DNA of 64,000 bases, taken from Candidatus Bathyarchaeota archaeon. Lineage in GTDB: Archaea; Thermoproteota; Bathyarchaeia; 40CM-2-53-6. The notes under the pieces are model-generated. The model was given only the letters and a program-made list of their open reading frames with translations. It had not been told where the DNA came from and searched no databases. The translations under genes were made by a program, and so were the position numbers. The DNA lies in contig CAVTBR010000003.1 in assembly GCA_963733055.1 (NCBI GenBank), forward strand, positions 352,001 to 416,000, read 5' to 3'. Shown piece by piece: positions 1 to 64,000 of the stretch. Numbering within the stretch: the stretch's first letter is position 1; every line of letters begins with the position of its first letter.

Positions 1-1986
1 CTGGAACCCACATTCAGGACAACGTTTCTCGAGAAGAGTTAGGGTGCCCAGCTGTGGCAAGGGAAGGGAGAAGGTGCAGTTGGTCTTCCATTTTCCGGAG
101 CAACCAATGAACCGTTTCTTGGTTCGAGGATTCTTTACAATTTTGAGTGTTGCGCCGCATTTTGGACATGGGACGAAGAGTGTGATTGAGCCTAGCCACA
201 TCTCTCGGATTATTGATGTAAGTTCATTTCCGAGGTCACCTTCCCGTCCTTTCAGCTCCTCCATTATTGGTTTAAGATAATCAACGGCATCAAGGACAAC
301 ATTCTCCCGACTCTCTTTCCCCTCTTCAATCTGTTCCATCTTTGTCTCCAATTCCCGTGTAAAGGCAACATCGACTACCCTGTTACAGTACTTCGTTAGA
401 ATCTCAGTTATCTGAAAGGCAAGTGGAGTTGCCACCATTCTTTGATCTTTCAAGTATCCCCGTCGGTACAGAGTCTCGATTATCTCAGCCCTAGTGGCTT
501 TCGTCCCGATCCCGGACTCTTCCATTGATCTGAGAAGGCTGCTTGGGTTGTAGCGCGGTGGGGGCTGAGTGTATTTATCCTCGATATTGATTTCAATAAT
601 CTTTACCGAATCCCCCTCTTTCAGTTTTGGCATATTCAGTTCCTCGATTTTGGAGTAGGGTCCGTAGAGCGGAATCCATCCCCTCTGGAGTATTCGAGAT
701 CCACGCATCAGGAAGATTCTTTGGCCGACTTTGAGCGTGGCCTTGTCACTTTGTTTTGTTGCAACATCTCCAAAGGTTGCCAGGAATCGCCGCACGATTA
801 GATCGAAGAGTTTCTGCTCTTGCGGCAGGAGGTTCCGTTTCGGAACCGTTCCAGTGGGGTATACCGCGGGGTGGGCGGGGTCTTCTTTCTTGCCTTCGTG
901 CGGAACAAGCCGTCCGCCTCGCACGCCTCGGACGCTCGACTCATACTTCTGAATCTGGCCAAGGCCTTTCAGGATCTCGTCGAATCCGATAGAAGGTGGG
1001 AGTTTCTGACTTGACGTCCTGGGGTACGAGATTAATTGATCTAGGTAGAGGCGTTCTGATATGCTGAGAGCCAATCTCGGTGTGTACCCGAAGTGTCTGT
1101 ATGCTTCCGACTGAAGTGTTGAAAGGTCCAATGGTGTTGGAGGGGAGAGTTCGTATGTGGAGGATTCGAGTCTTTCAACGACGCCGATTCCCCCTGAACA
1201 TTCTTTGATTACACCTTCGGCCTCTTTCTTCACCTCAACCCGTTCAGTCTCATATGCCGCTTCAACGACTTGCCCGTTCACATCCACCTTAGTCCTTAGC
1301 GTCCAGAAGGGAGTTGGCACAAACGTTTGGATTTCTTTCTCCCTCTCGACGACAAAACGTAAAGTCGGTCCCTGCACTCGCCCCGTGCTAAGGGTAAGGT
1401 AACGGTTGCTCGCCTTGAACGCTGATTGGGTTAGAGCACGAGACATGTTGATGCCAAATAACCAGTCAATTTCGTGACGGCACATACCAGCGAAAGCAAG
1501 CGAAAAATCCAAGGTAGGAAGTGCCTTCGCATATGACTCCCGCAGTTCTTTTTCCGTTAGCGTTGAGAATTTCATCCGTCGGGCTATCTTCTCTGCCCCA
1601 TTGCACGCATACTTCAAAACAGTATAACCAATCAGCGACCCTTCAACATCATAATCGCATGCATTCACGAAGTGGTCCGCTTGCTTCGAAACCTGCGTTA
1701 TAGCCCGTATCCACTTCTCCTGCCTCTGCTGTCCACGTTCCGCCAAATGCTTTGGCATCCAAGAATAATCCCATACTGGGTATTGGGATCTCGCGCCACC
1801 ACCTTTCTCCGCAACCGCATATAGGTGACCAAGCGCAGAGCAGACTAGAATACGCTCCCCATTGTTCACTTCGAAAAATGGGACGCCGTTAACGCTGATT
1901 CTTTTCCCTCGGTCCCTCCCGCTTAGTGCTTCGGCGACGTGCAGCGCGGCATCGGGTTTCTCGGTGACGATAAGTGTAGTTTTCAA
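1..1986 (-). CDS. topA: DNA topoisomerase I (type IA), C-terminus runs off the window
   Basis: Translated manually: TTG start MKTTLIVTEKPDAA (Toprim), catalytic ISYPRTSS, GIGTKATR, C-terminal zinc ribbons (CPKCG, CPECG); motifs checked are all in one frame; absent from ORF track because no stop is in the window. Confidence 0.95.
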   Translation of the reverse strand, partial: MKTTLIVTEKPDAALHVAEALSGRDRGKRISVNGVPFFEVNNGERILVCSALGHLYAVAEKGGGARSQYPVWDYSWMPKHLAERGQQRQEKWIRAITQVSKQADHFVNACDYDVEGSLIGYTVLKYACNGAEKIARRMKFSTLTEKELRESYAKALPTLDFSLAFAGMCRHEIDWLFGINMSRALTQSAFKASNRYLTLSTGRVQGPTLRFVVEREKEIQTFVPTPFWTLRTKVDVNGQVVEAAYETERVEVKKEAEGVIKECSGGIGVVERLESSTYELSPPTPLDLSTLQSEAYRHFGYTPRLALSISERLYLDQLISYPRTSSQKLPPSIGFDEILKGLGQIQKYESSVRGVRGGRLVPHEGKKEDPAHPAVYPTGTVPKRNLLPQEQKLFDLIVRRFLATFGDVATKQSDKATLKVGQRIFLMRGSRILQRGWIPLYGPYSKIEELNMPKLKEGDSVKIIEINIEDKYTQPPPRYNPSSLLRSMEESGIGTKATRAEIIETLYRRGYLKDQRMVATPLAFQITEILTKYCNRVVDVAFTRELETKMEQIEEGKESRENVVLDAVDYLKPIMEELKGREGDLGNELTSIIREMWLGSITLFVPCPKCGATLKIVKNPRTKKRFIGCSGKWKTNCTFSLPLPQLGTLTLLEKRCPECGFQ

Positions 1987-2220
1987 TTATCGACGCACCG
2001 CGTTGCCCTGCTTGCGCATTATCAGCCTCTTGACGGCATCCCCAGTTTCGTCGAGGCTTAGTAGCTTCGAGAAGTACTCGTCTTGGGAGAGACTCTCACC
2101 AAACGCCTTAAGCCATTTGGCGTATTGACCCTGTAGGTTTCTTAACGCGGCTTCATGGAGGTTGCAATATTCCGAGGATGCTTCCCGAGGTTTTTCGCAG
2201 AGGGAACACTGGTCGACCAT
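1987..2220 (-). CDS. Small zinc-finger protein (CxxC...CxxH) directly upstream of topA
   Basis: 77 aa ORF, CSLCEK...YCNLH; its stop codon abuts the topA start. Confidence 0.7.
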   Translation of the reverse strand: MVDQCSLCEKPREASSEYCNLHEAALRNLQGQYAKWLKAFGESLSQDEYFSKLLSLDETGDAVKRLIMRKQGNAVRR

Positions 2221-2296
2221 TGAGTCAACCGTCAGCTACCATCTTCGGAAGAGCAGAGTAGGTATGCGGAGGGCGGTGCGACGAAATTGAACCCGT

Positions 2297-2848
2297 TCAT
2301 TTGGGTTTTCTCAAGCGCCTCATTGGCCTTGCAAACACCCAAGCGGAACCGATCATCGCCCCACATGCCAGAATTTGAGTGATGGAGTATTGCCACAACG
2401 GATCGAGCGATAACACCCGAGCCTCAACGCCCAGCAGCCAGTTTCCAAAGCCTTGGAACTGTCCGGCAGTCCGACTCACGCCGCTTAACCCGTTCCAGAA
2501 CCAGTTTGATCCTAGAAGGAATGGGAGGTATAGAATGCAGACAAAAACCGTGAGAGACATGACGATGACTCTGATCAAACGCATCCGTGCCAATGTGTCG
2601 ACCTCAGGGCCCGCCCATCGGGGAAATATTCGTGTGAACGTCTCGTACCAAGCGACCAACGACGCTAGTAGTATCCCTAGGACAGGCAACCATTCCAGTT
2701 GGATAGCGATCCCGCCGATCATGAGTTCATTTGTCACGGAACTAAGTCCATGGGAGGTCATGTAGAACACGAAGAGCAAATCGAGTAACAGGACGATGAC
2801 TGTCACGCCAAGAACCGAAGAAATCTTGCTTGAGCGATTCGAGGCCAA
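2297..2848 (-). CDS. Hypothetical integral membrane protein (about 4 TM)
   Basis: 183 aa with alternating hydrophobic helices and a basic C-terminus. Confidence 0.75.
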   Translation of the reverse strand: MASNRSSKISSVLGVTVIVLLLDLLFVFYMTSHGLSSVTNELMIGGIAIQLEWLPVLGILLASLVAWYETFTRIFPRWAGPEVDTLARMRLIRVIVMSLTVFVCILYLPFLLGSNWFWNGLSGVSRTAGQFQGFGNWLLGVEARVLSLDPLWQYSITQILACGAMIGSAWVFARPMRRLRKPK

Positions 2849-2947
2849 TCTCTAAACTTCCTATATCACTTGCGTCCAGACGAATTCGTAACCCTACGCA
2901 CAGGGGCTATAAAGAATATCTGCCCCAACGTCACAAAGGAATCAGCT

Positions 2948-4573
2948 TTGTCAAACCAGAGAACGGAAATCATAGGCCGAGGCACTTGGCTCGATATGGT
3001 CGCCCGCCGGGTGATCGAACGCGAAGAGAAGCTCGGTAGAAAGGCGAGTGTACTTCGGACCGAGAGCGGACTGGGAGCCTCTGGGATCCCCCATATTGGT
3101 AGCTTAGGGGATGCCATCAGAGCCTATGGAGTAAAGATTGCGCTCGAAACTCAAGGCCGAGACGCCGAATTCATCGCGTACTCAGACGATCTCGACGGCT
3201 TACGAAAGGTCCCGACTGGAATGCCAGAGTCTCTCAAGAATTTTCTAGGCCAACCAGTTTCTGCTATTCCCGACCCATACAACTGCCACGAAAGTTATGC
3301 AGTTCACATCAACTCCCTCCTCAGAGACGCGATGGACAGATGCGGAGTCGAATATATTTTCCACTCGGCGACTGAGGACTATAGAAAGGGAATCCTACTC
3401 GACCAGGTGCGCAAAATACTCGCGTCCGCGGAAAAGGTTGGAGAGATAGTAAAGGAAGAGGTGGGGCAGGAAAAGTTTACGGCGGTACTACCCTACTTTC
3501 CGATCTGCGGTTCGTGTGGACGAATATATACAACAAAATCAACTTCCTTCGACGAGAAATCTGACAGAGTACTCTACTCATGCGAAGGCAAAGCCGAAGT
3601 CAGAGGTCAACAACTGACGGGTTGCGGCTACAGAGGAGAAGCTGACATTAAGGATGGAAGGGGCAAACTACCTTGGAAAGGCGAGTTCGCCGCACGCTGG
3701 ACCGCCCTCCACATTAATTTTGAAGCTTACGGAAAGGACATAGCTGACTCGGTTCGCATCAACGACAGAATCTGCGAGCAGATACTCAACTATCCCCCAC
3801 CATACCACGTGCGTTACGAAATGTTCCTCGACAAGGGCGGAAAGAAAATATCCAAATCCAAATCAGCCCTCGACGTACTGACACCACAGACATGGTTCAA
3901 ATACGCCCCACCCAGCTCTCTCAACCTTCTGATGTTCAAACGAATCACGGGCGCCAGAAATGTTGGCACCGAAGATATCCCAACGTTTGCTAACGAACTA
4001 TACCGTCTGGAAGAAATCTACTTTGGGTTACGCAAGATTGCGGATGAGAAGGAAGGCGCCAAATTGAGGGGATTGTACGAATATGCATATTTGCTCAAAC
4101 CCCCACCAGCTGCAACGGCTCACGTCCCATACAATTTACTCGTTTACCTTGTGACGGTTGCCCCAGCCGAGAATAAAATGGACTACGTCGAGACGAAGCT
4201 TCGCGAATACGGTTACCTCAAGGATGGACTGACTCCCTCGATCCACCAGCAGCTGGATTATGCGACGAATTGGGCGAAGGATTTTCAGGAGATCCCGGAA
4301 ACAGAGATCGAAATCAAGAATACAGAGAGACTCGCGATAGAGGACTTGATCGCGATTGTGCGCAATGAAACCGACGAGAGAATTCTACAAAACAGCATCT
4401 TCAACTTGGCGAAGAAGTATGCCATCGAGCCTTCGACATTCTTCAAGCTCCTCTACACAATCCTGTTAGGATCACCTCGCGGACCTAGGTTGGGACCGTA
4501 CATCAAAGCCATGGGCAGCGAAAACGTAGCTCGTGCGCTTGGTCGAGCAATCGGAACAGCGGTACCTTCCTAA
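2948..4573 (+). CDS. lysS: Lysine--tRNA ligase, class I
   Basis: SGIPHIGS (HIGH-like), DDLDGLRKVP, GKLPWKGE, KISKSK (KMSKS-like), GPRLG anticodon-binding domain; start uncertain (ORF open from 2870, TTG 2948 preferred). Confidence 0.97.
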   Translation: MSNQRTEIIGRGTWLDMVARRVIEREEKLGRKASVLRTESGLGASGIPHIGSLGDAIRAYGVKIALETQGRDAEFIAYSDDLDGLRKVPTGMPESLKNFLGQPVSAIPDPYNCHESYAVHINSLLRDAMDRCGVEYIFHSATEDYRKGILLDQVRKILASAEKVGEIVKEEVGQEKFTAVLPYFPICGSCGRIYTTKSTSFDEKSDRVLYSCEGKAEVRGQQLTGCGYRGEADIKDGRGKLPWKGEFAARWTALHINFEAYGKDIADSVRINDRICEQILNYPPPYHVRYEMFLDKGGKKISKSKSALDVLTPQTWFKYAPPSSLNLLMFKRITGARNVGTEDIPTFANELYRLEEIYFGLRKIADEKEGAKLRGLYEYAYLLKPPPAATAHVPYNLLVYLVTVAPAENKMDYVETKLREYGYLKDGLTPSIHQQLDYATNWAKDFQEIPETEIEIKNTERLAIEDLIAIVRNETDERILQNSIFNLAKKYAIEPSTFFKLLYTILLGSPRGPRLGPYIKAMGSENVARALGRAIGTAVPS

Positions 4574-4924
4574 GACCGAGCGTGCCGCCGCAACAGAATT
4601 TTCCCGCGTAATTTTCCACGATATATAAAGAACACTGGGTGGACAACTTTCGACCGAGGAACCTAGGCCATTTCATCTACAAACCATATTTCCGGGGCGC
4701 TCTTTAGCCCCCCCTAAACGCATTTCATACGAGAACTGACTCCACTACGACTAATCCGCAGTCACCGATCACGATGTTTCGAAAGATGACGCTCTCTTCT
4801 CCTTCAAGCGCGAACACCTTGGATGATCGTTCATGACCTTTGAAAGGAGGTTAATTTATCCGACAGTCGTTACTGGTTTAGTGCCCGCCCTCAATGCGAG
4901 CAATTTGGGGAAACAAGGGCAAAC

Positions 4925-5026
4925 GGGCCCGTAGTCTAGTCTGGATTAGGACGGTGAGGGAGCTTCAACTCTCACGTAGGCCTGCGGAGCCGCAAATCCT
5001 GGGTTCAAATCCCAGCGGGCCCGCCA
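4925..5026 (+). tRNA. tRNA-Arg(GCG) with 23-nt intron at 29/30 (4957-4979), encoded CCA
   Basis: Acceptor GGGCCCG/CGGGCCC, T-loop TTCAAAT; removing the intron restores anticodon stem GTGGC/GCCGC around CT-GCG-GA; BHB-like junction. Confidence 0.93.
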
Positions 5027-5138
5027 CTCATCCCTCGAACTCTGTTCTATGGAGCTCATCACGAATGCAGATAAGCAAATAAAAATGGAAAACCAATGGG
5101 GTACCTTGCTGATCGAGAGTTTTCTTGAGGTGTCTGTG

Positions 5139-5393
5139 CTACTCCGCCGGTATGGTCTGCTGGCGACTCTCGTAAGTCTCAGCTGATGCCTGGTCCAGGT
5201 CTCTCAGGGCTGAAGCGGCTTGCGCCTTGATGTCCGAGCTGTTCATGCCTTCTTCGATTCCTTCTTCAACGGTATCGGCTACTTTGGACGCGTTGTTTTC
5301 GGAAGCTCCCGCTTTGAGTAGCGAAGTCTTCAGTTTCTCCTTGTCAAACTCTTCGACACTCCCGTCAATTTTTGTTATCATTACCATATGCAT
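5139..5393 (-). CDS. Stand-alone ATP-cone domain protein
   Basis: ITKIDGSVEEFDKEKLKTSL...SSDIK matches the ATP-cone pattern VxKRDGxxExFDxxKI; GGAGGTGA SD upstream. Confidence 0.85.
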   Translation of the reverse strand: MHMVMITKIDGSVEEFDKEKLKTSLLKAGASENNASKVADTVEEGIEEGMNSSDIKAQAASALRDLDQASAETYESRQQTIPAE

Positions 5394-5632
5394 TTCACCT
5401 CCGATCCGCGAAATTCCGGCGCAGAAGGACCGACTCTCGATACGATATTGTTTAGTGAAAAAAGTGGATCCGAATTCAAAAGGTAAGAAACAGATTCAAC
5501 GGTAAGATCAGAATGGAAAACACTGACCACCTTATTCCATGATGAACTTTGCCGATATTCCCTTGATCCATTGGTTCTACACTTTCCACCCGCCCTTAAG
5601 GGAAAGCGACGCGCTGTAGAGGGTGTTGCGAA

Positions 5633-6289
5633 ATGTCTGCCCCAAAAGTTCCCAGACTGATTCTTCTGTCCTTTCTTGTGTTGTTGGCCGTTTCGGTTTC
5701 ATCAATTTCAAGCAGCTCAGAAGCGTATAACCAGTCATGTCAGGTTAACAACTTCACCCCTACATTTCCAAACAGTGTCGCGCCGGGGCAAACGGTACAG
5801 GTTACAACAACGATTGTCGTTAACTGCGCGCAATGGAGAACTTACTATTCAGCGAGAGTGGACCTTCTGGACCATCACTCGCAGCGCATTTTCTCTACTA
5901 GCACATTCCAGATAGGCTGGAAACCCAATGTCACGGCGATCGTTTCGAACGCGGCCGTCGCCCCACAAAGCGGCGGCCCGTGGGCTCTGCAACTTAACCT
6001 TTACATCTTTGAAGAAGCAGGCGAGGTCGGCAGTTTCAACCGTGTCTTCGACGTTCAGGTTGGAAACGCTGTAGCCAATACCCCACCGACAAACTCGACG
6101 AGTTCCACCGCACTCGCAACGACCGCCACCGCCGCAGCAAGCCAAACATCGTCACCATTGGAAAATATCCCAGCAAGCACGGGTACATCGCCTGGTGTCG
6201 GAGAAACAGTTTACATTCTCATCGCATTGGCGGTCGCCGGCGTTCTCTGTGCTGCACTCATTTTTAGAAACCGAAAGCATACCACTTGA
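5633..6289 (+). CDS. Secreted Ig-like protein with Thr/Ser linker and C-terminal TM anchor
   Basis: Signal peptide, beta-rich domain, C-terminal hydrophobic helix plus RNRK; paralog of 22372-22905. Confidence 0.8.
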   Translation: MSAPKVPRLILLSFLVLLAVSVSSISSSSEAYNQSCQVNNFTPTFPNSVAPGQTVQVTTTIVVNCAQWRTYYSARVDLLDHHSQRIFSTSTFQIGWKPNVTAIVSNAAVAPQSGGPWALQLNLYIFEEAGEVGSFNRVFDVQVGNAVANTPPTNSTSSTALATTATAAASQTSSPLENIPASTGTSPGVGETVYILIALAVAGVLCAALIFRNRKHTT

Positions 6290-6464
6290 ACGGGCACAAC
6301 CGCCTTACGCTTTGCAGCGACGACTGCATGACATATGCGGATTTTGGTTGCTCTTAATTTTAACCTACCATTCCGAGTGTGTTGGCGAGTAATACTTTCG
6401 ACATGTTGAAAATCATACGATTACTTTTAGTCACTCACAACGGCATGCCTAGTTGTGACCGTGC

Positions 6465-6560
6465 ATGAACACATTCGACGGCCTTGAGGAAATCATTTCC
6501 CTCGGGGAATACCAAAAGGAGCTGTCGAAACTTCAGAAGCTAGTTAGGATCTTTCAGTAA
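6465..6560 (+). CDS. Possible 31-aa amphipathic peptide MNTFDGLEEIISLGEYQKELSKLQKLVRIFQ
   Basis: Manual translation; protein-like helical pattern only. Confidence 0.25.
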   Translation: MNTFDGLEEIISLGEYQKELSKLQKLVRIFQ

Positions 6561-6655
6561 GATTAGCAAACAGCTCCGCTGGGGAATCGTGCGCTGAACG
6601 ATAGGTTAGAGGATAAATTCTAGAAAAAGATTCGGGCGCCGGGAAAAAGCGGCGA

Positions 6656-6823
6656 TTAGGTGCGCATGTAGTTTTGGCCTGGCTTCCGTCCCAATTCGAA
6701 GCGTTTCTCAGAATTCCTTCTCACCCTTATTTTGGGGATAGGGGAATGCCGTTCACGCCCTTGGACCTTCGGGGTCTGGGATCGGACTTTGCCTGCCTTA
6801 GTTAACGAACCGTGAGTTGGTAT
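6656..6823 (-). CDS. rps30e: 30S ribosomal protein S30e (ATA start codon)
   Basis: Manual translation (M)PTHGSLTKAGKVRSQTPKV..., the S30e signature; SD GGAGGTG upstream; in-frame TGA two codons upstream forces an ATA start. Confidence 0.95.
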   Translation of the reverse strand: MPTHGSLTKAGKVRSQTPKVQGRERHSPIPKIRVRRNSEKRFELGRKPGQNYMRT

Positions 6824-7022
6824 CTCTCACACCTCCAATTATGAAGAGCGAAAGGACGCTCCACCGTAATTAGTCTTTATACCCTATGAGATTCTCCCGA
6901 AATTCCATAATCGGACTGCGAGAAAGTTTTTCGGGTCATTTACTGTCATTTTGTTGCACCTTCTTGCGACCATTGAGAGAAATCTTATATCGAATTTCGA
7001 TAGGTGCGCGGGTTTGATTACT

Positions 7023-7160
7023 ATGAGCCGCTGTTCCTCATTCTTATGCACCAGCCCGGCGAACTGGACATGTTCCGAATGCGGCCGACCTTACTGCTTC
7101 TTCCACACCACAACCCACGGGCATGAAGTCACCGAACGAGTCCTCACCGTCAGTGCGTAG
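7023..7160 (+). CDS. Small Cys/His zinc-finger protein (AN1/B-box-like)
   Basis: C-x4-C...CxxC-x4-C-x2-H-x3-H in 45 aa. Confidence 0.55.
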   Translation: MSRCSSFLCTSPANWTCSECGRPYCFFHTTTHGHEVTERVLTVSA

Positions 7161-7213
7161 GCAATCTTAGCGCGATCAACCGGTATATGAGTCCGACGTT
7201 CTTCTCCTTGACG

Positions 7214-8671
7214 TTAGGCCACGGCTAAGGCATCTTCGAAGAAATAGCGTGTCGCACCGAGGGTTTGCATTTCTAGCGGACGCACGTTCACGACCAGCGG
7301 AAAGTTAGCCACAACGTCGCCTATGGCGAGACAGCGGTGCGGAGGTAGATCGCGCACAACCATGCGTATCGTGTCCGCGTCGACTTTGGCTACTTTTGAA
7401 ACGATTTCGAGATCGTGTTCGTTGCTGAAGTTGAAAAGGAATACATTGTCTGCTTGGCGATAGATACTGCTTTGAATTGTATCTGGCTGGTTTGTTACGA
7501 AAGTCGTGAATAGGCCCAGGTGCCGCATTCGAGTAACCACATCATCCCAGTAAGTCTCTCGCAGGTAGAGGTGGGCTTCTTCGGCGAACAGGAAGAGTGC
7601 TCGGAGTTTCTGTGTGGATAGGAGTTCGGTGAACTTGCTGATGAGCAATTCCACGACGATTCGTCGAAGAGCTGAGTATTGGTTCTTCATATTCACGATC
7701 AACGCGCAACCGGTGGAGTGGTTTCTGAAAAGTTCTTCCAGGTTTAGGGCTGTGCGATTGTCGTCGGTGAATATGCCTGAATCGTCCAAAGTGTTGAACC
7801 GGGCTTGCAACGCGTCTTTGATGCTTTCGTGGCAGTCGGCGTTGGCGATCGCGGCGCCAAGCGCCGTCATTGTAAGCTGATTCTGCCGTTCGAGATCGCG
7901 CCATATGCGGCTGAATATGCGTGCAGAGTTCTCGGGTAGTGCGAGCGCGTAAATCAACGTCCCAAGAAGGGTACTAAGCCCAACTTCCCTCAGGCTGAAC
8001 CTCAGGTTTAGACCTGGGATAAGGGAGATTATCTTTGGTGATAGGTGCATCTGGCGCCCGTCCGTAGCGCGGCCCAAGTTCACGTATTCCCCGTTCACAT
8101 CCAGAACCACGACCGGCGCGCCTTCATGGACAAGGCTCGTCACCAAAAGCTTCGTGAGGTGAGACTTGCCTGTTCCTTTCCTACCCGTCACTATGTTAAG
8201 CCGACCGTCGAGGGCCGCCAGGTCTGAGTTGATGTGTGGAAAGCGGTGCGTGGACCCAAGTTCGAACGCGTGCCTTGACGATAGGTTCTCCAGGAATATT
8301 TTCGCTGGCATCGCCTCTACATGGGAGTGGTTTCTGGACGGCAACCAAGCGACATCTCGGCTGATGCGTCCGTTCTCAATAGCTCCCCTAATTTTCCCAA
8401 CGAGTAATCGCGTATCTTTCAAGACCCTGATTTGTGATGATACTTTGAAAGGGTCGACCTCATCGCCCGAGAGTGAGCCTTCGGATATGCCGTCCCGGAG
8501 TAAGTCCTCTAGAATGCCGGGTATGTTTGCGTACTGAATATCGATCACCTGCACGATCAGGGAACGTTGCTTGACTCTGTCGGTCACGAGTAAGTAGTCC
8601 CCTTTGTCCACTTCCTCATCCGGAAAGCACAAGAGTTGCATGTCGTCGGCTTCCTTTCTGAGGATCTTCAA
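7214..8671 (-). CDS. herA: HerA-like (DUF87) ATPase/DNA translocase
   Basis: N-terminal beta-barrel, Walker A GRKGTGKS, VLDVNGEY, Walker B LFAEEAH, RMRHLG, TNQP; probable TTG start overlaps the nurA stop (TTGA); ORF open from 8686. Confidence 0.9.
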   Translation of the reverse strand: MKILRKEADDMQLLCFPDEEVDKGDYLLVTDRVKQRSLIVQVIDIQYANIPGILEDLLRDGISEGSLSGDEVDPFKVSSQIRVLKDTRLLVGKIRGAIENGRISRDVAWLPSRNHSHVEAMPAKIFLENLSSRHAFELGSTHRFPHINSDLAALDGRLNIVTGRKGTGKSHLTKLLVTSLVHEGAPVVVLDVNGEYVNLGRATDGRQMHLSPKIISLIPGLNLRFSLREVGLSTLLGTLIYALALPENSARIFSRIWRDLERQNQLTMTALGAAIANADCHESIKDALQARFNTLDDSGIFTDDNRTALNLEELFRNHSTGCALIVNMKNQYSALRRIVVELLISKFTELLSTQKLRALFLFAEEAHLYLRETYWDDVVTRMRHLGLFTTFVTNQPDTIQSSIYRQADNVFLFNFSNEHDLEIVSKVAKVDADTIRMVVRDLPPHRCLAIGDVVANFPLVVNVRPLEMQTLGATRYFFEDALAVA

Positions 8672-9776
8672 TGAAGAGCCTCCCACGCCGTCCCAAAGGG
8701 ACCGAATAACGAATGTCTCAGGGCGAGTTTAGGCATCATTTGAACCCCGAATTCGGCTTGAGCGAACACCTGCATGGCGAGGACGTCCATCGCAGTGAAA
8801 GTCGAGAGCACGTGCGCCATTCTGAGGGTTTCAGGGTAGCCTTGATCAACAATGTCTGTGCCAGCAAGCTGAGCGAACTCACTCACGGCGGCATCGGCGG
8901 AAATTTGTCTATCGATGTCGATTCGGAACGGGAACCCGAACCTCGCAAGTTTCGCAACGAAAACGCAGACCCAAGAACTGTACCGGATACGGCGGAAACT
9001 GCTCCGTAACCTCCGTGTCGACGTCTAGCAAGCATGGATCTGATTCATTTTCGAGCAGCCCAGTCAGACCTTCATTTCTTATTCGCAGTTTAGTTTTTTT
9101 CGATATGGCGATGAGCGCGCTACCTGAACGGCGCAGCGTTCTCCAAGATACGTTCGAGTTCTCTAGAAGGGTTGTCTGGAGTTCCAGCCGTGAGCGAGCC
9201 ATCGATTAGCAGGAAAGCGTTTCCAACGGAGGAACTCACATTATACTGCAGCCAGCGTTCAAGCATGTTACGAACTCGTTTCAGCAATCCCTCGACATTT
9301 GGCTCACCAGAAAATGGCGGTAGACCCAGACTCGCGAACCTTTGCGACACAAGCGGGCTATTGTAGCCGAGCGAAAACACAAATGGTCCATACCTCACAT
9401 AGCGATACCGCTTGTCTTCAAGAACAACCACGGCTCCCCGAAGTGCGCAGAGCACCCCATCTGCTAGCTCGCCAAGCTTGATGGATGACGTGTCAACTGC
9501 GATCACTGGCCGGTCTGTGTTGACTGGGTGAAGTTTGGCGACGTGCTCATCATTAGCATCGAGATCCAACGTGAAACCGTCCGCGCCGTCGTATTGTGTG
9601 CTCCCGAAGTCGGGTGGGACATCAGGTACCGTGTAGAGCGGGTTTCCTCTGATCGCTTCTATTGAATCGCGGCAGAAGTCTAGGAAATGCTTTGGGATTA
9701 CGCTAGAGTCTTCCGGGGAGAGAAAGTTACTTATCTTCTGTTGCGTAGCTGTGGTTTGGTGGGTGTGGCGGCTCAT
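8668..9776 (-). CDS. nurA: NurA-domain nuclease, split by two +1 frameshifts (about 9135 and 8967), probably sequencing errors
   Basis: IAVDTS, LLIDGSL, IAISKKT, FRIDID, GYPETLRMAHVLSTF motifs spread over three ORFs; deleting one A at 9135 and one at 8967 gives a continuous protein. Confidence 0.85.
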
Positions 9777-9867
9777 TTCACTCCAGCCCCCGTATGCGGG
9801 TCGATTCCCCAAATCCCCCGCTGCCGCCGCACCCTCTCTCTATGTGCGGCCATCAACCTTCACATTC

Positions 9868-10383
9868 CTAGAGCCTAGGCGTTACCTCCCCACGTAGTTC
9901 CACCAAGGAGTGCTCAAGTTCCATGAGCCCCTTGGAGGTGATTCGATACCTACCTCGATCAGCGCGATCAATTTGGCCGGATCTCTGAAGCTGGACGAGT
10001 ACGTTTCTAATCGTCTTCGGAGCCCTGCCTATTCCAGTCGAAATCTCTTCAATGTTCAGTGAGTCTGACCCGCGCTTGCCCATCTTGCCGGCCAATTGGG
10101 CCATGAAGAGGAGGACCGTGATCGCTTTTTCAGCTGGTAGGTTAATTCTAGTTAGAAGCAGTTGTCCGGTAGATGTCATTCTTGCGAAATCGGTCACCTT
10201 GTCGGCGAGTCCAGCAAGATCGGGCACGTAGACAAGTTTCTTCGCAATATCGTATGCGGGAACGGCTTGAATGAGGAACTGCATAACTTGTGGCACGATT
10301 TCTTCGACCGACCCGCTGCCTTCATAGTGCATGCCCTCTGTGTCTATCTGCACTTTTACTTGCAAGGTTTCAGTTTGCGCCAT
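9868..10383 (-). CDS. Winged-helix protein, paralog A of unknown family
   Basis: C-terminal wHTH LNIEEISTGIGRAPKTIRNVLVQLQRSGQIDRADRGRYRITSKG. Confidence 0.85.
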   Translation of the reverse strand: MAQTETLQVKVQIDTEGMHYEGSGSVEEIVPQVMQFLIQAVPAYDIAKKLVYVPDLAGLADKVTDFARMTSTGQLLLTRINLPAEKAITVLLFMAQLAGKMGKRGSDSLNIEEISTGIGRAPKTIRNVLVQLQRSGQIDRADRGRYRITSKGLMELEHSLVELRGEVTPRL

Positions 10384-10387
10384 CTTC

Positions 10388-10920
10388 TCATTTCCCTAAG
10401 TTGGTTTTGAGTTTAGGAAGGACTTGTTCGCGAAATATGTGCAGGCCGAGAGTTGTCACCCGGTACTCCCCTTTTCCCTTTCTTTCCGCGAGGGTTTCAC
10501 CGCATAGTTCGCTAAGCCTGCCCGCCACTGTTCCGGCAGATTTCTTGGTCTGCGAAATCAGATCGGAGGATTGCACGAGATCTTTTTCCGATTTGCCCAG
10601 CATGTGCGCGATCGATGCCTTCGCTAAATGGAGAAGCAGAAGTTCGCGATCCGCCAGTTGATCAACTGGGGCCGTGACTACGACCCCTTCGGGGGTCACC
10701 GCAAAATTCCTTCGCAGGCTTTTGCCAGCTCGTTGATGTCCACCGATAGGGATAGGCGGGACGCGAGTTCGAGTTGAGGAATGGCCTTGTTGAGGAATGA
10801 GAGAACTTCTTGGGCGACCAGGTCTGGTGTGCCGGTAATTTTCTTTTCGAGAGTTCCGTATTTGATGATAACTTCTAGCGGATGTGCTAGGCTGGTGAGT
10901 TCCTGTTGGCCTTCCGGCAT
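10388..10920 (-). CDS. Winged-helix protein, paralog B, one base missing at about 10702
   Basis: Joining ORF 10696-10920 to the 3' part of 10388-11011 gives ...ACEGI(F)AVTPEG...TVAGRLSEL...GKGEYRVTTLG, colinear with paralogs A and C. Confidence 0.8.
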
Positions 10921-10979
10921 TTACTTTCATTTCACTTTCAATCCTATACAGTATAAAAGCTTTGAAGTGCGTAATAACC

Positions 10980-11067
10980 CTGCTAGGTGTTACTGTCTTC
11001 AGATTCGGCATTTTGTGCGGGTTCGAGCAAGATTGCGTCAGAATTGATAGTTCTGCTAGGTGTTACT
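10980..11067. promoter_or_regulatory. Two exact copies of CTGCTAGGTGTTACT (10980-10994, 11053-11067) between divergent wHTH genes; putative operators
   Basis: 15-bp perfect direct repeat with 73-bp period in a divergent intergenic region. Confidence 0.55.
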
Positions 11068-11152
11068 CATGTTCGGTTCAGCTCGATTCTGACGTGCAAG
11101 AGCACGGAAATGCAATGTTTTAAAGCATAATGGAGTAGAATTACCGTGCAAT

Positions 11153-11413
11153 TTGGAATATAATCAGTTGAAACGGGTTCTGCTTCGAGTTCTGGCGGAT
11201 AATGGGCCGTTGGATAGTCAGTCGCTTTTGCGCATCCTTTCCTCTGGGGAAGCACAATCTGAGATTCATGCCGTACGTATGGCGTTGATGCGCTACTACC
11301 GGCAAGGCCTGTTGAAGCGTGTTCGCAGCGGCGGGCAGTTCACTTACTCGCTGACGGAGCGTGGTATTCGGCGACTTGAATGGCTTGAGAGTCAGCAGGT
11401 AAGATCGAATTGA
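11153..11413 (+). CDS. Small winged-helix transcriptional regulator (BlaI/PaaX-N-like)
   Basis: AVRMALMRYYRQGLLKR...FTYSLTERG wing motif, 86 aa. Confidence 0.8.
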   Translation: MEYNQLKRVLLRVLADNGPLDSQSLLRILSSGEAQSEIHAVRMALMRYYRQGLLKRVRSGGQFTYSLTERGIRRLEWLESQQVRSN

Positions 11414-11536
11414 AACTCCCACCATATCCCGGATGAGTTTCATCAAATTATTAGAGTCATGAACAATGGACCACTCTTCCACTCGGTGGAAATAGGCTTA
11501 ACCGCTTTTCCATTCGCTCGATTTATGGCGTTGAAC

Positions 11537-12133
11537 ATGAACAAAACTACACTAACAATTGTCGGAGCTGCGCTCGTTGCAATTCTCAGTCTAGGATACG
11601 CTGGATATACAATGTCAACTCCACACATGGCGACTCTAACTCAGCAGCAGTATGTGACGAATACTCAAAATTTCTACAGCACACAGACTCAAACCGTAAC
11701 CGCGACTAACACAGTGACCTCCGCCGCCGCCATAACTAATGCTGCGGTCAATTTGAACGGCGGCGGCCCTGGGTACTACCAGACATGTGGCTACTGGGGA
11801 TGTTCCCCTGCCCAAGGCTACACATACACACCATGCACTCCAGTAGGAGGCTACGGTAGCAACCAAGTAACGTGTTACGGCTATCTGATCCAAAACGGGA
11901 ACGGATGCACGCAACTTTCAGTTCGGACTACCGACCCTAACTATTGGGCCTCAGGCATCCAATACGTACATTTCGCTTTGCAAAACTTGCCAGCATCATC
12001 CCCGCCTATTGGAAGCTGGGTTAACGTAATCGGACAACTGTCCATCACCAACACAAACCTCTCCGCCGCCAACTCTGCCTGCTCCCCGAACACTCTCACC
12101 GTTAGCTCCATAGCACCTACTTCAGCTCCATAG
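11537..12133 (+). CDS. Membrane-anchored secreted protein, Thr-rich linker, Cys/Tyr/Gly-rich segment, probable OB-like C-terminal domain
   Basis: N-terminal TM, TQTQTVTATNT linker, GYYQTCGYWGC, GSWVNVIGQL; start uncertain (ORF open from 11459). Confidence 0.75.
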   Translation: MNKTTLTIVGAALVAILSLGYAGYTMSTPHMATLTQQQYVTNTQNFYSTQTQTVTATNTVTSAAAITNAAVNLNGGGPGYYQTCGYWGCSPAQGYTYTPCTPVGGYGSNQVTCYGYLIQNGNGCTQLSVRTTDPNYWASGIQYVHFALQNLPASSPPIGSWVNVIGQLSITNTNLSAANSACSPNTLTVSSIAPTSAP

Positions 12134-12243
12134 AGCACTCCACTCCGAACAATCGTCTAACACGTTCCCGAGCCCGCGTTCGGGGACGCCCCTACTTTTT
12201 CTTCTCAAAGCTTTCAGTCGACGAATGGTTTCTGGGGAATACG

Positions 12244-12315
12244 AGTATTGTTAGCGCATTAAGTACTTCATATTATTATCAGTACTTGATAGTACTCCTA
12301 GGCCTCATCAGTACT
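12244..12315. repeat. Cluster of AGTACT palindromes (12262, 12281, 12291, 12310, plus AGTATT at 12244)
   Basis: Four exact hexamers within 54 bp, spacing 19/10/19. Confidence 0.6.
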
Positions 12316-12805
12316 ATGCAGCAGGTCTCAACTTGGGAAGTACATCTTGGCCGATCCATTGTAGCCCTGCCCCTGAAAGTGAATACTTGCCTTGTTCAGC
12401 GATAAGTTTGCCTTCCTTTCTCAACTCACTAACCCTCGCGCGAACAACGTTGTCCTTAACGGCCTTCCAGCTTGTTCCGAGGAGCTCGATCAGCTTGGCA
12501 TCTTCGATCGGTGCGGGATTACTGCCGTATAGTATGATGCCGATGGCTTCTTTCGCCGAAATCTTATCAAATGGTATTGTGAAATGAAGCTTACCTTCCG
12601 CAGTAGTCTCAAGAATACCGGCAAGTTCCTCTCCAGGAGCGAAAGCCTGGCCCGATTGATCGCCCAAAGCTTGCACTCCACCTGTCGGCACGGGTTGTGA
12701 TCGCATTAGCTCTTCGAATTTTCCTTGCACGTAGTCGAATTCACCTTCGAGCTCGACCTCGAAGTTGCCACGGCGAATCCTGAAACGTAACTTGCGTTCA
12801 GACAA
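12314..12805 (-). CDS. Winged-helix protein, paralog C
   Basis: N-terminal LRFRIRRGNFEVELEG, GILETTAEG, wHTH VVRARVSELRKEG...KYSLSGAG, ends VLPKL like paralog B. Confidence 0.85.
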   Translation of the reverse strand: MSERKLRFRIRRGNFEVELEGEFDYVQGKFEELMRSQPVPTGGVQALGDQSGQAFAPGEELAGILETTAEGKLHFTIPFDKISAKEAIGIILYGSNPAPIEDAKLIELLGTSWKAVKDNVVRARVSELRKEGKLIAEQGKYSLSGAGLQWIGQDVLPKLRPAA

Positions 12806-13386
12806 TTTGACTCACTGTAATCACACCTAGACGGTTATTTCATACTTGCGAGTCATAGGCCATGCCTTCCGAAACGTACCGGTCAATAATCTATCCTAGA
12901 AGCACTAACGGTTCAGCCCATTACTCAAAAGCGCGTTGTAAAACTCTCAGATATCGAGGAGAATTCTCCGTCGATATTTCCGCATCAGGAATGGTCCTGT
13001 GTGGGAATCTTCAGGATCTCACAAATGAGACATAAGAACGACCGCAAGAAGGAAACTCGACAGCCATGTAATCTGAGGCAGCCGGTGTAGTACACTCCGA
13101 CTCTTCGGCAAATGTGAGCAAAGCGGCTCATCTTGCGTTGATAAGACCACGTTAGGTTGATGAAACTGATAAGATTCGATAAGCTCTGATATTTGTTGCA
13201 TAAATTATTATCAGGGACCAATCCGACTACGTGTAGTAGTTGAAGGAACATTATGAAGCGGGCCGGCGAATAATGGGTTGATTAGAGCAGCTATAGGTTC
13301 GGTGGACTTCCGTAATTCATCGTCGGTGTTCGCTGAACCAGAGGGAAGAGACCGGCTAAGCATTGTCGATGGGCGGGGTGCGGATC

Positions 13387-15528
13387 ATGCGTGAGCGATG
13401 GGCGACCGCCCTCCTGATAGGTCTCTCAATTCTGGCCCTTGCCCAGGCTTTGCCGTACATGTCTCAAGCCAGTTACGGCACGACCCCAGCCCATGTATTT
13501 GCGCAAGTCTTCCCGCTTCAAACCGTTAGTGGCACGACTCAAAACGGCGCAACCGCTACAGGTAGTACCGCTACCGGAACAACCGCAACCGGTACACCTG
13601 CTACGGGCACAACCGCTACGGGTTCAACTGTGTCCACGGACCCGATAACTACCACGGCTACGGGCACGACCGCTACGGGTACGACAGCTACAGGTACTAC
13701 CGCAACGGGTACAACTGCAACCGGTACGACCGCTACAGGGACGACAGTATCTACGACTTCGATAACTACGACGGCGACAGGTACTACGGCTACGGGTACA
13801 ACCGCGACGGGGACTACGGCTACAGGGACGACCGCTACTGGTACGACTGCAACCGGCACAACTGCAACGGGTACTACAGCGTCAACGACGACGACCGTCC
13901 CAATTGTTAGTGTAACCGTCGACTCTATTCCCCATGGCATGGGAGCAGTTATGGTGGATGGGAGTCCGATTACGACGCCCACCGTATTCAGTTTCCAAAG
14001 TGGTTCTATGCACACACTGTCTGCAGTCAGCTCTTTGAGTTGTGGGATGTCGTGCCAGTGGACGTTTCAGTCGTGGTCAGACGGTGGCGGACAGACTCAC
14101 ACTATCACTGTTCCCAATTCACCCGCGACATATACCGCCACATTCCAGCAACAGTATCTCCTAACAATACAATCCAATGCTGGAGGCACAGTAGCTCCGC
14201 CGACTGGATACCAGAACGCAAATGCCGTGATACCGATACTCGCCACTCCTAACAGTGGCTTCACCTTTGTGTCGTGGAGTGGTTCTGGTTCAGGTTCGTT
14301 TAGTGGCACCTCGTCCTCCGCCTCGGTCACAATGAACGGCCCGATCACAGAAACCGCGTCTTTCGCTCCGACAAGCAATGTGCAGATAACAGTGACATCC
14401 TCGCCCACAAGCACCGGCACCATACAGGTCGACGGTTCGTTCATAAACACCCCGCAGACCTACACTTGGACCCCAGGAACAACACACGCCCTCTTCGCAA
14501 CATTCAACCCGCCATGCAGCTACAACTGCCAAGCGACGTTTTTGTACTGGTCTTCGCCGAGCATCGGAACGATCAATTCGCAGTCAATTACATACACTGT
14601 GCCGTCTTCGACGGAAACGGTCACTGCAACTTATCGAATAACTCAAAACGCGGTCTCGATAACCATAGCATCAGTCCCATCTGGTCTGAACTCAATAATC
14701 GTCGACGGAAACCAAGTCACAACTTCACAAACATTCAGCTGGACCATTGGTAGCACGCATACTTTGACGGCGAATCAGTATTGTGGAGTTGCGGGATGCC
14801 CGACTGTGTTGAGGTATTGGCAGTCTTCGAGCATAGGCACAATCAACGCGGCATCGTTCACCTACACAGTCCCAAGTTACTCTGAGACCGTGACCGCCTA
14901 CTACCAGTCGTCACAGAACGTACCCATAGTGGTCACGGAAATTCCGAGCGGAAGCGGGCCAATCGTAGTGGATGGGACGCCGATCATCGTTCCGCAAACA
15001 TTCTACTGGGCTTCAGGAAGTACCCACACGCTCTCGGCCCAAGGCGGTTACAGGCAATTCGTGAGCTGGGGTTCGCCGAGCATCGGCTCTGTCAACGCGA
15101 ACACCATAACATACGTTGTCCCGTATACGGGGGAAACGGTGGCGGCATACTACATCGTCCCCGCGCCCGGAAACCTGATCCCGATAACTGTAACCACAAG
15201 CGTTAGTGGTCCGACGGTAGCCATAGATGGCATCGTGACTTCAACGCCACACACATACTTCTGGCCTGCGGGATCACAGCACACGGTCTCTACATCAAAT
15301 GTAAACTGTCAACCGAGCGGTTGCCAGATTCAGTTCAACAGTTGGACTTCTCCGAGCATCGGCACAACGTACACGGGTACGATAACGTACACTGTACCTT
15401 TCGCCGGAGAAACGGTCACTGGTAACTTCACGCAGTTCACTCCAGTCCCTGAGTTCAATGGAGTAGCTGTAGTCGTCGTCTCAGCGCTGGCAACCGCCCT
15501 ATACGTCCTGAAGCGCCGGCGTCGGTAA
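13387..15528 (+). CDS. Cell-surface protein: TTATG repeat tract, about 5 Ig-like repeats plus an InlB-B-like repeat, PEF-CTERM-type sorting signal
   Basis: Signal peptide; repeated VDG...TP.TF.W..GS.HTL.A modules; C-terminal VPEF-TM-KRRRR; start uncertain (13363/13387). Confidence 0.88.
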   Translation: MRERWATALLIGLSILALAQALPYMSQASYGTTPAHVFAQVFPLQTVSGTTQNGATATGSTATGTTATGTPATGTTATGSTVSTDPITTTATGTTATGTTATGTTATGTTATGTTATGTTVSTTSITTTATGTTATGTTATGTTATGTTATGTTATGTTATGTTASTTTTVPIVSVTVDSIPHGMGAVMVDGSPITTPTVFSFQSGSMHTLSAVSSLSCGMSCQWTFQSWSDGGGQTHTITVPNSPATYTATFQQQYLLTIQSNAGGTVAPPTGYQNANAVIPILATPNSGFTFVSWSGSGSGSFSGTSSSASVTMNGPITETASFAPTSNVQITVTSSPTSTGTIQVDGSFINTPQTYTWTPGTTHALFATFNPPCSYNCQATFLYWSSPSIGTINSQSITYTVPSSTETVTATYRITQNAVSITIASVPSGLNSIIVDGNQVTTSQTFSWTIGSTHTLTANQYCGVAGCPTVLRYWQSSSIGTINAASFTYTVPSYSETVTAYYQSSQNVPIVVTEIPSGSGPIVVDGTPIIVPQTFYWASGSTHTLSAQGGYRQFVSWGSPSIGSVNANTITYVVPYTGETVAAYYIVPAPGNLIPITVTTSVSGPTVAIDGIVTSTPHTYFWPAGSQHTVSTSNVNCQPSGCQIQFNSWTSPSIGTTYTGTITYTVPFAGETVTGNFTQFTPVPEFNGVAVVVVSALATALYVLKRRRR
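13549..13872 (+). repeat. Coding pentapeptide repeat (TTATG), about 18 copies in blocks of 5, 6 and 7
   Basis: 15-bp period with heavily varied synonymous codons. Confidence 0.9.
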
Positions 15529-15673
15529 AGCACGGGCCGCATCAAACGGAACAGTTTCAGCCTTAGGTTTAGAAACACTGACTTTGACGGCGTAACGCCT
15601 GTTTTAGGAGCCCGTCGAACCGAAGCCCACAATTGAAATATCGAGATGAGATTGTTGAGGGACCGGTATTAAT

Positions 15674-15769
15674 GCGGCCGTAGTCTAGTCTGGTCTAGGA
15701 CATTGCCTTATGCGCGTCCACTGGCCTTCCAAGCCAACGACCCGGGTCCGAATCCCGGCGGCCGCACCA
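15674..15769 (+). tRNA. tRNA-Gly(TCC) with 18-nt non-canonical intron (15704-15721, position 27/28), encoded CCA
   Basis: Acceptor GCGGCCG/CGGCCGC; removing the intron restores anticodon stem TTGGC/GCCAA; GGAC/GTCC central helix with 3-nt bulges ATT and ACT. Confidence 0.92.
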
Positions 15770-15913
15770 ACACATCCACACACACTTGTCTAATGACGAA
15801 CGACGACGGTCCGAATGCCAACGGCCGCGCCAGTAATACCACTCACGCCGAAAACGGGTGACGTTATCTTCAGGGGCTAAATTCTTGTCGCTGTCACCAA
15901 TGTCCACGTGATT

Positions 15914-16357
15914 TCAGCCGGGTTCTCGTGTCGCCCTACGTTTGATAAACAGATACGCGACCGCTATCAGGATTACGAGTAAGAATAGGCTCAACGGGTA
16001 TTCAGGAATGGCCAATGGTATTCCGAGAATAATTATGACGGTAACAAAGTTAGAGATGAGCAGAGAGCTGGTTCCCGAAAGCGTATCACAAGATCCACTG
16101 CTAGACGTACTCGTTATTTGGAAGGAAGATATTGTGGAAACGGCACTCAAGCCGGGAACTTGCGTGGACGAAGTTGATGTTGTCACTGTCGTGGTCGTAG
16201 TGGAGGTTGTTGATGTGCTGACGAAATTGGAGCAGGTGAAGGTCTGCGCGGGAGCAAATGACCTCCCGTTAGGAATCATAGTTGTCGCCAAGCCCAAGAC
16301 GACTACCACAAGAAGGACATACTTGACCCAAACCGTTCCGACCCTCACAAACCGCAC
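15914..16357 (-). CDS. Small Thr/Ser-rich membrane protein with IPEY-TM-KRR tail (PEF-CTERM-like)
   Basis: N-terminal TM, S/T-rich loop with a Cys pair, TM, IPEYP, TM, KRR. Confidence 0.7.
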   Translation of the reverse strand: MRFVRVGTVWVKYVLLVVVVLGLATTMIPNGRSFAPAQTFTCSNFVSTSTTSTTTTTVTTSTSSTQVPGLSAVSTISSFQITSTSSSGSCDTLSGTSSLLISNFVTVIIILGIPLAIPEYPLSLFLLVILIAVAYLFIKRRATREPG

Positions 16358-16552
16358 CCCTAACAGAGGAAGCCGGTGTATAACCCTAATAAGACTTCGG
16401 ACGGTCTCGGATAACGCTTCACAAACATTAAGATTAAGCCGACAGAGAATGGGTAAGCACCTATCTCCAACCCAACATTCAACCCAGCATAATTCCCTCC
16501 CTCACAGATTTGAAACTAATAGACTGAAATTCCGTTCAGCTAGCGACCTTAG

Positions 16553-18833
16553 TTAAGTAACGTTGATCCTGACGGTTGCCTTAGTTGGCAAGTATTGTGT
16601 TGTGCCAAAATCACCCAGAAAGAACACATCCACATTGTATGGGCCTGGAGTTGGGGGTGCGCTCGCCGTATACGAGTACCCGCCCGTCGAGTTCGTTGTC
16701 GCGGTCACTATAGCGGTGCTCCAGCTGAATACGAGAACTATTGTTTCTCCTCCCTTTCCGCTACCGTTCGCGGTAAGATCTCCGGATACCGTGAACGTGC
16801 TTCCATGGGATGGGTTCGGGGGTGTTGACAAAGCCGTTACGGAAGTGGAGGCTGGGTTCGATAAGGACCCAATCTTAAGATTCAATGTGATGTTGCCTGG
16901 TCCAAAGAATATAGTTAGGGTAGGGTCATTCGATCCTGAACAGGTCAAGTCGCCCGTGCAGCTCCAACTGGAAATCGTGAAACCTGATGGCACATAGCAA
17001 GCTGGGACCATACCGTAGCTGGTGCTGAAGATTGAGGAACCATTTCCCTCTCCCGTTCCTGCGCATGACTCCCAATTGATTACCGCAGCCGAGTTTGAAG
17101 GGCTGATCATGAAAGTGATTTTGGCGCGGTAGACGGCGGTTAACGATCCGCCGGCTGTTGCGGTTGTGCAGCTTGCTGTATTGCTTGAGGTGGTACAGCT
17201 TACTGCACCAGCCCATGTCCATTGGTCAAATTGCCAACCGGTCGAGGGTGAGGGTAGGTTTGCTGTGGCCATGAAACTGGCGTTACAGATTGCTGATTGG
17301 CTGTCATTGAATGTTCCACCGCAAGCTTTGATTGAGCCCGGCAAAGTTGCGCCTGGAAATGTTGGTGGAGTCGTGTGAAATATGACCGTCATTGGTTGAC
17401 GGTAAGCTCGTACTTGTCGGTTGGCCGTGACGAAGATCGCTCCGTCACCCGCGCTTACCGAGTTGAAATGCGTCGGGGGAGACCCAATCGAGTCTGTGAA
17501 CAGTTGTGTCCCGCTGGTCAGGTTGAAACGCGTAAATCTTCCCATGGCTAACATCCACATCCCATACGGCGTTGCCTGCAACGATAGGCGGACCGGTAAA
17601 GTAAGTGGGGCCACGCCAAGCGACAGAGAAGGATGGGCTGGAGCCGAGAGTCACCTGCAGCGCTACAAGGCCATTGTTGCACGGAACTATCAGGTACGGG
17701 GAGAAGTAAGCCAAACCGCCGAACGCTCCGCCACCGCTATTGCACACTTGGGTAGAGTAGAGTTCTCCTCCGATTCCGCCTAGGTGGGTAGCGTTAAGCA
17801 CGTCGCCGACGCCTTCCTTGCCGATTTGAAAGAGGTAGCTCGAGCTGAGAGTGACTGGTTCAGTGGATCCCAGATCAAGATCGCCACCGTTAAGCGCGGC
17901 CCAGTTTGAGGGAGCAAAATAATCGATCATGGTTATGGGAGGGTTTGTGGCTGGAGAGAGTTTTAGCACGGCGTCTCCGTAGTCGAATGTCGAGGTGGAA
18001 AAACTGTTACCTGTAGCAACCAGCAGGTTGCCTGTCTGGTCTACGACGGGACCGTCTCCTCCTCCCCATATTGCGCCTGCATTGCCAGTTGGAACTTGGT
18101 AACCGAATACAGGGCCTTCCCCGTTAGTGCTAGTCGCCGCAAGTCGACCGTGGTACGACCCGCAATCTCCATCCAACCCACCGTAAGGAACGTACACATA
18201 CCCATTAGCCAAAGCCAAGGCGCCTCTCTGTTGCTGAACGGTAGGGTCGGAGCCGGACGGGTCGATGCCCATTTGGAATTTTACCGCTCCGGTATCCAGG
18301 TCAACTGCGAATAATTGATGGTGTAAGGAGGGAGACGCTAGGAACGCTACGACGAATATCGTTCTTCCGGCGACATCAATGACTGGGGTCCCGGTTATGC
18401 CGGATGGGTTTATGTCGCCGCAGAGAAGCACCGCCCCATTGACTGGAGTTCCAAGATTCCTGGTCCATAGAATCTGGCCAGTGGCCGCGTTTAATTCGTA
18501 TATGGAGTTTTCTTCCGTCGCGACTACCACATCCGCTCCGACGACCAAAGGCTCGGCGTACACGTCCCCATCTAGGGTTGTTGATGTCCAATTTAGCTGA
18601 ACGGAGGAGGTGAATTGAGGAAAGTTCGGGTCGTAACCGGACCTGAGCATGTCTCTATGATAGGTTGGCCAGTCGTCGGACGTTGGATCTTGAGGCACAA
18701 TGGTCTGCTGAGGTTTGATGGTTCCCATAACCGCGCCATGATAGTATACCATGGTTTGGGCGACAAGAATAGCTACAAGGATCACTGCTATTGTTATGGA
18801 ATTCGAGGATGGGCGCAGCAGAGATTCCTTCAC
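16553..18833 (-). CDS. Secreted PQQ-like beta-propeller protein with C-terminal Ig-like domains, +1 frameshift at about 17527
   Basis: DWPTYHRD...R.G, YAEPLV, GITGTPVID, DLDLGS motifs; removing one base joins HGKIYAF to NLTSGTQLF. Confidence 0.82.
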
Positions 18834-19019
18834 GTTAACAGTCCTTAAAGTGACTGGCAATTTATAAAAACAATGAGTCGGGAACTTAGCTGAATACACG
18901 AAGATGAACGCCTGAAATGGGCATCACTCAGGCAGAATACGATCTGCCAGGTGCAAGACTTTCACATCCGCGAGTCTGTGGGTCGGGTATGTAGAAACCT
19001 AAAGCATTGGGCGATAGCG

Positions 19020-19255
19020 GTATCCTTTGAGGGGGCGATTTCGAAATCGAACAGGTCTTGCCACTTCAACACTCCTTATTGGAATAACTTCGGATCACCC
19101 CATTCCATTAATCGGAAGTAACGCTCAAAGTTGGCTTCGACCCAACTGTCAACGTATTTCAGGCCGTCAGGGAACATTCGACCGCGTTCTCGGGAACGGG
19201 TGTATAAGGCGCGAGCGTTCCTGCTCTTGAACCGTTCAATCACCATGAAGAGCAT
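19020..19255 (-). pseudogene. DUF3303-family protein with premature TAA at 19076-19078
   Basis: MLFMVIERF...GRMFPDGLKYVDSWVEANF; homologous-looking WQDLFDFEI continues in frame after the stop; 3' boundary approximate. Confidence 0.65.
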
Positions 19256-19520
19256 ACAACCGCACAGCCCTTTTTGTTTCAAGTGGACTAATCTATCTTT
19301 TCTTCATCAGGCATGTCTCAAGGAATGCGGTATAGGATTTCGCAACTTGGACGCCAAGCATGATGTATCGAAACTTTTCTCATGTTCTCAAGCTCAAGGA
19401 ATGGCTCTTCGGCGTTGCGGTTTTCACATTTCTTGAGTTTCCAAATGTGCTTCAGTAACCCGTAGTTGGAAAACTTCCAAACGCTTAATTGCCTCTCGGG
19501 TTGAATGCCGCTGGCGTCGG

Positions 19521-20507
19521 ATGCGAATGGTGGATTCGAAGCCGAAAAAGTTTCACAGGATATTTTTTTCGACAGACATTCACGCGTCGGAAATCGTCTT
19601 TAGGAAGTTTCTGGGCACGGCGAAATTCTACAACGTTGATATTCTGGTGATGGGAGGCGACGTTACCGGAAAGACCGTAGTTCCACTCGTGTCCGACGCG
19701 ACTGGTAACTACCATTTCAATTTTCAGGGGCAGGAGTTCAATAAAATCCAGCCCAGCGAGCTCCCCGAGTACGAGAAGCGCATCATGAACTCAGGGCTCT
19801 ACCCTCATCGAAGTTCAGAGAGCGAGTACGATTCGCTTCGAGCGGAGGCTGGGAAAGTCTCCGCCCTTTTCGACCAGCTTATGATTGATCGGTTGAATAT
19901 GTGGAAGGAGCTCGCCGAGACAACTTTGGGCCCCTTGGGTGTGAAATGCTACTGGACGGGCGGTAATGATGATAAGCAGGAAATCCTTGACGCAGTCTCA
20001 TCATCAGAGCACTTCGTCAATGTGGACGGGAAGCGTGTGGTCCTTGAAAGCGGGCACGAGATGATCAGTCTCGGCTGGAGTACTCCTACCCCCTGGAAAA
20101 CACCTCGAGAATGCGATGAGGAGCAACTCGCATCAAAACTTCAGCCACTGGTAGAGAGCATCAAAAATCCTTCCACTTGCATATTCAACGTTCACGTTCC
20201 CCCGTACGATTCAGGATTGGATGTTGCGCCGAAGCTTGATGCTAACTTCGATCCCCCGAAGCCGGTGGTTGAGGGTGGACAGCAGGTGCTTGTGCCGGTT
20301 GGCAGCACAACGGTTCGTGGCATCATAGAGAAGACTCAGCCGCTGCTAATGCTCTGTGGGCATATTCATGAAGTAAAGGCGGATGTTAAGCTAAACCGGA
20401 CGATGTGCATCAACCCCGGCTCAGAGTATCCCGCCGGTATCCTGCGAGGGGTAATTGTCAACCTCACAAAAGATAAGGTCCTGAGTTACCAGTTCACGTC
20501 TGGCTGA
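19521..20507 (+). CDS. Icc-like metallophosphoesterase
   Basis: TDIH, GGDVTGK, GGNDD, HVPP, GHIHE, INPGSEY. Confidence 0.9.
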   Translation: MRMVDSKPKKFHRIFFSTDIHASEIVFRKFLGTAKFYNVDILVMGGDVTGKTVVPLVSDATGNYHFNFQGQEFNKIQPSELPEYEKRIMNSGLYPHRSSESEYDSLRAEAGKVSALFDQLMIDRLNMWKELAETTLGPLGVKCYWTGGNDDKQEILDAVSSSEHFVNVDGKRVVLESGHEMISLGWSTPTPWKTPRECDEEQLASKLQPLVESIKNPSTCIFNVHVPPYDSGLDVAPKLDANFDPPKPVVEGGQQVLVPVGSTTVRGIIEKTQPLLMLCGHIHEVKADVKLNRTMCINPGSEYPAGILRGVIVNLTKDKVLSYQFTSG

Positions 20508-20530
20508 AGGGAAAGAGAGAGGGGAACCCC

Positions 20531-22150
20531 CTACACAGGGGGTACTTCTTTGAAGGCCAGTTCCAAGTCGATGCCTCTTCGTTTCAGGTAGGCGCGTCTG
20601 ATGAAAAAGTAGACCACCCAAATGGCGAAGATGCTGAGCATTATTGTTTCTGAGAGTCGGCTCGGTGTCATTACCCCTAATCCTGGAACTGTGAGGTAGT
20701 AGTAGAGCATCCAAGCGCTAAATAGCGTTGCAATTATTCCGCAGATAGTGATTATTGGAATCCCCGCCAGCTTGTATTTAGCAACGGGTGAGCTGTCGTA
20801 CACGGATTTCCTCGTCCACGGAAAGATCGCGCCACCGAAGGCTGTTCCAATGTACATTATTGTCGCGACGGCTGTCACTGCAAGTGTGAGGGTTAGGTAT
20901 CCTGGAACAAAGTTGTAGACCGCGGAATAGATGACGCCGCCGAGAATGAAGAATAGTATGTGTGCGTTGACGGGGGTGTGTGTTCGGCTGTTAACGTTGC
21001 TGAGGAATTTCGGAAAGACACCGTCGATTGACATTGCAACCGTAACCCTAGTCCAGCCGACGATCACGTTCGCTACGACTTGAAACGCGTTTAGGAGAAT
21101 GCCGACAGTCATGAGGAATATCAGCAGAGGGTTATCGGTTAGGACTGCTGCAAGGTTGCTGAACCATGGTGGAATGGGCATGCTCACGGTACCCGTCGTG
21201 CTTCCGTACGCAGCGGCCGCCAACCAGCCTTGTCCGACAGTGCTGATGAATGCATAGGCTAGAATCATCATGAGCAACGTACTGAAGAGGCCACCACCGA
21301 GGTTGATGAGGAGCTGGTTCTTGAAGCTGGACGCGCCCTGAATCTCGCCCGCCTGTTCCTGCGTGTAACCTACCCACCCCAAACTAGTGAGGGCTATGGG
21401 AATGACGAAGATTGTCGAGGCCCATGACCAGCCCGAAACGGAGGTGAAACCATTCTGACTGGCTTGAGTGAGAACGTAGTGGTAGTAATCAGGAGTGCTG
21501 GGTGCCAGAACCGCCATGGCCCCGTTGAACCGAGCGATGAACACGGATGTTGGGGTCATGAGGAAGAACGCTATCATGACGACGTAGCTCAGAAGGAAGC
21601 CGTACCACATAACCCATTGGGCAAGCACGAATACCCTGAAGCCTCTGATGAGCATGGCAGCAGCCAATGCCGAACATAAGACCGTCGTAATCCAAATGCC
21701 CATCGGAGTTGTGAACCATATTCCCAGGTTCTGAATCGGTGTGCTATTAGTTGCCAATCCGATGCCTGTGAACATTGGAGCAAATCCGAGTATTGACGTA
21801 AGCCATCCACCCAGTGCTTCCCATTGGCAGAAGAAGACGGGGATCACTGTGGCAACGATCGCGAAACCAATGAATGGTTTCAGCGTACGGCTCTGGAAGA
21901 CATAGTCTCCTCCAGTGCGCGGCATTGCTGAAGCCAATCCAGAATATGCAACGGCCAGGAAGGCGGTGAAGATTCCGGTGATAAGTATTCCAAGTGGGAC
22001 GTTTGCATCAGGCCAGAAGGCTAACGTGAGTAAGTATACCCATGGAAAGATAACTCCGATGTTTAGGACATTGTAAGCAAAGGCTGAGTAAGGCGACATT
22101 ACTCTGACGAGGCCGGAAGATTTTCTCGCGAAAACTTCGGTCGTTTTCAT
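20531..22150 (-). CDS. APC-family amino acid/polyamine permease
   Basis: FARKSSGLVR, MPRTGGDYVF, about 12 TM, FKEVPP terminus. Confidence 0.92.
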   Translation of the reverse strand: MKTTEVFARKSSGLVRVMSPYSAFAYNVLNIGVIFPWVYLLTLAFWPDANVPLGILITGIFTAFLAVAYSGLASAMPRTGGDYVFQSRTLKPFIGFAIVATVIPVFFCQWEALGGWLTSILGFAPMFTGIGLATNSTPIQNLGIWFTTPMGIWITTVLCSALAAAMLIRGFRVFVLAQWVMWYGFLLSYVVMIAFFLMTPTSVFIARFNGAMAVLAPSTPDYYHYVLTQASQNGFTSVSGWSWASTIFVIPIALTSLGWVGYTQEQAGEIQGASSFKNQLLINLGGGLFSTLLMMILAYAFISTVGQGWLAAAAYGSTTGTVSMPIPPWFSNLAAVLTDNPLLIFLMTVGILLNAFQVVANVIVGWTRVTVAMSIDGVFPKFLSNVNSRTHTPVNAHILFFILGGVIYSAVYNFVPGYLTLTLAVTAVATIMYIGTAFGGAIFPWTRKSVYDSSPVAKYKLAGIPIITICGIIATLFSAWMLYYYLTVPGLGVMTPSRLSETIMLSIFAIWVVYFFIRRAYLKRRGIDLELAFKEVPPV

Positions 22151-22371
22151 GAATATTCATACAACTCAATTTGTTTATTAGATTTGGCATTGCGTACGAA
22201 ACAGAATCGTTCACTACTGGCATCGAACTGTACTCTTTGTCGAGTGCGCTGCCGTAGTCCATACGGCTTAGCTATGGAGACCGACCTGGCAAGTTCTATC
22301 CGCCTGTCTCACGAGGCAAAGTCCCCTGAACTGTTGATATACGTGGAGCCATCTTCGAAGACTCGATTCGC

Positions 22372-22905
22372 TTGAAGCCACGTATTGCGATACACGTTGG
22401 CCTGGTGGGACTCATCATGCTTCTCACCCTGTCAGGTTCTAACGTCAGGGCGTCACTTTGCCCGACGATAAACGTCTCCACTACGTACCCTCACCAAGCG
22501 TCACCAGGACAACAAATTCTCCTTGTAACCACGGTAGCGGGGTCTTGTACGTCCAACGGTGAAAACTACTTTGCTTTAAGGGTGGATTTGACTGACAGTG
22601 CGTCAAAGTCGGTTGTTGCATCGAACAGTACTCCAATTGGATATAATGCAAACAATTTCTCGGTCAACGTGGAAAACGTAGCAACCGTTCCGGGGATTAA
22701 CGGGACGTGGTCGGTAGATGTTGATACTTACATGCTTCAAGCCGGGGGAGCGAATGGGAAGTACTTGGTAAACTCAACGACTTTTGCAATTCAGGTAGGG
22801 GATGCTCCACTACGAGAGTTTCAACTGAGCCAGGTGGTCATCCTGATGCTCGCGGTAAGCGTGATTCCGTTGACTTTGCTCCGAAGAACGCCGCGAAGAA
22901 AATGA
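22372..22905 (+). CDS. Secreted Ig-like protein with degenerate (L)REF-TM-RR tail
   Basis: Signal peptide; paralog of 5633-6289. Confidence 0.78.
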   Translation: MKPRIAIHVGLVGLIMLLTLSGSNVRASLCPTINVSTTYPHQASPGQQILLVTTVAGSCTSNGENYFALRVDLTDSASKSVVASNSTPIGYNANNFSVNVENVATVPGINGTWSVDVDTYMLQAGGANGKYLVNSTTFAIQVGDAPLREFQLSQVVILMLAVSVIPLTLLRRTPRRK

Positions 22906-22924
22906 GGAAGTACTGAAAAGACAA

Positions 22925-23587
22925 GTGATTGACTTGACGCGATTCATCGACCTTAGCCATCCCATCGAGGATGGGATGAATGCATACCCGGGTTTTCCTT
23001 CTCCTAAAATTGAGGCATTCATTAGCCGTGAGGACTCACGGTCTCGTTATGACGGTGAGGCTGAGTTCTACATCGGGAAAGTTGAGATGGTGGGCAATGT
23101 CGGAACTTATGTTGACTCGCCGTTTCATCGACATGTCAAAGGTCTCGACCTGAGCAAAATCCCGCTCGAAAGCATTGCAGGAGTACCGGGCATCGTGATC
23201 GAAGGGCAGCCGGCTGCCAATCGCTCCATCGCGATCAAATGTGACGAATCGGAATTACGCGACAAAGCCGTGCTCGTAAGGACAGGGTGGGATGAAAGGT
23301 GGGGAAGCGAAAGATATTGGGAACCCGGTCCGTTCATAAGCGATGAATCCATCCACCTCCTAGTACGCTCCAAGCCGAAACTGGTAGGAGTTGACTTCTG
23401 GAACATTGACGACGTTGAAAACAAAACTCGACCAGCACACACCAATCTGCTCAAAGAAAACATCATAATCGTAGAACACTTAGCAAACTTGTCGCAACTT
23501 CCAAGATCAGACTTCAAATTCTACGCAGTCCCTCCGCCCATCGTGAACGGCGCGTCATTTCCGGTGCGAGCGTACGCAGAGATTTGA
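22925..23587 (+). CDS. Cyclase family protein (kynurenine formamidase KynB-like)
   Basis: IDLSHPI, GTYVDSPFH, VGVDF, IIVEHL, FPVRAYA. Confidence 0.9.
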   Translation: MIDLTRFIDLSHPIEDGMNAYPGFPSPKIEAFISREDSRSRYDGEAEFYIGKVEMVGNVGTYVDSPFHRHVKGLDLSKIPLESIAGVPGIVIEGQPAANRSIAIKCDESELRDKAVLVRTGWDERWGSERYWEPGPFISDESIHLLVRSKPKLVGVDFWNIDDVENKTRPAHTNLLKENIIIVEHLANLSQLPRSDFKFYAVPPPIVNGASFPVRAYAEI

Positions 23588-23603
23588 CAGTTACAATCGA
23601 GGA

Positions 23604-24614
23604 TTAAACGACGCTCAGTTCCTTCTGAGTCTTCGCAGCGAAGTCGATATCGTAGTGGCATTCGGCCCAGTGGTTGCTCTCCACCTCGACGAGAGGCGGT
23701 GGAGTGTTCGCGCATCTGTCGGTCGCATATGAGCAGCGGGTTCTGAATCTGCATCCGTTCGGTATGTTCACTGAGCTCGGTACGTCGCCCGGGAGTGGGA
23801 CTAGCTGTTTTCTCTTCTTTGGGTCAGGGAGTGGGACCGATGAGAGGAGTGCCTTCGTGTAGGGGTGCTTTGGGTTCTCGAAAAGCCTTGGAGTATCTGC
23901 GAATTCGACGATCCTTCCGAGGTACATGACAGCCGTTCTCGCACACATCTGTCGGATTACGGCTAGGTTGTGTGAGATGAAGATGTAAGTGAGGCCCATT
24001 TCACTCTGTATTTCTTTTAGCAGCTTTAGTATCTGAGCCTGCACTGAGACGTCAAGGGATGAGGTGGGTTCGTCTAAGACTATGAATGATGGTTTCACGG
24101 CCAGCGTGGTGGCGATTGCGATTCGCTGTCTTTGACCACCCGAGAATTCGTGCGGATATCTAGCCAAGTGGTCAGGGTTGAGGCCGACCATCTCTATGAG
24201 TTCTTCAGCGCGTTTGTTCGCGTCACGATTTGAGGAAACGGTTCGATGAATCCTCATGGGTTCAGTTAGGGCTGAACGGACGCTTTGTCTCGGATCCAGA
24301 GAAGCGTACGGATCCTGGAAGACCATCTGCATCTTACGCCGAACCAATCTGAGACTCTTCCCTCGTAAACGCGATATGTCTTCTCCGTCGAAGATTATCG
24401 ATCCTTTCGACGGATCGGTCAGTCGCATAATCGTTCTGCCTAGGGTTGTCTTCCCACACCCCGACTCTCCAACCAGGCCGAACGTTTCTCCCCGTTTCAC
24501 AGCCAAGGAGACGCCGTCAACCGCTCTTACAAAGCTCTTCGTACGACTAAGCATGCCAGCTCTAATAGGGAACCATTTGAACAGACCGTCTGTCTGTAGG
24601 AAGTAATCGTCCAA
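23604..24614 (-). CDS. oppF: Oligopeptide/dipeptide ABC transporter ATPase
   Basis: GESGCGKT, FSGGQRQR, LDEPTSSLD, HPYT, GCRFRTRC. Confidence 0.95.
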   Translation of the reverse strand: MDDYFLQTDGLFKWFPIRAGMLSRTKSFVRAVDGVSLAVKRGETFGLVGESGCGKTTLGRTIMRLTDPSKGSIIFDGEDISRLRGKSLRLVRRKMQMVFQDPYASLDPRQSVRSALTEPMRIHRTVSSNRDANKRAEELIEMVGLNPDHLARYPHEFSGGQRQRIAIATTLAVKPSFIVLDEPTSSLDVSVQAQILKLLKEIQSEMGLTYIFISHNLAVIRQMCARTAVMYLGRIVEFADTPRLFENPKHPYTKALLSSVPLPDPKKRKQLVPLPGDVPSSVNIPNGCRFRTRCSYATDRCANTPPPLVEVESNHWAECHYDIDFAAKTQKELSVV

Positions 24615-25754
24615 CTAGCTCTCGTCTCCATACAGGAAACACGAGACGTAGTGACCTGGGCTTACCTCCAGTAAGGTCGGCTTCTTCAGTGGACATTTGT
24701 CGAACGCCTTCGGGCATCTCGGATGGAATCGGCAGCCGCTTGGTGGAGTGAGTAGGTTTGGCACGGAGCCCTGGATTGACTTCTGCTCATCGGCCGTAAG
24801 ATCCGCCCGAGGTACCGATGCCAAGAGGCCTTGTGTATAGGGGTGTAGTGGGTTGCTGAACAGTTCTTCAACATCTGCTACTTCGACGACGTTGCCGGCA
24901 TACATGACGGCTACTCTATCGCAGACCTCAGCGACTACGGCAAGGTCGTGGGTGATGAGGAGCACCGAAGTGTCTATCGTCTTCTTGAGTTGTTGTAGAA
25001 GCTGCAACGTTTGGGCTTGGACGGTCACGTCAAGTGCGGTGGTCATCTCGTCGGCGAGAAGAACCTTCGGTCGCCGCACGAGCGCCATCGCGATCATGGC
25101 CCTCTGCCTCATTCCACCCGATAATTCGAACGGATACAGTTTGAATGCTTTCTCAGGCTCTGGGAGCCTAACTGATTTCAGAATTGAGATAGCGTAAAGG
25201 CGAGCAAGCCTTTTGACATCATCCTTCCCCAACCGACCGACCGCAGCCGCGGCTCGCAGCTTATCCCGCTCGTCGTTCAATTCATGTGTGAGGCTGGCGG
25301 TGGATTCTGATTTTTCGAGTTCTTCAAGCCGGTTTCTGATAAGTTCTTGCAGAAATACCCCAGGTTTGCTAGCTATGATCTCCGTTATTTGGGAACCGAT
25401 CGTCAGCACGGGGTTAAGGTACGTCATGGGGTCTTGGAAGACCATCGCGATATCCTTCAGCCTAACTAAGCGTAGATCTTCCCGCTTCATCACGAGTAGA
25501 TTTGTTCCGTCAAGCAGGACCTCACCGCTGACTACCTCCGCGTTCGGGGGAAGTAACCCAACGATGGACAGACTGGTTACAGATTTGCCGCATCCGCTTT
25601 CGCCGACCAAACCAAGCAGCTCTTTTCTTCTTAGAGATAGTTCGACGCCATCAAGCGCCTTCACGTCCCCTGCGTAAGTGTGAAAGGTAACCTTCAGGTC
25701 TCGTACGGTGAGAACATCCTGCCTAGTCCCACCCTCGGACTTTTGTGTGGTCAT
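24615..25754 (-). CDS. oppD: Oligopeptide/dipeptide ABC transporter ATPase with helical insertion
   Basis: GESGCGKS, LSGGMRQR, ADEMTTALD, GCRFHPRC. Confidence 0.95.
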   Translation of the reverse strand: MTTQKSEGGTRQDVLTVRDLKVTFHTYAGDVKALDGVELSLRRKELLGLVGESGCGKSVTSLSIVGLLPPNAEVVSGEVLLDGTNLLVMKREDLRLVRLKDIAMVFQDPMTYLNPVLTIGSQITEIIASKPGVFLQELIRNRLEELEKSESTASLTHELNDERDKLRAAAAVGRLGKDDVKRLARLYAISILKSVRLPEPEKAFKLYPFELSGGMRQRAMIAMALVRRPKVLLADEMTTALDVTVQAQTLQLLQQLKKTIDTSVLLITHDLAVVAEVCDRVAVMYAGNVVEVADVEELFSNPLHPYTQGLLASVPRADLTADEQKSIQGSVPNLLTPPSGCRFHPRCPKAFDKCPLKKPTLLEVSPGHYVSCFLYGDES

Positions 25755-26680
25755 CTTCTCAGCCTAGGGTCAAAGATGTCCCTTATCCCGTCGCCGAGCA
25801 GGTTGAAGCCGAGTGAGATTATCAGAATAGTCAGACCGGGGAAGAGTATGAGCCAAGGGGCCGTGAAGATGTATTGGATTCCTTGGTTGGCTAAGTTACC
25901 AAGCTCGGGAAGGAGGGGGCTTGGGGAAAGCCCGATGAACGTCAAAGCTGAAACCGTCAGTATGACAGAACCAATGTCGAGTGTAGCCTGAACCAGCACT
26001 GGATAAATTGAGTTCGGCACCACGTGCCTGAAGAGGATTCGGGGTGCACCGGCGCCCATCGCACGAAGTCGTTCCACGTACGGCTTCTCTTTTTCACTCA
26101 GGACCTGGGACCTCACCAACCTAACGTAGAACGGCCACCAGGTGATGAGCACAGCGAAGGTGAGCACCGGAAGTGACCTGCCAATTACAACGATCATTAC
26201 TATGGCTAGGAGGATGCCCGGGACGGCAAGAAAGACATCGGTTATTCTGAGAATCACTTCATCGATTGCACCACCGACGTATGCTGCAATGCTGCCGAAG
26301 AATACCCCAATCACAACCGCCGACAAGACAACAACTAACGCAATCTGCAGATCGATAGGGATCGCGAGAATTATCATCTTCGACAGGCTTCTCCCATACT
26401 GATCTGTCCCCAACGCGAAGACGGAACCCGAACAGTCGAACACGTTGCCGATATGCCAGTCGAACATCTTGTTGTTCCAGCATAGACGTAGGTTGAGGTT
26501 CTCTTGAAGCCAGGACGTTGGGTTCACGAGAAGTGGTGAAAGCAGCGCCAGCACGATGGATATTACGGAAATGAAAAATCCGGCGAGCACTATCGGATTC
26601 TTCTTGAGCAGGTAAAGGGAATACTTGATGTCTGCGCGACCAAACTGAACCTGCTCGTTTCGGCGCTGCTTTGTCTCCAT
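25751..26680 (-). CDS. oppC: Oligopeptide ABC transporter permease
   Basis: LGTDQYGR, EAA-like loop, FNLLGDGIRDIFDPR; ATG at 26680 follows oppB. Confidence 0.93.
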   Translation of the reverse strand: METKQRRNEQVQFGRADIKYSLYLLKKNPIVLAGFFISVISIVLALLSPLLVNPTSWLQENLNLRLCWNNKMFDWHIGNVFDCSGSVFALGTDQYGRSLSKMIILAIPIDLQIALVVVLSAVVIGVFFGSIAAYVGGAIDEVILRITDVFLAVPGILLAIVMIVVIGRSLPVLTFAVLITWWPFYVRLVRSQVLSEKEKPYVERLRAMGAGAPRILFRHVVPNSIYPVLVQATLDIGSVILTVSALTFIGLSPSPLLPELGNLANQGIQYIFTAPWLILFPGLTILIISLGFNLLGDGIRDIFDPRLRR

Positions 26681-26691
26681 CTGGAAAAGCC

Positions 26692-27810
26692 TCAGTATCT
26701 TATCCTCGGGTCGATTATGGAGTAGAGAATGTCTACGACAAGATTGGTGACGACTATGATTACTGCCGTTACGAGTACGTACAGTTCGAGGAAGTTGATG
26801 TCGAGAACGTCGGCAGCGGCGAGTGAGGCGTTTCCGACGCCCGGCCATGAGAACACAATTTCCACTATGACTGCACCGCCCAGAAGATACGCCACGAGCA
26901 AGCCTGAGACCGTGACCGCTGGCAGTATAGCATTCCGGAGCGCGTGCCGGTAGACAACGACACTTTCTGTGAGCCCCTTAGATCTGGCTAGCAGAATGTA
27001 GTCCTGTTTGAGAACCTCGACCATGCTTGATCGAACGATTCTGGTCAGGGCCCCAATTGAAGTAATGGCGAGGGTTAATGCAGGTAGCGTCAGGGCGACC
27101 AACGAGTCCCAGAAGAAAGGTATATTGAACGATAAGAGCGTGTCTAACATCGGCAGGCCAGAATACGCGGTTATGTGCCCTGGATTTGCGAAACAGATGC
27201 CGCAAGCCGTGGCAAGCGCTCCGGTCGCAGAGAGAAGCCCATATCCGTTCACCCGGACATATAACACGAACAGGATCTGAAGCATCGCTCCGAACCAAAA
27301 CTGAGGAACTGAATATCCACCAAGTGACACTATCCTCGAAGCATGATCCGGCAGCTGATTGTTGTGGGTCGCTGAAACGATGCCGAGTGGAATTCCTATC
27401 ACGATTGTAAGTATCGCCGCCGCCATTGACAATTCGGCGGTGTAAGCGAAACGTGAAAAGAATACGTGCCAAGTTGTCGCAGTGCCAGTTATGCCAGGAA
27501 GTAGAGTGAATCCCCAGTTGCCTGTCAGCACGTTTGTCAACCAGCCATAATATTGGCCCCAAAGCGGTACAATGCATCCAGCAGCTTCCGATGCAAAAGC
27601 TTCGTATGATGGACATGAGGCTGTCGCGACACCTAGAGCGCGGGCGAGGGACAGCTTGCCTCCTGGCCCTATCCTAGGACTAATGTAGGGTGCAAGGGCC
27701 GTGGTCGGGGGTAAGAGGCCGCGTGTCAGGTAAAATATTAGAAGGCTGAGCGCAAACAGCACGAACACCATCAGGGCGAGGCGCCTGATGACGTATTCGT
27801 AAAGTTTCAA
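26692..27810 (-). CDS. oppB: Oligopeptide ABC transporter permease
   Basis: YVIRRL, DYILLARSKGL, HALRNA, FSWPGVG, IDPRIRY. Confidence 0.95.
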   Translation of the reverse strand: MKLYEYVIRRLALMVFVLFALSLLIFYLTRGLLPPTTALAPYISPRIGPGGKLSLARALGVATASCPSYEAFASEAAGCIVPLWGQYYGWLTNVLTGNWGFTLLPGITGTATTWHVFFSRFAYTAELSMAAAILTIVIGIPLGIVSATHNNQLPDHASRIVSLGGYSVPQFWFGAMLQILFVLYVRVNGYGLLSATGALATACGICFANPGHITAYSGLPMLDTLLSFNIPFFWDSLVALTLPALTLAITSIGALTRIVRSSMVEVLKQDYILLARSKGLTESVVVYRHALRNAILPAVTVSGLLVAYLLGGAVIVEIVFSWPGVGNASLAAADVLDINFLELYVLVTAVIIVVTNLVVDILYSIIDPRIRY

Positions 27811-27947
27811 CCGTTACGATTCCGATTAATTTTTTCGCGCGAGCAATACGACCGTGCAGCCTATGGTTGAGATCTTCTCTCAAGAGCTATGGATTGCGGT
27901 TAAGTTGCGATCCCTTTGGCGCAGCCGGCCAGTGAATCGGTTTCTTT

Positions 27948-30068
27948 CTAGTAGAGGGCGGCGAAGTATTGTGGTTCCCCAGTGGTGTAGATTGCCGGGT
28001 TGAAGTAGAAGCCCTGTACATTTGATGTCATGACCATGTAGATCGAAGGGTAGAAGGTCCAGATGTCGGAAACCTGTTGGTTGCCCAGGGCGGTCATCGA
28101 GTTGATTCCTTGAATGAGGCCAGCCATATTCTGCTGAGCGTCTGCCTGTTGAGTTTGACTCCAGTACTGCCCCATCTCCTTGGTATTCCAGCCCCCGGGA
28201 GCCGTGTATATTCCCCCGGGTGACAGGATCGGTCCGAGGAAATCCAAAGCCCATGGGTAGTCATCGTACCAGCCAAAACATGCTTCAGCCCATGCATACA
28301 CTTGCCCTGAGAAGGCTTCGCTCGTCATTTGACCGCAGGGTAGCGGTGTGACTTGCATCGTCAGACCCATATTGTAGGTTACGCTCACATTGTTGACTGT
28401 TCCCGCAATCTGGTTAAGGATCGCTTCGTCCACCGTATCTCCTGTAGCATAGGTCAGCGGAATATTTTGCGGAACCGGACTATCACATCGACCGTTCGCA
28501 TTCAGAGTCGAACATCCGAATGTGTTATCGAAGGTTCCTGAAGGGGCGGCGGTTCCGTTGGCGAATGTGAATTGTGTTAACGGGTGCATCATCGCGTCGA
28601 GCAGCAGCGCTTGGACTTCAGCGGGGTTGTAACTGTATTTGGTCTGGAGCATTGCAGCCTCAGTTCCTGCCGGCGGAATTCCCGGCGGAAGAAGATTATT
28701 GGCCACTTTTCCCAGATTGTTGTTTACTTGCTGGTTGATCTGAGTTAGATTGACCGAGTCAGCAATCGCCAGTCTCATCCTCAGATCTGCGAAAGGCTGA
28801 AACTTGTAATACAACCCGGTAAACGGATTCGTGACGTTCGTGTCCAAGGGTATGAACAACGTCGCGTACTGCGTATATGGCCCATAAATGGTAACTCCGT
28901 CTATGGTGGATACAAGTTTGTTCTGGTTCAGCCAACTATTCCTGTCCGCGACATCGTAAATGTTGGTTGGTGTTACGTCGATCACCATGGCTTGACCGGC
29001 GGCAGCGGCGTTTCGCAGGTCAATTTCTCTCGTCGTCTGGTCGGGCACATACTTGTAGGTCACGGTTTGGATGTGCGCGTGGATATTGGAGTTCGGTCCG
29101 CCCCAATAGTTGGGGTTGGCCACCATCGTGATTACGTTCGCAGATGTGTCGACGCTTTGAATCGTGTATGGACCGGTTCCAGCGAGCGATCCGCCAGTCG
29201 AAGAATCGAGGTATGTTGCTGCGCATCCTTTCAGCGTCGCGCCCGCGTTGCATGTGGCTTGATAATCCATGAGGTATTGATTCATTTGATCGGTAACGTT
29301 TCCGCTTAGCGTGGGGTATGGCAGCGTGTATCCGTTGCTTGACTGACTCCAAAGCGCGATGTCATGTTGCATGACATAGTCTGGCGCTACCATGTTTGCC
29401 CAGAGGTTCGCCACGATATAGGGCAACGCGCCATTCGGATTCATTATGTTAAGCGTAACTGTCTGTGGTCCAGTTATCTGAACAAAATTCTCGGCCAAGA
29501 CTTTCTGGACGTACTGGCTACCGTAGGTTTGAGTGCAAGCGCAGAGTGTTGTACTGAGAGTTGGATCAAGAAGTTGCTGCATAATCCAAGACGCTTGTGT
29601 ACCGTGTCCTACTGGCGCGCTTCCATCCATCACGAGAAGCCGGTTGTAGCTGAAGTAAACGGCCGTCGAATTGAGCTGCTCCCCATCCGCGAAGCTAACA
29701 CCGTTTCGTAGCGTTGCAGTGAGCGTCTTACCATCTGGTGAAATGGAGTAGCTCTGAGCGAGCCATGGAATGACTTGCTGCCCGTTCGTACCGTTAAACC
29801 AGAGCAGCGGTTCATAGACATTCTGCTCAACTGACGCACCGTAAATGTCGTATGAAACTTGAGGATCCAGATATTGTATGGAGGATAAGGTTTCGTACGT
29901 GATCGATTGAACACCTGATGCGCCTGAAGTCCCTGAAGTCGTCAGCGTGGAGGTTGGAGTTCTGTTAGCCGTCAGGTAATAAGCGGCTACCCCGGCGACG
30001 ACTATGATAACGATAACGATAGCCCCTAACACAGCCTTGCTAACGGACCGAGTAGACGGAGTGGTCAA
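27948..30068 (-). CDS. oppA: Peptide ABC transporter substrate-binding protein (family 5), N-terminal TM anchor
   Basis: LDPQ, VYEPLL, PWLAQSY, LRNGVSFADG, GTGPY, NPNYWG; start uncertain (ORF open from 30164). Confidence 0.92.
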   Translation of the reverse strand: MTTPSTRSVSKAVLGAIVIVIIVVAGVAAYYLTANRTPTSTLTTSGTSGASGVQSITYETLSSIQYLDPQVSYDIYGASVEQNVYEPLLWFNGTNGQQVIPWLAQSYSISPDGKTLTATLRNGVSFADGEQLNSTAVYFSYNRLLVMDGSAPVGHGTQASWIMQQLLDPTLSTTLCACTQTYGSQYVQKVLAENFVQITGPQTVTLNIMNPNGALPYIVANLWANMVAPDYVMQHDIALWSQSSNGYTLPYPTLSGNVTDQMNQYLMDYQATCNAGATLKGCAATYLDSSTGGSLAGTGPYTIQSVDTSANVITMVANPNYWGGPNSNIHAHIQTVTYKYVPDQTTREIDLRNAAAAGQAMVIDVTPTNIYDVADRNSWLNQNKLVSTIDGVTIYGPYTQYATLFIPLDTNVTNPFTGLYYKFQPFADLRMRLAIADSVNLTQINQQVNNNLGKVANNLLPPGIPPAGTEAAMLQTKYSYNPAEVQALLLDAMMHPLTQFTFANGTAAPSGTFDNTFGCSTLNANGRCDSPVPQNIPLTYATGDTVDEAILNQIAGTVNNVSVTYNMGLTMQVTPLPCGQMTSEAFSGQVYAWAEACFGWYDDYPWALDFLGPILSPGGIYTAPGGWNTKEMGQYWSQTQQADAQQNMAGLIQGINSMTALGNQQVSDIWTFYPSIYMVMTSNVQGFYFNPAIYTTGEPQYFAALY

Positions 30069-30235
30069 TCGAATCAGCCGTCGGGTAACGACCGGTTCGT
30101 AATTTAAGACTTTCCAGAGACGAACAGCTGACAAATCGGAGGTCTGGAGAGTTCGACCCAACACAGCGAATTCTAGCGATACTTATACCGGTATTAAATA
30201 GTGGCAACGCCTGCAACTTTTGCGGCAGAGAAGAG

Positions 30236-31189
30236 TTGTCCAGCTCTCACATCGTGAAGAAAGAATCCTACCACTACATGTGGAACAAGAACCATAACCC
30301 AGTTTTGGAGATCGATTCAGGCGATCATGTTACCTTCCAAATCAACGAAGTTACGTCATCACAACTAACTCGCAAAAGCACGAGCGGCGATATCGCCAAG
30401 CTTGATGTGTCGAGGTTCTACCCCCTCGCGGGGCCAGTCCTCGTAAAGGGCGCTAAGAAAGGCGACGCGTTGATGGTTGACGTGTTAAAGGTTGATACAG
30501 CTGATTGGGGTTGGTCCGCGGTTATTCCCGGGCTGGGGGCGCTTGAGGGATTCGATCAGCCCTATCTGTGGACGTGGAAAGTCAACAAGAAAAGTTGGAT
30601 AAACTTCACACATGGCCTGAGAGTTCAGTACCGACCGTTCTGTGGCGTGATGGGGGTTGCACCGGCCAACGATGTGCCGACTGAGGTCATGCCTCCTGGA
30701 TTTCACGGTGGCAACATGGACGTACGCCACTTGACTGCTGGAAGCAAGCTACTACTCCCGGTTCAGGTAGATGGTGGTCTGTTTTCGGTCGGCGACGTGC
30801 ACGCTGCTCAGGGCGATGGGGAGGTTTGCGTGACGGCTATCGAATGCCCTGGAACGGTCACCGTGCGAATCGGTTTGATTAAGGGAGCAAACCTTGAGGC
30901 TCCCCACTATTTCACAGCCCCCGAGAGCACGGTTGGAAGAGCCTACGTAACAACCGGCATAGCACCTGACCTGATGGATGCATGTAAGCAATCTATCCGA
31001 GGCATGATACGCGAGTTAACGGAGAATGCGGGGATCAGTAGAGAAGAGGCTTACATATTCTGCAGTGTGGCTGGGGACTTAAGGGTGCACGAAATTGTTG
31101 ACAAGCCAAACTGGGTTGTTGGCTTCATGATACCTCAGAATTGTTTCGGCCCAGTATGGAAGAAGTTGGTCGCGCATAGAACCCACTGA
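30236..31189 (+). CDS. Acetamidase/formamidase family protein
   Basis: PLAGPV, PFCGVMGVAP, HGGNMD, GDVHAAQGDGEVCVTAIE. Confidence 0.93.
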   Translation: MSSSHIVKKESYHYMWNKNHNPVLEIDSGDHVTFQINEVTSSQLTRKSTSGDIAKLDVSRFYPLAGPVLVKGAKKGDALMVDVLKVDTADWGWSAVIPGLGALEGFDQPYLWTWKVNKKSWINFTHGLRVQYRPFCGVMGVAPANDVPTEVMPPGFHGGNMDVRHLTAGSKLLLPVQVDGGLFSVGDVHAAQGDGEVCVTAIECPGTVTVRIGLIKGANLEAPHYFTAPESTVGRAYVTTGIAPDLMDACKQSIRGMIRELTENAGISREEAYIFCSVAGDLRVHEIVDKPNWVVGFMIPQNCFGPVWKKLVAHRTH

Positions 31190-31285
31190 GTCAGGCGAAG
31201 AGTTTCACGAATTAGAACAGGGATGCACCCGCGTTCTATTACCTAGACTATTAGCCGAAGTATACCTTCTGATATTTCGATTGCA

Positions 31286-31987
31286 ATGAAGAAACGAGTG
31301 ATGGGCTTAGGATTAGTCGGCATAATCGTCCTTGCGTCCTTTCTATACTTCGTCGCTATACCAAGAATAAGCGTCACCGGAACGGGAACCGTGACCGCTT
31401 ATCCCAATGAAGCGGACGTAATGTTTTCAGTTCGCACACAAGACTCATCGGCCGCCAAGGCGGCAGCGGAGAATGGGGTTCAGGCGACTGCTGTTTTTGC
31501 TTCGCTGGGGGCGCTTGGATTGAACAAGAGCGACATCAGGACAATTTCTTACTCTCTCTCGCCTGCATATGACTCCTACAATTACAGCCAAGTCATAGGT
31601 TACGTTGTCGTTAATTCCATGGAAGTAATCGTGATCGGAACTGAAAACCTACCCATCGTGGGGAGGATCGTAGATGCGGTAGTCCAAGCTGGTGCAAACC
31701 AGATAGATGGAATTACCTTCACATTCACTGACCCGAACTACAACACGCTTCGAGCCGAGGCTTATCAGAAGGCGGTTCAGGACGCGAACTCGCAAGCATC
31801 AGCAATAGTTACTGGGTTAGGCGGAGTAATCCTCGGGGTTGCATCAGTATCAACCAATTACGGCTACGGCATCGTCCCACAACCAATGCCATACTCCAGC
31901 ACAAGCGGCGCAAAACAACCTACACCAATAAACTCCGGACCCCAACAAGTAACCGCAACAGTGAACATCACGTATCTCTATCTCTAG
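31286..31987 (+). CDS. SIMPL (DUF541) domain protein
   Basis: ISVTGTGTVTAYPNEA, DIRT..YSLSP.Y, AGANQIDGITF, A...AVQDA. Confidence 0.9.
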   Translation: MKKRVMGLGLVGIIVLASFLYFVAIPRISVTGTGTVTAYPNEADVMFSVRTQDSSAAKAAAENGVQATAVFASLGALGLNKSDIRTISYSLSPAYDSYNYSQVIGYVVVNSMEVIVIGTENLPIVGRIVDAVVQAGANQIDGITFTFTDPNYNTLRAEAYQKAVQDANSQASAIVTGLGGVILGVASVSTNYGYGIVPQPMPYSSTSGAKQPTPINSGPQQVTATVNITYLYL

Positions 31988-32190
31988 GCAAACTAGGAAT
32001 CCATCCGTGACTACGTTTCTACCTTTCACAAAACGTGTCCAAACTTCGAATCAATGGCTTTGACGCGCAGTTTCCACAAGTCTTTCCTATGCCTGAAAAC
32101 AGAGAATAGAAATTCTCGTGCGTCAACAAGGCCAAGCTTCTACTTGGTAGAATCATCCTTAACCCCAAGGGTCAAGATTACTCGGGGGGG

Positions 32191-32415
32191 TTGTTTGAAT
32201 TGTCCATTAGATGTCCGGCATGCGACTTCAATAATCGCGACGAAAGCGCATTCTGTACTTGGTGTGGTTCGCAGATGACTGAAACCGTCATCGCTGTCCC
32301 ACAGGTTGTAGCTGCCACGAGGCCAAGGGTGTGGCTTCCTAGGTACATTTATGCCCGCGATCCGTCCCTTGGTTACTATCCCGCTCTGGAATGGCAGCAA
32401 TACGAAATGCAATGA
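32191..32415 (+). CDS. Zinc-ribbon micro-protein
   Basis: CPACDFNN...FCTWCGS, aromatic-rich C-terminus. Confidence 0.7.
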   Translation: MFELSIRCPACDFNNRDESAFCTWCGSQMTETVIAVPQVVAATRPRVWLPRYIYARDPSLGYYPALEWQQYEMQ

Positions 32416-32735
32416 TGCCGTGTGAAAGTCACCAGAGGTTTCCACATTTTTCTCACAGTTTCTTTAATCTTTGAGCTGGCCGTGACCGAAGGGTTTCAAA
32501 TGCGCATCGTAATGGTCTGAGAACAGCGCCTGAAACCTCTTGATTCAATGACTGCATAGAAACTCACCCGGGGATTGGACGTGACGCGGGATGGCACACA
32601 AATGAATTCACGTATGAGCGTGTCGCCGAAGACCGTACCCAAGGCGCTATCATTTCTCTATGAGATCAGACCGTTGCCCATGGCTGCAACGCTACCCGCA
32701 GCTCTTCTTGGAGCCTTCAACCCAAAAAGTGATAG

Positions 32736-32945
32736 TTGATGATGTACACATTTGCCGTAAAAGTCATTGCGGATGAAAGAGTCCTAGGTAACTTGGGGGA
32801 TTTAGCGAAGAGGCTCGGAATCACCGTATGTGCTTTGCGGGAGGACCACCAAATGTTGGACGGGTATGTGGACCCTGACGTTCTGGTTGTTGGTGTGAGA
32901 ACCAGACTGGAGGATGAAAGGAACCTGCAGGACAAGATCGGATAG
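32736..32945 (+). CDS. Hypothetical small protein
   Basis: 69 aa with alternating beta/alpha pattern; no motif. Confidence 0.4.
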   Translation: MMMYTFAVKVIADERVLGNLGDLAKRLGITVCALREDHQMLDGYVDPDVLVVGVRTRLEDERNLQDKIG

Positions 32946-33287
32946 AAAGAATTGTGGTACTATTCTCCAGATAGAGAACGTTTGGACCAAGTTAGAAAGC
33001 GCATCTCTGATCTTCTCGAAAGAATGTTGGCGGAATTGAAAGATAATGCGACGGTGTCAGAAATTTATGAACTTACCCAAACAAACAAGTAGAATTCGTC
33101 TTACGACTGCAAGTGCAATCTCACCTTCCTGTGGTATACCGAAGCGCTCCATCATCAACCAGCTCGGCGTAATTACAATCCGCTGGGGCAGGCCAAGCTC
33201 CAATTTGACATACAGCCGTAATCATTTCCACTTTTACCACAAAACAACATTACTAACAGCTGCTCCCAAATCACGAACGTGATTTAA

Positions 33288-33503
33288 GTGGATCTGGAAG
33301 GAGAGGCCAGAAACTTCATTCGCGAAATTGAAGATGCGCTGAAACAAGCGGAGACAGACATCAGAAACGCCACTCAAGAATTACAGCGGCAAGCAGGTAG
33401 GAAATCGAACGAAATGCAACCGCAAGTTAAACAGGCCATTGCTCAAACCATACGCAAAACCATAACTGAGCTCGAGAAGATCGAGAATCGGCTGAGATCG
33501 TAG
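33288..33503 (+). CDS. Small coiled-coil protein
   Basis: 71 aa with heptad pattern and charged helix composition. Confidence 0.7.
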   Translation: MDLEGEARNFIREIEDALKQAETDIRNATQELQRQAGRKSNEMQPQVKQAIAQTIRKTITELEKIENRLRS

Positions 33504-33574
33504 GATCCGACCGCGAAACGTTGAGACTCAAACGGGTTTTCCACAGTCACACCGGTCGTTAAAAATTCAGTAAT

Positions 33575-33797
33575 TCATTCACGAGGGTTGAAGAGACGGG
33601 ATTTCGAGTTTGACGGATACCCGTCTTCCTCTGCATTTACATGCTCGGAATAGTGAACCGGGAAATCTCCGCAAGTGGGGCATCTCATCTTCGCGGACGT
33701 AGTTGACTCTTCAACCAGCTCCACTCTGGTTTGGGTTGCAGCTATTTTCGCGCGTTCTTGGGCGAGCTGAAGTTCTGCAGAGCGCGACCGGGCTCAT
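33575..33797 (-). CDS. Possible small CxxC protein needing one base removed next to a CGCG site
   Basis: ATG at 33797; MSPVA/SAELQLAQERAK...MRCPTCGDF...; speculative join. Confidence 0.25.
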
Positions 33798-34083
33798 TTA
33801 CCTATCACACTATTTCATCCCCCAATGAGCATGTGAGGCTATTTCCACCATTTCCACCCAGCCGATTTCAAACAGACAACTCTGCAGGAATATTCGCCGA
33901 GGCAGATTAACGACGAACGAAGTCGGTGAAAGCCAGTCACGATTGAGCGATCATGATTGCTAATAGTTAGCCAGTAAACAAACCCGTTGACCGTAGAAGA
34001 TGGATACAGGTGGAAATGGTAGACCAATATCTAATAGGTCCAGAAGGCAACCCCTTCCCGTGGCCGAATCAAGGTAACCCTAA

Positions 34084-34515
34084 ATGGAAAATGAACACCC
34101 TACGGATGACCTAAGTGGATGCGTGACACCGATCCAGGTCGATGCAGGATTCCTTTTGAAGCTTGAAGGGCAGAGTGTAGTATCGCTGAAGCTGCCAAGT
34201 AAAGTTGCAAAGCAACTCTCCGGCGAAGAGATGAAGTCACAGGGAATCATATCCCGGCTGAAAGCCAGACTCAAACGGAGTTCAGAAGCGGACCGATGGC
34301 TTACGCTTACAGTTGTTGATAACCCGCTGTTGGAACACCTCGATACATTCCGCGCTTTGGTTGCTGAAGGACTCACCAGCGCAGGGGTTAGAATCGAGAA
34401 GCATGATCTCACGATCGCCGCCACGGTTCCAGTAAGCGGGGTGGAAGAGCAGTTCGACCAAACCGTACTGCAAGAAGATCAAGATGTTTTAGAGAAACAG
34501 TTTGTTGACAAGTAA
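34084..34515 (+). CDS. Hypothetical protein
   Basis: 143 aa ATG ORF with globular composition; AGGT upstream. Confidence 0.6.
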   Translation: MENEHPTDDLSGCVTPIQVDAGFLLKLEGQSVVSLKLPSKVAKQLSGEEMKSQGIISRLKARLKRSSEADRWLTLTVVDNPLLEHLDTFRALVAEGLTSAGVRIEKHDLTIAATVPVSGVEEQFDQTVLQEDQDVLEKQFVDK

Positions 34516-34806
34516 ACTAGAAGCTGACGCTCCTAAGCCTCGTTTTTGTATGAATGTTTACGTTCGGATTTATCACCCTTTGTTTCTGGTCGAAGGGATA
34601 GAATACATGGCAACTTTGAAACCAGCGAAAGCAGCGTCGTTATCCGCTTCCCCGTGTAATCTTTTTTCGAAAATTGCGGTCCTTTTGGCATCTAGTATGA
34701 TCAACGCCGTACGGAATACGGCTGACCGATCCGTGTCAGTGGAGTTATTCCACCAATGGCTATGGGGAAGGTAGGTTGCTAGTTGGGTTGTGAGGTGAAG
34801 TTGAAT

Positions 34807-34932
34807 ATGAGAACCATCAAGGTTCCTGTGTTTGAGTACCCAGCAATGGCCTACCCATACTACCCCTACCCATACGCCTTCGCTAACACCTACGGGTGGC
34901 AGTGGCCATACGCATACGGCTATTACTACTAA
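34807..34932 (+). CDS. 41-aa Tyr/Pro-rich peptide MRTIKVPVFEYPAMAYPYYPYPYAFANTYGWQWPYAYGYYY
   Basis: Manual translation; strong SD GAGGTGA upstream; 12 Tyr, 11 of them TAC codons. Confidence 0.7.
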   Translation: MRTIKVPVFEYPAMAYPYYPYPYAFANTYGWQWPYAYGYYY

Positions 34933-35108
34933 ACCAAAATGCTGAACCTCACCAACCTTTCTTTCCACCTTGTAATGTGCCTTCGACTGATCGAAGACTT
35001 ATCGACTTTCACGGAACCCACGCGTCAACCATCTTGGACCCCGCTGTCTTGCGGCAACAACCGAATGTTGCGTAAATTCGCTTGAACTGTGGCTCGGAAG
35101 TGAGGCGA

Positions 35109-35261
35109 ATGGAAGACGATGCAGAGGAAACTGAGTCGGACACAATGGGGGTAAATAGATGCGAAGTCTGCGGGCAGGAACTTGACACCCCGATCGCGCT
35201 GAAGGCTCACCTTGAAACCGCACATGGTGCAGCGGCCACTGGTCGGAAGAACCCACGCTAA
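35109..35261 (+). CDS. 50-aa C2H2 zinc-finger protein
   Basis: Manual translation MEDDAEETESDTMGVNRCEVCGQELDTPIALKAHLETAHG...; exact C-x2-C-x12-H-x4-H; GAGG upstream. Confidence 0.75.
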   Translation: MEDDAEETESDTMGVNRCEVCGQELDTPIALKAHLETAHGAAATGRKNPR

Positions 35262-35360
35262 CACATGCTTTACGCTCAATTGACGAAGACCCGGCTCGGC
35301 TCGTCTCCACTTTTGTCGCCAAATCTTATTCGTTTCTTCGTGCCATTTCGAACGGTCACC

Positions 35361-35585
35361 ATGAAGCGCAAGACTGAATTCAAGGCAATGTTCCGACATG
35401 AACGGAAAGCATCGCCCAATCGGTTCGCGAAACAATCATTCCGAACCATACGATCGGGCAATCACCGGATCATTGTCGCTTGCCCGAAAGGAGAGTTTCA
35501 TGCTGGCCAGTGCGAGGTTGCAATGAAGATACAAGCTGTCTTGCACCCGAAAGCTGAACAGAAGAATTCTACGAATTGCCGATAA
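35361..35585 (+). CDS. Small basic protein (74 aa) with Cys pair
   Basis: MKRKTEF...SFRTIRSGNHRIIVACPKGEFHAGQC...AVLHPK. Confidence 0.6.
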   Translation: MKRKTEFKAMFRHERKASPNRFAKQSFRTIRSGNHRIIVACPKGEFHAGQCEVAMKIQAVLHPKAEQKNSTNCR

Positions 35586-35735
35586 GATCAGAAATGTCGA
35601 AGAATGCTCACGAGTCGTAGAACTAGTGCGCCACTTTGTCCGTGCATTGTCTTGGTCGCCGGATATACATCCGCTAGATCATACGGTATACCAAAACTAA
35701 AGTGTGTGGTTACTACACTAGGTAATTGATTTTTC

Positions 35736-37159
35736 TTGGGCAAATCTCCCCGCGCCATTGTTAGAGATGGAAGAGTTTCTTCGGGAATTTCTGAACTGGA
35801 TAAGATTCTGGGCGGGGGATACTATGAAGGCAGCTTAATTCTTGTTTGCGGGAATCCGGGAACAGGCAAGACTATCTTCTCAACACAGTTTCTGTTCGAG
35901 GGAACCAAAGACCATGGCGAACGGAGAATGTACGTATCTTTTGCGGAAGGAGCAGAGCATTACTACCGAAACATGGCACCTCTCGGCCTAGATATGAAGA
36001 GCCTTGCTGATAAGGGACAATTCAAGTTCTTAGGACTACTCTCGATGCGCCCCAAAGCGATGCAGGAATCGCTGAACTTGATTTTTCAGGAGGTTGCCAA
36101 ATTCAAACCTCAACGACTTGTAATTGACTCAATTAGTGCAGTGTTGCAGTCTCTAGGCCAAAGTGAAACTCGAACATTCCTTCACACTGTGTTTGGGAGA
36201 ATAATCAAGGAGCAAGGAGTCACGACTCTGCTTGTTGGCGAAGTCCCATACGGCGAACCGAGGATCGGGTTTGGAATTGAAGAGTTCATCGCAGACGGCA
36301 TAATCATACTCAGGGCAAGCAAGATTGGCGCTACAGAGAGACGTGAACTGGAAATACCGAAGATGCGGGGCAGCCGAATAGAGCGAGCCACATACGAATA
36401 TCTGATTGACGAGAGATATCACGGCATAGAGTTGGTCGTGCTGCCTACACGACTACCCGCAACAGATCTGTCGAATGAGAGAATGAAAACAGGCATTGCC
36501 GGATTAGATCAAATGCTCCACGGTGGGCTACTTAGGAATACGGTGACGTTGGTAGAGGGGAACAGTGGAGTAGGAAAGACAACTCTGTGCCTACAATTCC
36601 TTGCTGCAAATGCTAGGAAGGGGAGAGAGGTCTTTACATATCTTTAGAGGAGCCTGTTGAGCAAGCAATTGCGTTGCTTGTAGGCTACGGAATAGACTAC
36701 CACAAAATCAAGAACAACTTACTGATTGAATCATTGGTTCCTGAGGCATTCACTCCTCTTCACTATTACAAATTGTTCAGAGACATCGTGGAGAGGGAGA
36801 GGATTAAGCCGAAAATGCTTGTGATAGACCCCGTAACTGCAATTCAGCATACGCTCCCCCGCGAAGAGTTCATTCCACTGATGCGCTATCTCCAACTCCT
36901 CTGCAAACAAGAAGGACTCACTGCTATGCTCACTTCAACAACTGGAACTTTGGAATTTGCTGGGGAATCTGGGATTTCAACTCTCACCGATAACATAATC
37001 GTAATGCGCTACCTTGAAGCCAAAGGCAGAATTAACAGGGAAATTGCCACTATTAAGACTCGTATGTCGCCGCATGACAATAGAATTATCCCATTCGAGA
37101 TAACAAGTAAAGGGATGACGATTCGGAATCTTACGTCGAGAGCGCCCACAGAAGTCTGA
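35736..37159 (+). CDS. kaiC: Double-domain KaiC-like ATPase, one G missing in the G-run at 36620-36623
   Basis: CI: GNPGTGKT, VIDSIS, GIEEFIADG; CII: GNSGVGKT, (YIS)LEE, VIDPVT, GISTLTDNII; adding one G joins ORFs 35736-36647 and 36674-37159. Confidence 0.88.
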
Positions 37160-37398
37160 GACAACGTGCCTGAGAGTCAAACGGTTTTGCACCGGAAGGA
37201 AGAACGAGACAATTCGCATTAAGGTGAACCCGATCCCTCCCCTAATGTCGTAAAAGAACTCAGTTCTGACCAGTCACTTACGTAATACCTGGCGCCGACG
37301 CCATTTCAGCGCCGCAGCCGTAATCAATGGGTTTTTAGTTCCTGTTCGAACACCAACCATTCCATACGAACTGAGCTGGGGCGAGACCGATGTGCAGG

Positions 37399-38841
37399 TC
37401 AAACCATCGGAGTCAATCTAAGCCTGGGTATGCCTTCCCTGACTTCACTGCTCACTGAGAGGTATGGGGTAGGCCTAGGTTTTACGACCCGCATGAATAC
37501 GCATCCGTTCCGTTCGATGAGCTTGAAGTGCCAATTTACCAGATCCAAGATTCGGTGAGTGACCTCCGAATCGGACCGGGTTGTGGCGAGGGTTAGATTG
37601 CCCAACAATATGTTCTGTGCGATCGCGTCACCGATAGCACCATACAACATGTCTTGGTGCCCATGGTAGATGTTCTCTAGGGTTGGGTAGCCTATTATTC
37701 TGAGTACGGGCTTTCCGCTGTGTTGCATTAGATCGAGGCATGTTTGGTTTAGTAGTTGTTCCGTTTTCTGTACGGGGTCATTAGCTTTGCACGATACTAC
37801 ATACGAGGGCTGATCCCCGCTGCCGAGCCAGGGAACTGTTCCGGTTCTTTCGAATATTCGTACGAGTTTATCGAATGTTTCAACCGAAATATGCCGCGTC
37901 ATCAGCTGTCTGATCTCTCCACTCGAGGCACCGAGAGTTGGCATAAACAAGACGCTACGTTGCTGGGCGAGGAAGTTCCAGGCAACAGGGAACTGGAACA
38001 GTCGAATTACTTCTATTGGCACATTCGGATCGGCCTCTAATACGATGTATCCGCCCTTTGGGTAGCCGCCTCCAAGTAGCGCATCGAGCGTTCTGCTGCC
38101 AGAGGAGAAGCACGATTCTGCGTCCTTCATGGGTTTCCAAACCTCGGGTTTGGGAATCGGTTGTGAGATTGGAGGAGCAATTATCTGAAATCCATCATCC
38201 AGTGTGAAAAATCTTGTAGATTCGTATAGCCTCACTCCTCTCATCTTCTGCATCTCCAGATTACGGAGATGCTCTGGTGAACGGCCTAAGCGGATTATAC
38301 CGTCTACGAAGAATTCTTCGATTCCATCAATCGTACTATTTTGCCCATATGGAATCTCACCCACTAACAATGTGGTGATCCGCTTCTCTTTCACGAACTT
38401 CCCGAAGATTGTATGCAGGAAGGTCCGCGTTTCGTCCGGTCCCATAGCTTGAATCATTGAGCTTAATGAGTCGAACACGACCCGCCGCGGTTTGAAAGCT
38501 AGCACCGATTGAACAATGTTGCCAATAGAATCTCGCATTCCTTTCGTGGTCATCGGAGTCGAGCTCAGAAATTTGATGAGCTTCCTTCGCTCTAGTGACT
38601 CAAAGTCGAATCCAAGGAGCTTGGCATTGCGTTTAAAATCTACGTGATCCTCGAAGAACGTTACAAATACTCCACGTTCTCTCTGTACTTTGGCACCATG
38701 GTAAAGGAACTGAGTGCAGAAAACTGTTTTGCCAGTTCCAGGATTCCCGTCAACTAGAATAGCGCTGCCCTTCGGAAAGCCACCATCCAGCAAGGAGTCT
38801 AACATCTTGCTGCCTGTCGTAACTTTGTTAGGCTGGGGCAT
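37399..38841 (-). CDS. KaiC/GvpD-like ATPase (active N-domain, degenerate C-domain)
   Basis: GNPGTGKT, FFED, VFDSLS, GIEEFFVDG, KMRG; second domain SSGSRTLDALLGGG lacks Walker A. Confidence 0.88.
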   Translation of the reverse strand: MPQPNKVTTGSKMLDSLLDGGFPKGSAILVDGNPGTGKTVFCTQFLYHGAKVQRERGVFVTFFEDHVDFKRNAKLLGFDFESLERRKLIKFLSSTPMTTKGMRDSIGNIVQSVLAFKPRRVVFDSLSSMIQAMGPDETRTFLHTIFGKFVKEKRITTLLVGEIPYGQNSTIDGIEEFFVDGIIRLGRSPEHLRNLEMQKMRGVRLYESTRFFTLDDGFQIIAPPISQPIPKPEVWKPMKDAESCFSSGSRTLDALLGGGYPKGGYIVLEADPNVPIEVIRLFQFPVAWNFLAQQRSVLFMPTLGASSGEIRQLMTRHISVETFDKLVRIFERTGTVPWLGSGDQPSYVVSCKANDPVQKTEQLLNQTCLDLMQHSGKPVLRIIGYPTLENIYHGHQDMLYGAIGDAIAQNILLGNLTLATTRSDSEVTHRILDLVNWHFKLIERNGCVFMRVVKPRPTPYLSVSSEVREGIPRLRLTPMV

Positions 38842-39283
38842 GCTTCATCATCTCCTTTGCAAGTTGAACATACTCGACCAAACCCTTACCCTCAACAGGT
38901 GAGAAGGTTAAACCCAAACTCGCGAACAGTCGCCTCGCTATCCCTCGTTGAATAGCATTGCTGTCTATACCGAACGTAACGTCAAGCGCTGAACAAAAAG
39001 ACCTCAATTTGTCATGCAAATTGGCGCGGGAGATTCTCCTCTCCTGCAAGTGAGCATAGAATGCCTCCACGACTGCCTCGCCAAGCATCTCGCTAATAGC
39101 TTCATCAACTGCCCTGGCAAGACTTGCTTCAATAAGTTCTTGATCAACTTTGGATGTGGAGGTTTGCATGCGGGAGGGGAAGCGACTGTCTTTGCCAGTT
39201 GTTCTAGGGGAAGGCAAAGCGCGCTGAGCCACCTCGCTCCGCTTGTGAGTGAGAGCCAATGTCTGCGTAAATGTCTTTTTCAT
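38828..39283 (-). CDS. Small helical KaiC-associated output-domain-like protein (DUF3227/NitrOD5-like)
   Basis: AVDEAISEMLGE...F..AL...FG...I...IARRLF..LGL pattern; paralog of 61841-62266. Confidence 0.7.
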   Translation of the reverse strand: MKKTFTQTLALTHKRSEVAQRALPSPRTTGKDSRFPSRMQTSTSKVDQELIEASLARAVDEAISEMLGEAVVEAFYAHLQERRISRANLHDKLRSFCSALDVTFGIDSNAIQRGIARRLFASLGLTFSPVEGKGLVEYVQLAKEMMKHAPA

Positions 39284-41089
39284 CTAACTCTCAATCTCCA
39301 GTCTATCTTTGGCTTTCCTAAGCTCAACCTTCAGCCTAACTAAGGCGGGCGAATCATGCATTTCACGAATATGCTCGATAAGTTCCTTAAATGGGCGCGG
39401 TAAGAATATCGGACTTACTTTGGCTCCCTGGAGTGCAAATCCTGTCCGCGCGCGGCTAAGAAATATGATTATGCCCACCAGCAGTGGCGCTAAGCCGACC
39501 GAAACGAGAATAATTGGGTTAGCCGTAAGGATGGACAGCAGAAACCCAAGCTCAACAAACACAACTGGGAGAAGGTAGGGCCCGGTAAAGACAAGAAATG
39601 AGAGAAGCGCGCCAAGAATTAGCGCTGCCCAACTGTAACGTCTGACATATTCAATTGAGTTGATGCTCGAATACGGCACCTCCGTGGTTGCCCTTGATCG
39701 TCTACCCTGTTTGATGAAGATGCGTTGGTTTGTAGCTACAACCTTGCGAGCGCCATGAGACCACGTCGCGACAACTAACTCGGGTTCGGTAAGGGTTGAT
39801 CTGGCCTCGGGTGGGAGTGCAGAGAGACCGCTCTCTTTCTCAAGCTCATGGGTTAAAGCGTCGTCTAGGTCTTTGACTAGTCTGGTCATAGTGAACGCAG
39901 CAGTTCTTTCTTTGGCATTTGCGGAAAGCTTCTCCCACTTAGGAATATCATCGACCAGCTGAACAATCGCCTTAGAAGCCCCCTCAACATCATCCGGCCC
40001 CTTCACATGCAACCCATCTATTCCATTTCTCACAATCCAACTCTGACCCCCTACCCCTGACGTGATGACTGGAACTCCTTTGAACATGAATTCAAGCTGA
40101 GTGAGCCCAAGGGCCTCCATTCTGCTTAGCAGGATGTTGAGGTGCGAAATCTCAATCAACTGAGTTTTCTGTTTTTCACCGATTTCGCCAAGGTACGTAA
40201 CGTTCGATAATCGAGAAGCCCAGTCTTTCACTCCATCAGCATAATCTGAATGCCCTCTGCCCGCGATAACGAAACGAACGTCTCTCCTTTCTGCTAGCTT
40301 CTCGGCGATTTGAAGTATGGCCTTTGGGTTCTTTCGCTCTTCAATGGATCCAACGTAGGTTACAATCTTCAAATCTCGTTCGAGGCCCAAGGCTTGGTAC
40401 ACGTCTTGGCGGGCTGTAATTTCATACCTCATGAACGCGTAATCGTCGATTCCTCCTGGAAAGAGAACGCATTTCTCTGGTTTCGCCCCCAGTTTTACCT
40501 TCGAGTCCTTCTCGAACGGGGTCACTACCAAGACCAGGTTGGCTACTCGCAGGATGTTCTTCAAGGCTAGCTGATTCCAAGCTAGCCTGAACGAGCGTTC
40601 AACCAAAGAGTATCTCCGGGGTGAGGGTTCTTGGAAGTGAGACATGTGACAGAAAACCAACGGATCCGCGTATCCGCCTAGCTCTTTCACGTTCCGTCTC
40701 CAGTCAACGAATTTAGCGACGTCTTCTGGCCCATTCCACAATGTGCTGTGCGTAATGAGAACGTTGAGCTTGAACTTGTTAACGATCTGCTCTAACGTGT
40801 AGATCGAATCCTTGAACAGAACGCGTCGGGGCGGCCATCGTGAGGTTATACTCGCAACGCGAATAATTGGTATGTGAAGCTCAGCGTCATCGATCAGGAC
40901 GTACCCCTCATCGCCAAGGGAACCCTCACTAATGATCTCCTGTCCATCGTGAAAGACGCTTGTTATCAGGTAGGCCTCGTGACCCATCTTTCGGAAATAC
41001 CAGACCATCCTCTCCGCTACGAGCTCTTGCCCCTTACTGGTACTCGTCTGGTAGACTATGACCCCAATGCGTTTATTCATGGAAGACAC
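39284..41089 (-). CDS. GT4 (GT-B) glycosyltransferase fused to a C-terminal PH-like plus 2-TM module
   Basis: YVGSIEERKNP, EALGLTQLE (E-x7-E), GVPVITS; C-terminal VVATNQRIFI...VPYSSINSIE followed by two TM helices. Confidence 0.88.
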   Translation of the reverse strand: MSSMNKRIGVIVYQTSTSKGQELVAERMVWYFRKMGHEAYLITSVFHDGQEIISEGSLGDEGYVLIDDAELHIPIIRVASITSRWPPRRVLFKDSIYTLEQIVNKFKLNVLITHSTLWNGPEDVAKFVDWRRNVKELGGYADPLVFCHMSHFQEPSPRRYSLVERSFRLAWNQLALKNILRVANLVLVVTPFEKDSKVKLGAKPEKCVLFPGGIDDYAFMRYEITARQDVYQALGLERDLKIVTYVGSIEERKNPKAILQIAEKLAERRDVRFVIAGRGHSDYADGVKDWASRLSNVTYLGEIGEKQKTQLIEISHLNILLSRMEALGLTQLEFMFKGVPVITSGVGGQSWIVRNGIDGLHVKGPDDVEGASKAIVQLVDDIPKWEKLSANAKERTAAFTMTRLVKDLDDALTHELEKESGLSALPPEARSTLTEPELVVATWSHGARKVVATNQRIFIKQGRRSRATTEVPYSSINSIEYVRRYSWAALILGALLSFLVFTGPYLLPVVFVELGFLLSILTANPIILVSVGLAPLLVGIIIFLSRARTGFALQGAKVSPIFLPRPFKELIEHIREMHDSPALVRLKVELRKAKDRLEIES

Positions 41090-41277
41090 GAATGCGTTTC
41101 CGAGCTAGCCCTGAAATATTACATTGGGTTATGGCATATATGTTCTATTTGCCAATTCGATAGCTTCTCCTCCATTAGTCAGATTCGAGTCTCTGACTCC
41201 GAGCCTCCTCATTAATCGACTCGGTTATGCAGGTCGGATCTCATGATCCTTGCTACTCTAGTCATGATAACCTCTCG

Positions 41278-41937
41278 TTATGCAAATGCCGGGCTTGCAA
41301 CGATAAGAGAGAGGCCAATTGCAACCACCGCCAAGTCAGGCCCAATATTGGCGAACAGGTAGACCAGGCTCCCTGATACGCACGCGATGAAATAGCTCAT
41401 CACGAAATAAGTTAAGCGCCTTCTAATTAGCGGGTCGAATGTTTGCTCCTTCAGCTTGTACAGCTTCGCTAACGACCACACCAGAACGCCGATTATAACC
41501 GCCAGCCAGATGTACCTCAATATTGGGTTCGTAATGTCGCCACGCCAACCATATGGCCCAAACATTGTAGTAAAGGGATCCAGGAGATTGAGAAACATAA
41601 TGGCTGCTAGTGGGCAGATCGCGAAGAGCAGTTCGAGGGGCTTTGGCGCTCTTAGTATACGCACTGAGCTTAACACGAAGAAGAAAACGACCAACGAAAC
41701 GACTACGAACACGATCCGGTTAATCAGATTCGATAGGAGTTCCTGCTGGGATGGAAGAAACAGATTTGCGAGGGCAAGGGCTTCCCAGATCAGCAGGAGA
41801 ATGAGGCTTGACTTGTAGTACATTTTGCTGCTACTTGCTTCGCTTCCGCTTGATTGCATGGTTCTCTTGAGAATCATAAGTATTGGAACGGAAGATATGA
41901 GATAGGGAAGGGACCAGTAGAGAGGTGGCGCGGTCAT
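41278..41937 (-). CDS. Multi-pass (about 7 TM) membrane protein, HisKA_7TM-sensor-like, no kinase domain
   Basis: Hydrophobic helices; ATG overlaps the upstream KaiC-like stop (ATGA). Confidence 0.7.
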   Translation of the reverse strand: MTAPPLYWSLPYLISSVPILMILKRTMQSSGSEASSSKMYYKSSLILLLIWEALALANLFLPSQQELLSNLINRIVFVVVSLVVFFFVLSSVRILRAPKPLELLFAICPLAAIMFLNLLDPFTTMFGPYGWRGDITNPILRYIWLAVIIGVLVWSLAKLYKLKEQTFDPLIRRRLTYFVMSYFIACVSGSLVYLFANIGPDLAVVAIGLSLIVASPAFA

Positions 41938-42656
41938 GCATTCTTGCTCCCGAAAAAGTCCTTCAGGGCGGCATCGACGCTCTTGCCCAGAGTGAATGGA
42001 ATCCAACGCGGTTCAATAGGCGTTGCCAGCATTCTTCTCACCATGAGGTATCTACCGTAGTCGTCAAGTCTTGCTTGAATTGTTCCATCAGTGAGGTACT
42101 CTATGGTAGTTGCTAGTTTTGGATCATGAGTCCCCCCTTCCATCAGAAGAAGTGTTGTAACCCCTTTCATCTGCAACCTCATCTTCAGTTGCCCTAGGAA
42201 ACTAACTGCAACACCCGCAGGGTTGTTGACGAGAAAGTCGGTAAAGGAGTCTATGACGAGGGCAGCACCAGCACTGCGCTGAAGAATCGAAAGCAAATCG
42301 TCTACGGCAGAGCTAACATCTTCAAGCTTCCTTAGATCGAGAACATTCTTGAATCCTTCTCGCCAAGAAAAGCAGTCAATTATGCGGATCTTCTCAACGC
42401 CACGAAGATCCAACCCCAAGCTTCTAATTGATTCAATGAATATCTCGTGTGATTCCCCTGTGCTTAGTAGAACTGCAGATTCACCTCTGTTTACGGAAGA
42501 AAGAAGAAATTGTTTAGCCAGTGTGCTCTTTCCTGAACCAGGTAGTCCAGTCACCAGAACGGTCGAGCCCTGTGGAAGACCTCCCCGCAAGACTAGATCA
42601 AGTGCCCTAATTCCGAACGCATGCCGGACCACTCCTGAGGAGGCTTTCGTTGTCAT
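41934..42656 (-). CDS. Single-domain KaiC/RAD55-like ATPase
   Basis: FGIRALDLVLRGGLP, GLPGSGKS, IIDCFSW, LVIDSFT, IEYLTDGTI. Confidence 0.88.
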   Translation of the reverse strand: MTTKASSGVVRHAFGIRALDLVLRGGLPQGSTVLVTGLPGSGKSTLAKQFLLSSVNRGESAVLLSTGESHEIFIESIRSLGLDLRGVEKIRIIDCFSWREGFKNVLDLRKLEDVSSAVDDLLSILQRSAGAALVIDSFTDFLVNNPAGVAVSFLGQLKMRLQMKGVTTLLLMEGGTHDPKLATTIEYLTDGTIQARLDDYGRYLMVRRMLATPIEPRWIPFTLGKSVDAALKDFFGSKNA

Positions 42657-42921
42657 TACGGCCAAACCCACGAGCCAAAGCGTCGCCCACCGAATTATTC
42701 TACGTATACCATTACCACTTCTACACTCATCTTTCCACCAAAGTACATTAACGGAACGACCGCAACACACCCCTGGCCCAGAATCTGCATAACCAATTAC
42801 GGGTCAGTGGATAACGAAACAAGCTAGACTCATGCAGGAAAAAGCTTAGCCAAAGCGGCCCTTGCAGCGAAAAGTCCTTTTACCCTCCCATTGGCACTGG
42901 ATGCTGTTAACGGTGGAAAGC

Positions 42922-43149
42922 ATGGTAGTGGTTGTGCGCGACAGAGGTCCTCTAGGCATCATTTTGCTAGTAATCACGCTTCTGAGCCTCATATCGCTAG
43001 TAATCATAATTTTCCTGATCATGCAGGGAAGGGGAAACGTTATGGTAGTCGCAATACCTGGCTTCCCACCAGAAGCAATACTCGCAGGGTTAGCCGTAGG
43101 GACGTTCGTCGTGCTTGCACGACGTTTTCCCCGCCGGAAGCATACCTAG
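42922..43149 (+). CDS. Minimal 2-TM protein with IPGF-TM-RR (PGF-CTERM-like) tail
   Basis: TM, roughly 10-aa loop, AIPGFPPE, TM, RRFPRRK; start uncertain. Confidence 0.65.
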   Translation: MVVVVRDRGPLGIILLVITLLSLISLVIIIFLIMQGRGNVMVVAIPGFPPEAILAGLAVGTFVVLARRFPRRKHT

Positions 43150-43260
43150 TTTCGTGATCCGATTCTGTAGAGTCGCTTCAACGTTACCGTGCGCTTAATT
43201 CAGACTTCGTCCTGACCGGAGGCGGATTGGCCGCGCCGTCGTTTTCTGCGCAATCTGAAC

Positions 43261-43623
43261 CTATGGGACGCCCGGGAACAGTCCGCCGAGTACTGTGATT
43301 CCAATTGCCGCTAGGACGAAGAGCACTATGATCAATATGACCACAGCGAGGATTGCGATTACAACCGCCTTAATCCAGCCAACACCGAAGAAGTGTTTGA
43401 TTAGCAGCAGGATTATCACAATCTCGATTATTGTCCAAAGCCATCCCCAGCCCCCGATGAAATAGCCAAGAATGTCCGTAACGATAATTGCCGAGACAAC
43501 CGTCAAAATCCCGTGCCAGTACGTGGCTCTAGGTGCACCCAATGCTTTGGCGGCGAGCCAGACGAAAATTCCGCCGATGATACCAGCGATTACTAGATGA
43601 ATAATCGTGCCGATAATGTCCAC
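43261..43623 (-). CDS. Small 4-TM membrane protein
   Basis: 120 aa, almost entirely hydrophobic, IKHFFGVGWIKA motif. Confidence 0.8.
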   Translation of the reverse strand: MDIIGTIIHLVIAGIIGGIFVWLAAKALGAPRATYWHGILTVVSAIIVTDILGYFIGGWGWLWTIIEIVIILLLIKHFFGVGWIKAVVIAILAVVILIIVLFVLAAIGITVLGGLFPGVP

Positions 43624-43689
43624 TGCGGTTGCCTCAGAGTCGGATTAACCCGTTTTAGATATAAGACTTTGGAGAACCCAATCACTCAT

Positions 43690-45405
43690 TCAGTGCCTTT
43701 TCAGGACCGTCCTCAACTTCGTTAATGGCATCGTGTTGATAACGTCGTTTCGGCTCAACCAACCTCTTCGAGCGATACCGATCCCGAACCGAATGTTCCG
43801 TAGTTCAGCTGTATCGTGAGCGTCTGTGTTTATGATCAGTTTGCACCCCCCCTTCAAGGCCAGTTTGGCGTTCGCGTCGTCTAGGTCGAGTCGATGGGGG
43901 GACGAGTTTATTTCAAGATAGGTTCCGGTTCGTTTCGAAGCCTCGAAAAGTTCATCGAAATCGATTTCAGATGGGTTCTTTTCGTTTATCTTTCTGCTCG
44001 TTGGATGACCGATGATGTTTACGAGCCCGGTTTCCATCGTCGTGATTAAGCGTTGAGTCATCTCCTTTTTCGATTGTTTGAATGTTCCATGTATGCTCGC
44101 CACAACTAGATCTAACTCCTTTAGGACAGATTCTACTCCCTTCAATGTCCCGTCGGGTGCAATGTCGACTTCAGCACCTTTTAGAACGGTAATGCCCTCT
44201 AGTTTTCCGTTTACTTTGTCTATCTCTTTCGATTGCTCGCGCAACCGCTCCTCGTTGAGTCCGTTGACGATAGGCATTGTGCTGTAGTGGTCGGTGATCG
44301 CGACGTATGAATAACCCAGGGTTTTCGCGGCTTGAGCCATCTCTTCGATAGTCTGCTGGCCATCACTCCACTTCGTGTGCATCTGTAGATCCCCCTGAAT
44401 CGCGTCATAGGGAATCAGATCCGGCAGATCATGGTTCTTTGCTGCCTCTACTTCTCCTCGATCCTCCCTGAGTTCTGGTGGAATGTAGTCGAGCCCGAGT
44501 TTCTTGTACACTTCCTCCTCGGTGCGGCCCGCCACTGGCTCGTTGCCTTTGAACAAGCCATACTCGCTGAGCTTGAGACCTTTGGAGATGGCGAGTTTTC
44601 TTAGGGCTATGTTATGATCCTTCGACCCGGTGAAGTACATCAATGCCGTGCCGAAGCTCTGTTCGTCTACGATGCGAAGATCTACCTGAAGGTTGCTTTG
44701 TAGAAAGATTGAGGACTTTGTTTTCCCTTTTTCGAGAACCTTTCGAACATCCGACATACTGGTGAAAGCTTCAGATAATTGAGTCGGGTGGAGCGAGGTT
44801 GCGAGAATGTCGATGTCGCCGATGGTTTCCTTCATTCTTCGCAAGGACCCAGCCGCTTCGACCTGGGCTGTCTCCGCCTTCTTGTTGCCACGTAAGTGCT
44901 TGCATATTTCCTCAGCAACCGGAAACGCGTCCCCGAGTAGTATGCGAGCTTTGCTCCTTTTGGCGAGTTCGATGCTGCTGAGTATGTTCTCTTCAGTCTT
45001 CGGCCCTAACCGTTTGATCTCTCTAATTCTATGTTCCTTTGCTGCTCGTTCGAGATCATCTAAGGATTTTATTCCCAACCTCTTGAAAAGCACAGCCGCA
45101 GTCTTTGGCCCAATTCCTTCCACGGCCAATATGCCCTCCAAATCCATTGGCGTCTTTGCCTTGAGTTCGTCACGATACTTCAGTGAGCCAGTTTCGATTA
45201 TCTCTCCTATCTTCTTGGCGATAGCCTCGCCTACACCAGGCAGTTCTTCGAGTTTGCCTTTCGCGAACACTTCTTCTATCGGCTCTCCAAGTGATTCTAT
45301 GGTCCGCGCGGCTCGACGGTATGCGCGGGGTTTGAACTCGACGCCCTGCATATCGAGCATATCAGCGACTTCGTTCAGGATCTGGGCTACGAGCTGGTTC
45401 TTCAT
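43690..45405 (-). CDS. polX: DNA polymerase X / PHP-domain 3'-5' exonuclease
   Basis: AYRRAA, LPGVGEAIAKKI HhH, AGSLRR..ETIGDIDIL, FTGSKDHN, PHP domain TDH, HPT, NTDAH. Confidence 0.96.
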   Translation of the reverse strand: MKNQLVAQILNEVADMLDMQGVEFKPRAYRRAARTIESLGEPIEEVFAKGKLEELPGVGEAIAKKIGEIIETGSLKYRDELKAKTPMDLEGILAVEGIGPKTAAVLFKRLGIKSLDDLERAAKEHRIREIKRLGPKTEENILSSIELAKRSKARILLGDAFPVAEEICKHLRGNKKAETAQVEAAGSLRRMKETIGDIDILATSLHPTQLSEAFTSMSDVRKVLEKGKTKSSIFLQSNLQVDLRIVDEQSFGTALMYFTGSKDHNIALRKLAISKGLKLSEYGLFKGNEPVAGRTEEEVYKKLGLDYIPPELREDRGEVEAAKNHDLPDLIPYDAIQGDLQMHTKWSDGQQTIEEMAQAAKTLGYSYVAITDHYSTMPIVNGLNEERLREQSKEIDKVNGKLEGITVLKGAEVDIAPDGTLKGVESVLKELDLVVASIHGTFKQSKKEMTQRLITTMETGLVNIIGHPTSRKINEKNPSEIDFDELFEASKRTGTYLEINSSPHRLDLDDANAKLALKGGCKLIINTDAHDTAELRNIRFGIGIARRGWLSRNDVINTMPLTKLRTVLKRH

Positions 45406-45544
45406 CCCGTCGACAACGCCTTGTTCGAATTATGATGGGAACACTGTTTTTTGTGTTCCGTCCTCGACCGTGAAGCTACCTTTCGAATAGACTATACAGA
45501 AGTAAGCGACCCTACATGTCTTAGTGAACCCAGAAGGATAGATC

Positions 45545-46405
45545 TTGTATTCTGGCCCTGCAGACATTAGAAACGTAGTAAAAGCGCGAGGCCGGTGTTC
45601 GTCTAAGAGAGACTTCGGATCCCTGCTAATCATAGGTGGTAGTGAAGTCTATTCTGGCGCCCCAGCCTTGGCTGGAATGGCCGCCTTGAGGACGGGGGTC
45701 GGTTTGGCGATTATCGCCGCACCGCGATCCGTTGCTCCAACCATACGCGGATATTCCCCAAACCTCATTGTGCATGCACTTAACAGCGACGTAGTTAGCC
45801 CTGAACAGACCACGCAACTCTCTAAGCTACTTGAAGCCTCTGACGCTCTAGTCTTGGGCCCCGGCATCGGAAGGGCACCCGAAACCGTTCAAGCAATCCC
45901 CCTGATCACCAAGGAAGCCCGCAAATTAGGCAAGCCACTGCTAATCGACGCCGATGCAATCCGAGCACTCACCCAATCAATGGAATCGCTCAACGGCACG
46001 CTAATCACACCTCACGCCGGCGAATTCAAAGCAATCTCAGGAAAGGAAGCACCTCAACTTGAGGGCGATAGGCTGGCTGTTTGCATGAAGTTCGCCAAGG
46101 AACACGCTTGCGTCCTTCTTCTGAAAGGCCACGACACCATTGTTACGGACGGAGTCCGTGCAAAGGTCAACCACACCGGAAACCCTGGAATGGCGACCGC
46201 CGGGACGGGGGACGTTCTATCGGGGATAATCGGCGCCTTGCTGGCACAGCGTGTCGATCTATTCTCAGCGGCCGTTGCGGGGGCTTACATTCATGGGGCG
46301 GCGGGCGACCTGGTTTACAGACATAAGGGATTCCACATGCTCGCTACCGACCTCACTGAAGCCCTCCCCGCCGTTCTTAGAAAATACGATCGCGTGAGAA
46401 GGTAG
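45545..46405 (+). CDS. nnrD: ADP-dependent NAD(P)H-hydrate dehydratase
   Basis: IIGGSEVYSGAP, GPGIG, IDADA, ITPHAGEF, LLKG, MATAGTGDVLSG. Confidence 0.95.
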   Translation: MYSGPADIRNVVKARGRCSSKRDFGSLLIIGGSEVYSGAPALAGMAALRTGVGLAIIAAPRSVAPTIRGYSPNLIVHALNSDVVSPEQTTQLSKLLEASDALVLGPGIGRAPETVQAIPLITKEARKLGKPLLIDADAIRALTQSMESLNGTLITPHAGEFKAISGKEAPQLEGDRLAVCMKFAKEHACVLLLKGHDTIVTDGVRAKVNHTGNPGMATAGTGDVLSGIIGALLAQRVDLFSAAVAGAYIHGAAGDLVYRHKGFHMLATDLTEALPAVLRKYDRVRR

Positions 46406-46578
46406 CCCGCTTCTTCAAATGAAAATCAAGGCGTAATACATCCTTCTTTTCGGTGCCTTTACCGGGGAAAACTAGTGGCAATCTAGTTAGGGGTCGGGAT
46501 TGTGGAGGTTCACACGCGCGCCATGACCGGCGACCACGCCTAGGGACCGTCAACGTTCTCGGCATCCCCGCCCTATGG

Positions 46579-47003
46579 GAAACGAGGGTGTAGCACACCG
46601 TGTGCTACACCGTGATTTTCGCCTGAGAGACGCCCTGAAAACAGGGGTGTAAGTCACAGTGACTTACACCATGATTTCGGCTAGAGGGGTGGTTTCTACC
46701 GGTGAATGCGCACGGGTCTAAGCAGCCAGGCAACGAACTGGGAAACAGTTCAGCGAAACTGTGGCGCAGTTGAACCATCAAGTGAGAGTACGTGGAAAAA
46801 CGAGGGTGAAGGTCACAGTGAAGGTCACCCTGATTTTTCCTCCTGGATCCATCTGGCTGTCGCGAGGTGAGTGAGCGCCACCGTGACCGTCACCCTGCCT
46901 TTTCGGCCGTCCCAGGTAAGAGGGAATATTGTTAGAGATTCGGATCTGGTAAGGCAGTAGGAAGACGAATTGGGATCCGGTTGGTTTCAACTGTGTCCCA
47001 GTT
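46579..47003. repeat. Intergenic array of palindromic units: four GAAA..GGTG-N5-CAC-N-GTG-N5-CACC-.TG.TTT units and three AACTG-N5-CAGTT sites
   Basis: Cores at 46587-46611, 46646-46670 (both perfect 12-bp inverted repeats), 46805-46829, 46870-46894; AACTG-N5-CAGTT at 46736, 46757, 46989. Confidence 0.8.
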
Positions 47004-47044
47004 CAGCCAAAGGTTATACGCCCGCATCCTAATCGCCCGATAAC

Positions 47045-47836
47045 ATGGCTCAGACGATCTTTCACGTTGACGCCTTTGCGGATACGGTGTTTGCTGGCAA
47101 CCCAGCAGGGGTCTGCATCCTACAAGAACCACGTAGTGAGGCTTGGATGCAGAAAGTGGCTCAGGAAATGAACATGTCCGAAACGGCGTTCCTCCACAAG
47201 CGGGGGGACGGGTATGGTTTGCGATGGTTCACGCCGGTAGTCGAGGTTGACCTCTGCGGCCACGCAACCCTCGCGAGCGCACACATCCTCTGGGAGACGG
47301 GATTACTCGGGATTGAGGATAAGGCGCGGTTTCATACCCGTAGCGGCCTTCTAACCGCCAAACGGAGAGATGAATGGATCGAGCTCGATTTCCCGTCTCT
47401 ACCCGACAGGCGAGTTGAGGTTCCGAAAGGGTTGGCCAAGGCGATCGGCGTCAAGCCTCGGTATGTGGGAAGAAGCCGGTTCGATTCCATTGTCGAAGTC
47501 AGTTCAGAGAATTCTGTTCGTACAATGAAACCAGACTTCACCCTCCTCTCCAAGCTTCCCATCCGAGGCCTTATCGTGACCGCGAAAGCCAAAACAGAAC
47601 CGTATGATTTCGTCAGTCGCTTCTTCGCCCCACAGGTAGGAATCAACGAGGACCCAGTAACCGGGTCCGCCTACTCAGTCTTGGGGCCGTTCTGGAAGGG
47701 CAGGCTTCACAAGAATGAACTCCTAGCCTACCAGGCTTCAAGGCGAGGTGGTGTGATCCGGGTTAAGGTGGGCGATAGACGGGTGTACATCGGCGGTAAG
47801 GCGGTCACAGTCTTCAAAGCCGAACTAAACGCTTAG
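47045..47836 (+). CDS. PhzF family epimerase/isomerase
   Basis: VDAF...GNPAGV, SETAF, EVDLCGHATLA, EDPVTGSA. Confidence 0.95.
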   Translation: MAQTIFHVDAFADTVFAGNPAGVCILQEPRSEAWMQKVAQEMNMSETAFLHKRGDGYGLRWFTPVVEVDLCGHATLASAHILWETGLLGIEDKARFHTRSGLLTAKRRDEWIELDFPSLPDRRVEVPKGLAKAIGVKPRYVGRSRFDSIVEVSSENSVRTMKPDFTLLSKLPIRGLIVTAKAKTEPYDFVSRFFAPQVGINEDPVTGSAYSVLGPFWKGRLHKNELLAYQASRRGGVIRVKVGDRRVYIGGKAVTVFKAELNA

Positions 47837-47843
47837 ACTCGAT

Positions 47844-48359
47844 TCATCTCCGGTCGAGCGCTTTTCGGTAGATTTCGTAGTCTGATTGTGAAAAACAGAC
47901 AAAGACTACCTCGACATCCGGCATTCCGGCGAGGCATTCGCTGATGGCGTCTTCGGCAATTCTTGAGGCGCGCTCAATCGGGAAACCGTAAGCGCCGGTG
48001 CTTATCGAGGGGAAAGCGATTGTTCGAACTCCATTCTGCTCTGCGAGCTTCATAGAATTCAGGTAGCATTCTCGTAACTGTTGTTCTTCGCCGTTCCCGC
48101 CGCCTTTCCAAATTGGGCCGACAGTGTGGATGACGAAACGGGCGGGCAGTTTGCCGGCTTTGGTTATTTTCGCTTGACCGGTTGGACACCCTCCCAGTTT
48201 GCGGCACTCCTCAAGGAGTTGGGGCCCTGCAGCGCGGTGTATCGCGCCGTCCACGCCACCGCCCCCGAGCAGGGTTGTGTTGGCAGCGTTGACGATTGCG
48301 TCAACCTTCTGCTTGGTAATGTCCCCAAGAACTAGTCGAACCTGTCCCATCCAAACCAA
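47844..48359 (-). CDS. Macro-domain O-acetyl-ADP-ribose deacetylase
   Basis: GDIT, AIVNAAN, GGGGVDGAIH, HTVGP, AFPSISTGAYGFP. Confidence 0.95.
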   Translation of the reverse strand: MVWMGQVRLVLGDITKQKVDAIVNAANTTLLGGGGVDGAIHRAAGPQLLEECRKLGGCPTGQAKITKAGKLPARFVIHTVGPIWKGGGNGEEQQLRECYLNSMKLAEQNGVRTIAFPSISTGAYGFPIERASRIAEDAISECLAGMPDVEVVFVCFSQSDYEIYRKALDRR

Positions 48360-48363
48360 CAGT

Positions 48364-49800
48364 CTACGTGGGCTTCTGGCCGTCGGTTTCGTATCTTATT
48401 GGGTCTTTGAGTCCGTTAATTTCGAATGCCTTGCGCCTCATGTAACAGGGCCCGCACTTTCCGCAGTGCGCTTCTCCACCCTCATAGCAGCTCCATGTGA
48501 GTTGGAGGGGTGCACCTATGTCAATCCCGAGTTTGACGACTTCATGTTTCATCAAATTACCCACAGGCATTTGGAGTGTAACTTTTTTCTGAAGATTTGT
48601 CGCATAGGGTAGAACCTCTCGCAGCTTATTTACGAACATCATTTCGTTATCGGGGTAGGCTCCCGCTTCCTCTAGGTTGTTTCCGAGAGCGATCGTTCCG
48701 AATCCGTGGGCTTCTGCCACACCAGTTGCTATTGCAATGAAGATGAGGTTTCTGGCGGGCACCCATTCATGCGCGAATTCCGCACCGATTTCTCCTTGTT
48801 TCCCAGTTTCAATTTCATCAAACGTTTCCGTTAGGCGAGAATGACCTATCGCCTTCTTGAACAGATCAGTATCGACAATGATTAGTTCAGTTCCCAGGAA
48901 TTTGGCGATGCGTTTGACGCTTTCCTCCTCTCGCTTCGCTGCGCGTTGTCCATACTTGATGTGTAGCAATGCAACATCGTAACCGTCATCGATCATGACC
49001 TTGGCTGCTGTCGTGCTATCCAGTCCGGCACTGCAGATCACGAGAGCCCTCCGTGCACTCTCATCGTTCTTCCAAAGGGAAAGTCGCTCCTCATTCTTGG
49101 TGGTGTCGACTGTGAGTAGAGAATACGGTTCCATCTGCCTAACGACTTTCGAATCCCAGATGGGCTTCTCGGCCTGCCCGAGGTATGATTCCAGCGACGT
49201 GAAGAACAAGACGTCAAATTCGTCATCGTATTCAAGGAAGATAGGTTTGTAGTTGCAGGCCAAGAATATCTTGGAGGGTTGTCCCGCGTCGACGATCGCC
49301 AAGGCATAGCTGCCTAAAAGTTCGTCTCGGAGAATCTTTTGTAACCCGACCGCCGTCTTATCCCAGGTCTTCTCGAGCAGAGGTGGGATGATTGCGCTGT
49401 CGATTTTAGTTCGTCGAATGAGACCGTATTTTCTTTCGAGGTCATAATCGTTTGCGATTATGCCATTGTGCGTAACGTAGATCGTTGACCCGAAAGGTTG
49501 GATGTCTTCACTCCGTTTCTTGGGGACATACTCAGTGGTGGGTTCGGCTCGGTCATTATTCAAGACGATTAGCGTTTCGGGGTAGATGAAGCGACCATGA
49601 CTATTGAGCGACGCGGTTGGCCGTCCAATATCTTTGATTTGATCTAACTTTCCATTTCTTTGGAACGCCACGATTCCATAAGAATCCCGTCCACGATCCT
49701 CACCCCGAAGGATAAGAGAACGGACTTTGGCTTCAATCGCTGCCAACTCCGCTTCCGAACGAAGCCTTTCGAAGATTACACACCCCGCAATACTACACAT
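48364..49800 (-). CDS. queC: GAT-QueC: class II glutamine amidotransferase fused to 7-cyano-7-deazaguanine synthase
   Basis: N-terminal Cys (MCSIAG), RGRDSYG, RAEPTTE, HNGII; QueC SAGLDS, VPARNL, YPD, SCY..CGKCGPC. Confidence 0.93.
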   Translation of the reverse strand: MCSIAGCVIFERLRSEAELAAIEAKVRSLILRGEDRGRDSYGIVAFQRNGKLDQIKDIGRPTASLNSHGRFIYPETLIVLNNDRAEPTTEYVPKKRSEDIQPFGSTIYVTHNGIIANDYDLERKYGLIRRTKIDSAIIPPLLEKTWDKTAVGLQKILRDELLGSYALAIVDAGQPSKIFLACNYKPIFLEYDDEFDVLFFTSLESYLGQAEKPIWDSKVVRQMEPYSLLTVDTTKNEERLSLWKNDESARRALVICSAGLDSTTAAKVMIDDGYDVALLHIKYGQRAAKREEESVKRIAKFLGTELIIVDTDLFKKAIGHSRLTETFDEIETGKQGEIGAEFAHEWVPARNLIFIAIATGVAEAHGFGTIALGNNLEEAGAYPDNEMMFVNKLREVLPYATNLQKKVTLQMPVGNLMKHEVVKLGIDIGAPLQLTWSCYEGGEAHCGKCGPCYMRRKAFEINGLKDPIRYETDGQKPT

Positions 49801-50521
49801 TCATGTCGCTCCCGATCAGATTGGGCATTGCCTTCTTGAGCCCGGAGAGTACGAGGATCGCTCCACCGGTTGCTACGCTCCGTTCGAAGAACATGAAAGG
49901 CGTAATCACGGCCCAAACTGGTCCATGAAGGCTGAGAAGGGTGATGCTCGCGATAGTCATTGTGGCGAGTTCACACATGCTAGCGTAGAGGCATAGCAGA
50001 GGAAACCTCCACCTTGTAACAACCAGGACGAGTGGCAACGTTACGGCGACGAGAATGTAGGGCGCAAGCCATGCTAAGGTGCCACCCGAGAAGACAGCGT
50101 AAAAGGCGGCCCCAAATAGTACGTAAGCCCACGCCACAAATTTTCCGAGCCGGGTATGGACGGCGAGACTTCCGAGGAAGATTCCTGCAACAGGTATGAC
50201 GATGCTTACGGGACCGTAAACGGGGGCGGTAGCAAGTTGAAGCGCGTAGACAACGAAAGTTCCAACTAGCCCTGCAAGCAACGCCGCCTTTGGTTTCAGC
50301 ATCACTGCCATAACTGGCACGAACACCTCTCCCAAAGTGACGAAGCCAGCACCGCCGATGAACGAACTGATAGGAACCGCCGAGGCAAGCACGAAGATCG
50401 CGGACAGGACGGCTATTTGAGAGAGTTCGCGGGTTTCGATGCTTGAGCGTAACTTGTTCTGTGCCATTACCTCCCTACTCCGGGGTTTCTTTGGCGCAAT
50501 CGGGTGGGAGGCCCCACTCAC
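49793..50521 (-). CDS. ECF-transporter S-component-like membrane protein
   Basis: IAVLSAI...P...IGG...TLG...PVMAVML.P pattern, 6-7 TM; overlaps the queC start. Confidence 0.65.
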   Translation of the reverse strand: MSGASHPIAPKKPRSREVMAQNKLRSSIETRELSQIAVLSAIFVLASAVPISSFIGGAGFVTLGEVFVPVMAVMLKPKAALLAGLVGTFVVYALQLATAPVYGPVSIVIPVAGIFLGSLAVHTRLGKFVAWAYVLFGAAFYAVFSGGTLAWLAPYILVAVTLPLVLVVTRWRFPLLCLYASMCELATMTIASITLLSLHGPVWAVITPFMFFERSVATGGAILVLSGLKKAMPNLIGSDMNV

Positions 50522-50649
50522 GCGCCTAATTCCAAATCAAATTCGGTTTGACAATTAAGCCTTCCTAGACCGTGCGTCACGGCGACTAGGGACGAATACT
50601 GAGACAACAGGATATCGGGGTTAAATTCGAATTTAGAAGTAGAGGGTTA

Positions 50650-50670
50650 GGAGCGGTCAGTTTCCGCTCC
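50650..50670 (-). terminator. Hairpin GGAGCGG-N7-CCGCTCC downstream of the small membrane protein gene
   Basis: Perfect 7-bp GC-rich stem 12 bp after the stop. Confidence 0.4.
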
Positions 50671-50682
50671 CTTATGGATTTC

Positions 50683-50841
50683 TTACGCTAGGTCAACTGT
50701 CCTAGCTCTCTTAGCCAGCTTCTTACTCGCTACTGCGATGCGCTGCCGTGTTCTCGGGTTCCCGAGTACTCCGGCGACTACAGCGCCTATTGCGAATGAA
50801 GCAAGCGCTACAGCAAAGCTTCGCTTTGAATCTCCGTTCAA
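50683..50841 (-). CDS. 52-aa single-TM protein (YtxH-like) MNGDSKRSFAVALASFAIGAVVAGVLGNPRTRQRI...
   Basis: Manual translation; SD GAGGAGG; FxIGAxxAxxL..P..R..I pattern. Confidence 0.7.
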   Translation of the reverse strand: MNGDSKRSFAVALASFAIGAVVAGVLGNPRTRQRIAVASKKLAKRARTVDLA

Positions 50842-51086
50842 AATGCAACCTCCTCTCAAGTTTTGTTATACCTACACCACGGAGGTATATTAACGTACCA
50901 TAAATGAAACATTAATATACCATCAAAAGTGTAGGGACGGTCCATGGCAGTCAGCGTCGTTGGACACGAGGATAACACGCACCCAATGATGCCACACCCC
51001 CAAGCCAAACCCGTGGCGTCACCATCAAACGTGCTCCGCCCTCGTGTCCAACGTTCGACTGCCGAAATCAACGAGGTGAAGACTTC

Positions 51087-51248
51087 TTGGTGAAATGTCT
51101 CAAGTGCGGTGGCGAAGTAATTGGCCCGGCGAAAGAATGGGATATGCATCCAAAGGACGGACGCGGCCCCGCCCTACACATCAAACACTTCTCCTGCCCC
51201 TCGTGCGGAAAGAAATTCCGACAGGCGACAAAACTGGCAGGATCTTAA
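51087..51248 (+). CDS. Cren7-like small chromatin protein (zinc-ribbon variant)
   Basis: Manual translation MVKCLKCGGEVIGPAKEWDMHPKDGRGPALHIKHFSCPSCGKKFRQATKLAGS; SD GAGGTGA; P.K.W...PK.....I..F.[C/D]P..GK.FR pattern. Confidence 0.75.
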   Translation: MVKCLKCGGEVIGPAKEWDMHPKDGRGPALHIKHFSCPSCGKKFRQATKLAGS

Positions 51249-51307
51249 TCCAATCAGATCTTCGGCGGACCCGTTTTTGGGTCCCATCTTTTCCTCCGTC
51301 ATCCCGA

Positions 51308-52282
51308 TTAAACCGGCGGAATCTGCAGCCGCTTCTTATCCCGATGAAGCTCCGTCCATTTGACGAACTCAGGCGATGGAGCCTCTTCCTCATACAACGT
51401 CTCTCGTTGCGACTCCAAAAGCATGGGTGGGTTCTTCAGATAATCAGCCGCCGTCATGACCTCGTGCCCTGCACTTGAAGCGGAATCGTATACCGCTTTT
51501 GATTGCTCTCTCCATTTTTCGGACCGTAGTATGTGATGCTCAAAGATTACGATCGGTATCTTGCTTGCAAGTGTCGCGGCATTCTCCATACCTATGCGAA
51601 TCGAGGCCTGATCCACCCTAATGCCCTCAAGATACGTGGGCGGACCGCCCAATACCAGGCAGTCTGGTTTCATCTTTAGTATCATCCTCGTCGTTTCCTT
51701 CGACATTGGTCCTTGGACATCAGATGCGTGCAGAAATGTTTCTTCTCCCGTTCTGACGCAAGTCATGAGGACCCATCCCAATTCTGAACTCTCTTCTCCA
51801 TGCGGGACAGGCTGAGAGAACGTGATCTTGGTTGCTCCAAAGTCGAACGATTTACCGTCTGCTATCTCACACCTGCTGCCAATTCGTTTCACGAAGCGTT
51901 GGAACATCCAGCCTCGTCTCCGCTGGTTGAAGTTAATCGCGTTCCTAACATCCTTTGCAAGAACAGTCTTCTCTCGATAGATCTGTTCCGCTTCCTCCGC
52001 GCTTGACCCCAGCCAGACGTTTTCTGTATAGTTGGGTGTGTGGTGGTCGTTATGATAATGTGAAATTACAATCACATCCGCCTTCGCCGCGTAACTGCGA
52101 ATCCTTGCCCGGCACTCATTTCTAGCAACGTACTCTCTTGGATGAGGTAACCTCCTAAGACGAGGCCCCAACGCCACGCCCGCATCAATCAGTAGCTTCA
52201 CGTCGGGGGTCTCGACGAATGTGCACATTGATCTGACGCCTAGGCTTTCGAAGCCTACTGGCGTAACATGAATGACCGGCAT
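51308..52282 (-). CDS. MBL-fold metallohydrolase (UPF0282-like)
   Basis: ESLGVRSM, ISHYHNDHH, PVPHG, HASDVQGP, GGPP, EHHILR. Confidence 0.9.
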   Translation of the reverse strand: MPVIHVTPVGFESLGVRSMCTFVETPDVKLLIDAGVALGPRLRRLPHPREYVARNECRARIRSYAAKADVIVISHYHNDHHTPNYTENVWLGSSAEEAEQIYREKTVLAKDVRNAINFNQRRRGWMFQRFVKRIGSRCEIADGKSFDFGATKITFSQPVPHGEESSELGWVLMTCVRTGEETFLHASDVQGPMSKETTRMILKMKPDCLVLGGPPTYLEGIRVDQASIRIGMENAATLASKIPIVIFEHHILRSEKWREQSKAVYDSASSAGHEVMTAADYLKNPPMLLESQRETLYEEEAPSPEFVKWTELHRDKKRLQIPPV

Positions 52283-52490
52283 CTTCTCCGCACTTTCAAT
52301 TTCTGAGGTATGGCGAAGAAGTGAGGTATGGTGGAAATAAGGTTGCGACTTAGATATGCAAATTAGCTTGGGAGAGGAAATGTTCGGGGCGGGCGATGAC
52401 GAGTCTGGCCCAATTGATCTTGATGTGAGATAGATCTTGAGTGCGCGAGCCCGCAGTTAATGATTAGAATTCGCTCTGCGCAGAAGAAAT

Positions 52491-53348
52491 TTATTGAGAA
52501 ATGGCGGCTAGGGCTGTGATTCCCACCAAAATCGCAACGATACCTACTCTTTGGGGCCAGCCGACTCTTTCCTTCAAAAAGAGGTGGGCGAGAATTACGG
52601 TCAATACGGGCGATGAGTTGGCTATTGGGGTCACTATGGCGACTAACCCGAAGCGAAGCCCCAGATACCAGGCGAAGAAAGACGTAACATCAAGCAGACC
52701 TAGGAGTCCAATATTGCGATAACTTGGTGACGACTTAGTGCTATGCGTTTCTCCAACGGTCAACAATATCATGAACATGAAACTCAGCATGAAGAAGCGC
52801 GTTAAGGTGAAGCTCATCAGGAAGTGGTCGCCACTGGCAATCAATTTCTGGAGTATTGCATTACCTCCAGCCAGCAGGGCGGCAAGTAAGGCCAGAATGA
52901 TGCCCAATTTGTTTGATGGATTAGTTGATCTCTCGAAGGCAACGAGCAGAATCCCTGCGAATACGCACACTATCAGTGAAAGCTGGAGAATGGAAAGGCT
53001 CTCTCTTAGGATGGAAATTGATAGTATAACCGCGACGACATTTAGACATGCAAAAATTGGCGCAACTAGGCTTGCCTTCTCAATACTCAAGGCGACATAG
53101 TAACTGCAGAGGGCGATTGCGGAAAGTATTCCGGATATTAGAGTTAGGAAAAGGATTGAATTACTTGGGACTCCGAAGTCGAAATATAACGCTACACCTA
53201 GAAAGAGGAGAGTGCCTATCCCCTGGGATATCAACGCAGTCCTAATCGCAGGCGCTTTGGATAGAATGATTTTTGTGAAGAAGTCGGCTACGCCGAACCC
53301 CATCATCGATGAAACGGCTAACGCGATGGAAAAGACCGTTGAATTCAT
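52491..53348 (-). CDS. EamA/DMT family transporter
   Basis: 10 TM with an internal repeat; ASLVAPI, AIVTPI, LKER. Confidence 0.9.
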   Translation of the reverse strand: MNSTVFSIALAVSSMMGFGVADFFTKIILSKAPAIRTALISQGIGTLLFLGVALYFDFGVPSNSILFLTLISGILSAIALCSYYVALSIEKASLVAPIFACLNVVAVILSISILRESLSILQLSLIVCVFAGILLVAFERSTNPSNKLGIILALLAALLAGGNAILQKLIASGDHFLMSFTLTRFFMLSFMFMILLTVGETHSTKSSPSYRNIGLLGLLDVTSFFAWYLGLRFGLVAIVTPIANSSPVLTVILAHLFLKERVGWPQRVGIVAILVGITALAAISQ

Positions 53349-53593
53349 CTTACCCCCAAAGCCTGGTTACACCGGAACCGAGTGATTTGAGCAGCTCGCT
53401 CGTACGGGGCACCGATTGTGTTCTCAGGTTAGAACTTTTTTGCGGATCTTAACGTGGGATAGACCTTGAATGTGTGAGCCGGAATTGGTTAATCAAAGAT
53501 TTAGGCACGAGGCATTAGTGGATCAACACGGACGCTGCGACAATCCGTTTCGAGCGGGTATCGCAATGCCCCTACGTCGTACTAATTAGACTT

Positions 53594-54349
53594 TCAATAA
53601 CCTAGAAGTAGCCCAAGGATGCTGACATACTCGACAGTGTCTTGAGGAACGCAATTCTGGCATGGGACAGTGTTTGTGACTGGGTTGACGACGGAATTGG
53701 TTACGGTGTTTGTCAACGTGGTCGTTCCCGTAACGGTGATCGTTGCACCTTTCGTCAAGTCCTCTGAGACGACATGCCGGTAGGTGTCTTGTGTACCGTC
53801 TAGATGGGTTAGCGTTAGCGTGATCAATCCACTTGCTTCGTTTGTTGATTCCACCTTGATGACTTGGTCGCTGGGGTCGATTGTGGCTGACCCGGTATAC
53901 TGACTGTTGTAATTTGGCCAGTATGTGTAGTTACAGTAGTAGTTGCCGTATTGATCATAATAGCAATTGTAGTAGTCCTGTTGGTAATAGTAGTAGTATT
54001 GGTCTGACACCCAGCTGATGCTTCCCTTATACACTTGCAGTTGGGTTGGAGTGTTAGTTGTGATTGTCTGAAATGTTGTCCCGAACGACGTGGTTTGAGT
54101 AACCACCTGGGTCGTTCCTGAAACATATATCGTTCTATGTCTTGGAATCACGGGAACAACAAGGATGATTATGATGAGCACCCCGACGATTATCAACGCG
54201 GGAACGCCTCCGACGGTACGTGACATTGGCGATTTCTGAACTGCTTGTTGCTGCGGTAATCCTGCCACCGACTTTCCGCATTTCGGACAAAACTCGTTGC
54301 CCGGCGCTAGCGGAGCTCCACAGTGCACGCAAAACGTCTCTTTAGACAA
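53594..54349 (-). CDS. Zinc-ribbon membrane protein with Tyr-rich extracellular segment
   Basis: FCVHCG...FCPKCG, TM, Thr-rich, QYYYYYQQDYYNCYYDQYGNYYC. Confidence 0.82.
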   Translation of the reverse strand: MSKETFCVHCGAPLAPGNEFCPKCGKSVAGLPQQQAVQKSPMSRTVGGVPALIIVGVLIIIILVVPVIPRHRTIYVSGTTQVVTQTTSFGTTFQTITTNTPTQLQVYKGSISWVSDQYYYYYQQDYYNCYYDQYGNYYCNYTYWPNYNSQYTGSATIDPSDQVIKVESTNEASGLITLTLTHLDGTQDTYRHVVSEDLTKGATITVTGTTTLTNTVTNSVVNPVTNTVPCQNCVPQDTVEYVSILGLLLGY

Positions 54350-54437
54350 TTCTCTCGTTGCAGAATCTCAGTGATTAGATAATAGTCTTTTGATTCCTGG
54401 CAGCATGCTTCCGGGCTCGTATCTATTTCCGATGAAA

Positions 54438-54917
54438 TTACATCGGGCGGGCTAGGTGGACATTGCGCGTTTGCTTGAACCCCAACTTACGGTAATAGCT
54501 CATTGCTTTCGTGTTTGTTGGACTAACCTCAAGCTGCAAGAGACGTGCCTTGTGTTTGAACGTCTCTGAGATATGGTTGAAGAAGCTAGTTGCGACGCCC
54601 CGTTGTCTAAAGTCAGGCATGACATACAACTCATCGATATGCAACACATCACCACCGTACTCGTTGCTCCAGTAGAAAATCAAAATCGCATAGCCAATTA
54701 TCTCTCCAGCTTCTTCGAAGACTATGACCTGGCCTCTGTTCGGACTCTGGTCCAGTTCGTTCAATGTAGCTGAAATCTTCTCCCCTGTAATGGATTGACC
54801 CACCCAATCCTCCTTGTAGAGTGCATACATCATTTTTCTAAGGGCCGCGTTGTCTGAGTGTCTTGCCGATCTGAAGGTAATCTCAACCTTATCCTCCCCA
54901 GTTGCAGCAGGGCTCAT
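54438..54917 (-). CDS. GNAT family N-acetyltransferase
   Basis: IDELYV...RQRGVA, LEVSPTN..AMSYYRKLGF; start uncertain (ORF open from 54995). Confidence 0.9.
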   Translation of the reverse strand: MSPAATGEDKVEITFRSARHSDNAALRKMMYALYKEDWVGQSITGEKISATLNELDQSPNRGQVIVFEEAGEIIGYAILIFYWSNEYGGDVLHIDELYVMPDFRQRGVATSFFNHISETFKHKARLLQLEVSPTNTKAMSYYRKLGFKQTRNVHLARPM

Positions 54918-55017
54918 GATAGGCTCCACTTGAGTCGATACTGAATCACTCGATATGAACCTATGAAGGTTGACACTCAAAGGTGAAGGTTTCATATCCT
55001 GCCTCAGCTAAGCATTC

Positions 55018-57519
55018 TTGGTCTCCTCAAGAATGACCGAAGTCGTTGCCGCCGCTATTACTGGCCTGACTCAGCAAGAAGCAGAGAAGCGTCTGAAGAC
55101 GTACGGCCCTAATGTTGTAGTCGGTGGAAAGAAACGATCCCGGGTTTCGATGTTTCTGTCTTTCTTCAAGAGCCCTTTAGTAATCATACTTGTGTTCGCG
55201 GGCGGTATCTCTGCTTTTCTCGGAGATATTGTCAACGCCTCAATAATCTACTTCGTCGTCGGTATGAGCGTGGTCCTTGGTTTTTATCAGGAGTCTAAAG
55301 CTGAGAACGCTGCGGCCGCCCTGAGGGCAAGAATCAGTACAACTGCCACAGTGAACAGGGACGGAAACAAGGTCGAGCTTCCCGTTTCCGATATTGTTCC
55401 AGGCGACTTAGTGTATTTGTCACCTGGCGACATGGTCCCAGCCGACGGCACAGTTCTCACAGTCAAGGATCTCTTCGTCGATCAATCTGCGCTGACTGGA
55501 GAATCATTCCCTGCTGAAAAAGACGCGACCCCAGACAACAAAAAGAAACAAGACCTCGACCGTACCGACTTGGCGTTCATGGGCACGTCAGTTGTCAGCG
55601 GAACCGCAACAATGAGGATTACCAAAACAGGCAGCATAACAGCTTACGGGGGAATCGCGAAGGAACTGATGGGTAAAGAGCCTGAGACCGAGTTTGATAG
55701 AGGCCTTAGGAAGTTCGGCTACCTCATAATGCAAGTTACGCTCCTCCTCGTAGTCTTCGTTTTCTTCATCAACGCTCTGTTCAAGCGCGACATTCTAACA
55801 TCTTTACTCTTCTCCGTCGCCCTGGCCGTTGGCCTTACGCCTGAACTGCTTCCGATGATCGTTACGATAAACCTCTCCAAGGGCGCCATGAAGATGGCTG
55901 CGAAAGGCGTGATAGTTAAGAAACTATCGGCCATACAAAACTTCGGAAGCTTGGACACCCTCTGCACAGACAAAACTGGGACTCTAACCCAGAACGTCAT
56001 AGACTTAACCTCACACCTCAATGTCAACGGGAAAGAAGACGACAACATTCTGCTGATGGCACAGCTCAACAGCAGACTTCAGGCGGGAGTGCGCACGCCC
56101 TTAGACGACGCAATACTCAAGCACCAACCATTGGACCTAACAAAATATGCACGGGTTGACGAAATACCGTTCGACTTTGTCCGGCGAAGAGTTTCCGTAA
56201 TCGTAAGCGACGGAAGCAAGACGCTCTTGATCTCCAAGGGCGCCACCCTGGAAATGCTAAACACATGCAGCCTGTACCAAGACGAGAGCCAACAACTTCC
56301 GCTGATCGACGACATCAAGAACAAGATACGCGGCCAATACGAAGATATGAGTAAGCAAGGAAGACGGATACTCGCTGTAGCGACTAAACAAGTCGAAAAG
56401 ACTTCATCCTACACGGTGAAAGACGAAACGGGTATGGTCTTTGTTGGCCTGTTGACTTTCACCGATCCACCAAAGCAAACGGCAACGACCTCGCTGCAGA
56501 TGTTGAAAGAATCTGGGATAACTCTGAAGATTTTGACGGGCGATAATGAGTTTGTGGCACGCCACCTCTGCGAGACGCTCAACATTACAATTAGTGGAAT
56601 AGTAACAGGAGACGAGCTTAGGAAGACCAGCGATTCCGCGCTAGAGAGAATCGTCGAGGCGACGAACATTTTTGCTCGCGTGACACCCGATCAGAAGAAC
56701 CGCATCATGATAGCCCTTCACAAGAACGGACATGTGGTTGGTTTCATGGGAGACGGAATAAACGACGCCCCAAGCATAAGAACCGCCGATGTGGGCATAT
56801 CAGTCGATAACGCAGTAGACGTAGCCAAATCTGCAGCTGACATCATTCTTCTGCAAAATGACTTGACTGTCCTAGCCCAGGGAGTTCAGGAAGGGAGAAG
56901 GACTATGGGGAACTCGATGAAATACATCATGATGGGCACGAGCTCTAACTTCGGTAACATGTTCAGTGCTGCCGGAGCGAGTCTATTCCTACCATTCCTT
57001 CCGATGTTACCGTCTCAGATTCTGCTTAACAACCTACTTTACGATATTTCTGAATTAGCGATTCCAACGGACAACGTCGACGCCGAATATCTGAAGGCAC
57101 CGCGTCGATGGGACATGCATTTTGTGAGGCAGTTCATGGCCTTTTTCGGACCGGTGAGCTCGATATTCGACTACCTGACATTCGGGGTCATGCTATTCGT
57201 ATTCGCCGCCCCTCCAGCACTCTTCCAAACAGCATGGTTCCTCGAATCCATCAGTACCCAGTCACTCATTATTTTCGTCATCAGAACCCGGCGCGTCCCA
57301 TTCTACAAAAGCCACCCAAGCAAAGCGTTGATCTTCAGTACCCTGGCTACAGTGATCGTCCCGATGCTACTACCATTCACCCCAATAGGCCGATTACTCG
57401 GCCTTGTAATCCCCCCACCCACTTTCTATCTGGTGTTGGCAGTATTCATAATCACGTACCTCGCACTAGCTGAAACACTGAAACACTTCTTCTACCGAAG
57501 AATCAGCCCCGAATCCTAG
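55018..57519 (+). CDS. mgtA: Magnesium-translocating P-type ATPase
   Basis: TGES, AVGLTPELLP, DKTGTLT, IPFDFVRR, TGDN, GDGIND, SSNFGNM, LFQTAWFLES. Confidence 0.95.
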   Translation: MVSSRMTEVVAAAITGLTQQEAEKRLKTYGPNVVVGGKKRSRVSMFLSFFKSPLVIILVFAGGISAFLGDIVNASIIYFVVGMSVVLGFYQESKAENAAAALRARISTTATVNRDGNKVELPVSDIVPGDLVYLSPGDMVPADGTVLTVKDLFVDQSALTGESFPAEKDATPDNKKKQDLDRTDLAFMGTSVVSGTATMRITKTGSITAYGGIAKELMGKEPETEFDRGLRKFGYLIMQVTLLLVVFVFFINALFKRDILTSLLFSVALAVGLTPELLPMIVTINLSKGAMKMAAKGVIVKKLSAIQNFGSLDTLCTDKTGTLTQNVIDLTSHLNVNGKEDDNILLMAQLNSRLQAGVRTPLDDAILKHQPLDLTKYARVDEIPFDFVRRRVSVIVSDGSKTLLISKGATLEMLNTCSLYQDESQQLPLIDDIKNKIRGQYEDMSKQGRRILAVATKQVEKTSSYTVKDETGMVFVGLLTFTDPPKQTATTSLQMLKESGITLKILTGDNEFVARHLCETLNITISGIVTGDELRKTSDSALERIVEATNIFARVTPDQKNRIMIALHKNGHVVGFMGDGINDAPSIRTADVGISVDNAVDVAKSAADIILLQNDLTVLAQGVQEGRRTMGNSMKYIMMGTSSNFGNMFSAAGASLFLPFLPMLPSQILLNNLLYDISELAIPTDNVDAEYLKAPRRWDMHFVRQFMAFFGPVSSIFDYLTFGVMLFVFAAPPALFQTAWFLESISTQSLIIFVIRTRRVPFYKSHPSKALIFSTLATVIVPMLLPFTPIGRLLGLVIPPPTFYLVLAVFIITYLALAETLKHFFYRRISPES

Positions 57520-57685
57520 CAAAGACGAATCATAACCGACGGTGATGACTCGAATGAAACAAGCAGACATTGACAGAGCACGCTGCCCAAGTCACGGGAA
57601 TTGTCAAATCACTTTGGACTATACGATCACCATACGATCCCTGCCTCGTTCGCATGAATCGTAATCATTCTACGCCTGGATCTAC

Positions 57686-58445
57686 ATGAATACCTCAGCA
57701 GACGATACCACAAGGAGGGCCGAAACGGAGACTCCGACGGTTGTCTCAAACATCGGAGGGAAATCAATCAAAGTTAGGGATGCCCTCGTCGCTCTTCTTA
57801 CTTTTGGTGTAGGTTCGGTGGACAGCGCTTAGTTTTCTTACGCTGGGAGGAGTCTTCGCATCGTTCATGTCCGGGAATACAGTTACCCTTGGGCTTAGAA
57901 TGGGCCAAGGGAACTTCCCACTGGCGCTCAACTCCCTAACCGCGATTTTGGGGTACATAGGAGGCGTCGCTCTGGGTGCTAATATCGCGTATACAATCGG
58001 AGGTCCCCGAGATATCTGGCCTTGGCCAGTTACGAAGCTTTTCGCTGCAGAGTTTCTGTTACTCTTAGTTTTCGCTACCGTGGGTTTTGTCTCCGGCAAT
58101 CCCGGTGCTAATGTTGTTTATGTTCTAATCTTGTTGGCATCGGTGCCGATGGGAATGCAGAGCGTGGGAGTTTATCGACTGGGTGTCTCAGGCATTTCCA
58201 CTACTTATGTTACTGGAACGTGGACGAGCTTCATAATTGGCTTGGTAACTCTCCGTCGCTCACCAGCGTCCCGAACAGTTAAGCAAGAGGAAAGAACGGG
58301 ACTTCAGGCTATCACCTTGCTTATCTATGGTTTGGGGGCGGCCACAGGAGGGCTAGCGGGGACATATTTCTTGCTGAGGGCCGCCATTATCCCAGTCGTT
58401 GCGATCGGTCTTGTAGTCATCGTCGCGAGTACTCGAATGCGCTGA
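57686..58445 (+). CDS. YoaK/DUF1275 family membrane protein, +1 frameshift at 57824
   Basis: Removing A57824 gives LTFGVGSVDALSFLTLGGVFASFMSGNT; also MGMQ, STTYVTGT; in-frame ATG at 57686. Confidence 0.85.
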
Positions 58446-58481
58446 TCACGAATAGATGACGAGGATCAGGCGATTCTTTTG

Positions 58482-59291
58482 TTATTTTGGGTGAAACTTG
58501 GAAACATCGAATGAGGGTTTGGGGAATCGCAGGTTCATGTCTTCAAGTGTTTTGACAATTACGTGCGAGACGGCAAGGTTTCGGAACCACTTGTGGTTTG
58601 CCGGAATGATATACCATGGCGCCCATTCGGTACTGCAGAAGTGCAACATGTCTTCGTATGCATTCATGTAACGTTTCCAATATTTGCGTTCCTGAAAATC
58701 CGTTGGAGACAATTCCCAACGCTTTGTTGGGTCTTCCAACCTCTGCTTGAGTCGTTTCAACTGCTCTCCACGGCTTATGTGAAGAAAGAATTTCAGGATC
58801 TTCACATTGTTCTCCACTAAGGTCTTTTCGAAACAATTTATCTCCTCATAACGACCCGACCAAACTGTCTTCGGCACCAGGTTATGAACACGAACGATCA
58901 ACACGTCCTCGTAATGTGAGCGATTGAATATCCCTATCTCGCCGCGCTCCGGGACGGCTTTGTGAATTCTCCAAAGAAAATCATGAGCAGCCTCCTCAGG
59001 CGTAGGTTTCTTGAAGGAGGTTACTTTGCATCCTTGCGGGTTGACTCCAGACATGACATGCCGTATCGTCCCATCCTTTCCGCCACTGTCCACAGCCTGA
59101 AGAACAATCAGCAACCCGAATTTCTTTGCTGCGTACAGGAGGTACTGCAACTTGTTAAGGCGTTGCAGGTGCTTCTTCAGCTCGGCTTGTGTCTGATCAT
59201 CGTTCTTGTAACCTAGAGTATCGTCGGGGTCGTGATCGCTTATCCTAAATTTCTTCCCCGGCCGAACGCGAAACTTACGTTCAAGGCCCAT
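58482..59291 (-). CDS. ppk2: Polyphosphate kinase 2 family protein (single domain)
   Basis: LQAVDSGGKDGTI, HDFLWR, FNRSHYEDVL, KFFLHIS, APWYIIPANHKWFR. Confidence 0.93.
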   Translation of the reverse strand: MGLERKFRVRPGKKFRISDHDPDDTLGYKNDDQTQAELKKHLQRLNKLQYLLYAAKKFGLLIVLQAVDSGGKDGTIRHVMSGVNPQGCKVTSFKKPTPEEAAHDFLWRIHKAVPERGEIGIFNRSHYEDVLIVRVHNLVPKTVWSGRYEEINCFEKTLVENNVKILKFFLHISRGEQLKRLKQRLEDPTKRWELSPTDFQERKYWKRYMNAYEDMLHFCSTEWAPWYIIPANHKWFRNLAVSHVIVKTLEDMNLRFPKPSFDVSKFHPK

Positions 59292-59353
59292 AGTTCAATT
59301 CCCGCAGCTTCTGTGCAGATCTTATCTCTTGTTGATCCGCTGAGATCGCAGAT

Positions 59354-59542
59354 TCAAGTAGTCAGCTTTCGCCCACACGCGCCGCAATATTCTGCGTAAT
59401 GTGGATTTATGGTGCTACAGTAGGGGCACGTCGATGTGGAAAGCGACTTGCCACAACCCCAACAATGCTTGTTGGCGGTCGGGTTGCCCATCCCGCATTT
59501 GTTACAGAATACCGTGTCTGGACGTTGAGGGAGAGGAGGCAT
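59354..59542 (-). CDS. Double zinc-ribbon micro-protein
   Basis: Four CxxC pairs in 62 aa. Confidence 0.8.
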   Translation of the reverse strand: MPPLPQRPDTVFCNKCGMGNPTANKHCWGCGKSLSTSTCPYCSTINPHYAEYCGACGRKLTT

Positions 59543-59579
59543 AACGATCCAGTGTCCTATGGCATGATCTATCGATGGG

Positions 59580-59924
59580 TTACTCTGGGTAGAGCCAGAA
59601 CTCGTTTCCGTCTAGATCCTTGAACATCGCGTAACTACCATACTCGGTCTTCTTCGGTTTAACGGTAAACTCTACACCTTTGGCGTTCATTTCATTATAC
59701 GTCTTGTCAAGGTCGTCTACATTGAAGGCGATGCCCGTATTTCCTTGCTCCAGTGGTTTCGTCTCACAAAGATGTAGCACAACGTTGGATCCCTTTGGTG
59801 CGAGAGTGATCCAGTGCCCCTCGTTGTCGCGGACTTCTAAGCCGAGCTTTTCCTTGTACCATTCCGCCGACTTCTTCGCGTCCGAAACTACGACAGCCAT
59901 ATTCATAATAGACTTAATCATCAA
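59580..59924 (-). CDS. VOC/glyoxalase family protein
   Basis: WYKEKLGL, IAFNVDDL, FKDLDGNEFWL. Confidence 0.92.
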   Translation of the reverse strand: MMIKSIMNMAVVVSDAKKSAEWYKEKLGLEVRDNEGHWITLAPKGSNVVLHLCETKPLEQGNTGIAFNVDDLDKTYNEMNAKGVEFTVKPKKTEYGSYAMFKDLDGNEFWLYPE

Positions 59925-59996
59925 ACCAGCCTGCGTTAACTAGCGCCCGATTGATTACTTAAATGATTACATAGCACCTACTGGTTTTGGTCGATT

Positions 59997-61019
59997 ATGC
60001 CTCTCTTTCGAACTGGGAAAATCCCAACTGAAATCCTAGTTCGAAGCGTATTTCGCTACAAAGGCGCTCAAGATCGATCCGTGATTCTTGGGTCATCGAT
60101 AGGCGAAGATGCGGCGCTTGTATCCCTTGGAAAAAACGTCTTGGTGTTAACAACCGATCCGGTTACTGGTACAGCCTCCGACATTGGATGGCTCGCGGTT
60201 CACGTGAACGCCAACGATGTAGCGTGTAGGGGGGCGAGACCGAAATGGTTCCTATGCGACCTATTGCTTCCAGAAAAATCCAACGCAGCATTAGTTGAGA
60301 AGATCATGAAACAAGTCGACAAGGCGGCGAAAGGGATCGGCGTCGCTGTTGTAGGTGGCCACACGGAAGTTACACCAGGCTTGAAGCGACCAATCGTGAG
60401 TGGGTATATGGTTGGGGTCGTCTCCAGAGAGAAATATGTAACGTCACATTCAGTGTGTCCGCAAGACCAGATCATAATGACAAAAACCGTAGGAATCGAA
60501 GGTACCTCGGTTTTAGCAACCGATTTCGCGCATAGGCTTCGGCAGAAGATCGGGCCCCGATCTCTGAAGCGGGCTAAAGGATTCAGGAACATGATCAGCG
60601 TTGTCGACGACGCATTGATCGCAGCGCGGGCTGGCGGAGTTAGAGCAATGCACGACCCCACCGAGGGAGGTCTATTGCAGGGGGTCTGGGAACTCGCGGA
60701 AGCGTCCCACGTTGGTTTTGTGATTCATGAATCACAAATCGCGATTCGACCGGAAACCAACGAGATATGCTCAGCTCTTGGGGTGGATCCACTGCGCCTG
60801 ATGAGTTCAGGTTGCCTCATAATAGTGGCTGAAAGAGGGAAGAGCAATGGCATACTACGCGCCCTGAAGAAGCACCATATTCCGGCGAGAATCATTGGGA
60901 CCGTGACTCCGAAGAGCCGAGGCAGAAAGCTGGTAGGAGTTCAGGGGTCGATTAGGAAGGTTGCGCCGTCTGAACGTGATGAGCTTTACCGAATTATCGA
61001 ATCCTATCGAACTGCGTGA
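59997..61019 (+). CDS. AIR synthase-related (HypE/ThiL-like) protein
   Basis: GEDAA, TTDP, NANDVA, GGHTEVT, AMHDPTEGG, SSGCL. Confidence 0.9.
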   Translation: MPLFRTGKIPTEILVRSVFRYKGAQDRSVILGSSIGEDAALVSLGKNVLVLTTDPVTGTASDIGWLAVHVNANDVACRGARPKWFLCDLLLPEKSNAALVEKIMKQVDKAAKGIGVAVVGGHTEVTPGLKRPIVSGYMVGVVSREKYVTSHSVCPQDQIIMTKTVGIEGTSVLATDFAHRLRQKIGPRSLKRAKGFRNMISVVDDALIAARAGGVRAMHDPTEGGLLQGVWELAEASHVGFVIHESQIAIRPETNEICSALGVDPLRLMSSGCLIIVAERGKSNGILRALKKHHIPARIIGTVTPKSRGRKLVGVQGSIRKVAPSERDELYRIIESYRTA

Positions 61020-61185
61020 GGTTCGCGGTTTAGAGCTTTAACCCTCATTTGCGCGGTGTACAATCAGGTCCGACTTTCTTAGGTAACCGAAACAGAGTTC
61101 AAGTCATTTTCAGTACACCATACGATCACGTTATCAACGGTTGCGTCCATTTTGTTGTAATACAGGACACGTTCGCTTAGTGAAT

Positions 61186-61683
61186 ATGCAGCTAAGACTA
61201 GCGATCTGCCTCCTGATTGCAGTCTCATTAACGACGTTACCATCAAGCATCTATACACAAACCTCCAAGCCAGCAACATCAATCATCTCACTCAATTATT
61301 ACTCAAAGGCCGCTGTGGGGTCTATGACAACGATAAGTTTCGATGCACTCTACTCCACGAAGCAAAAGGCGTGGCTGATGACCGCCATAGGTTGCAACCC
61401 AAATGAGCCGAATTGCAGCTCGGTCTCAATGAATGGCGCGGATTCTTCACCATTTCAATGTAATCAAACTAATCCGTTCAGTGAACAGCCTCCTTTCATC
61501 TCAGGGACGTGCTACCTTACTGTTTCGGGAAGCGGGGCTGATTTCTTTAGCTACAATCTTTCATTCAATAAAACCGGTACGTACGACCTAACGGCAACGG
61601 CGCAGCTCAATTATCCTGGAAATTCAACTAGTATTCCTAGCTCTCAGAGTGTCAGCCATACAATGACAATTACAGTGACCTGA
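61186..61683 (+). CDS. Secreted Ig-like hypothetical protein
   Basis: Signal peptide, Cys pairs, TGTYDLTATA. Confidence 0.72.
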   Translation: MQLRLAICLLIAVSLTTLPSSIYTQTSKPATSIISLNYYSKAAVGSMTTISFDALYSTKQKAWLMTAIGCNPNEPNCSSVSMNGADSSPFQCNQTNPFSEQPPFISGTCYLTVSGSGADFFSYNLSFNKTGTYDLTATAQLNYPGNSTSIPSSQSVSHTMTITVT

Positions 61684-61840
61684 CTTTAAAATCACTTACG
61701 CGCAGTCATATTACCAATTACCCTCTCGGTAGCGATTTAGTCTCTTTAGTCCCCGTATTTCCATGAAGGATGTTCTGGAACGCCAGTGGTCAGTCGTGAC
61801 AGCAGTCTTTTATAACCTAAATCAGGAGTGAAAGTTCTCC

Positions 61841-62266
61841 ATGACACTTGTCGGACCTGATTTTGCAAGTCAAGCTGGATCAAGTCCGCCAGCAACCGTT
61901 CACGATACTCTGGACACATTAGACCCTTCGATTACACGAGCGGCACAAGCTCCTAGGAGTACAAATGAGGACCTTAGATTCGCTCTCGAAAGAGCCGTTC
62001 ACGACCTACTTGGACCTAGCGCTCTGCCGAATCTGTACGAACATCTTAGGGATCGTTACGACATGATTCCTGAAAAAGTCCCTTATCGACTCGTTACCCT
62101 GTTTGACGTTTTTGCGAACAAGTTCGGTACGGCTGCAGCTCGAACCATCGCGAAGGCAGTAGCCAGGCAGCTATACAGCTCACTTGATTTGTTCTTCAGT
62201 GATGCTGATCGATATGAACTTCAGAACTATTTGGAACAAGCCAAGAATGCAGTAGTCCGCAAATAG
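61841..62266 (+). CDS. Small helical DUF3227/NitrOD5-like protein
   Basis: AVHDLLG...LYEHL...FG...IAKAVARQLY..L; paralog of 38828-39283. Confidence 0.7.
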   Translation: MTLVGPDFASQAGSSPPATVHDTLDTLDPSITRAAQAPRSTNEDLRFALERAVHDLLGPSALPNLYEHLRDRYDMIPEKVPYRLVTLFDVFANKFGTAAARTIAKAVARQLYSSLDLFFSDADRYELQNYLEQAKNAVVRK

Positions 62267-62472
62267 AATACACCCTGAGACGACCGCTTACGCCATGTTT
62301 TCGGCATCTAACCTAGTTTCGGTTTGCTCGAAAACGTCATTTGAAGTCGAAGTTACTCAGGTCGTGTGCCTAAGACTAAGAAGTTTAAGGTAGCCCGTCA
62401 ATCAGTTTCACCCTGCTCTCCTATTTTTATCGCTTTAGACAACAAACACCATAAAATGGGAGCATCATAATC

Positions 62473-63723
62473 ATGCCGACGGTAGGGGCTGTCGTTCAAT
62501 TGTCTTCCGACATCGTTAAAGAGACTTTAGAGAGGCCAACAGTTTTCAAGGACGAAACACCCCTTTCGTTGGAGTTCATACCCCGCAACCTTCCTCACCG
62601 CGACGATCAGATGCGGTTCCTAACACAACTCTTCCGTTTTTCCCTCGACAGCCCATTCTCCACAAGCCAACGAGTTCTGATCACGGGCGATGTGGGAACT
62701 GGGAAGACGGTTTTAGCCCAACGCTTCGGCACAGACCTAGTTAAGGCTGCGAGGGCGAGAAAGGTCAATCTCCATTATGTTCACGTCAACTGCCGCGAAG
62801 CGAAAGGCAGCCTCTTCATGATCATCAAACGAGTTCTAACGCAGTTCGAGCCAGAGTTTCCGAAACGCGGCTTCGCACCCGAAGAACTTCTTCACACCCT
62901 AATGGACATGCTTGACGACAAAAACATACACCTCATACTTGCTCTAGACGAGGTTGAACACCTGATCAGGGTGGAAGAGTCAACTCCCATCTACAACCTA
63001 ACTCGTATCCAAGAGGAACGAGTTGGAAAGCCCCCTCGCCTTTCACTCATTTTCATTCTCCGCGAACTCGAATACCTACAAAAACTGGACAGAAGCACTA
63101 TCGATACCTTGCAAAGAAACATCGTCAAACTCGACAAATACAATTCCCGCCAACTAATCGATATACTCCAAGCCCGCATCAGTTTAGCTTTCAAAGAGAA
63201 CACGGTAGCCGACGAAGCCCTCGAACTTGTCGCCGATGTAGGAGGGCAGAGTGGCGACGCTCGATATGCCATAGAACTTCTCTGGCGGGCAGGAAAGTAT
63301 GCGGATTCAGAACCTTCGAAGCGAGTTCTCACCGAACATGTTCGCAAGGCTGCCGGAAGCGTTTACCCCATGCTACGCGGCGAATACATTGCCGCACTAT
63401 CCTCACACGAAAAATTCATGCTACTAGCCTTAGCAAGGACACTTGAGGAGTCGGAAGAAGCCTACGCCAACATCGGAACCGTTGAACGCGAATACAAAGC
63501 CGTCTGCGAGGAATACAGCGACAAACCCAGAAAACACACCCAAATCTGGAAATACGCACGCGGTTTAAGCGCCATAGGCGTCATAGCCGCTTCAAAATCA
63601 GGCGAAGGCGTCCGCGGCAAAACAACCCTACTCGGTCTACAGAACATACCCGCCTCCAAAATGCGTGAACAATTAGAGGCCGCACTGGCGGCCACGAGCA
63701 AAAAGCGGCCCCAACGAAAGTAA
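62473..63723 (+). CDS. cdc6: Orc1/Cdc6 replication initiation protein
   Basis: FIPRNLPHR, GDVGTGKT, HVNC, LALDE, GDARYAI, C-terminal wHTH GVRGKTT. Confidence 0.96.
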   Translation: MPTVGAVVQLSSDIVKETLERPTVFKDETPLSLEFIPRNLPHRDDQMRFLTQLFRFSLDSPFSTSQRVLITGDVGTGKTVLAQRFGTDLVKAARARKVNLHYVHVNCREAKGSLFMIIKRVLTQFEPEFPKRGFAPEELLHTLMDMLDDKNIHLILALDEVEHLIRVEESTPIYNLTRIQEERVGKPPRLSLIFILRELEYLQKLDRSTIDTLQRNIVKLDKYNSRQLIDILQARISLAFKENTVADEALELVADVGGQSGDARYAIELLWRAGKYADSEPSKRVLTEHVRKAAGSVYPMLRGEYIAALSSHEKFMLLALARTLEESEEAYANIGTVEREYKAVCEEYSDKPRKHTQIWKYARGLSAIGVIAASKSGEGVRGKTTLLGLQNIPASKMREQLEAALAATSKKRPQRK

Positions 63724-63810
63724 CCACCAACTAATCTACTTACGCGGCCGATCAGTTGCGGCGCAACAGATAACTTCCCTCAGGGCCTATTTCCTGTGAG
63801 GAATGCTGTG

Positions 63811-64000
63811 ATGGAACGGTTCTCGATGGTAGACATCTCGCAGAAGGAGATCATTTCGAGGGAAGCGACAGCCGTTGGCGAAATCAGGTTGAAACCGAGT
63901 ACGATTAAGCGGATTAGGTCGCGGGGAATAGCGAAGGGCGATGCGGTGGCGGCGGCGGAAATCGCGGCGATTATGGCCGCTAAGGATACTCCTCACATGC
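63811..64000 (+). CDS. moaC: Cyclic pyranopterin monophosphate synthase MoaC (partial)
   Basis: Manual translation MERFSMVDISQKEIISREATAVG...KGDAVAAAEIAAIMAAKDTP. Confidence 0.92.
   Translation, partial: MERFSMVDISQKEIISREATAVGEIRLKPSTIKRIRSRGIAKGDAVAAAEIAAIMAAKDTPHM

Follow-up and report, generated by a model that had tools for sequence, protein, structure and literature searches.

A conserved operon joins paralogous winged-helix proteins to a NurA-HerA pair of a separate clade in Bathyarchaeia

Our results suggest that the operon described here, which carries a NurA-HerA pair of its own clade, belongs to the core gene set of Bathyarchaeia and related Thermoproteota and is inherited vertically. 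It may encode a core machine for processing dsDNA ends, equipped with DNA-binding partners of its own; we put the probability of this reading as a whole at about 0.45. The locus lies in a 64-kb window of a Bathyarchaeia genome, and all coordinates are positions within that window. We call its HerA clade W, and the features are as follows.

7214..8671, minus strand: herA of clade W, 485 aa from a TTG start chosen by the consensus of relatives and the overlap with nurA
8668..9776, minus strand: nurA nuclease gene, read by three-frame translation, with two single-base frameshifts near 9135 and 8967
9868..10383, minus strand: paralog A (beta-beta-alpha, hairpin and wHTH), 171 aa, last codons shifted near 9890
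10388..10920, minus strand: paralog B (about 177 aa), interrupted by a frameshift near 10704
10952..10958, minus strand: TATA-like box of a putative B-A-nurA-herA promoter, a conserved AT-rich block in a 16-sequence alignment
10980..10994, plus strand: operator-like site 1, CTGCTAGGTGTTACT, located upstream of the TATA box of B at a distance of about 20 nt
11053..11067, plus strand: operator-like site 2, the same 15-mer as site 1, core columns invariant in 16/16 aligned sequences
11153..11413, plus strand: D, a stand-alone 86-aa wHTH divergent from B (Pfam PaaX, E=5e-6), candidate regulator of the operon
11459..12133, plus strand: E, a secreted-type, Thr-rich member of a multi-copy gene family, between D and C
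12314..12805, minus strand: paralog C (163 aa), here in a transcription unit of its own

Three-frame and ORF reading confirmed the minus-strand order C, B, A, nurA, herA with the divergent small wHTH gene D that a preliminary description of this DNA had given, together with the overlap of the nurA stop and the herA start in TTGA (8671-8668), which yields the 485-aa HerA, and the 4-bp gap between the stop of B and the start of A. In the assembly, one frameshift near 10704 breaks B, two more (near 9135 and 8967) interrupt nurA, and the final codons of A are out of frame after a shift near 9890; none of the four appears in the preliminary description. Related contigs lack the breaks at 9135, 9889 and 10702 (the near-identical contigs did not span the B or nurA breaks), and the nurA genes of relatives are intact at about 340-410 aa. 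The four frameshifts are probably sequencing errors; their density in B and nurA exceeds the genome-wide rate, which counts against the core-operon reading. Gene E has five further paralogs elsewhere in the same genome and stands at the D-C position in 1/37 loci of relatives; judged by these comparisons it is a lineage-specific insertion outside the system. A scan of the locus for bacterial promoters and terminators gave chance level only.

The N-terminal beta-beta-alpha segments, the T-x-x-G hairpin and the C-terminal wHTH of A, B and C are as previously described, and VLPKL is indeed found near the C-terminal ends of both B and C. Alignment with hhalign gave probabilities of 99.8 for A with B, 97.8 for B with C and 97.9 for A with C, each over at least 150 columns, so that the relationship goes beyond chance; by profile comparison the three proteins are paralogous over their full length and share beta-beta-alpha, hairpin and winged helix. 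The wHTH fold was confirmed on AF2 models (pLDDT 93.6 and pTM 0.78 for the intact B ortholog from locus L047), with the C-terminal winged helix matching MarR/PadR-type proteins at Z of about 10-12 over 75-85 residues. The Foldseek check that had been proposed for the paralogs returned wHTH matches only (MarR, AspA), the best row for B being AspA of pNOB8 (E=4.4e-3, VIA Z 10.3), which covers the wHTH only and is tied with MarR. In structure searches with whole models the match lists were filled by wHTH proteins, and the N-terminal beta-beta-alpha segment, helices and hairpin found no match. Searches of A, B and C against Pfam, NCBIfam, PHROGs and PADLOC gave no family-level match and only sub-threshold generic HTH hits; B-family members match generic HTH models, and the nearest Atlas clusters are annotated 'hypothetical protein'. 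One Caldarchaeum paralog matches EAP30 at E=0.0014, but EAP30 matched 0/47 B-family members at E<=0.01, and a link to ESCRT-II was rejected in favor of generic wHTH similarity. A natural protein, P0191, carries a B-like and then an A-like module in one chain, which fits an A/B hetero-oligomer at the level of domain order; it is a single sequence and is without the N-terminal beta-beta-alpha parts.

By domains and motifs, the nurA-herA pair is a HerA-NurA nuclease/translocase at the superfamily level. HerA matches Pfam DUF87 (E=4e-13, 50 bits against a cut-off of 23.2) and contains Walker A GRKGTGKS, Walker B FAEEAH, RMRHLG, TNQP and, by position, a HAS-barrel-like N-terminus; the Walker A and B motifs of the central domain are invariant in 23 orthologs. 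Clade W has RMRH(L/I/F)G and TN(Q/E)P where the usual HerAs have REGRKFG and (S/T)QRP, and because of these replacements its ATPase activity is only assumed. NurA of the intact ortholog at locus L047 matches Pfam NurA above the cut-off (E=1.6e-8), and the catalytic-type D, E, DG, SK, GYP and AH (residues D, E, D, K, Y, H) are invariant in 27/27 aligned orthologs. With motifs I-III defined as in PMC13748450 and PMC3326311, motif I here reads AxDxS, without the G of AxDG. The NurA profile had no match among PDB sequences at E<=1. A quick IQ-TREE tree, with SH-aLRT as its only support measure, sets clade W on a long stem of its own (SH-aLRT 100), outside the clade that includes S. acidocaldarius HerA, and HerA scored 13.9 bits against the canonical-repair family NF040819, below its cut-off of 970; the separate clade and the sub-threshold score bear out the view that this pair differs from the canonical repair ortholog.

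The synteny check found the wHTH genes linked to nurA-herA in other genomes. Within the order, 40 loci were fetched, chosen from the 58 genomes with a herA match, and all 37 that were long enough to judge keep the order B-A-nurA-herA, with C adjoining the operon in 27/37. The clade-W HerA profile matches 99/301 genomes of the phylum (in Bathyarchaeia, Caldarchaeales and Brockarchaeia), 92 of which are also matched by the B profile; this HerA is nearly always single-copy, whole families are positive or negative, and full-length matches across the order are 48-98% identical. Some whole families of the phylum lack the clade-W system, and in families without it the paralogs are found beside another NurA/HerA clade (L122, L129, L227, L228, L230). 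Outside the order, 40 loci were chosen from B-profile matches; in 25 of them clade-W nurA, herA or both lie within about 3 kb, and in 6 neither gene, whatever its clade, was recognized near A/B. From two to five paralogous wHTH genes accompany clade-W nurA-herA. A and B of Caldarchaeales and several Bathyarchaeia are convergent with a further paralog, G, and are not co-transcribed with nurA-herA, while G stands head-to-head with nurA-herA in 65/68 genomes having both, the three exceptions being on separate contigs. Because A/B are sometimes convergent or without a nearby nurA-herA, the linkage of the paralogs may be regulatory. The neighbors of the operon, read from ORF starts, are presumably mostly housekeeping genes (lysS, gatE, thermosome, enolase, N-glycosylase). 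HerA had no relative in a plasmid collection, and C none among viral contigs in one scan of limited sensitivity. The fixed operon suggests a core machine for DNA processing and not a mobile defense island. Of the defense role offered in the preliminary description we saw no island behavior; PADLOC and NCBIfam anti-phage scores are far below family level. A conserved paralogous wHTH set tied to NurA-HerA is thus supported by synteny and tree, and it is apparently undescribed: the literature searched holds no description of the set with NurA-HerA, and Iyer et al. 2004 or arCOG-type supplements could mention the neighborhood.

The two identical 15-mers, 73 nt apart in the B/D intergenic region, are the only conserved repeat found, and site 1 is inverted in some distant families. 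They co-occur with D (23/23 loci with D, 0/14 without), and loci with A and B but no D have another motif in their place. Immediately upstream of the TATA box, a conserved motif is present in 23/23 D-type, 13/14 F-type and 18/18 G-type promoters, the G-type pattern having been fitted after inspection; the D-type and F-type motifs share GTTAC. D was detected in 39/61 genomes at E<=1e-3 and resembles the wHTH of G (hhalign P=89.6). By position and conservation the 15-bp pair look like putative local regulatory sites of the divergent B/D promoter. Of the flanking DNA repeats proposed earlier, these two promoter sites stand; the larger families do not, since the 20 largest of 50 direct-repeat families are either Thr-rich repeats within coding sequence or short matches with two or three copies, and the candidates at 13511-13909 and 14547-15423 represent repeats in the coding sequence of a neighboring secreted protein. 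The idea that NurA-HerA is recruited at repeats fared poorly, as the sites are only two, lie in a promoter, co-occur with D and have no enriched core. A role as loading or centromere sites was rejected likewise, on the copy number and on genome-wide exact matches to the 11-mer core (3 observed, 5.5 expected) and the 9-mer core (18 observed, 44 expected), and scanning the genome with the D motif revealed no wider regulon.

Neither mre11 nor rad50 is present at the locus or in the window, as had been stated. The same genome has an mre11-rad50-nurA-herA copy elsewhere, which we rejected as the canonical repair operon of the lineage because its HerA matched 0/60 relatives at E<=1e-20; by this search that copy is accessory. 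The notion of a second machine therefore holds in part: Caldarchaeales have the canonical operon as well, whereas in this order the clade-W pair is the sole conserved NurA-HerA found. Caldarchaeum and family f32 (L226, L239) retain a canonical nurA-herA-mre11-rad50 operon, so break repair is already covered there. Among the 40 loci outside the order, mre11-rad50 lies downstream of the paralog operon in two (L127, L128), and L231 has an mre11-rad50 operon with a divergent clade-W paralog. An HMM search found Mre11-like genes in 39/60 genomes of the order, patchier than clade W, but this patchiness is overstated because the search missed this genome's own divergent mre11. The other nurA-herA pairs of the genome adjoin RM-like genes.

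The locus shares with the canonical HerA-NurA of Sulfolobus, Pyrococcus and Thermococcus the overlapping nurA-herA stop and start, NurA motifs I-III with catalytic-type residues, and the HerA P-loop and EEAH, and the best archaeal PDB sequence match is 4d2i (E=3.5e-10). It differs in its own HerA clade with TNQP/RMRHLG, in AxDxS of NurA, in usually lacking mre11-rad50 and in its accompanying wHTH genes. The anti-phage systems (Sir2-HerA, HerA-DUF4297, HerA/FtsK capture, BRC) likewise join a HerA motor to a nuclease, but the nuclease here is NurA rather than Sir2 or DUF4297, and the locus is a conserved single-copy core one. HerA scored 34 bits against anti-phage NF042943 (cut-off 800), with only partial matches to PADLOC HerA. 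In the available text of PMC12839542, wHTH components occur in HerA/FtsK capture systems and NurA has no occurrence. AspA-ParB-ParA of pNOB8 shares the C-terminal winged helix, but the locus is without ParA or ParB; MarR/PadR/PaaX-type regulators share it too, and D passes the Pfam PaaX cut-off, but in our searches neither they nor AspA matched the N-terminal beta-beta-alpha, helices and hairpin of A, B and C. CedD of the Ced DNA-import system (NF053655) has a weak HerA-superfamily HMM likeness (32 bits, cut-off 600), but no CedA-like membrane genes were noticed in the operon.

By analogy with characterized NurA-HerA, a HerA hexamer powered by ATP would drive a dsDNA end into a NurA dimer, which would cut it. 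A and B (with C, or with F in other families) would pair through the beta-beta-alpha/helical N-terminal half, as their architecture, tandem order and one natural fusion suggest, and the pair would present two different winged helices to DNA. In the weakest step, the A/B complex may load, gate or limit the machine at chromosomal ends such as breaks or collapsed forks without Mre11-Rad50. D would regulate transcription locally, binding both 15-bp sites and governing the divergent promoter, with F or G in its slot and a different motif in other lineages. Counting against an end-processing role, the available text of PMC12977600 reports degradation of both strands by the HerA-NurA of T. kodakarensis, which may carry out no resection. 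We regard as unlikely the more far-reaching proposal that the paralogs make up an ancient adaptor for DNA recognition, hetero-oligomeric and able to dock on NurA-HerA of more than one clade, which chooses the dsDNA ends to be destroyed or spared. It would be an archaeal counterpart of Chi/RecBCD or of Ku-like end control in Bathyarchaeia without fixed Mre11-Rad50, with D, F or G as a dedicated activator acting at its own operator.

A rather doubtful alternative is that A, B and C (with F, G and D) are only transcription or chromatin factors, a circuit that regulates nurA-herA and makes no contact with the enzymes. All are wHTH proteins with a fold like that of MarR/PadR-type regulators, each architecture has its conserved promoter motif, the common GTTAC means that A or B could be the binder, and A/B are at times unlinked or convergent. 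However, three or four paralogs, each its own phylum-wide subfamily, would be much for a two-gene target, the motif switches with D, F or G while A and B remain, the D motif has no regulon, and the module is fused elsewhere to enzyme-like domains (kinase, DUF488 and possibly PD-(D/E)xK, the last by eye only). We consider it distinctly improbable that NurA-HerA is a resident RecBCD-like guard that destroys foreign linear dsDNA while the wHTH complex marks or shields self or senses the invader, given the conserved single-copy inheritance, the similarity of HerA across the order, the presumably housekeeping surroundings and the low anti-phage scores, and RM-like genes adjoin the other nurA-herA pairs rather than this one. 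In its favor are the degradation of both strands from any end and the antiviral role proposed in the available text of PMC12977600, the recurrence of HerA/FtsK with wHTH proteins and nucleases in anti-invader capture systems in that of PMC12839542, and the patchier Mre11, overstated as it is. Very unlikely, finally, is a function in chromosome segregation or division in which HerA would pump DNA like FtsK and the wHTH proteins would serve, like AspA, as adaptors bound to specific sites. HerA is a member of the FtsK-HerA superfamily, a division role in archaea without FtsK is suggested in the available text of PMC12977600, the distribution is core-gene-like and AspA is the best Foldseek row for B, but that match is not significant, the locus has no parA-like gene or centromere-like array, no membrane segment was noticed in clade-W HerA, NurA retains its catalytic residues and whole families lack the system.

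The cellular role of HerA-NurA is disputed among end resection, fork processing, division and defense (available text of PMC12977600). If the paralogs are plain regulators, the value of the locus falls to that of a new DNA-repair regulon. The A/B/C family would be an additional unnamed archaeal DNA-binding architecture, and the partners and the D-operator pair are small expressible components for studying how such a machine is targeted and restrained. The locus indicates that across Bathyarchaeia, Caldarchaeales and Brockarchaeia one HerA clade is maintained as core genes together with a partner family of its own, even beside a canonical operon or a patchy Mre11.

The genes B, A, nurA and herA, in which B and A are paralogous wHTH proteins, follow one another in that sequence at all 37 informative loci of the taxonomic order to which the organism belongs. 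Matches to the window's HerA were found in 58 of the 61 genomes of the order (E<=0.001, mostly 48-98% identity), from which 40 loci were fetched; three of these stop at a contig edge before B, leaving 37. The window is C3:352001-416000 of the genome (G000), and the genes of the locus in it are as follows.

Genes of the locus in the window
12805-12314, minus strand: C, wHTH paralog
10920-10388, minus strand: B, wHTH paralog
10383-9868, minus strand: A, wHTH paralog
9776-8668, minus strand: nurA
8671-7214, minus strand: herA (Pfam DUF87 above cut-off)
11153-11413, plus strand: D, small divergent wHTH (Pfam PaaX above cut-off)
11459-12133, plus strand: E, Thr-rich gene

The divergent gene D accompanies the operon in 23 of the 37 loci (three families), and a fourth paralog, F, lies in the same orientation ahead of B in the other 14 (six families). 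C, which resembles F closely in profile comparison (P=99.5), adjoins the operon in 27 of the 37 loci and is detectable in 49 of the 61 genomes.

The paralogy of A, B and C, proposed in the preliminary description, is borne out by profile-profile comparison across their whole length (P 97.8-99.8). Pfam and other family-model searches gave them only sub-threshold HTH matches. The AF2 prediction for an intact ortholog of B (100-row alignment, pLDDT 93.6) begins with two strands and a helix; two further helices come next, and then a hairpin followed by the winged helix. The model of C has the same layout, with an N-terminus of low confidence. In structure searches the wHTH part alone was matched, by generic MarR/PadR-type proteins at Z 10-12, and Foldseek returned no match at E<=0.001.

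Three Thr-rich, secreted-type genes lie in the window, at 5633-6289, 11459-12133 (E, whose family has at least six members in the genome, G000) and 13363-15528; the last is the largest, with repeated domains and a C-terminal sorting motif that we take to be VPEF-type. A stand-alone ATP-cone protein of 84 aa (5139-5393, Pfam E=9e-10) is encoded between lysS and the operon. ARAGORN called a tRNA-Ile(TAT) at 15674-15769, and left uncalled a second tRNA-like stretch at about 4920-5015 that shares 31 bases with it at 84%; this stretch, near 4922, possibly contains an intron.

The family extends well beyond the order. Among 301 genomes of the phylum, which are a sample of related and therefore non-independent genomes, the B profile matched 126 (108 of them at E<=1e-10) and the profile of the window's HerA clade (clade W) matched 99 at E<=1e-60, of which 92 also matched B. 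Positive families include those of Caldarchaeum, Calditenuaceae, Geocrenenecus and Brockarchaeota, and no match was found in those containing Nitrosotenuis (0/44), Pyrobaculum (0/20), Sulfolobus (0/10) or Aeropyrum (0/6). Outside the order two further paralogs, G and I, have the beta-beta-alpha segment and the wHTH without the hairpin, and G stands head-to-head with nurA-herA in 65 of the 68 genomes where both were located. Another wHTH gene found there, H, is unrelated to the family; it encodes 230-245 aa with an N-terminal wHTH and no Pfam match, and is conserved in several families, where it is oriented divergently to the F/B/A block (L120:7146-7880, L121:4722-5414, L228, L230). Eighteen genomes have strong B matches and no clade W HerA, and in those of them that were read (L122, L129, L227, L228, L230) the paralog cluster adjoins a NurA-HerA of a different clade, so that the partnership persists where the enzyme has been exchanged or has diverged deeply. 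At L127 and L128 mre11 and rad50 come next in the operon, and at 6 of the 40 loci from outside the order no recognised nurA-herA adjoins the A/B cluster.

In a HerA tree of 56 sequences (a quick IQ-TREE run with SH-aLRT supports only, midpoint root, long branches flagged) the window's protein falls in a clade of 31 rows (SH-aLRT 100), separate from a clade of eight Mre11/Rad50-linked rows with S. acidocaldarius among them (SH-aLRT 99) and from a second wHTH-linked clade (SH-aLRT 99). In clade W the motifs TNQP and RMRHLG take the place of the canonical (S/T)QRP and REGRKFG. At the position of the arginine-finger motif, the second wHTH-linked clade (L122, L123, L227-L230, L238) has QAGGYN, with no arginine at all, and may possibly comprise atypical or inactive ATPases; its member at L228 is 1399 aa long and probably has an insertion such as an intein. 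Caldarchaeum and another family (f32) have clade W and the canonical operon in the same genomes.

Other nurA-herA pairs exist in G000. Its mre11-rad50-linked HerA was matched in 0 of 60 relatives, which marks that nurA-herA as accessory; a search for Mre11-like genes, which missed G000's own copy, detected them in 39 of the 60. The preliminary description had left it possible that the window's pair was simply the genome's only orthologous repair herA-nurA, and the outcome is divided: it is the resident pair of the order, but it is not the canonical ortholog.

The accessory locus (L241, G000:C1:236636-247743) reads mre11-rad50-nurA-herA, then an ATPase/nuclease-like gene, which from its motif we assume to be OLD-family, and a 730-aa RM-like gene, and is a candidate defence island with a repair-like operon as its foundation. 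Another nurA-herA pair, at C1:1554475-1562022 near a contig end, has neighbours that from their ORF starts are presumably DNA-methylase-like and restriction-endonuclease-like. Labelled by eye, a very long-branch HerA at C2:110794-114397 is preceded by a 631-aa NurA-like ORF, and a HerA-like gene at C1:1113038-1116502 is followed by a KaiC/RadA-like ATPase gene.

Against two close relatives, the G000 operon has one frameshift break in B (at 10704), two in nurA (at 9135 and 8967) and one in the tail of A (at 9890); its genes are intact in most relatives. Over 222 genes compared with G019, a close relative, G000 has 15 breaks, or 0.07 per kb. Scored by eye and without a formal control (in the unaltered assembly, in the assembly minus the extra base, or in the relative), CGCG falls inside the 20-base context at 12 of 15 single-base breaks and at all four in the operon. 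Since CGCG occurs only about once per 240 bases, this suggests systematic long-read errors at a modified motif. Four breaks in 2.3 kb are nevertheless more than the genome rate predicts (post hoc Poisson P 2e-5 to 8e-4), which counts against the error reading, and decay of the operon in this strain has to be allowed for. The same clustering, judged by eye, hints at a CGCG-modifying methylase in the organism.

The region between B and D (10921-11152) contains CTGCTAGGTGTTACT in two copies, 73 bases apart, whose core does not vary among 16 aligned genomes. All 23 loci with D have the 9-mer core in the B-D interval, and none of the 14 loci with F has it at that position, one of them having a match 1.6 kb off; ACGTTACGT stands upstream of the TATA box in 13 of the 14 F-type loci versus 0 of the 23 D-type. 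A TGCRCAA-type element, a pattern fitted afterwards, precedes the TATA box in 18/18 G-nurA promoters. Over the genome as a whole the D motif shows no enrichment. On the simplest reading the CTGCTAGGTGTTACT pair is a predicted local operator of D that sits, as an activator site would, upstream of the BRE, a placement that we liken to that of Ptr2-type activators. Because no locus has both D and F, and their motifs have GTTAC in common, A or B may instead be the binder.

Among the best 150 of 643 representatives (E<=0.001), the A/B module also occurs in stand-alone fusions. In P0191 a Ser/Thr kinase is fused to a B-like and then an A-like module, in the order of the operon, and in P0306 the module is fused to DUF488; the N-terminal domain of P0234 and P0252 has by eye a PD-(D/E)xK-like pattern, which Pfam did not confirm, and is possibly restriction-endonuclease-like.

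In characterised HerA-NurA complexes, dsDNA is pumped through the HerA hexamer into the NurA dimer. According to PMC12977600, the T. kodakarensis complex can start at any DNA end and cut both strands, and what it does in the cell is still debated. A nuclease of this kind needs targeting or restraint, and we favour, tentatively and at a probability of about 0.45, the reading that A and B, with C or F, would be its dedicated, putative DNA-binding partners in chromosomal end processing. That the A/B/C-type proteins are regulators only is the nearest alternative, although an unlikely one. We consider it less probable again that the operon encodes a resident anti-invader nuclease, and a segregation machine, one of the roles first proposed, is the most doubtful of the four.

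Among the matches in open full-text literature, judged by title or abstract opening, no paper describing the operon was found, and nothing joined Bathyarchaeia, HerA and NurA; PMC13748450 gives NurA motifs and gene context, and wHTH partners are absent from the part of it considered. The accessory-protein family is real, ancient and unnamed, and is linked to a NurA-HerA clade that stands apart from the others. A lineage-specific candidate regulator and operator go with it.

Follow-up and report, generated by a model that had tools for sequence, protein, structure and literature searches.

A dispersed palindromic repeat of Bathyarchaeia, inserted between nnrD and a PhzF family gene, shares its modules with putative small-terminase genes of proviruses

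What kind of element separates nnrD from a PhzF family gene in the genome of this soil archaeon of the Bathyarchaeia (G000)? In the window, the 64-kb stretch of DNA analysed here, the gap between nnrD (45545-46405, + strand; NAD(P)H-hydrate dehydratase, Pfam PF01256, E = 2.6e-56) and the PhzF family gene (47045-47836, + strand; PF02567, E = 8.4e-65) measures 639 bp (46406-47044), one base pair short of the size first given for it, and holds an array of TG-N5-CA palindromes. A preliminary description made from the window recognised in this array a fixed scaffold with two variable 5-base slots, correctly set it apart from CRISPR, attC and classic REP layouts, and proposed several kinds of element that it might represent. 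Dispersed palindromic repeats are well known in bacteria; our literature search found no description of such repeats in Bathyarchaeia. Here we report that the stretch is a copy of a dispersed non-coding repeat family, and we weigh what its modules may be for.

Results

The A-unit pattern GGTG-N5-CAC-N-GTG-N5-CACC occurs four times in the window against 0.02 expected by chance (scan for GGTGNNNNNCACNGTGNNNNNCACC with at most one mismatch; mean of 100 shuffles, none of which reached four matches). The cores at 46587-46611, 46646-46670 and 46805-46829 are exact and that at 46870-46894 has one mismatch, with successive spacings of 59, 159 and 65 bp. The four units, the spacings of 59 and 65 bp within pairs, the N5 words and the three AACTG-N5-CAGTT sites (46736, 46757 and 46989) are all as originally described, except that a fourth B-type site, AATTG-GGATC-CGGTT at 46968-46982, 21 bp before the site at 46989, had been missed. 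The B sites of the array are two pairs, each 21 bp start to start.

All of this lies on the + strand of a lineage-specific insertion of ∼475 bp (46533-47008), which carries the whole array, is flanked on one side by the conserved left portion of the gap and on the other by the probable promoter box of PhzF, and contains two tandem copies of one element. Copy 1 (46573-46845; A1, A2, spacer, B1-B2, tail and A3) begins with A unit 1 (46577-46621; GGGAAAC-GAGGGTG-TAGCA-CAC-C-GTG-TGCTA-CACC-GTGATTTTCG), in which the N5 words are inverted complements; an identical TAGCA palindrome is present in another genus (G068), and an exact-pattern search of the genome collection returned one match to it, in a Bathyarchaeota MAG. 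A unit 2 (46637-46680; GAAAAC-AGGGGTG-TAAGT-CAC-A-GTG-ACTTA-CACC-ATGATTTCGG), the core of which is also found in the relative G019, is followed by a conserved non-palindromic spacer (46681-46735; consensus GAGGGGnGGnTTCTGCTnGTGATT..GCACnGG..AGCAGGGAACGA), by B pair 1 (46736-46771; AACTG-GGAAA-CAGTT and AACTG-TGGCG-CAGTT, 21 bp start to start) and by a conserved tail, GAACCATCAAGTGAGAGTACGT (46772-46793), that recurs behind B pairs at C1:1079.7k, C1:716.5k and C1:296.4k. A unit 3 (46794-46840; GGAAAAAC-GAGGGTG-AAGGT-CAC-A-GTG-AAGGT-CACC-CTGATTTTTCC) is the direct-word unit of the preliminary description; its sequence stands, and its second module originated as a local tandem duplication of 12-13 bp, the sister copies on C1 and C2 having a single GTGAAGGTCAC module at this site and being 13 and 11 bases shorter. 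Copy 2 (46850-47008) is diverged and consists of A unit 4, spacer and B pair 2, aligning with the other copies (nhmmer, 398875-399009 to profile positions 82-208). Its A unit 4 (46860-46906; AGTG-AGCGC-CAC-C-GTG-ACCGT-CACC-CTGCCTTTTCGG) has a degenerate left flank and a word, ACCGT, that recurs in G019 units. B pair 2 (46968-47003; AATTG-GGATC-CGGTT and AACTG-TGTCC-CAGTT, 21 bp apart), a type found also at C3:748426 and C1:540589, ends 4 bp before CAAAGGTTATAC (47008-47019), a BRE/TATA-like box outside the repeat that is conserved upstream of PhzF in G019, G013, G016, G022 and G011, array present or not, and is probably the PhzF promoter.

The basic building block throughout is an 11-bp module, TG-N5-CA in a fixed frame (GGTG..CAC or AACTG..CAGTT). 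The module can sit in either orientation, and the N5 words of a pair are consequently inverted complements, direct repeats or two different words.

Beyond the gap, the stretch 46573-46845 is one of three ∼90%-identical copies in G000, the others being C1:1277016-1277277 (91%) and C2:236467-236726 (89%; blastn and nhmmer). This ∼250-bp element, made of A units 1-3 and the first B pair, has about eight diverged relatives elsewhere, detected as weaker nhmmer matches at C2:97.6k, C1:540.6k, C1:296.4k, C1:1079.7k, C1:716.5k, C1:631.4k, C3:748.4k and C1:634.7k. Seven copies, one of them from G019, can be aligned across A unit, spacer and B pair, and the plan of a copy is one or two ∼45-bp A units, the ∼55-bp conserved spacer and a B pair, always spaced by 21 bp. 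B pairs with at most two mismatches number 12 in the G000 genome and 0-1 in three shuffled genomes, and the double-module pattern, counted in 59 genomes of the family, reaches high numbers only in G000 (10) and G019 (11), with counts of 2-3 in G062, G071, G068 and a few others. The motif thus recurs and is conserved, contrary to one outcome that the preliminary description had allowed for. These are short imperfect palindromes, intergenic and clustered as mosaics, as in REP/BIME; the identical direct repeats and constant-length spacers of a CRISPR are not seen, the units differing in sequence and lying 59, 159 and 65 bp apart. The three G000 copies lack target duplications and terminal repeats. 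Our search of G000 (96% complete) for transposase and virion genes covered four families, of which Y1 transposase (PF01797) gave no match while control genomes responded, and Cas1, HK97 capsid (PF05065) and portal (PF04860) were not found; within the transposase families searched, Y1 and Cas1, the repeat therefore has no autonomous partner in this genome.

The arrays are lineage-specific insertions, since sister species keep the same gene pairs with short gaps and no array. In G013, G016 and G022 nnrD lies directly upstream of PhzF, with gaps of ∼55-125 bp and no module (13 loci read out of 17 fetched), and in the ∼125-bp gap of G013 the segments ...CCATGACCAG and CAAAGGTTATACG match window positions 46523-46532 and 47008-47019. 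G019 has an array in this gap as well, but not the same one: it is oppositely oriented and sits elsewhere in the gap. The MetK-CBS gap is short in five relatives (6 loci read out of 12), and in G000 it has received an insert of ∼590 bp that contains the C2 copy and at the ends of which only ATTCC/TATTCC is repeated. Filled and empty sites in close relatives, as MITEs leave them, are found at both gaps.

One subfamily known from metagenomes, the CAATA subfamily, has the clean form of a MITE, with target duplications of casposon size. Thirteen loci on metagenome contigs (8 distinct sites) carry a 174-176-bp element with a central A unit, terminal inverted repeats of ∼38 bp and, at 5 of the 8 sites, clean target duplications of 14-16 bp. 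Typical MITE duplications are 2-10 bp (PMC11602168). Metagenome loci of the repeat show no preference for a side of the neighbouring genes (5 and 6 at 3′ ends versus 6 and 6 at 5′ starts). Two unrelated words are present in 16 of 33 metagenome units and direct words in another 4. Compensatory changes that keep the palindrome, from CAATA/TATTG to CAATG/CATTG and, at C1:1277334, from CAC.GTG to CAT.ATG, can be explained by a hairpin and equally by a symmetric protein-binding site.

Modules of the same kind also occur inside a terS-like gene that precedes the large terminase gene in head-tailed proviruses of the genus. In G000 it is a 179-aa ORF (C1:296057-296596) overlapping the start of a Terminase_6N gene, and its homologue in G014 is followed by genes for terL, portal, scaffold and major head protein, a position that suggests a small terminase. 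Another terS-like gene of the G000 genome is at C1:1494.2-1494.7k. The protein has no Pfam or PHROG family match; the ribbon-helix-helix (RHH) family RHH_1 is reached by 11 of 36 members at sub-threshold scores (best E = 0.0058), PDB sequences searched by profile yielded no more than weak RHH matches (Arc, CopG and EndoAI, E = 0.1-1), and the structural model (mean pLDDT 73.6) has a beta-alpha-alpha pattern, with Foldseek against the PDB returning only generic helical bundles. When the DNA of 12 terS-like genes was inspected, nine proved to have at least two modules within ∼60 bp after the putative RHH part, paired at 21-24 bp, and the G074 gene contains a full A unit with GAAAAC/TTTTG flanks. 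Of seven terS-bearing regions, 14-20 kb long, four have modules within terS and nowhere else, and three have none; repeated words that lie in or next to terS and are unique in their region, as pac sites are, describe the terS cassette and not the array of the window. The signal resides in the DNA rather than the protein, because one 11-base word is read in two different frames in the G019 gene (KGVSQSPGGVYPTL) and the reading frame of the G074 unit differs from that of G014.

The terS modules share frame, pairwise phasing and an overlapping N5 vocabulary with the dispersed modules. Seven of 11 canonical terS words recur in dispersed G000 and G019 units against 0.73 expected, in a test for which the words were picked out by eye and the null model was uniform, and C1:1279.4k has a CGATG/CATTG pair identical to that of terS at 296k. 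None of the window A words TAAGT, AAGGT, AGCGC and ACCGT occurs in any terS gene of the same genome; TAGCA is the only one that matches a terS, and that gene belongs to another genus (G065). The association of double units with terS-bearing genomes is partial: G018, G021, G014, G073 and G074 have terS and 0-1 double units, and G062 has units and no terS match. Among 2.9 million viral contigs no A unit turned up in three exact-pattern scans, which looked for the palindromes with TAGCA and with TAAGT and for the A-unit frame in general.

Discussion

It is the common frame, phasing and overlapping N5 vocabulary of the terS modules that lead us to read the array as a BIME/MITE-like mosaic repeat whose modules are putative binding words for terminase-type RHH proteins, a reading we prefer tentatively and place a little below an even chance. 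The locus is a lineage-specific insertion in which a non-coding mosaic repeat, dispersed in Bathyarchaeia, stands twice in tandem, and on this reading its modules would be docking words whose fixed frame gives a general fit while the N5 decides which protein variant binds. The array would amount to a cluster of pac-like words spread round the chromosome by the repeat, with packaging initiation, decoy action or gene regulation as possible consequences. Among the options offered in the preliminary description, a centromere-like site, that is, protein-bound DNA, comes nearest to this; for integrase arm-type sites no integrase context was seen, and that first interpretation as a whole is partly supported. 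Membership of a repeat family and the modules inside terS are both invisible from the window alone.

If the modules are indeed terminase-type RHH words, they would constitute a compact code, a fixed TG..CA frame plus a 5-base address, that would give access to the way in which uncultured archaeal viruses select the DNA that they package and would suggest a route for mobilising host DNA beside the repeats. We know of no repeat family that shares its building blocks with a recognition cassette inside a viral small-terminase gene. Should the RHH reading prove wrong, the locus would still stand as an inserted repeat rather than an origin, a gene or a guide array, and attention would still have been drawn to a MITE whose target duplications have the size of those of casposons.

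Two known kinds of site come close to what RHH binding words would look like. Sites of pac or cosB type lie inside or beside terS, as with the P1 pac hexamers in pacA, the R sites of lambda cosB, and the pac sites of P22 and SPP1. The terS cassette resembles them in being a set of short repeated words, in either orientation, within the small-terminase gene and found nowhere else in the viral genome, and in having look-alikes in the host, which for P22 are the chromosomal pseudo-pac sites (PMC10996546). It differs in that the putative reader is an RHH domain rather than a helix-turn-helix, and in that the host-side look-alikes are organised arrays of many different words and not chance matches. 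Operator and centromere arrays for RHH proteins, such as the heptads of the omega protein of pSM19035 and the ParR and ParG iterons, likewise consist of direct or inverted sub-sites in fixed phasing, which in the known systems are read by cooperatively binding RHH dimers; here, however, terL and not a partition ATPase adjoins the putative RHH gene, and the sub-sites have a variable 5-base centre.

A bolder form of the binding-word reading seems to us distinctly doubtful. It holds that look-alikes of packaging sites are assembled in the arrays as libraries, each N5 being the address for the RHH small terminase of another Bathyarchaeia virus, and that the mobile repeat collects such addresses. 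By hitch-hiking, the repeat and adjacent host DNA would enter virions and reach new cells by transduction; as decoys, the arrays would instead draw terminase off viral DNA. If true, the fixed frame with its variable 5-base slot would be a readable code by which RHH terminases recognise DNA.

The most serious alternative to binding words, unlikely as we judge it, is a purely selfish palindromic repeat of REP/BIME or MITE type that has no binding partner of its own and whose terS modules arose by in-frame entry into a linker that tolerates it. Much of the evidence above would suit it: the copies are dispersed, intergenic and without a preferred side of the neighbouring gene, array insertions are polymorphic, a clean MITE is found among the subfamilies, and a complete A unit with its flanks sits inside the G074 terS. 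The REP/BIME sequences of enterobacteria are short imperfect intergenic palindromes that form mosaics of few unit types, in either orientation, with conserved linkers, and the present repeat is similarly non-coding, mosaic and subject to change from one close relative to the next. In REP/RAYT systems the stem is preceded by a conserved 5′ GTAG-type tetranucleotide. The repeat described here departs from them in its archaeal host, in the missing Y1/RAYT transposase, in units that start GAAAAC..GGGTG and contain two TG-N5-CA modules instead of a GTAG-headed stem, and in sharing words with a viral terS gene. With MITEs, mini-casposons included, it has in common its non-autonomous nature and one subfamily with ∼38-bp terminal inverted repeats, sharp ends and target duplications, but the G000 copies lack both terminal repeats and duplications, and G000 lacks Cas1. 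Rickettsia palindromic elements offer a parallel for palindromic repeat DNA read through in frame inside protein genes; the intragenic site here, by contrast, keeps to a single position in a single gene family. The terS genes count against a selfish repeat. A module pair lies at the same post-RHH place in 9 of 12 genes of only ∼20-35% identity, and each provirus region has no further site of this kind, which random invasion would not predict, and the G015 linker is of the same length without modules, from which it follows that the terS modules are not simple insertions. Nor does G000 supply a RAYT/Y1 or Cas1 gene.

We regard as improbable that the element acts as RNA, with transcript hairpins serving as bidirectional terminators, mRNA stabilisers or a small-RNA family. 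Both strands do fold far better than shuffles (z = -5.0 and -4.9), A1 on the + strand and A2 on the - strand score as terminator-like hairpins with T runs, and the mismatches in unit 1 of the C1 and C2 copies and in the 296k and 1279k B pairs are G.T rather than A.C on the sense strand; compensatory changes are present, and the C2 copy, ∼21 nt downstream of an old TATA box, may be transcribed as a leader. Yet an Rfam 15 scan of 44000-49000 (E up to 10) gave only a chance match to mir-512 (E = 4.6) outside the array, and the consensus fold of seven copies is weak (-15.4 kcal/mol) with a positive, unfavourable covariation term. The long stem is lost in the metagenome units with unrelated or direct words, no conserved promoter lies upstream of the copies, the G019 array is reversed relative to PhzF, there is no bias toward gene 3′ ends, and T runs are absent from most terS-internal pairs. 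The structured or guide-like RNA proposed in the preliminary description meets the same objections, namely the lack of an Rfam match, the weak consensus fold and the many units that break the long hairpin.

Operator arrays of a host transcription factor, marking a regulon upstream of promoters and unrelated to viruses, would account for the closeness of B pair 2 to the PhzF box, for the three young copies all being upstream of and co-oriented with the next gene, for a 21-bp phasing that suits cooperative dimers, and for an RHH-type gene starting ∼60 bp from the C1:540.6k copy. We nevertheless consider this very unlikely, given that the neighbouring genes are unrelated (PhzF, a zinc-ribbon protein, a CBS-HTH protein, thermosome, peroxiredoxin, RimK and ICMT), that the sites are missing from orthologous promoters of sister species, and that gene orientation and distance vary. 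Still less can be said for casposon scars, in which the end tips of a Cas1-driven transposon and its target duplications would remain between stacked insertions. The 14-16-bp duplications of the metagenomic MITE are of the size that casposase makes (PMC5137440), but G000 has no Cas1, the A unit lies at the centre of the MITE and not at its ends, the G000 copies lack duplications, and no cassette genes lie between units, nnrD and PhzF being adjacent in relatives.

To a replication origin with ORB-like boxes bound by Orc1/Cdc6 we assign almost no probability. The window does contain a cdc6 gene (62473-63723), and GTGGAAAAACGAGGGTG has what we take to be a loose resemblance to the GGAAAC...GGGGT part of archaeal ORBs, counted here in favour of an origin. 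An archaeal origin would be expected at one to few loci, next to orc1/cdc6 and conserved in relatives; arrays of this type occupy at least 12 loci in the genome, the nearest cdc6 is 15.5 kb away with no ORB-type repeats standing out beside it, the array is absent from the nnrD-PhzF gap of G013, G016 and G022, no GC-skew switch occurs at 46.6 kb, and the same modules lie within protein-coding terS genes. A decayed protein-coding repeat, which the preliminary description had named as a possible refutation and for which open frames of 54-94 codons across the array and HGxxHxxLHPxF-like strings on the minus strand might speak, is practically dismissed by the lack of a homologue of the 94-codon frame among 5.8 billion proteins and of a Pfam match in five frames, by the indels of 13, 11 and 7 bases between copies, and by one DNA motif being read in two frames at C1:1079.7k. 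A CRISPR-like array and a known RNA family, like the origin and the coding relic, are not supported. Public sequencing runs list no RNA run, and one soil DNA run contains a small share of the words of the stretch.

Results

The 639 bp gap between nnrD (45545-46405; PF01256) and a PhzF-family gene (47045-47836; PF02567) carries an insertion: a copy of an as yet undescribed archaeal mosaic repeat. The array of TG-N5-CA palindromes given in the preliminary description was confirmed: there are four A units, with cores of the form GGTG-N5-CAC-N-GTG-N5-CACC starting at 46587, 46646, 46805 and 46870, and at up to one mismatch the pattern has 4 matches in the window against 0.02 expected, with none of 100 shuffles reaching four. 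Since each core is flanked by an A-run on the left and TGATTT-type sequence on the right, the whole A unit is an imperfect palindrome of ~45 bp. The three interleaved AACTG-N5-CAGTT (B) sites are also real, and a fourth, weaker one (AATTG-GGATC-CGGTT, 46968-46982) is the partner of the site at 46989, so that there are two pairs of B sites, with starts 21 bp apart in each. The array ends 4 bp from the PhzF promoter-like box. Elsewhere in the window, the minus strand directly upstream of nnrD (43690-45405) encodes a family X DNA polymerase that has a PHP domain, and an Orc1/Cdc6 gene lies at the window end (62473-63723), with only ~200 bp upstream of it and no obvious ORB-type repeats in that stretch.

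Comparison with relatives reveals that the array is an insertion. Among the 13 of 17 PhzF loci fetched from the genus that were read, G013, G016 and G022 have nnrD directly upstream of PhzF, with gaps of ~55-125 bp that lack any module (TG-N5-CA in the fixed frame) and keep the promoter-like box CAAAGGTTATAC; comparison with G013 places the insert at ~46533-47008. A further relative, G019, also has an array in this gap, but its words are different, it runs the other way and it was inserted at a different point; the rest of the loci read were non-syntenic. At the MetK-CBS gap (6 of 12 fetched loci read), five relatives have a short gap and the window's genome, G000 (2.88 Mb in three contigs, C1-C3; the window is C3:352001-416000), has ~590 bases more in the gap, with the C2 copy of the repeat (see below) inside the extra DNA. 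This insert (region C2:236361-237034; L002, L132) lies ~21 nt past the old TATA box. The AT-rich box GAGAATAATAAC at its right end is as far from the start codon as the displaced TATA box, and may therefore be a replacement promoter delivered by the insert.

The array is not a one-off but one member of a repeat family found at multiple sites in the genome. Window positions 46573-46845 recur at C1:1277016-1277277 (91%) and C2:236467-236726 (89%). In both of these copies unit 3 is a single GTGAAGGTCAC module, which identifies the direct AAGGT/AAGGT pair of the window as a local 12-13 bp duplication. A profile of the three copies matched a second, diverged copy inside the window (~46875-47009) and weaker copies at C1:296.4k, 540.6k, 631.4k, 634.7k, 716.5k and 1079.7k, C2:97.6k and C3:748.4k. 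Seven copies, one of them from G019, could be aligned on a single plan in which an A unit is followed by a conserved non-palindromic spacer, then a B pair and then a short tail. The genome has 12 pairs of B sites at a tolerance of at most 2 mismatches, and three shuffled genomes have 0-1; lone GTG-N5-CAC modules show no genome-wide enrichment (420 against ~700), which makes the clusters the special feature. The genes beside the copies are ordinary and mutually unrelated (SRP54, zinc-ribbon, MetK, CBS-HTH, thermosome, peroxiredoxin, RimK, ICMT and others). Of 59 genomes of the taxonomic family, only G000 (10 places) and G019 (11) have the double-module pattern at high frequency; G062, G071 and G068 have 2-3 places each, and most have 0-1, the level of the reversed-pattern control. 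A TAGCA palindrome identical to that of the window occurs in G068, which belongs to a different genus.

Metagenome contigs searched for exact matches to the A-unit frame yielded 33 loci, ~7 of which resemble chance matches in GC-rich genes. Thirteen loci, representing eight distinct sites, form a CAATA/TATTG subfamily (within L097-L127, element around position 1500 of each locus), a non-coding MITE of 174-176 bp with sharp bounds, ~38 bp terminal inverted repeats and a central A unit. Five of the eight sites have clean target duplications of 14-16 bp, two have imperfect ones and one, a truncated copy, has none; one copy has a symmetric double change to CAATG/CATTG. Duplications of the same 14-16 bp are described for casposase in PMC5137440, and PMC11602168 gives 2-10 bp as usual for MITEs. 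Target duplications were not found at the three ~90%-identical copies of G000, and a search of that genome found neither Cas1 nor Y1 transposase. On one metagenome contig (L103), a lone A unit with direct words TAGCA/TAGCA lies ~50 nt past the 3' end of an apparent tRNA gene.

The repeat is linked to a viral gene by one diverged B pair, which falls within a 179-codon ORF (C1:296057-296596) whose sequence overlaps the start of a gene for the large terminase subunit, terL (Terminase_6N; PHROG terminase large subunit, E = 3e-40). G000 has three terL loci (C1:294673-296596, C1:1492680-1494704 and C1:924115-926203; L022, L048 and L049), and no recognised portal or capsid gene was found near them or in the rest of the genome. 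The three loci may represent remnants of proviruses or parts of satellites. At least the first two have a small RHH-like (ribbon-helix-helix) gene in front, and the islands that hold the loci also contain CHAT/ThiF or PIN/RHH toxin-antitoxin genes. In G014 the genes downstream of a homologue of this small ORF are those for terL, portal, scaffold and major head protein, an order that puts the small protein in the small-terminase (terS) position of a head-tailed provirus. The provirus module there appears complete (L094; G014:C4:86500-106499), with terL split into two ORFs. The terS-like family comprises 75 unnamed members without Pfam domains. Sub-threshold RHH_1 matches (best E = 0.0058) were obtained at the N-terminus for 11 of 36 members, along with weak matches to Arc, CopG and EndoAI, and an AlphaFold model (mean pLDDT 73.6) shows a beta-alpha-alpha pattern, a linker that is poorly defined and a bundle of helices; Foldseek with this model was uninformative.

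Read as DNA, 9 of 12 terS-like genes carry at least two TG-N5-CA modules in the ~60 bp past the RHH part: GGGTG-TCAGA-CACCC twice in G014, words ACCTC and ACAGT in G018 and G021, TATTC and GAATA in G073, TATCC twice in G019, AGCCA twice at C1:1494.5k and a B pair at 296k in G000, a full A unit with GAAAAC and TTTTG flanks in G074, and two A units in the truncated gene of G065. Two of the remaining three have a different 12 bp inverted repeat and one has nothing. The DNA, rather than the protein, carries the signal; G019 has the same 11-base word in two reading frames within one gene, and the frame in which the unit is read differs between terS genes. No module was found outside terS in seven terS-bearing regions of 14-20 kb, of which four have modules within the gene and three have none at all. 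Of 11 canonical terS words, seven recur among the dispersed units of G000 and G019, where a uniform draw would give 0.73; the words were taken by eye, and one match pairs an A-type with a B-type word.

Discussion

The repeat and the resident viruses share these modules, which in the viruses make up a candidate cassette for packaging recognition. The modules are spaced by 12 bp within A units, and by 21-24 bp where they form B or terS pairs, in either orientation, and RHH proteins read direct or inverted sub-sites. Because the modules keep a fixed phasing in either orientation and persist in a coding region across frames, they behave like sub-sites for a dimeric DNA-binding protein, and we infer that this is their function. 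The pac and cosB sites lie in or beside terS; by analogy with them the obvious candidate reader would be the RHH domain that terS encodes immediately before the cassette. The window's array would then be a cluster of pac-like words whose carrier is a mosaic repeat. Such a cluster might initiate the packaging of host DNA, titrate terminase, act on the nearby PhzF promoter or have no effect. The preliminary description had offered an RNA, recombination or integrase sites, a centromere-like site or an origin; its idea of a protein-bound DNA site was partly right in spirit, but the inserted repeat and the link to terS were missed.

A selfish REP/MITE-like repeat that has merely invaded terS would account for the dispersal and polymorphism of the family, but we consider it unlikely as the full explanation, as it leaves unexplained why the cassette is unique and sits at a fixed place in genes whose products share only ~20-35% identity. 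An RNA hairpin would fit the strong folding of both strands, the terminator-like scores, the sense-strand G.T pairs and the compensatory changes; it is nonetheless improbable given the lack of any Rfam match, the weak consensus fold, words unable to pair in 20 of the 33 metagenome units, the reversed array of G019 and a placement without bias to gene ends. An origin, casposon scars, a host operator and a coding relic each fail at least one direct test.

Apart from the terminase loci, a small CopG-like RHH gene (C1:540706-541164; L029) begins at a distance of ~60 bp from one of the diverged repeat copies and reads away from it; its product could be a reader of the modules, or its position a coincidence.
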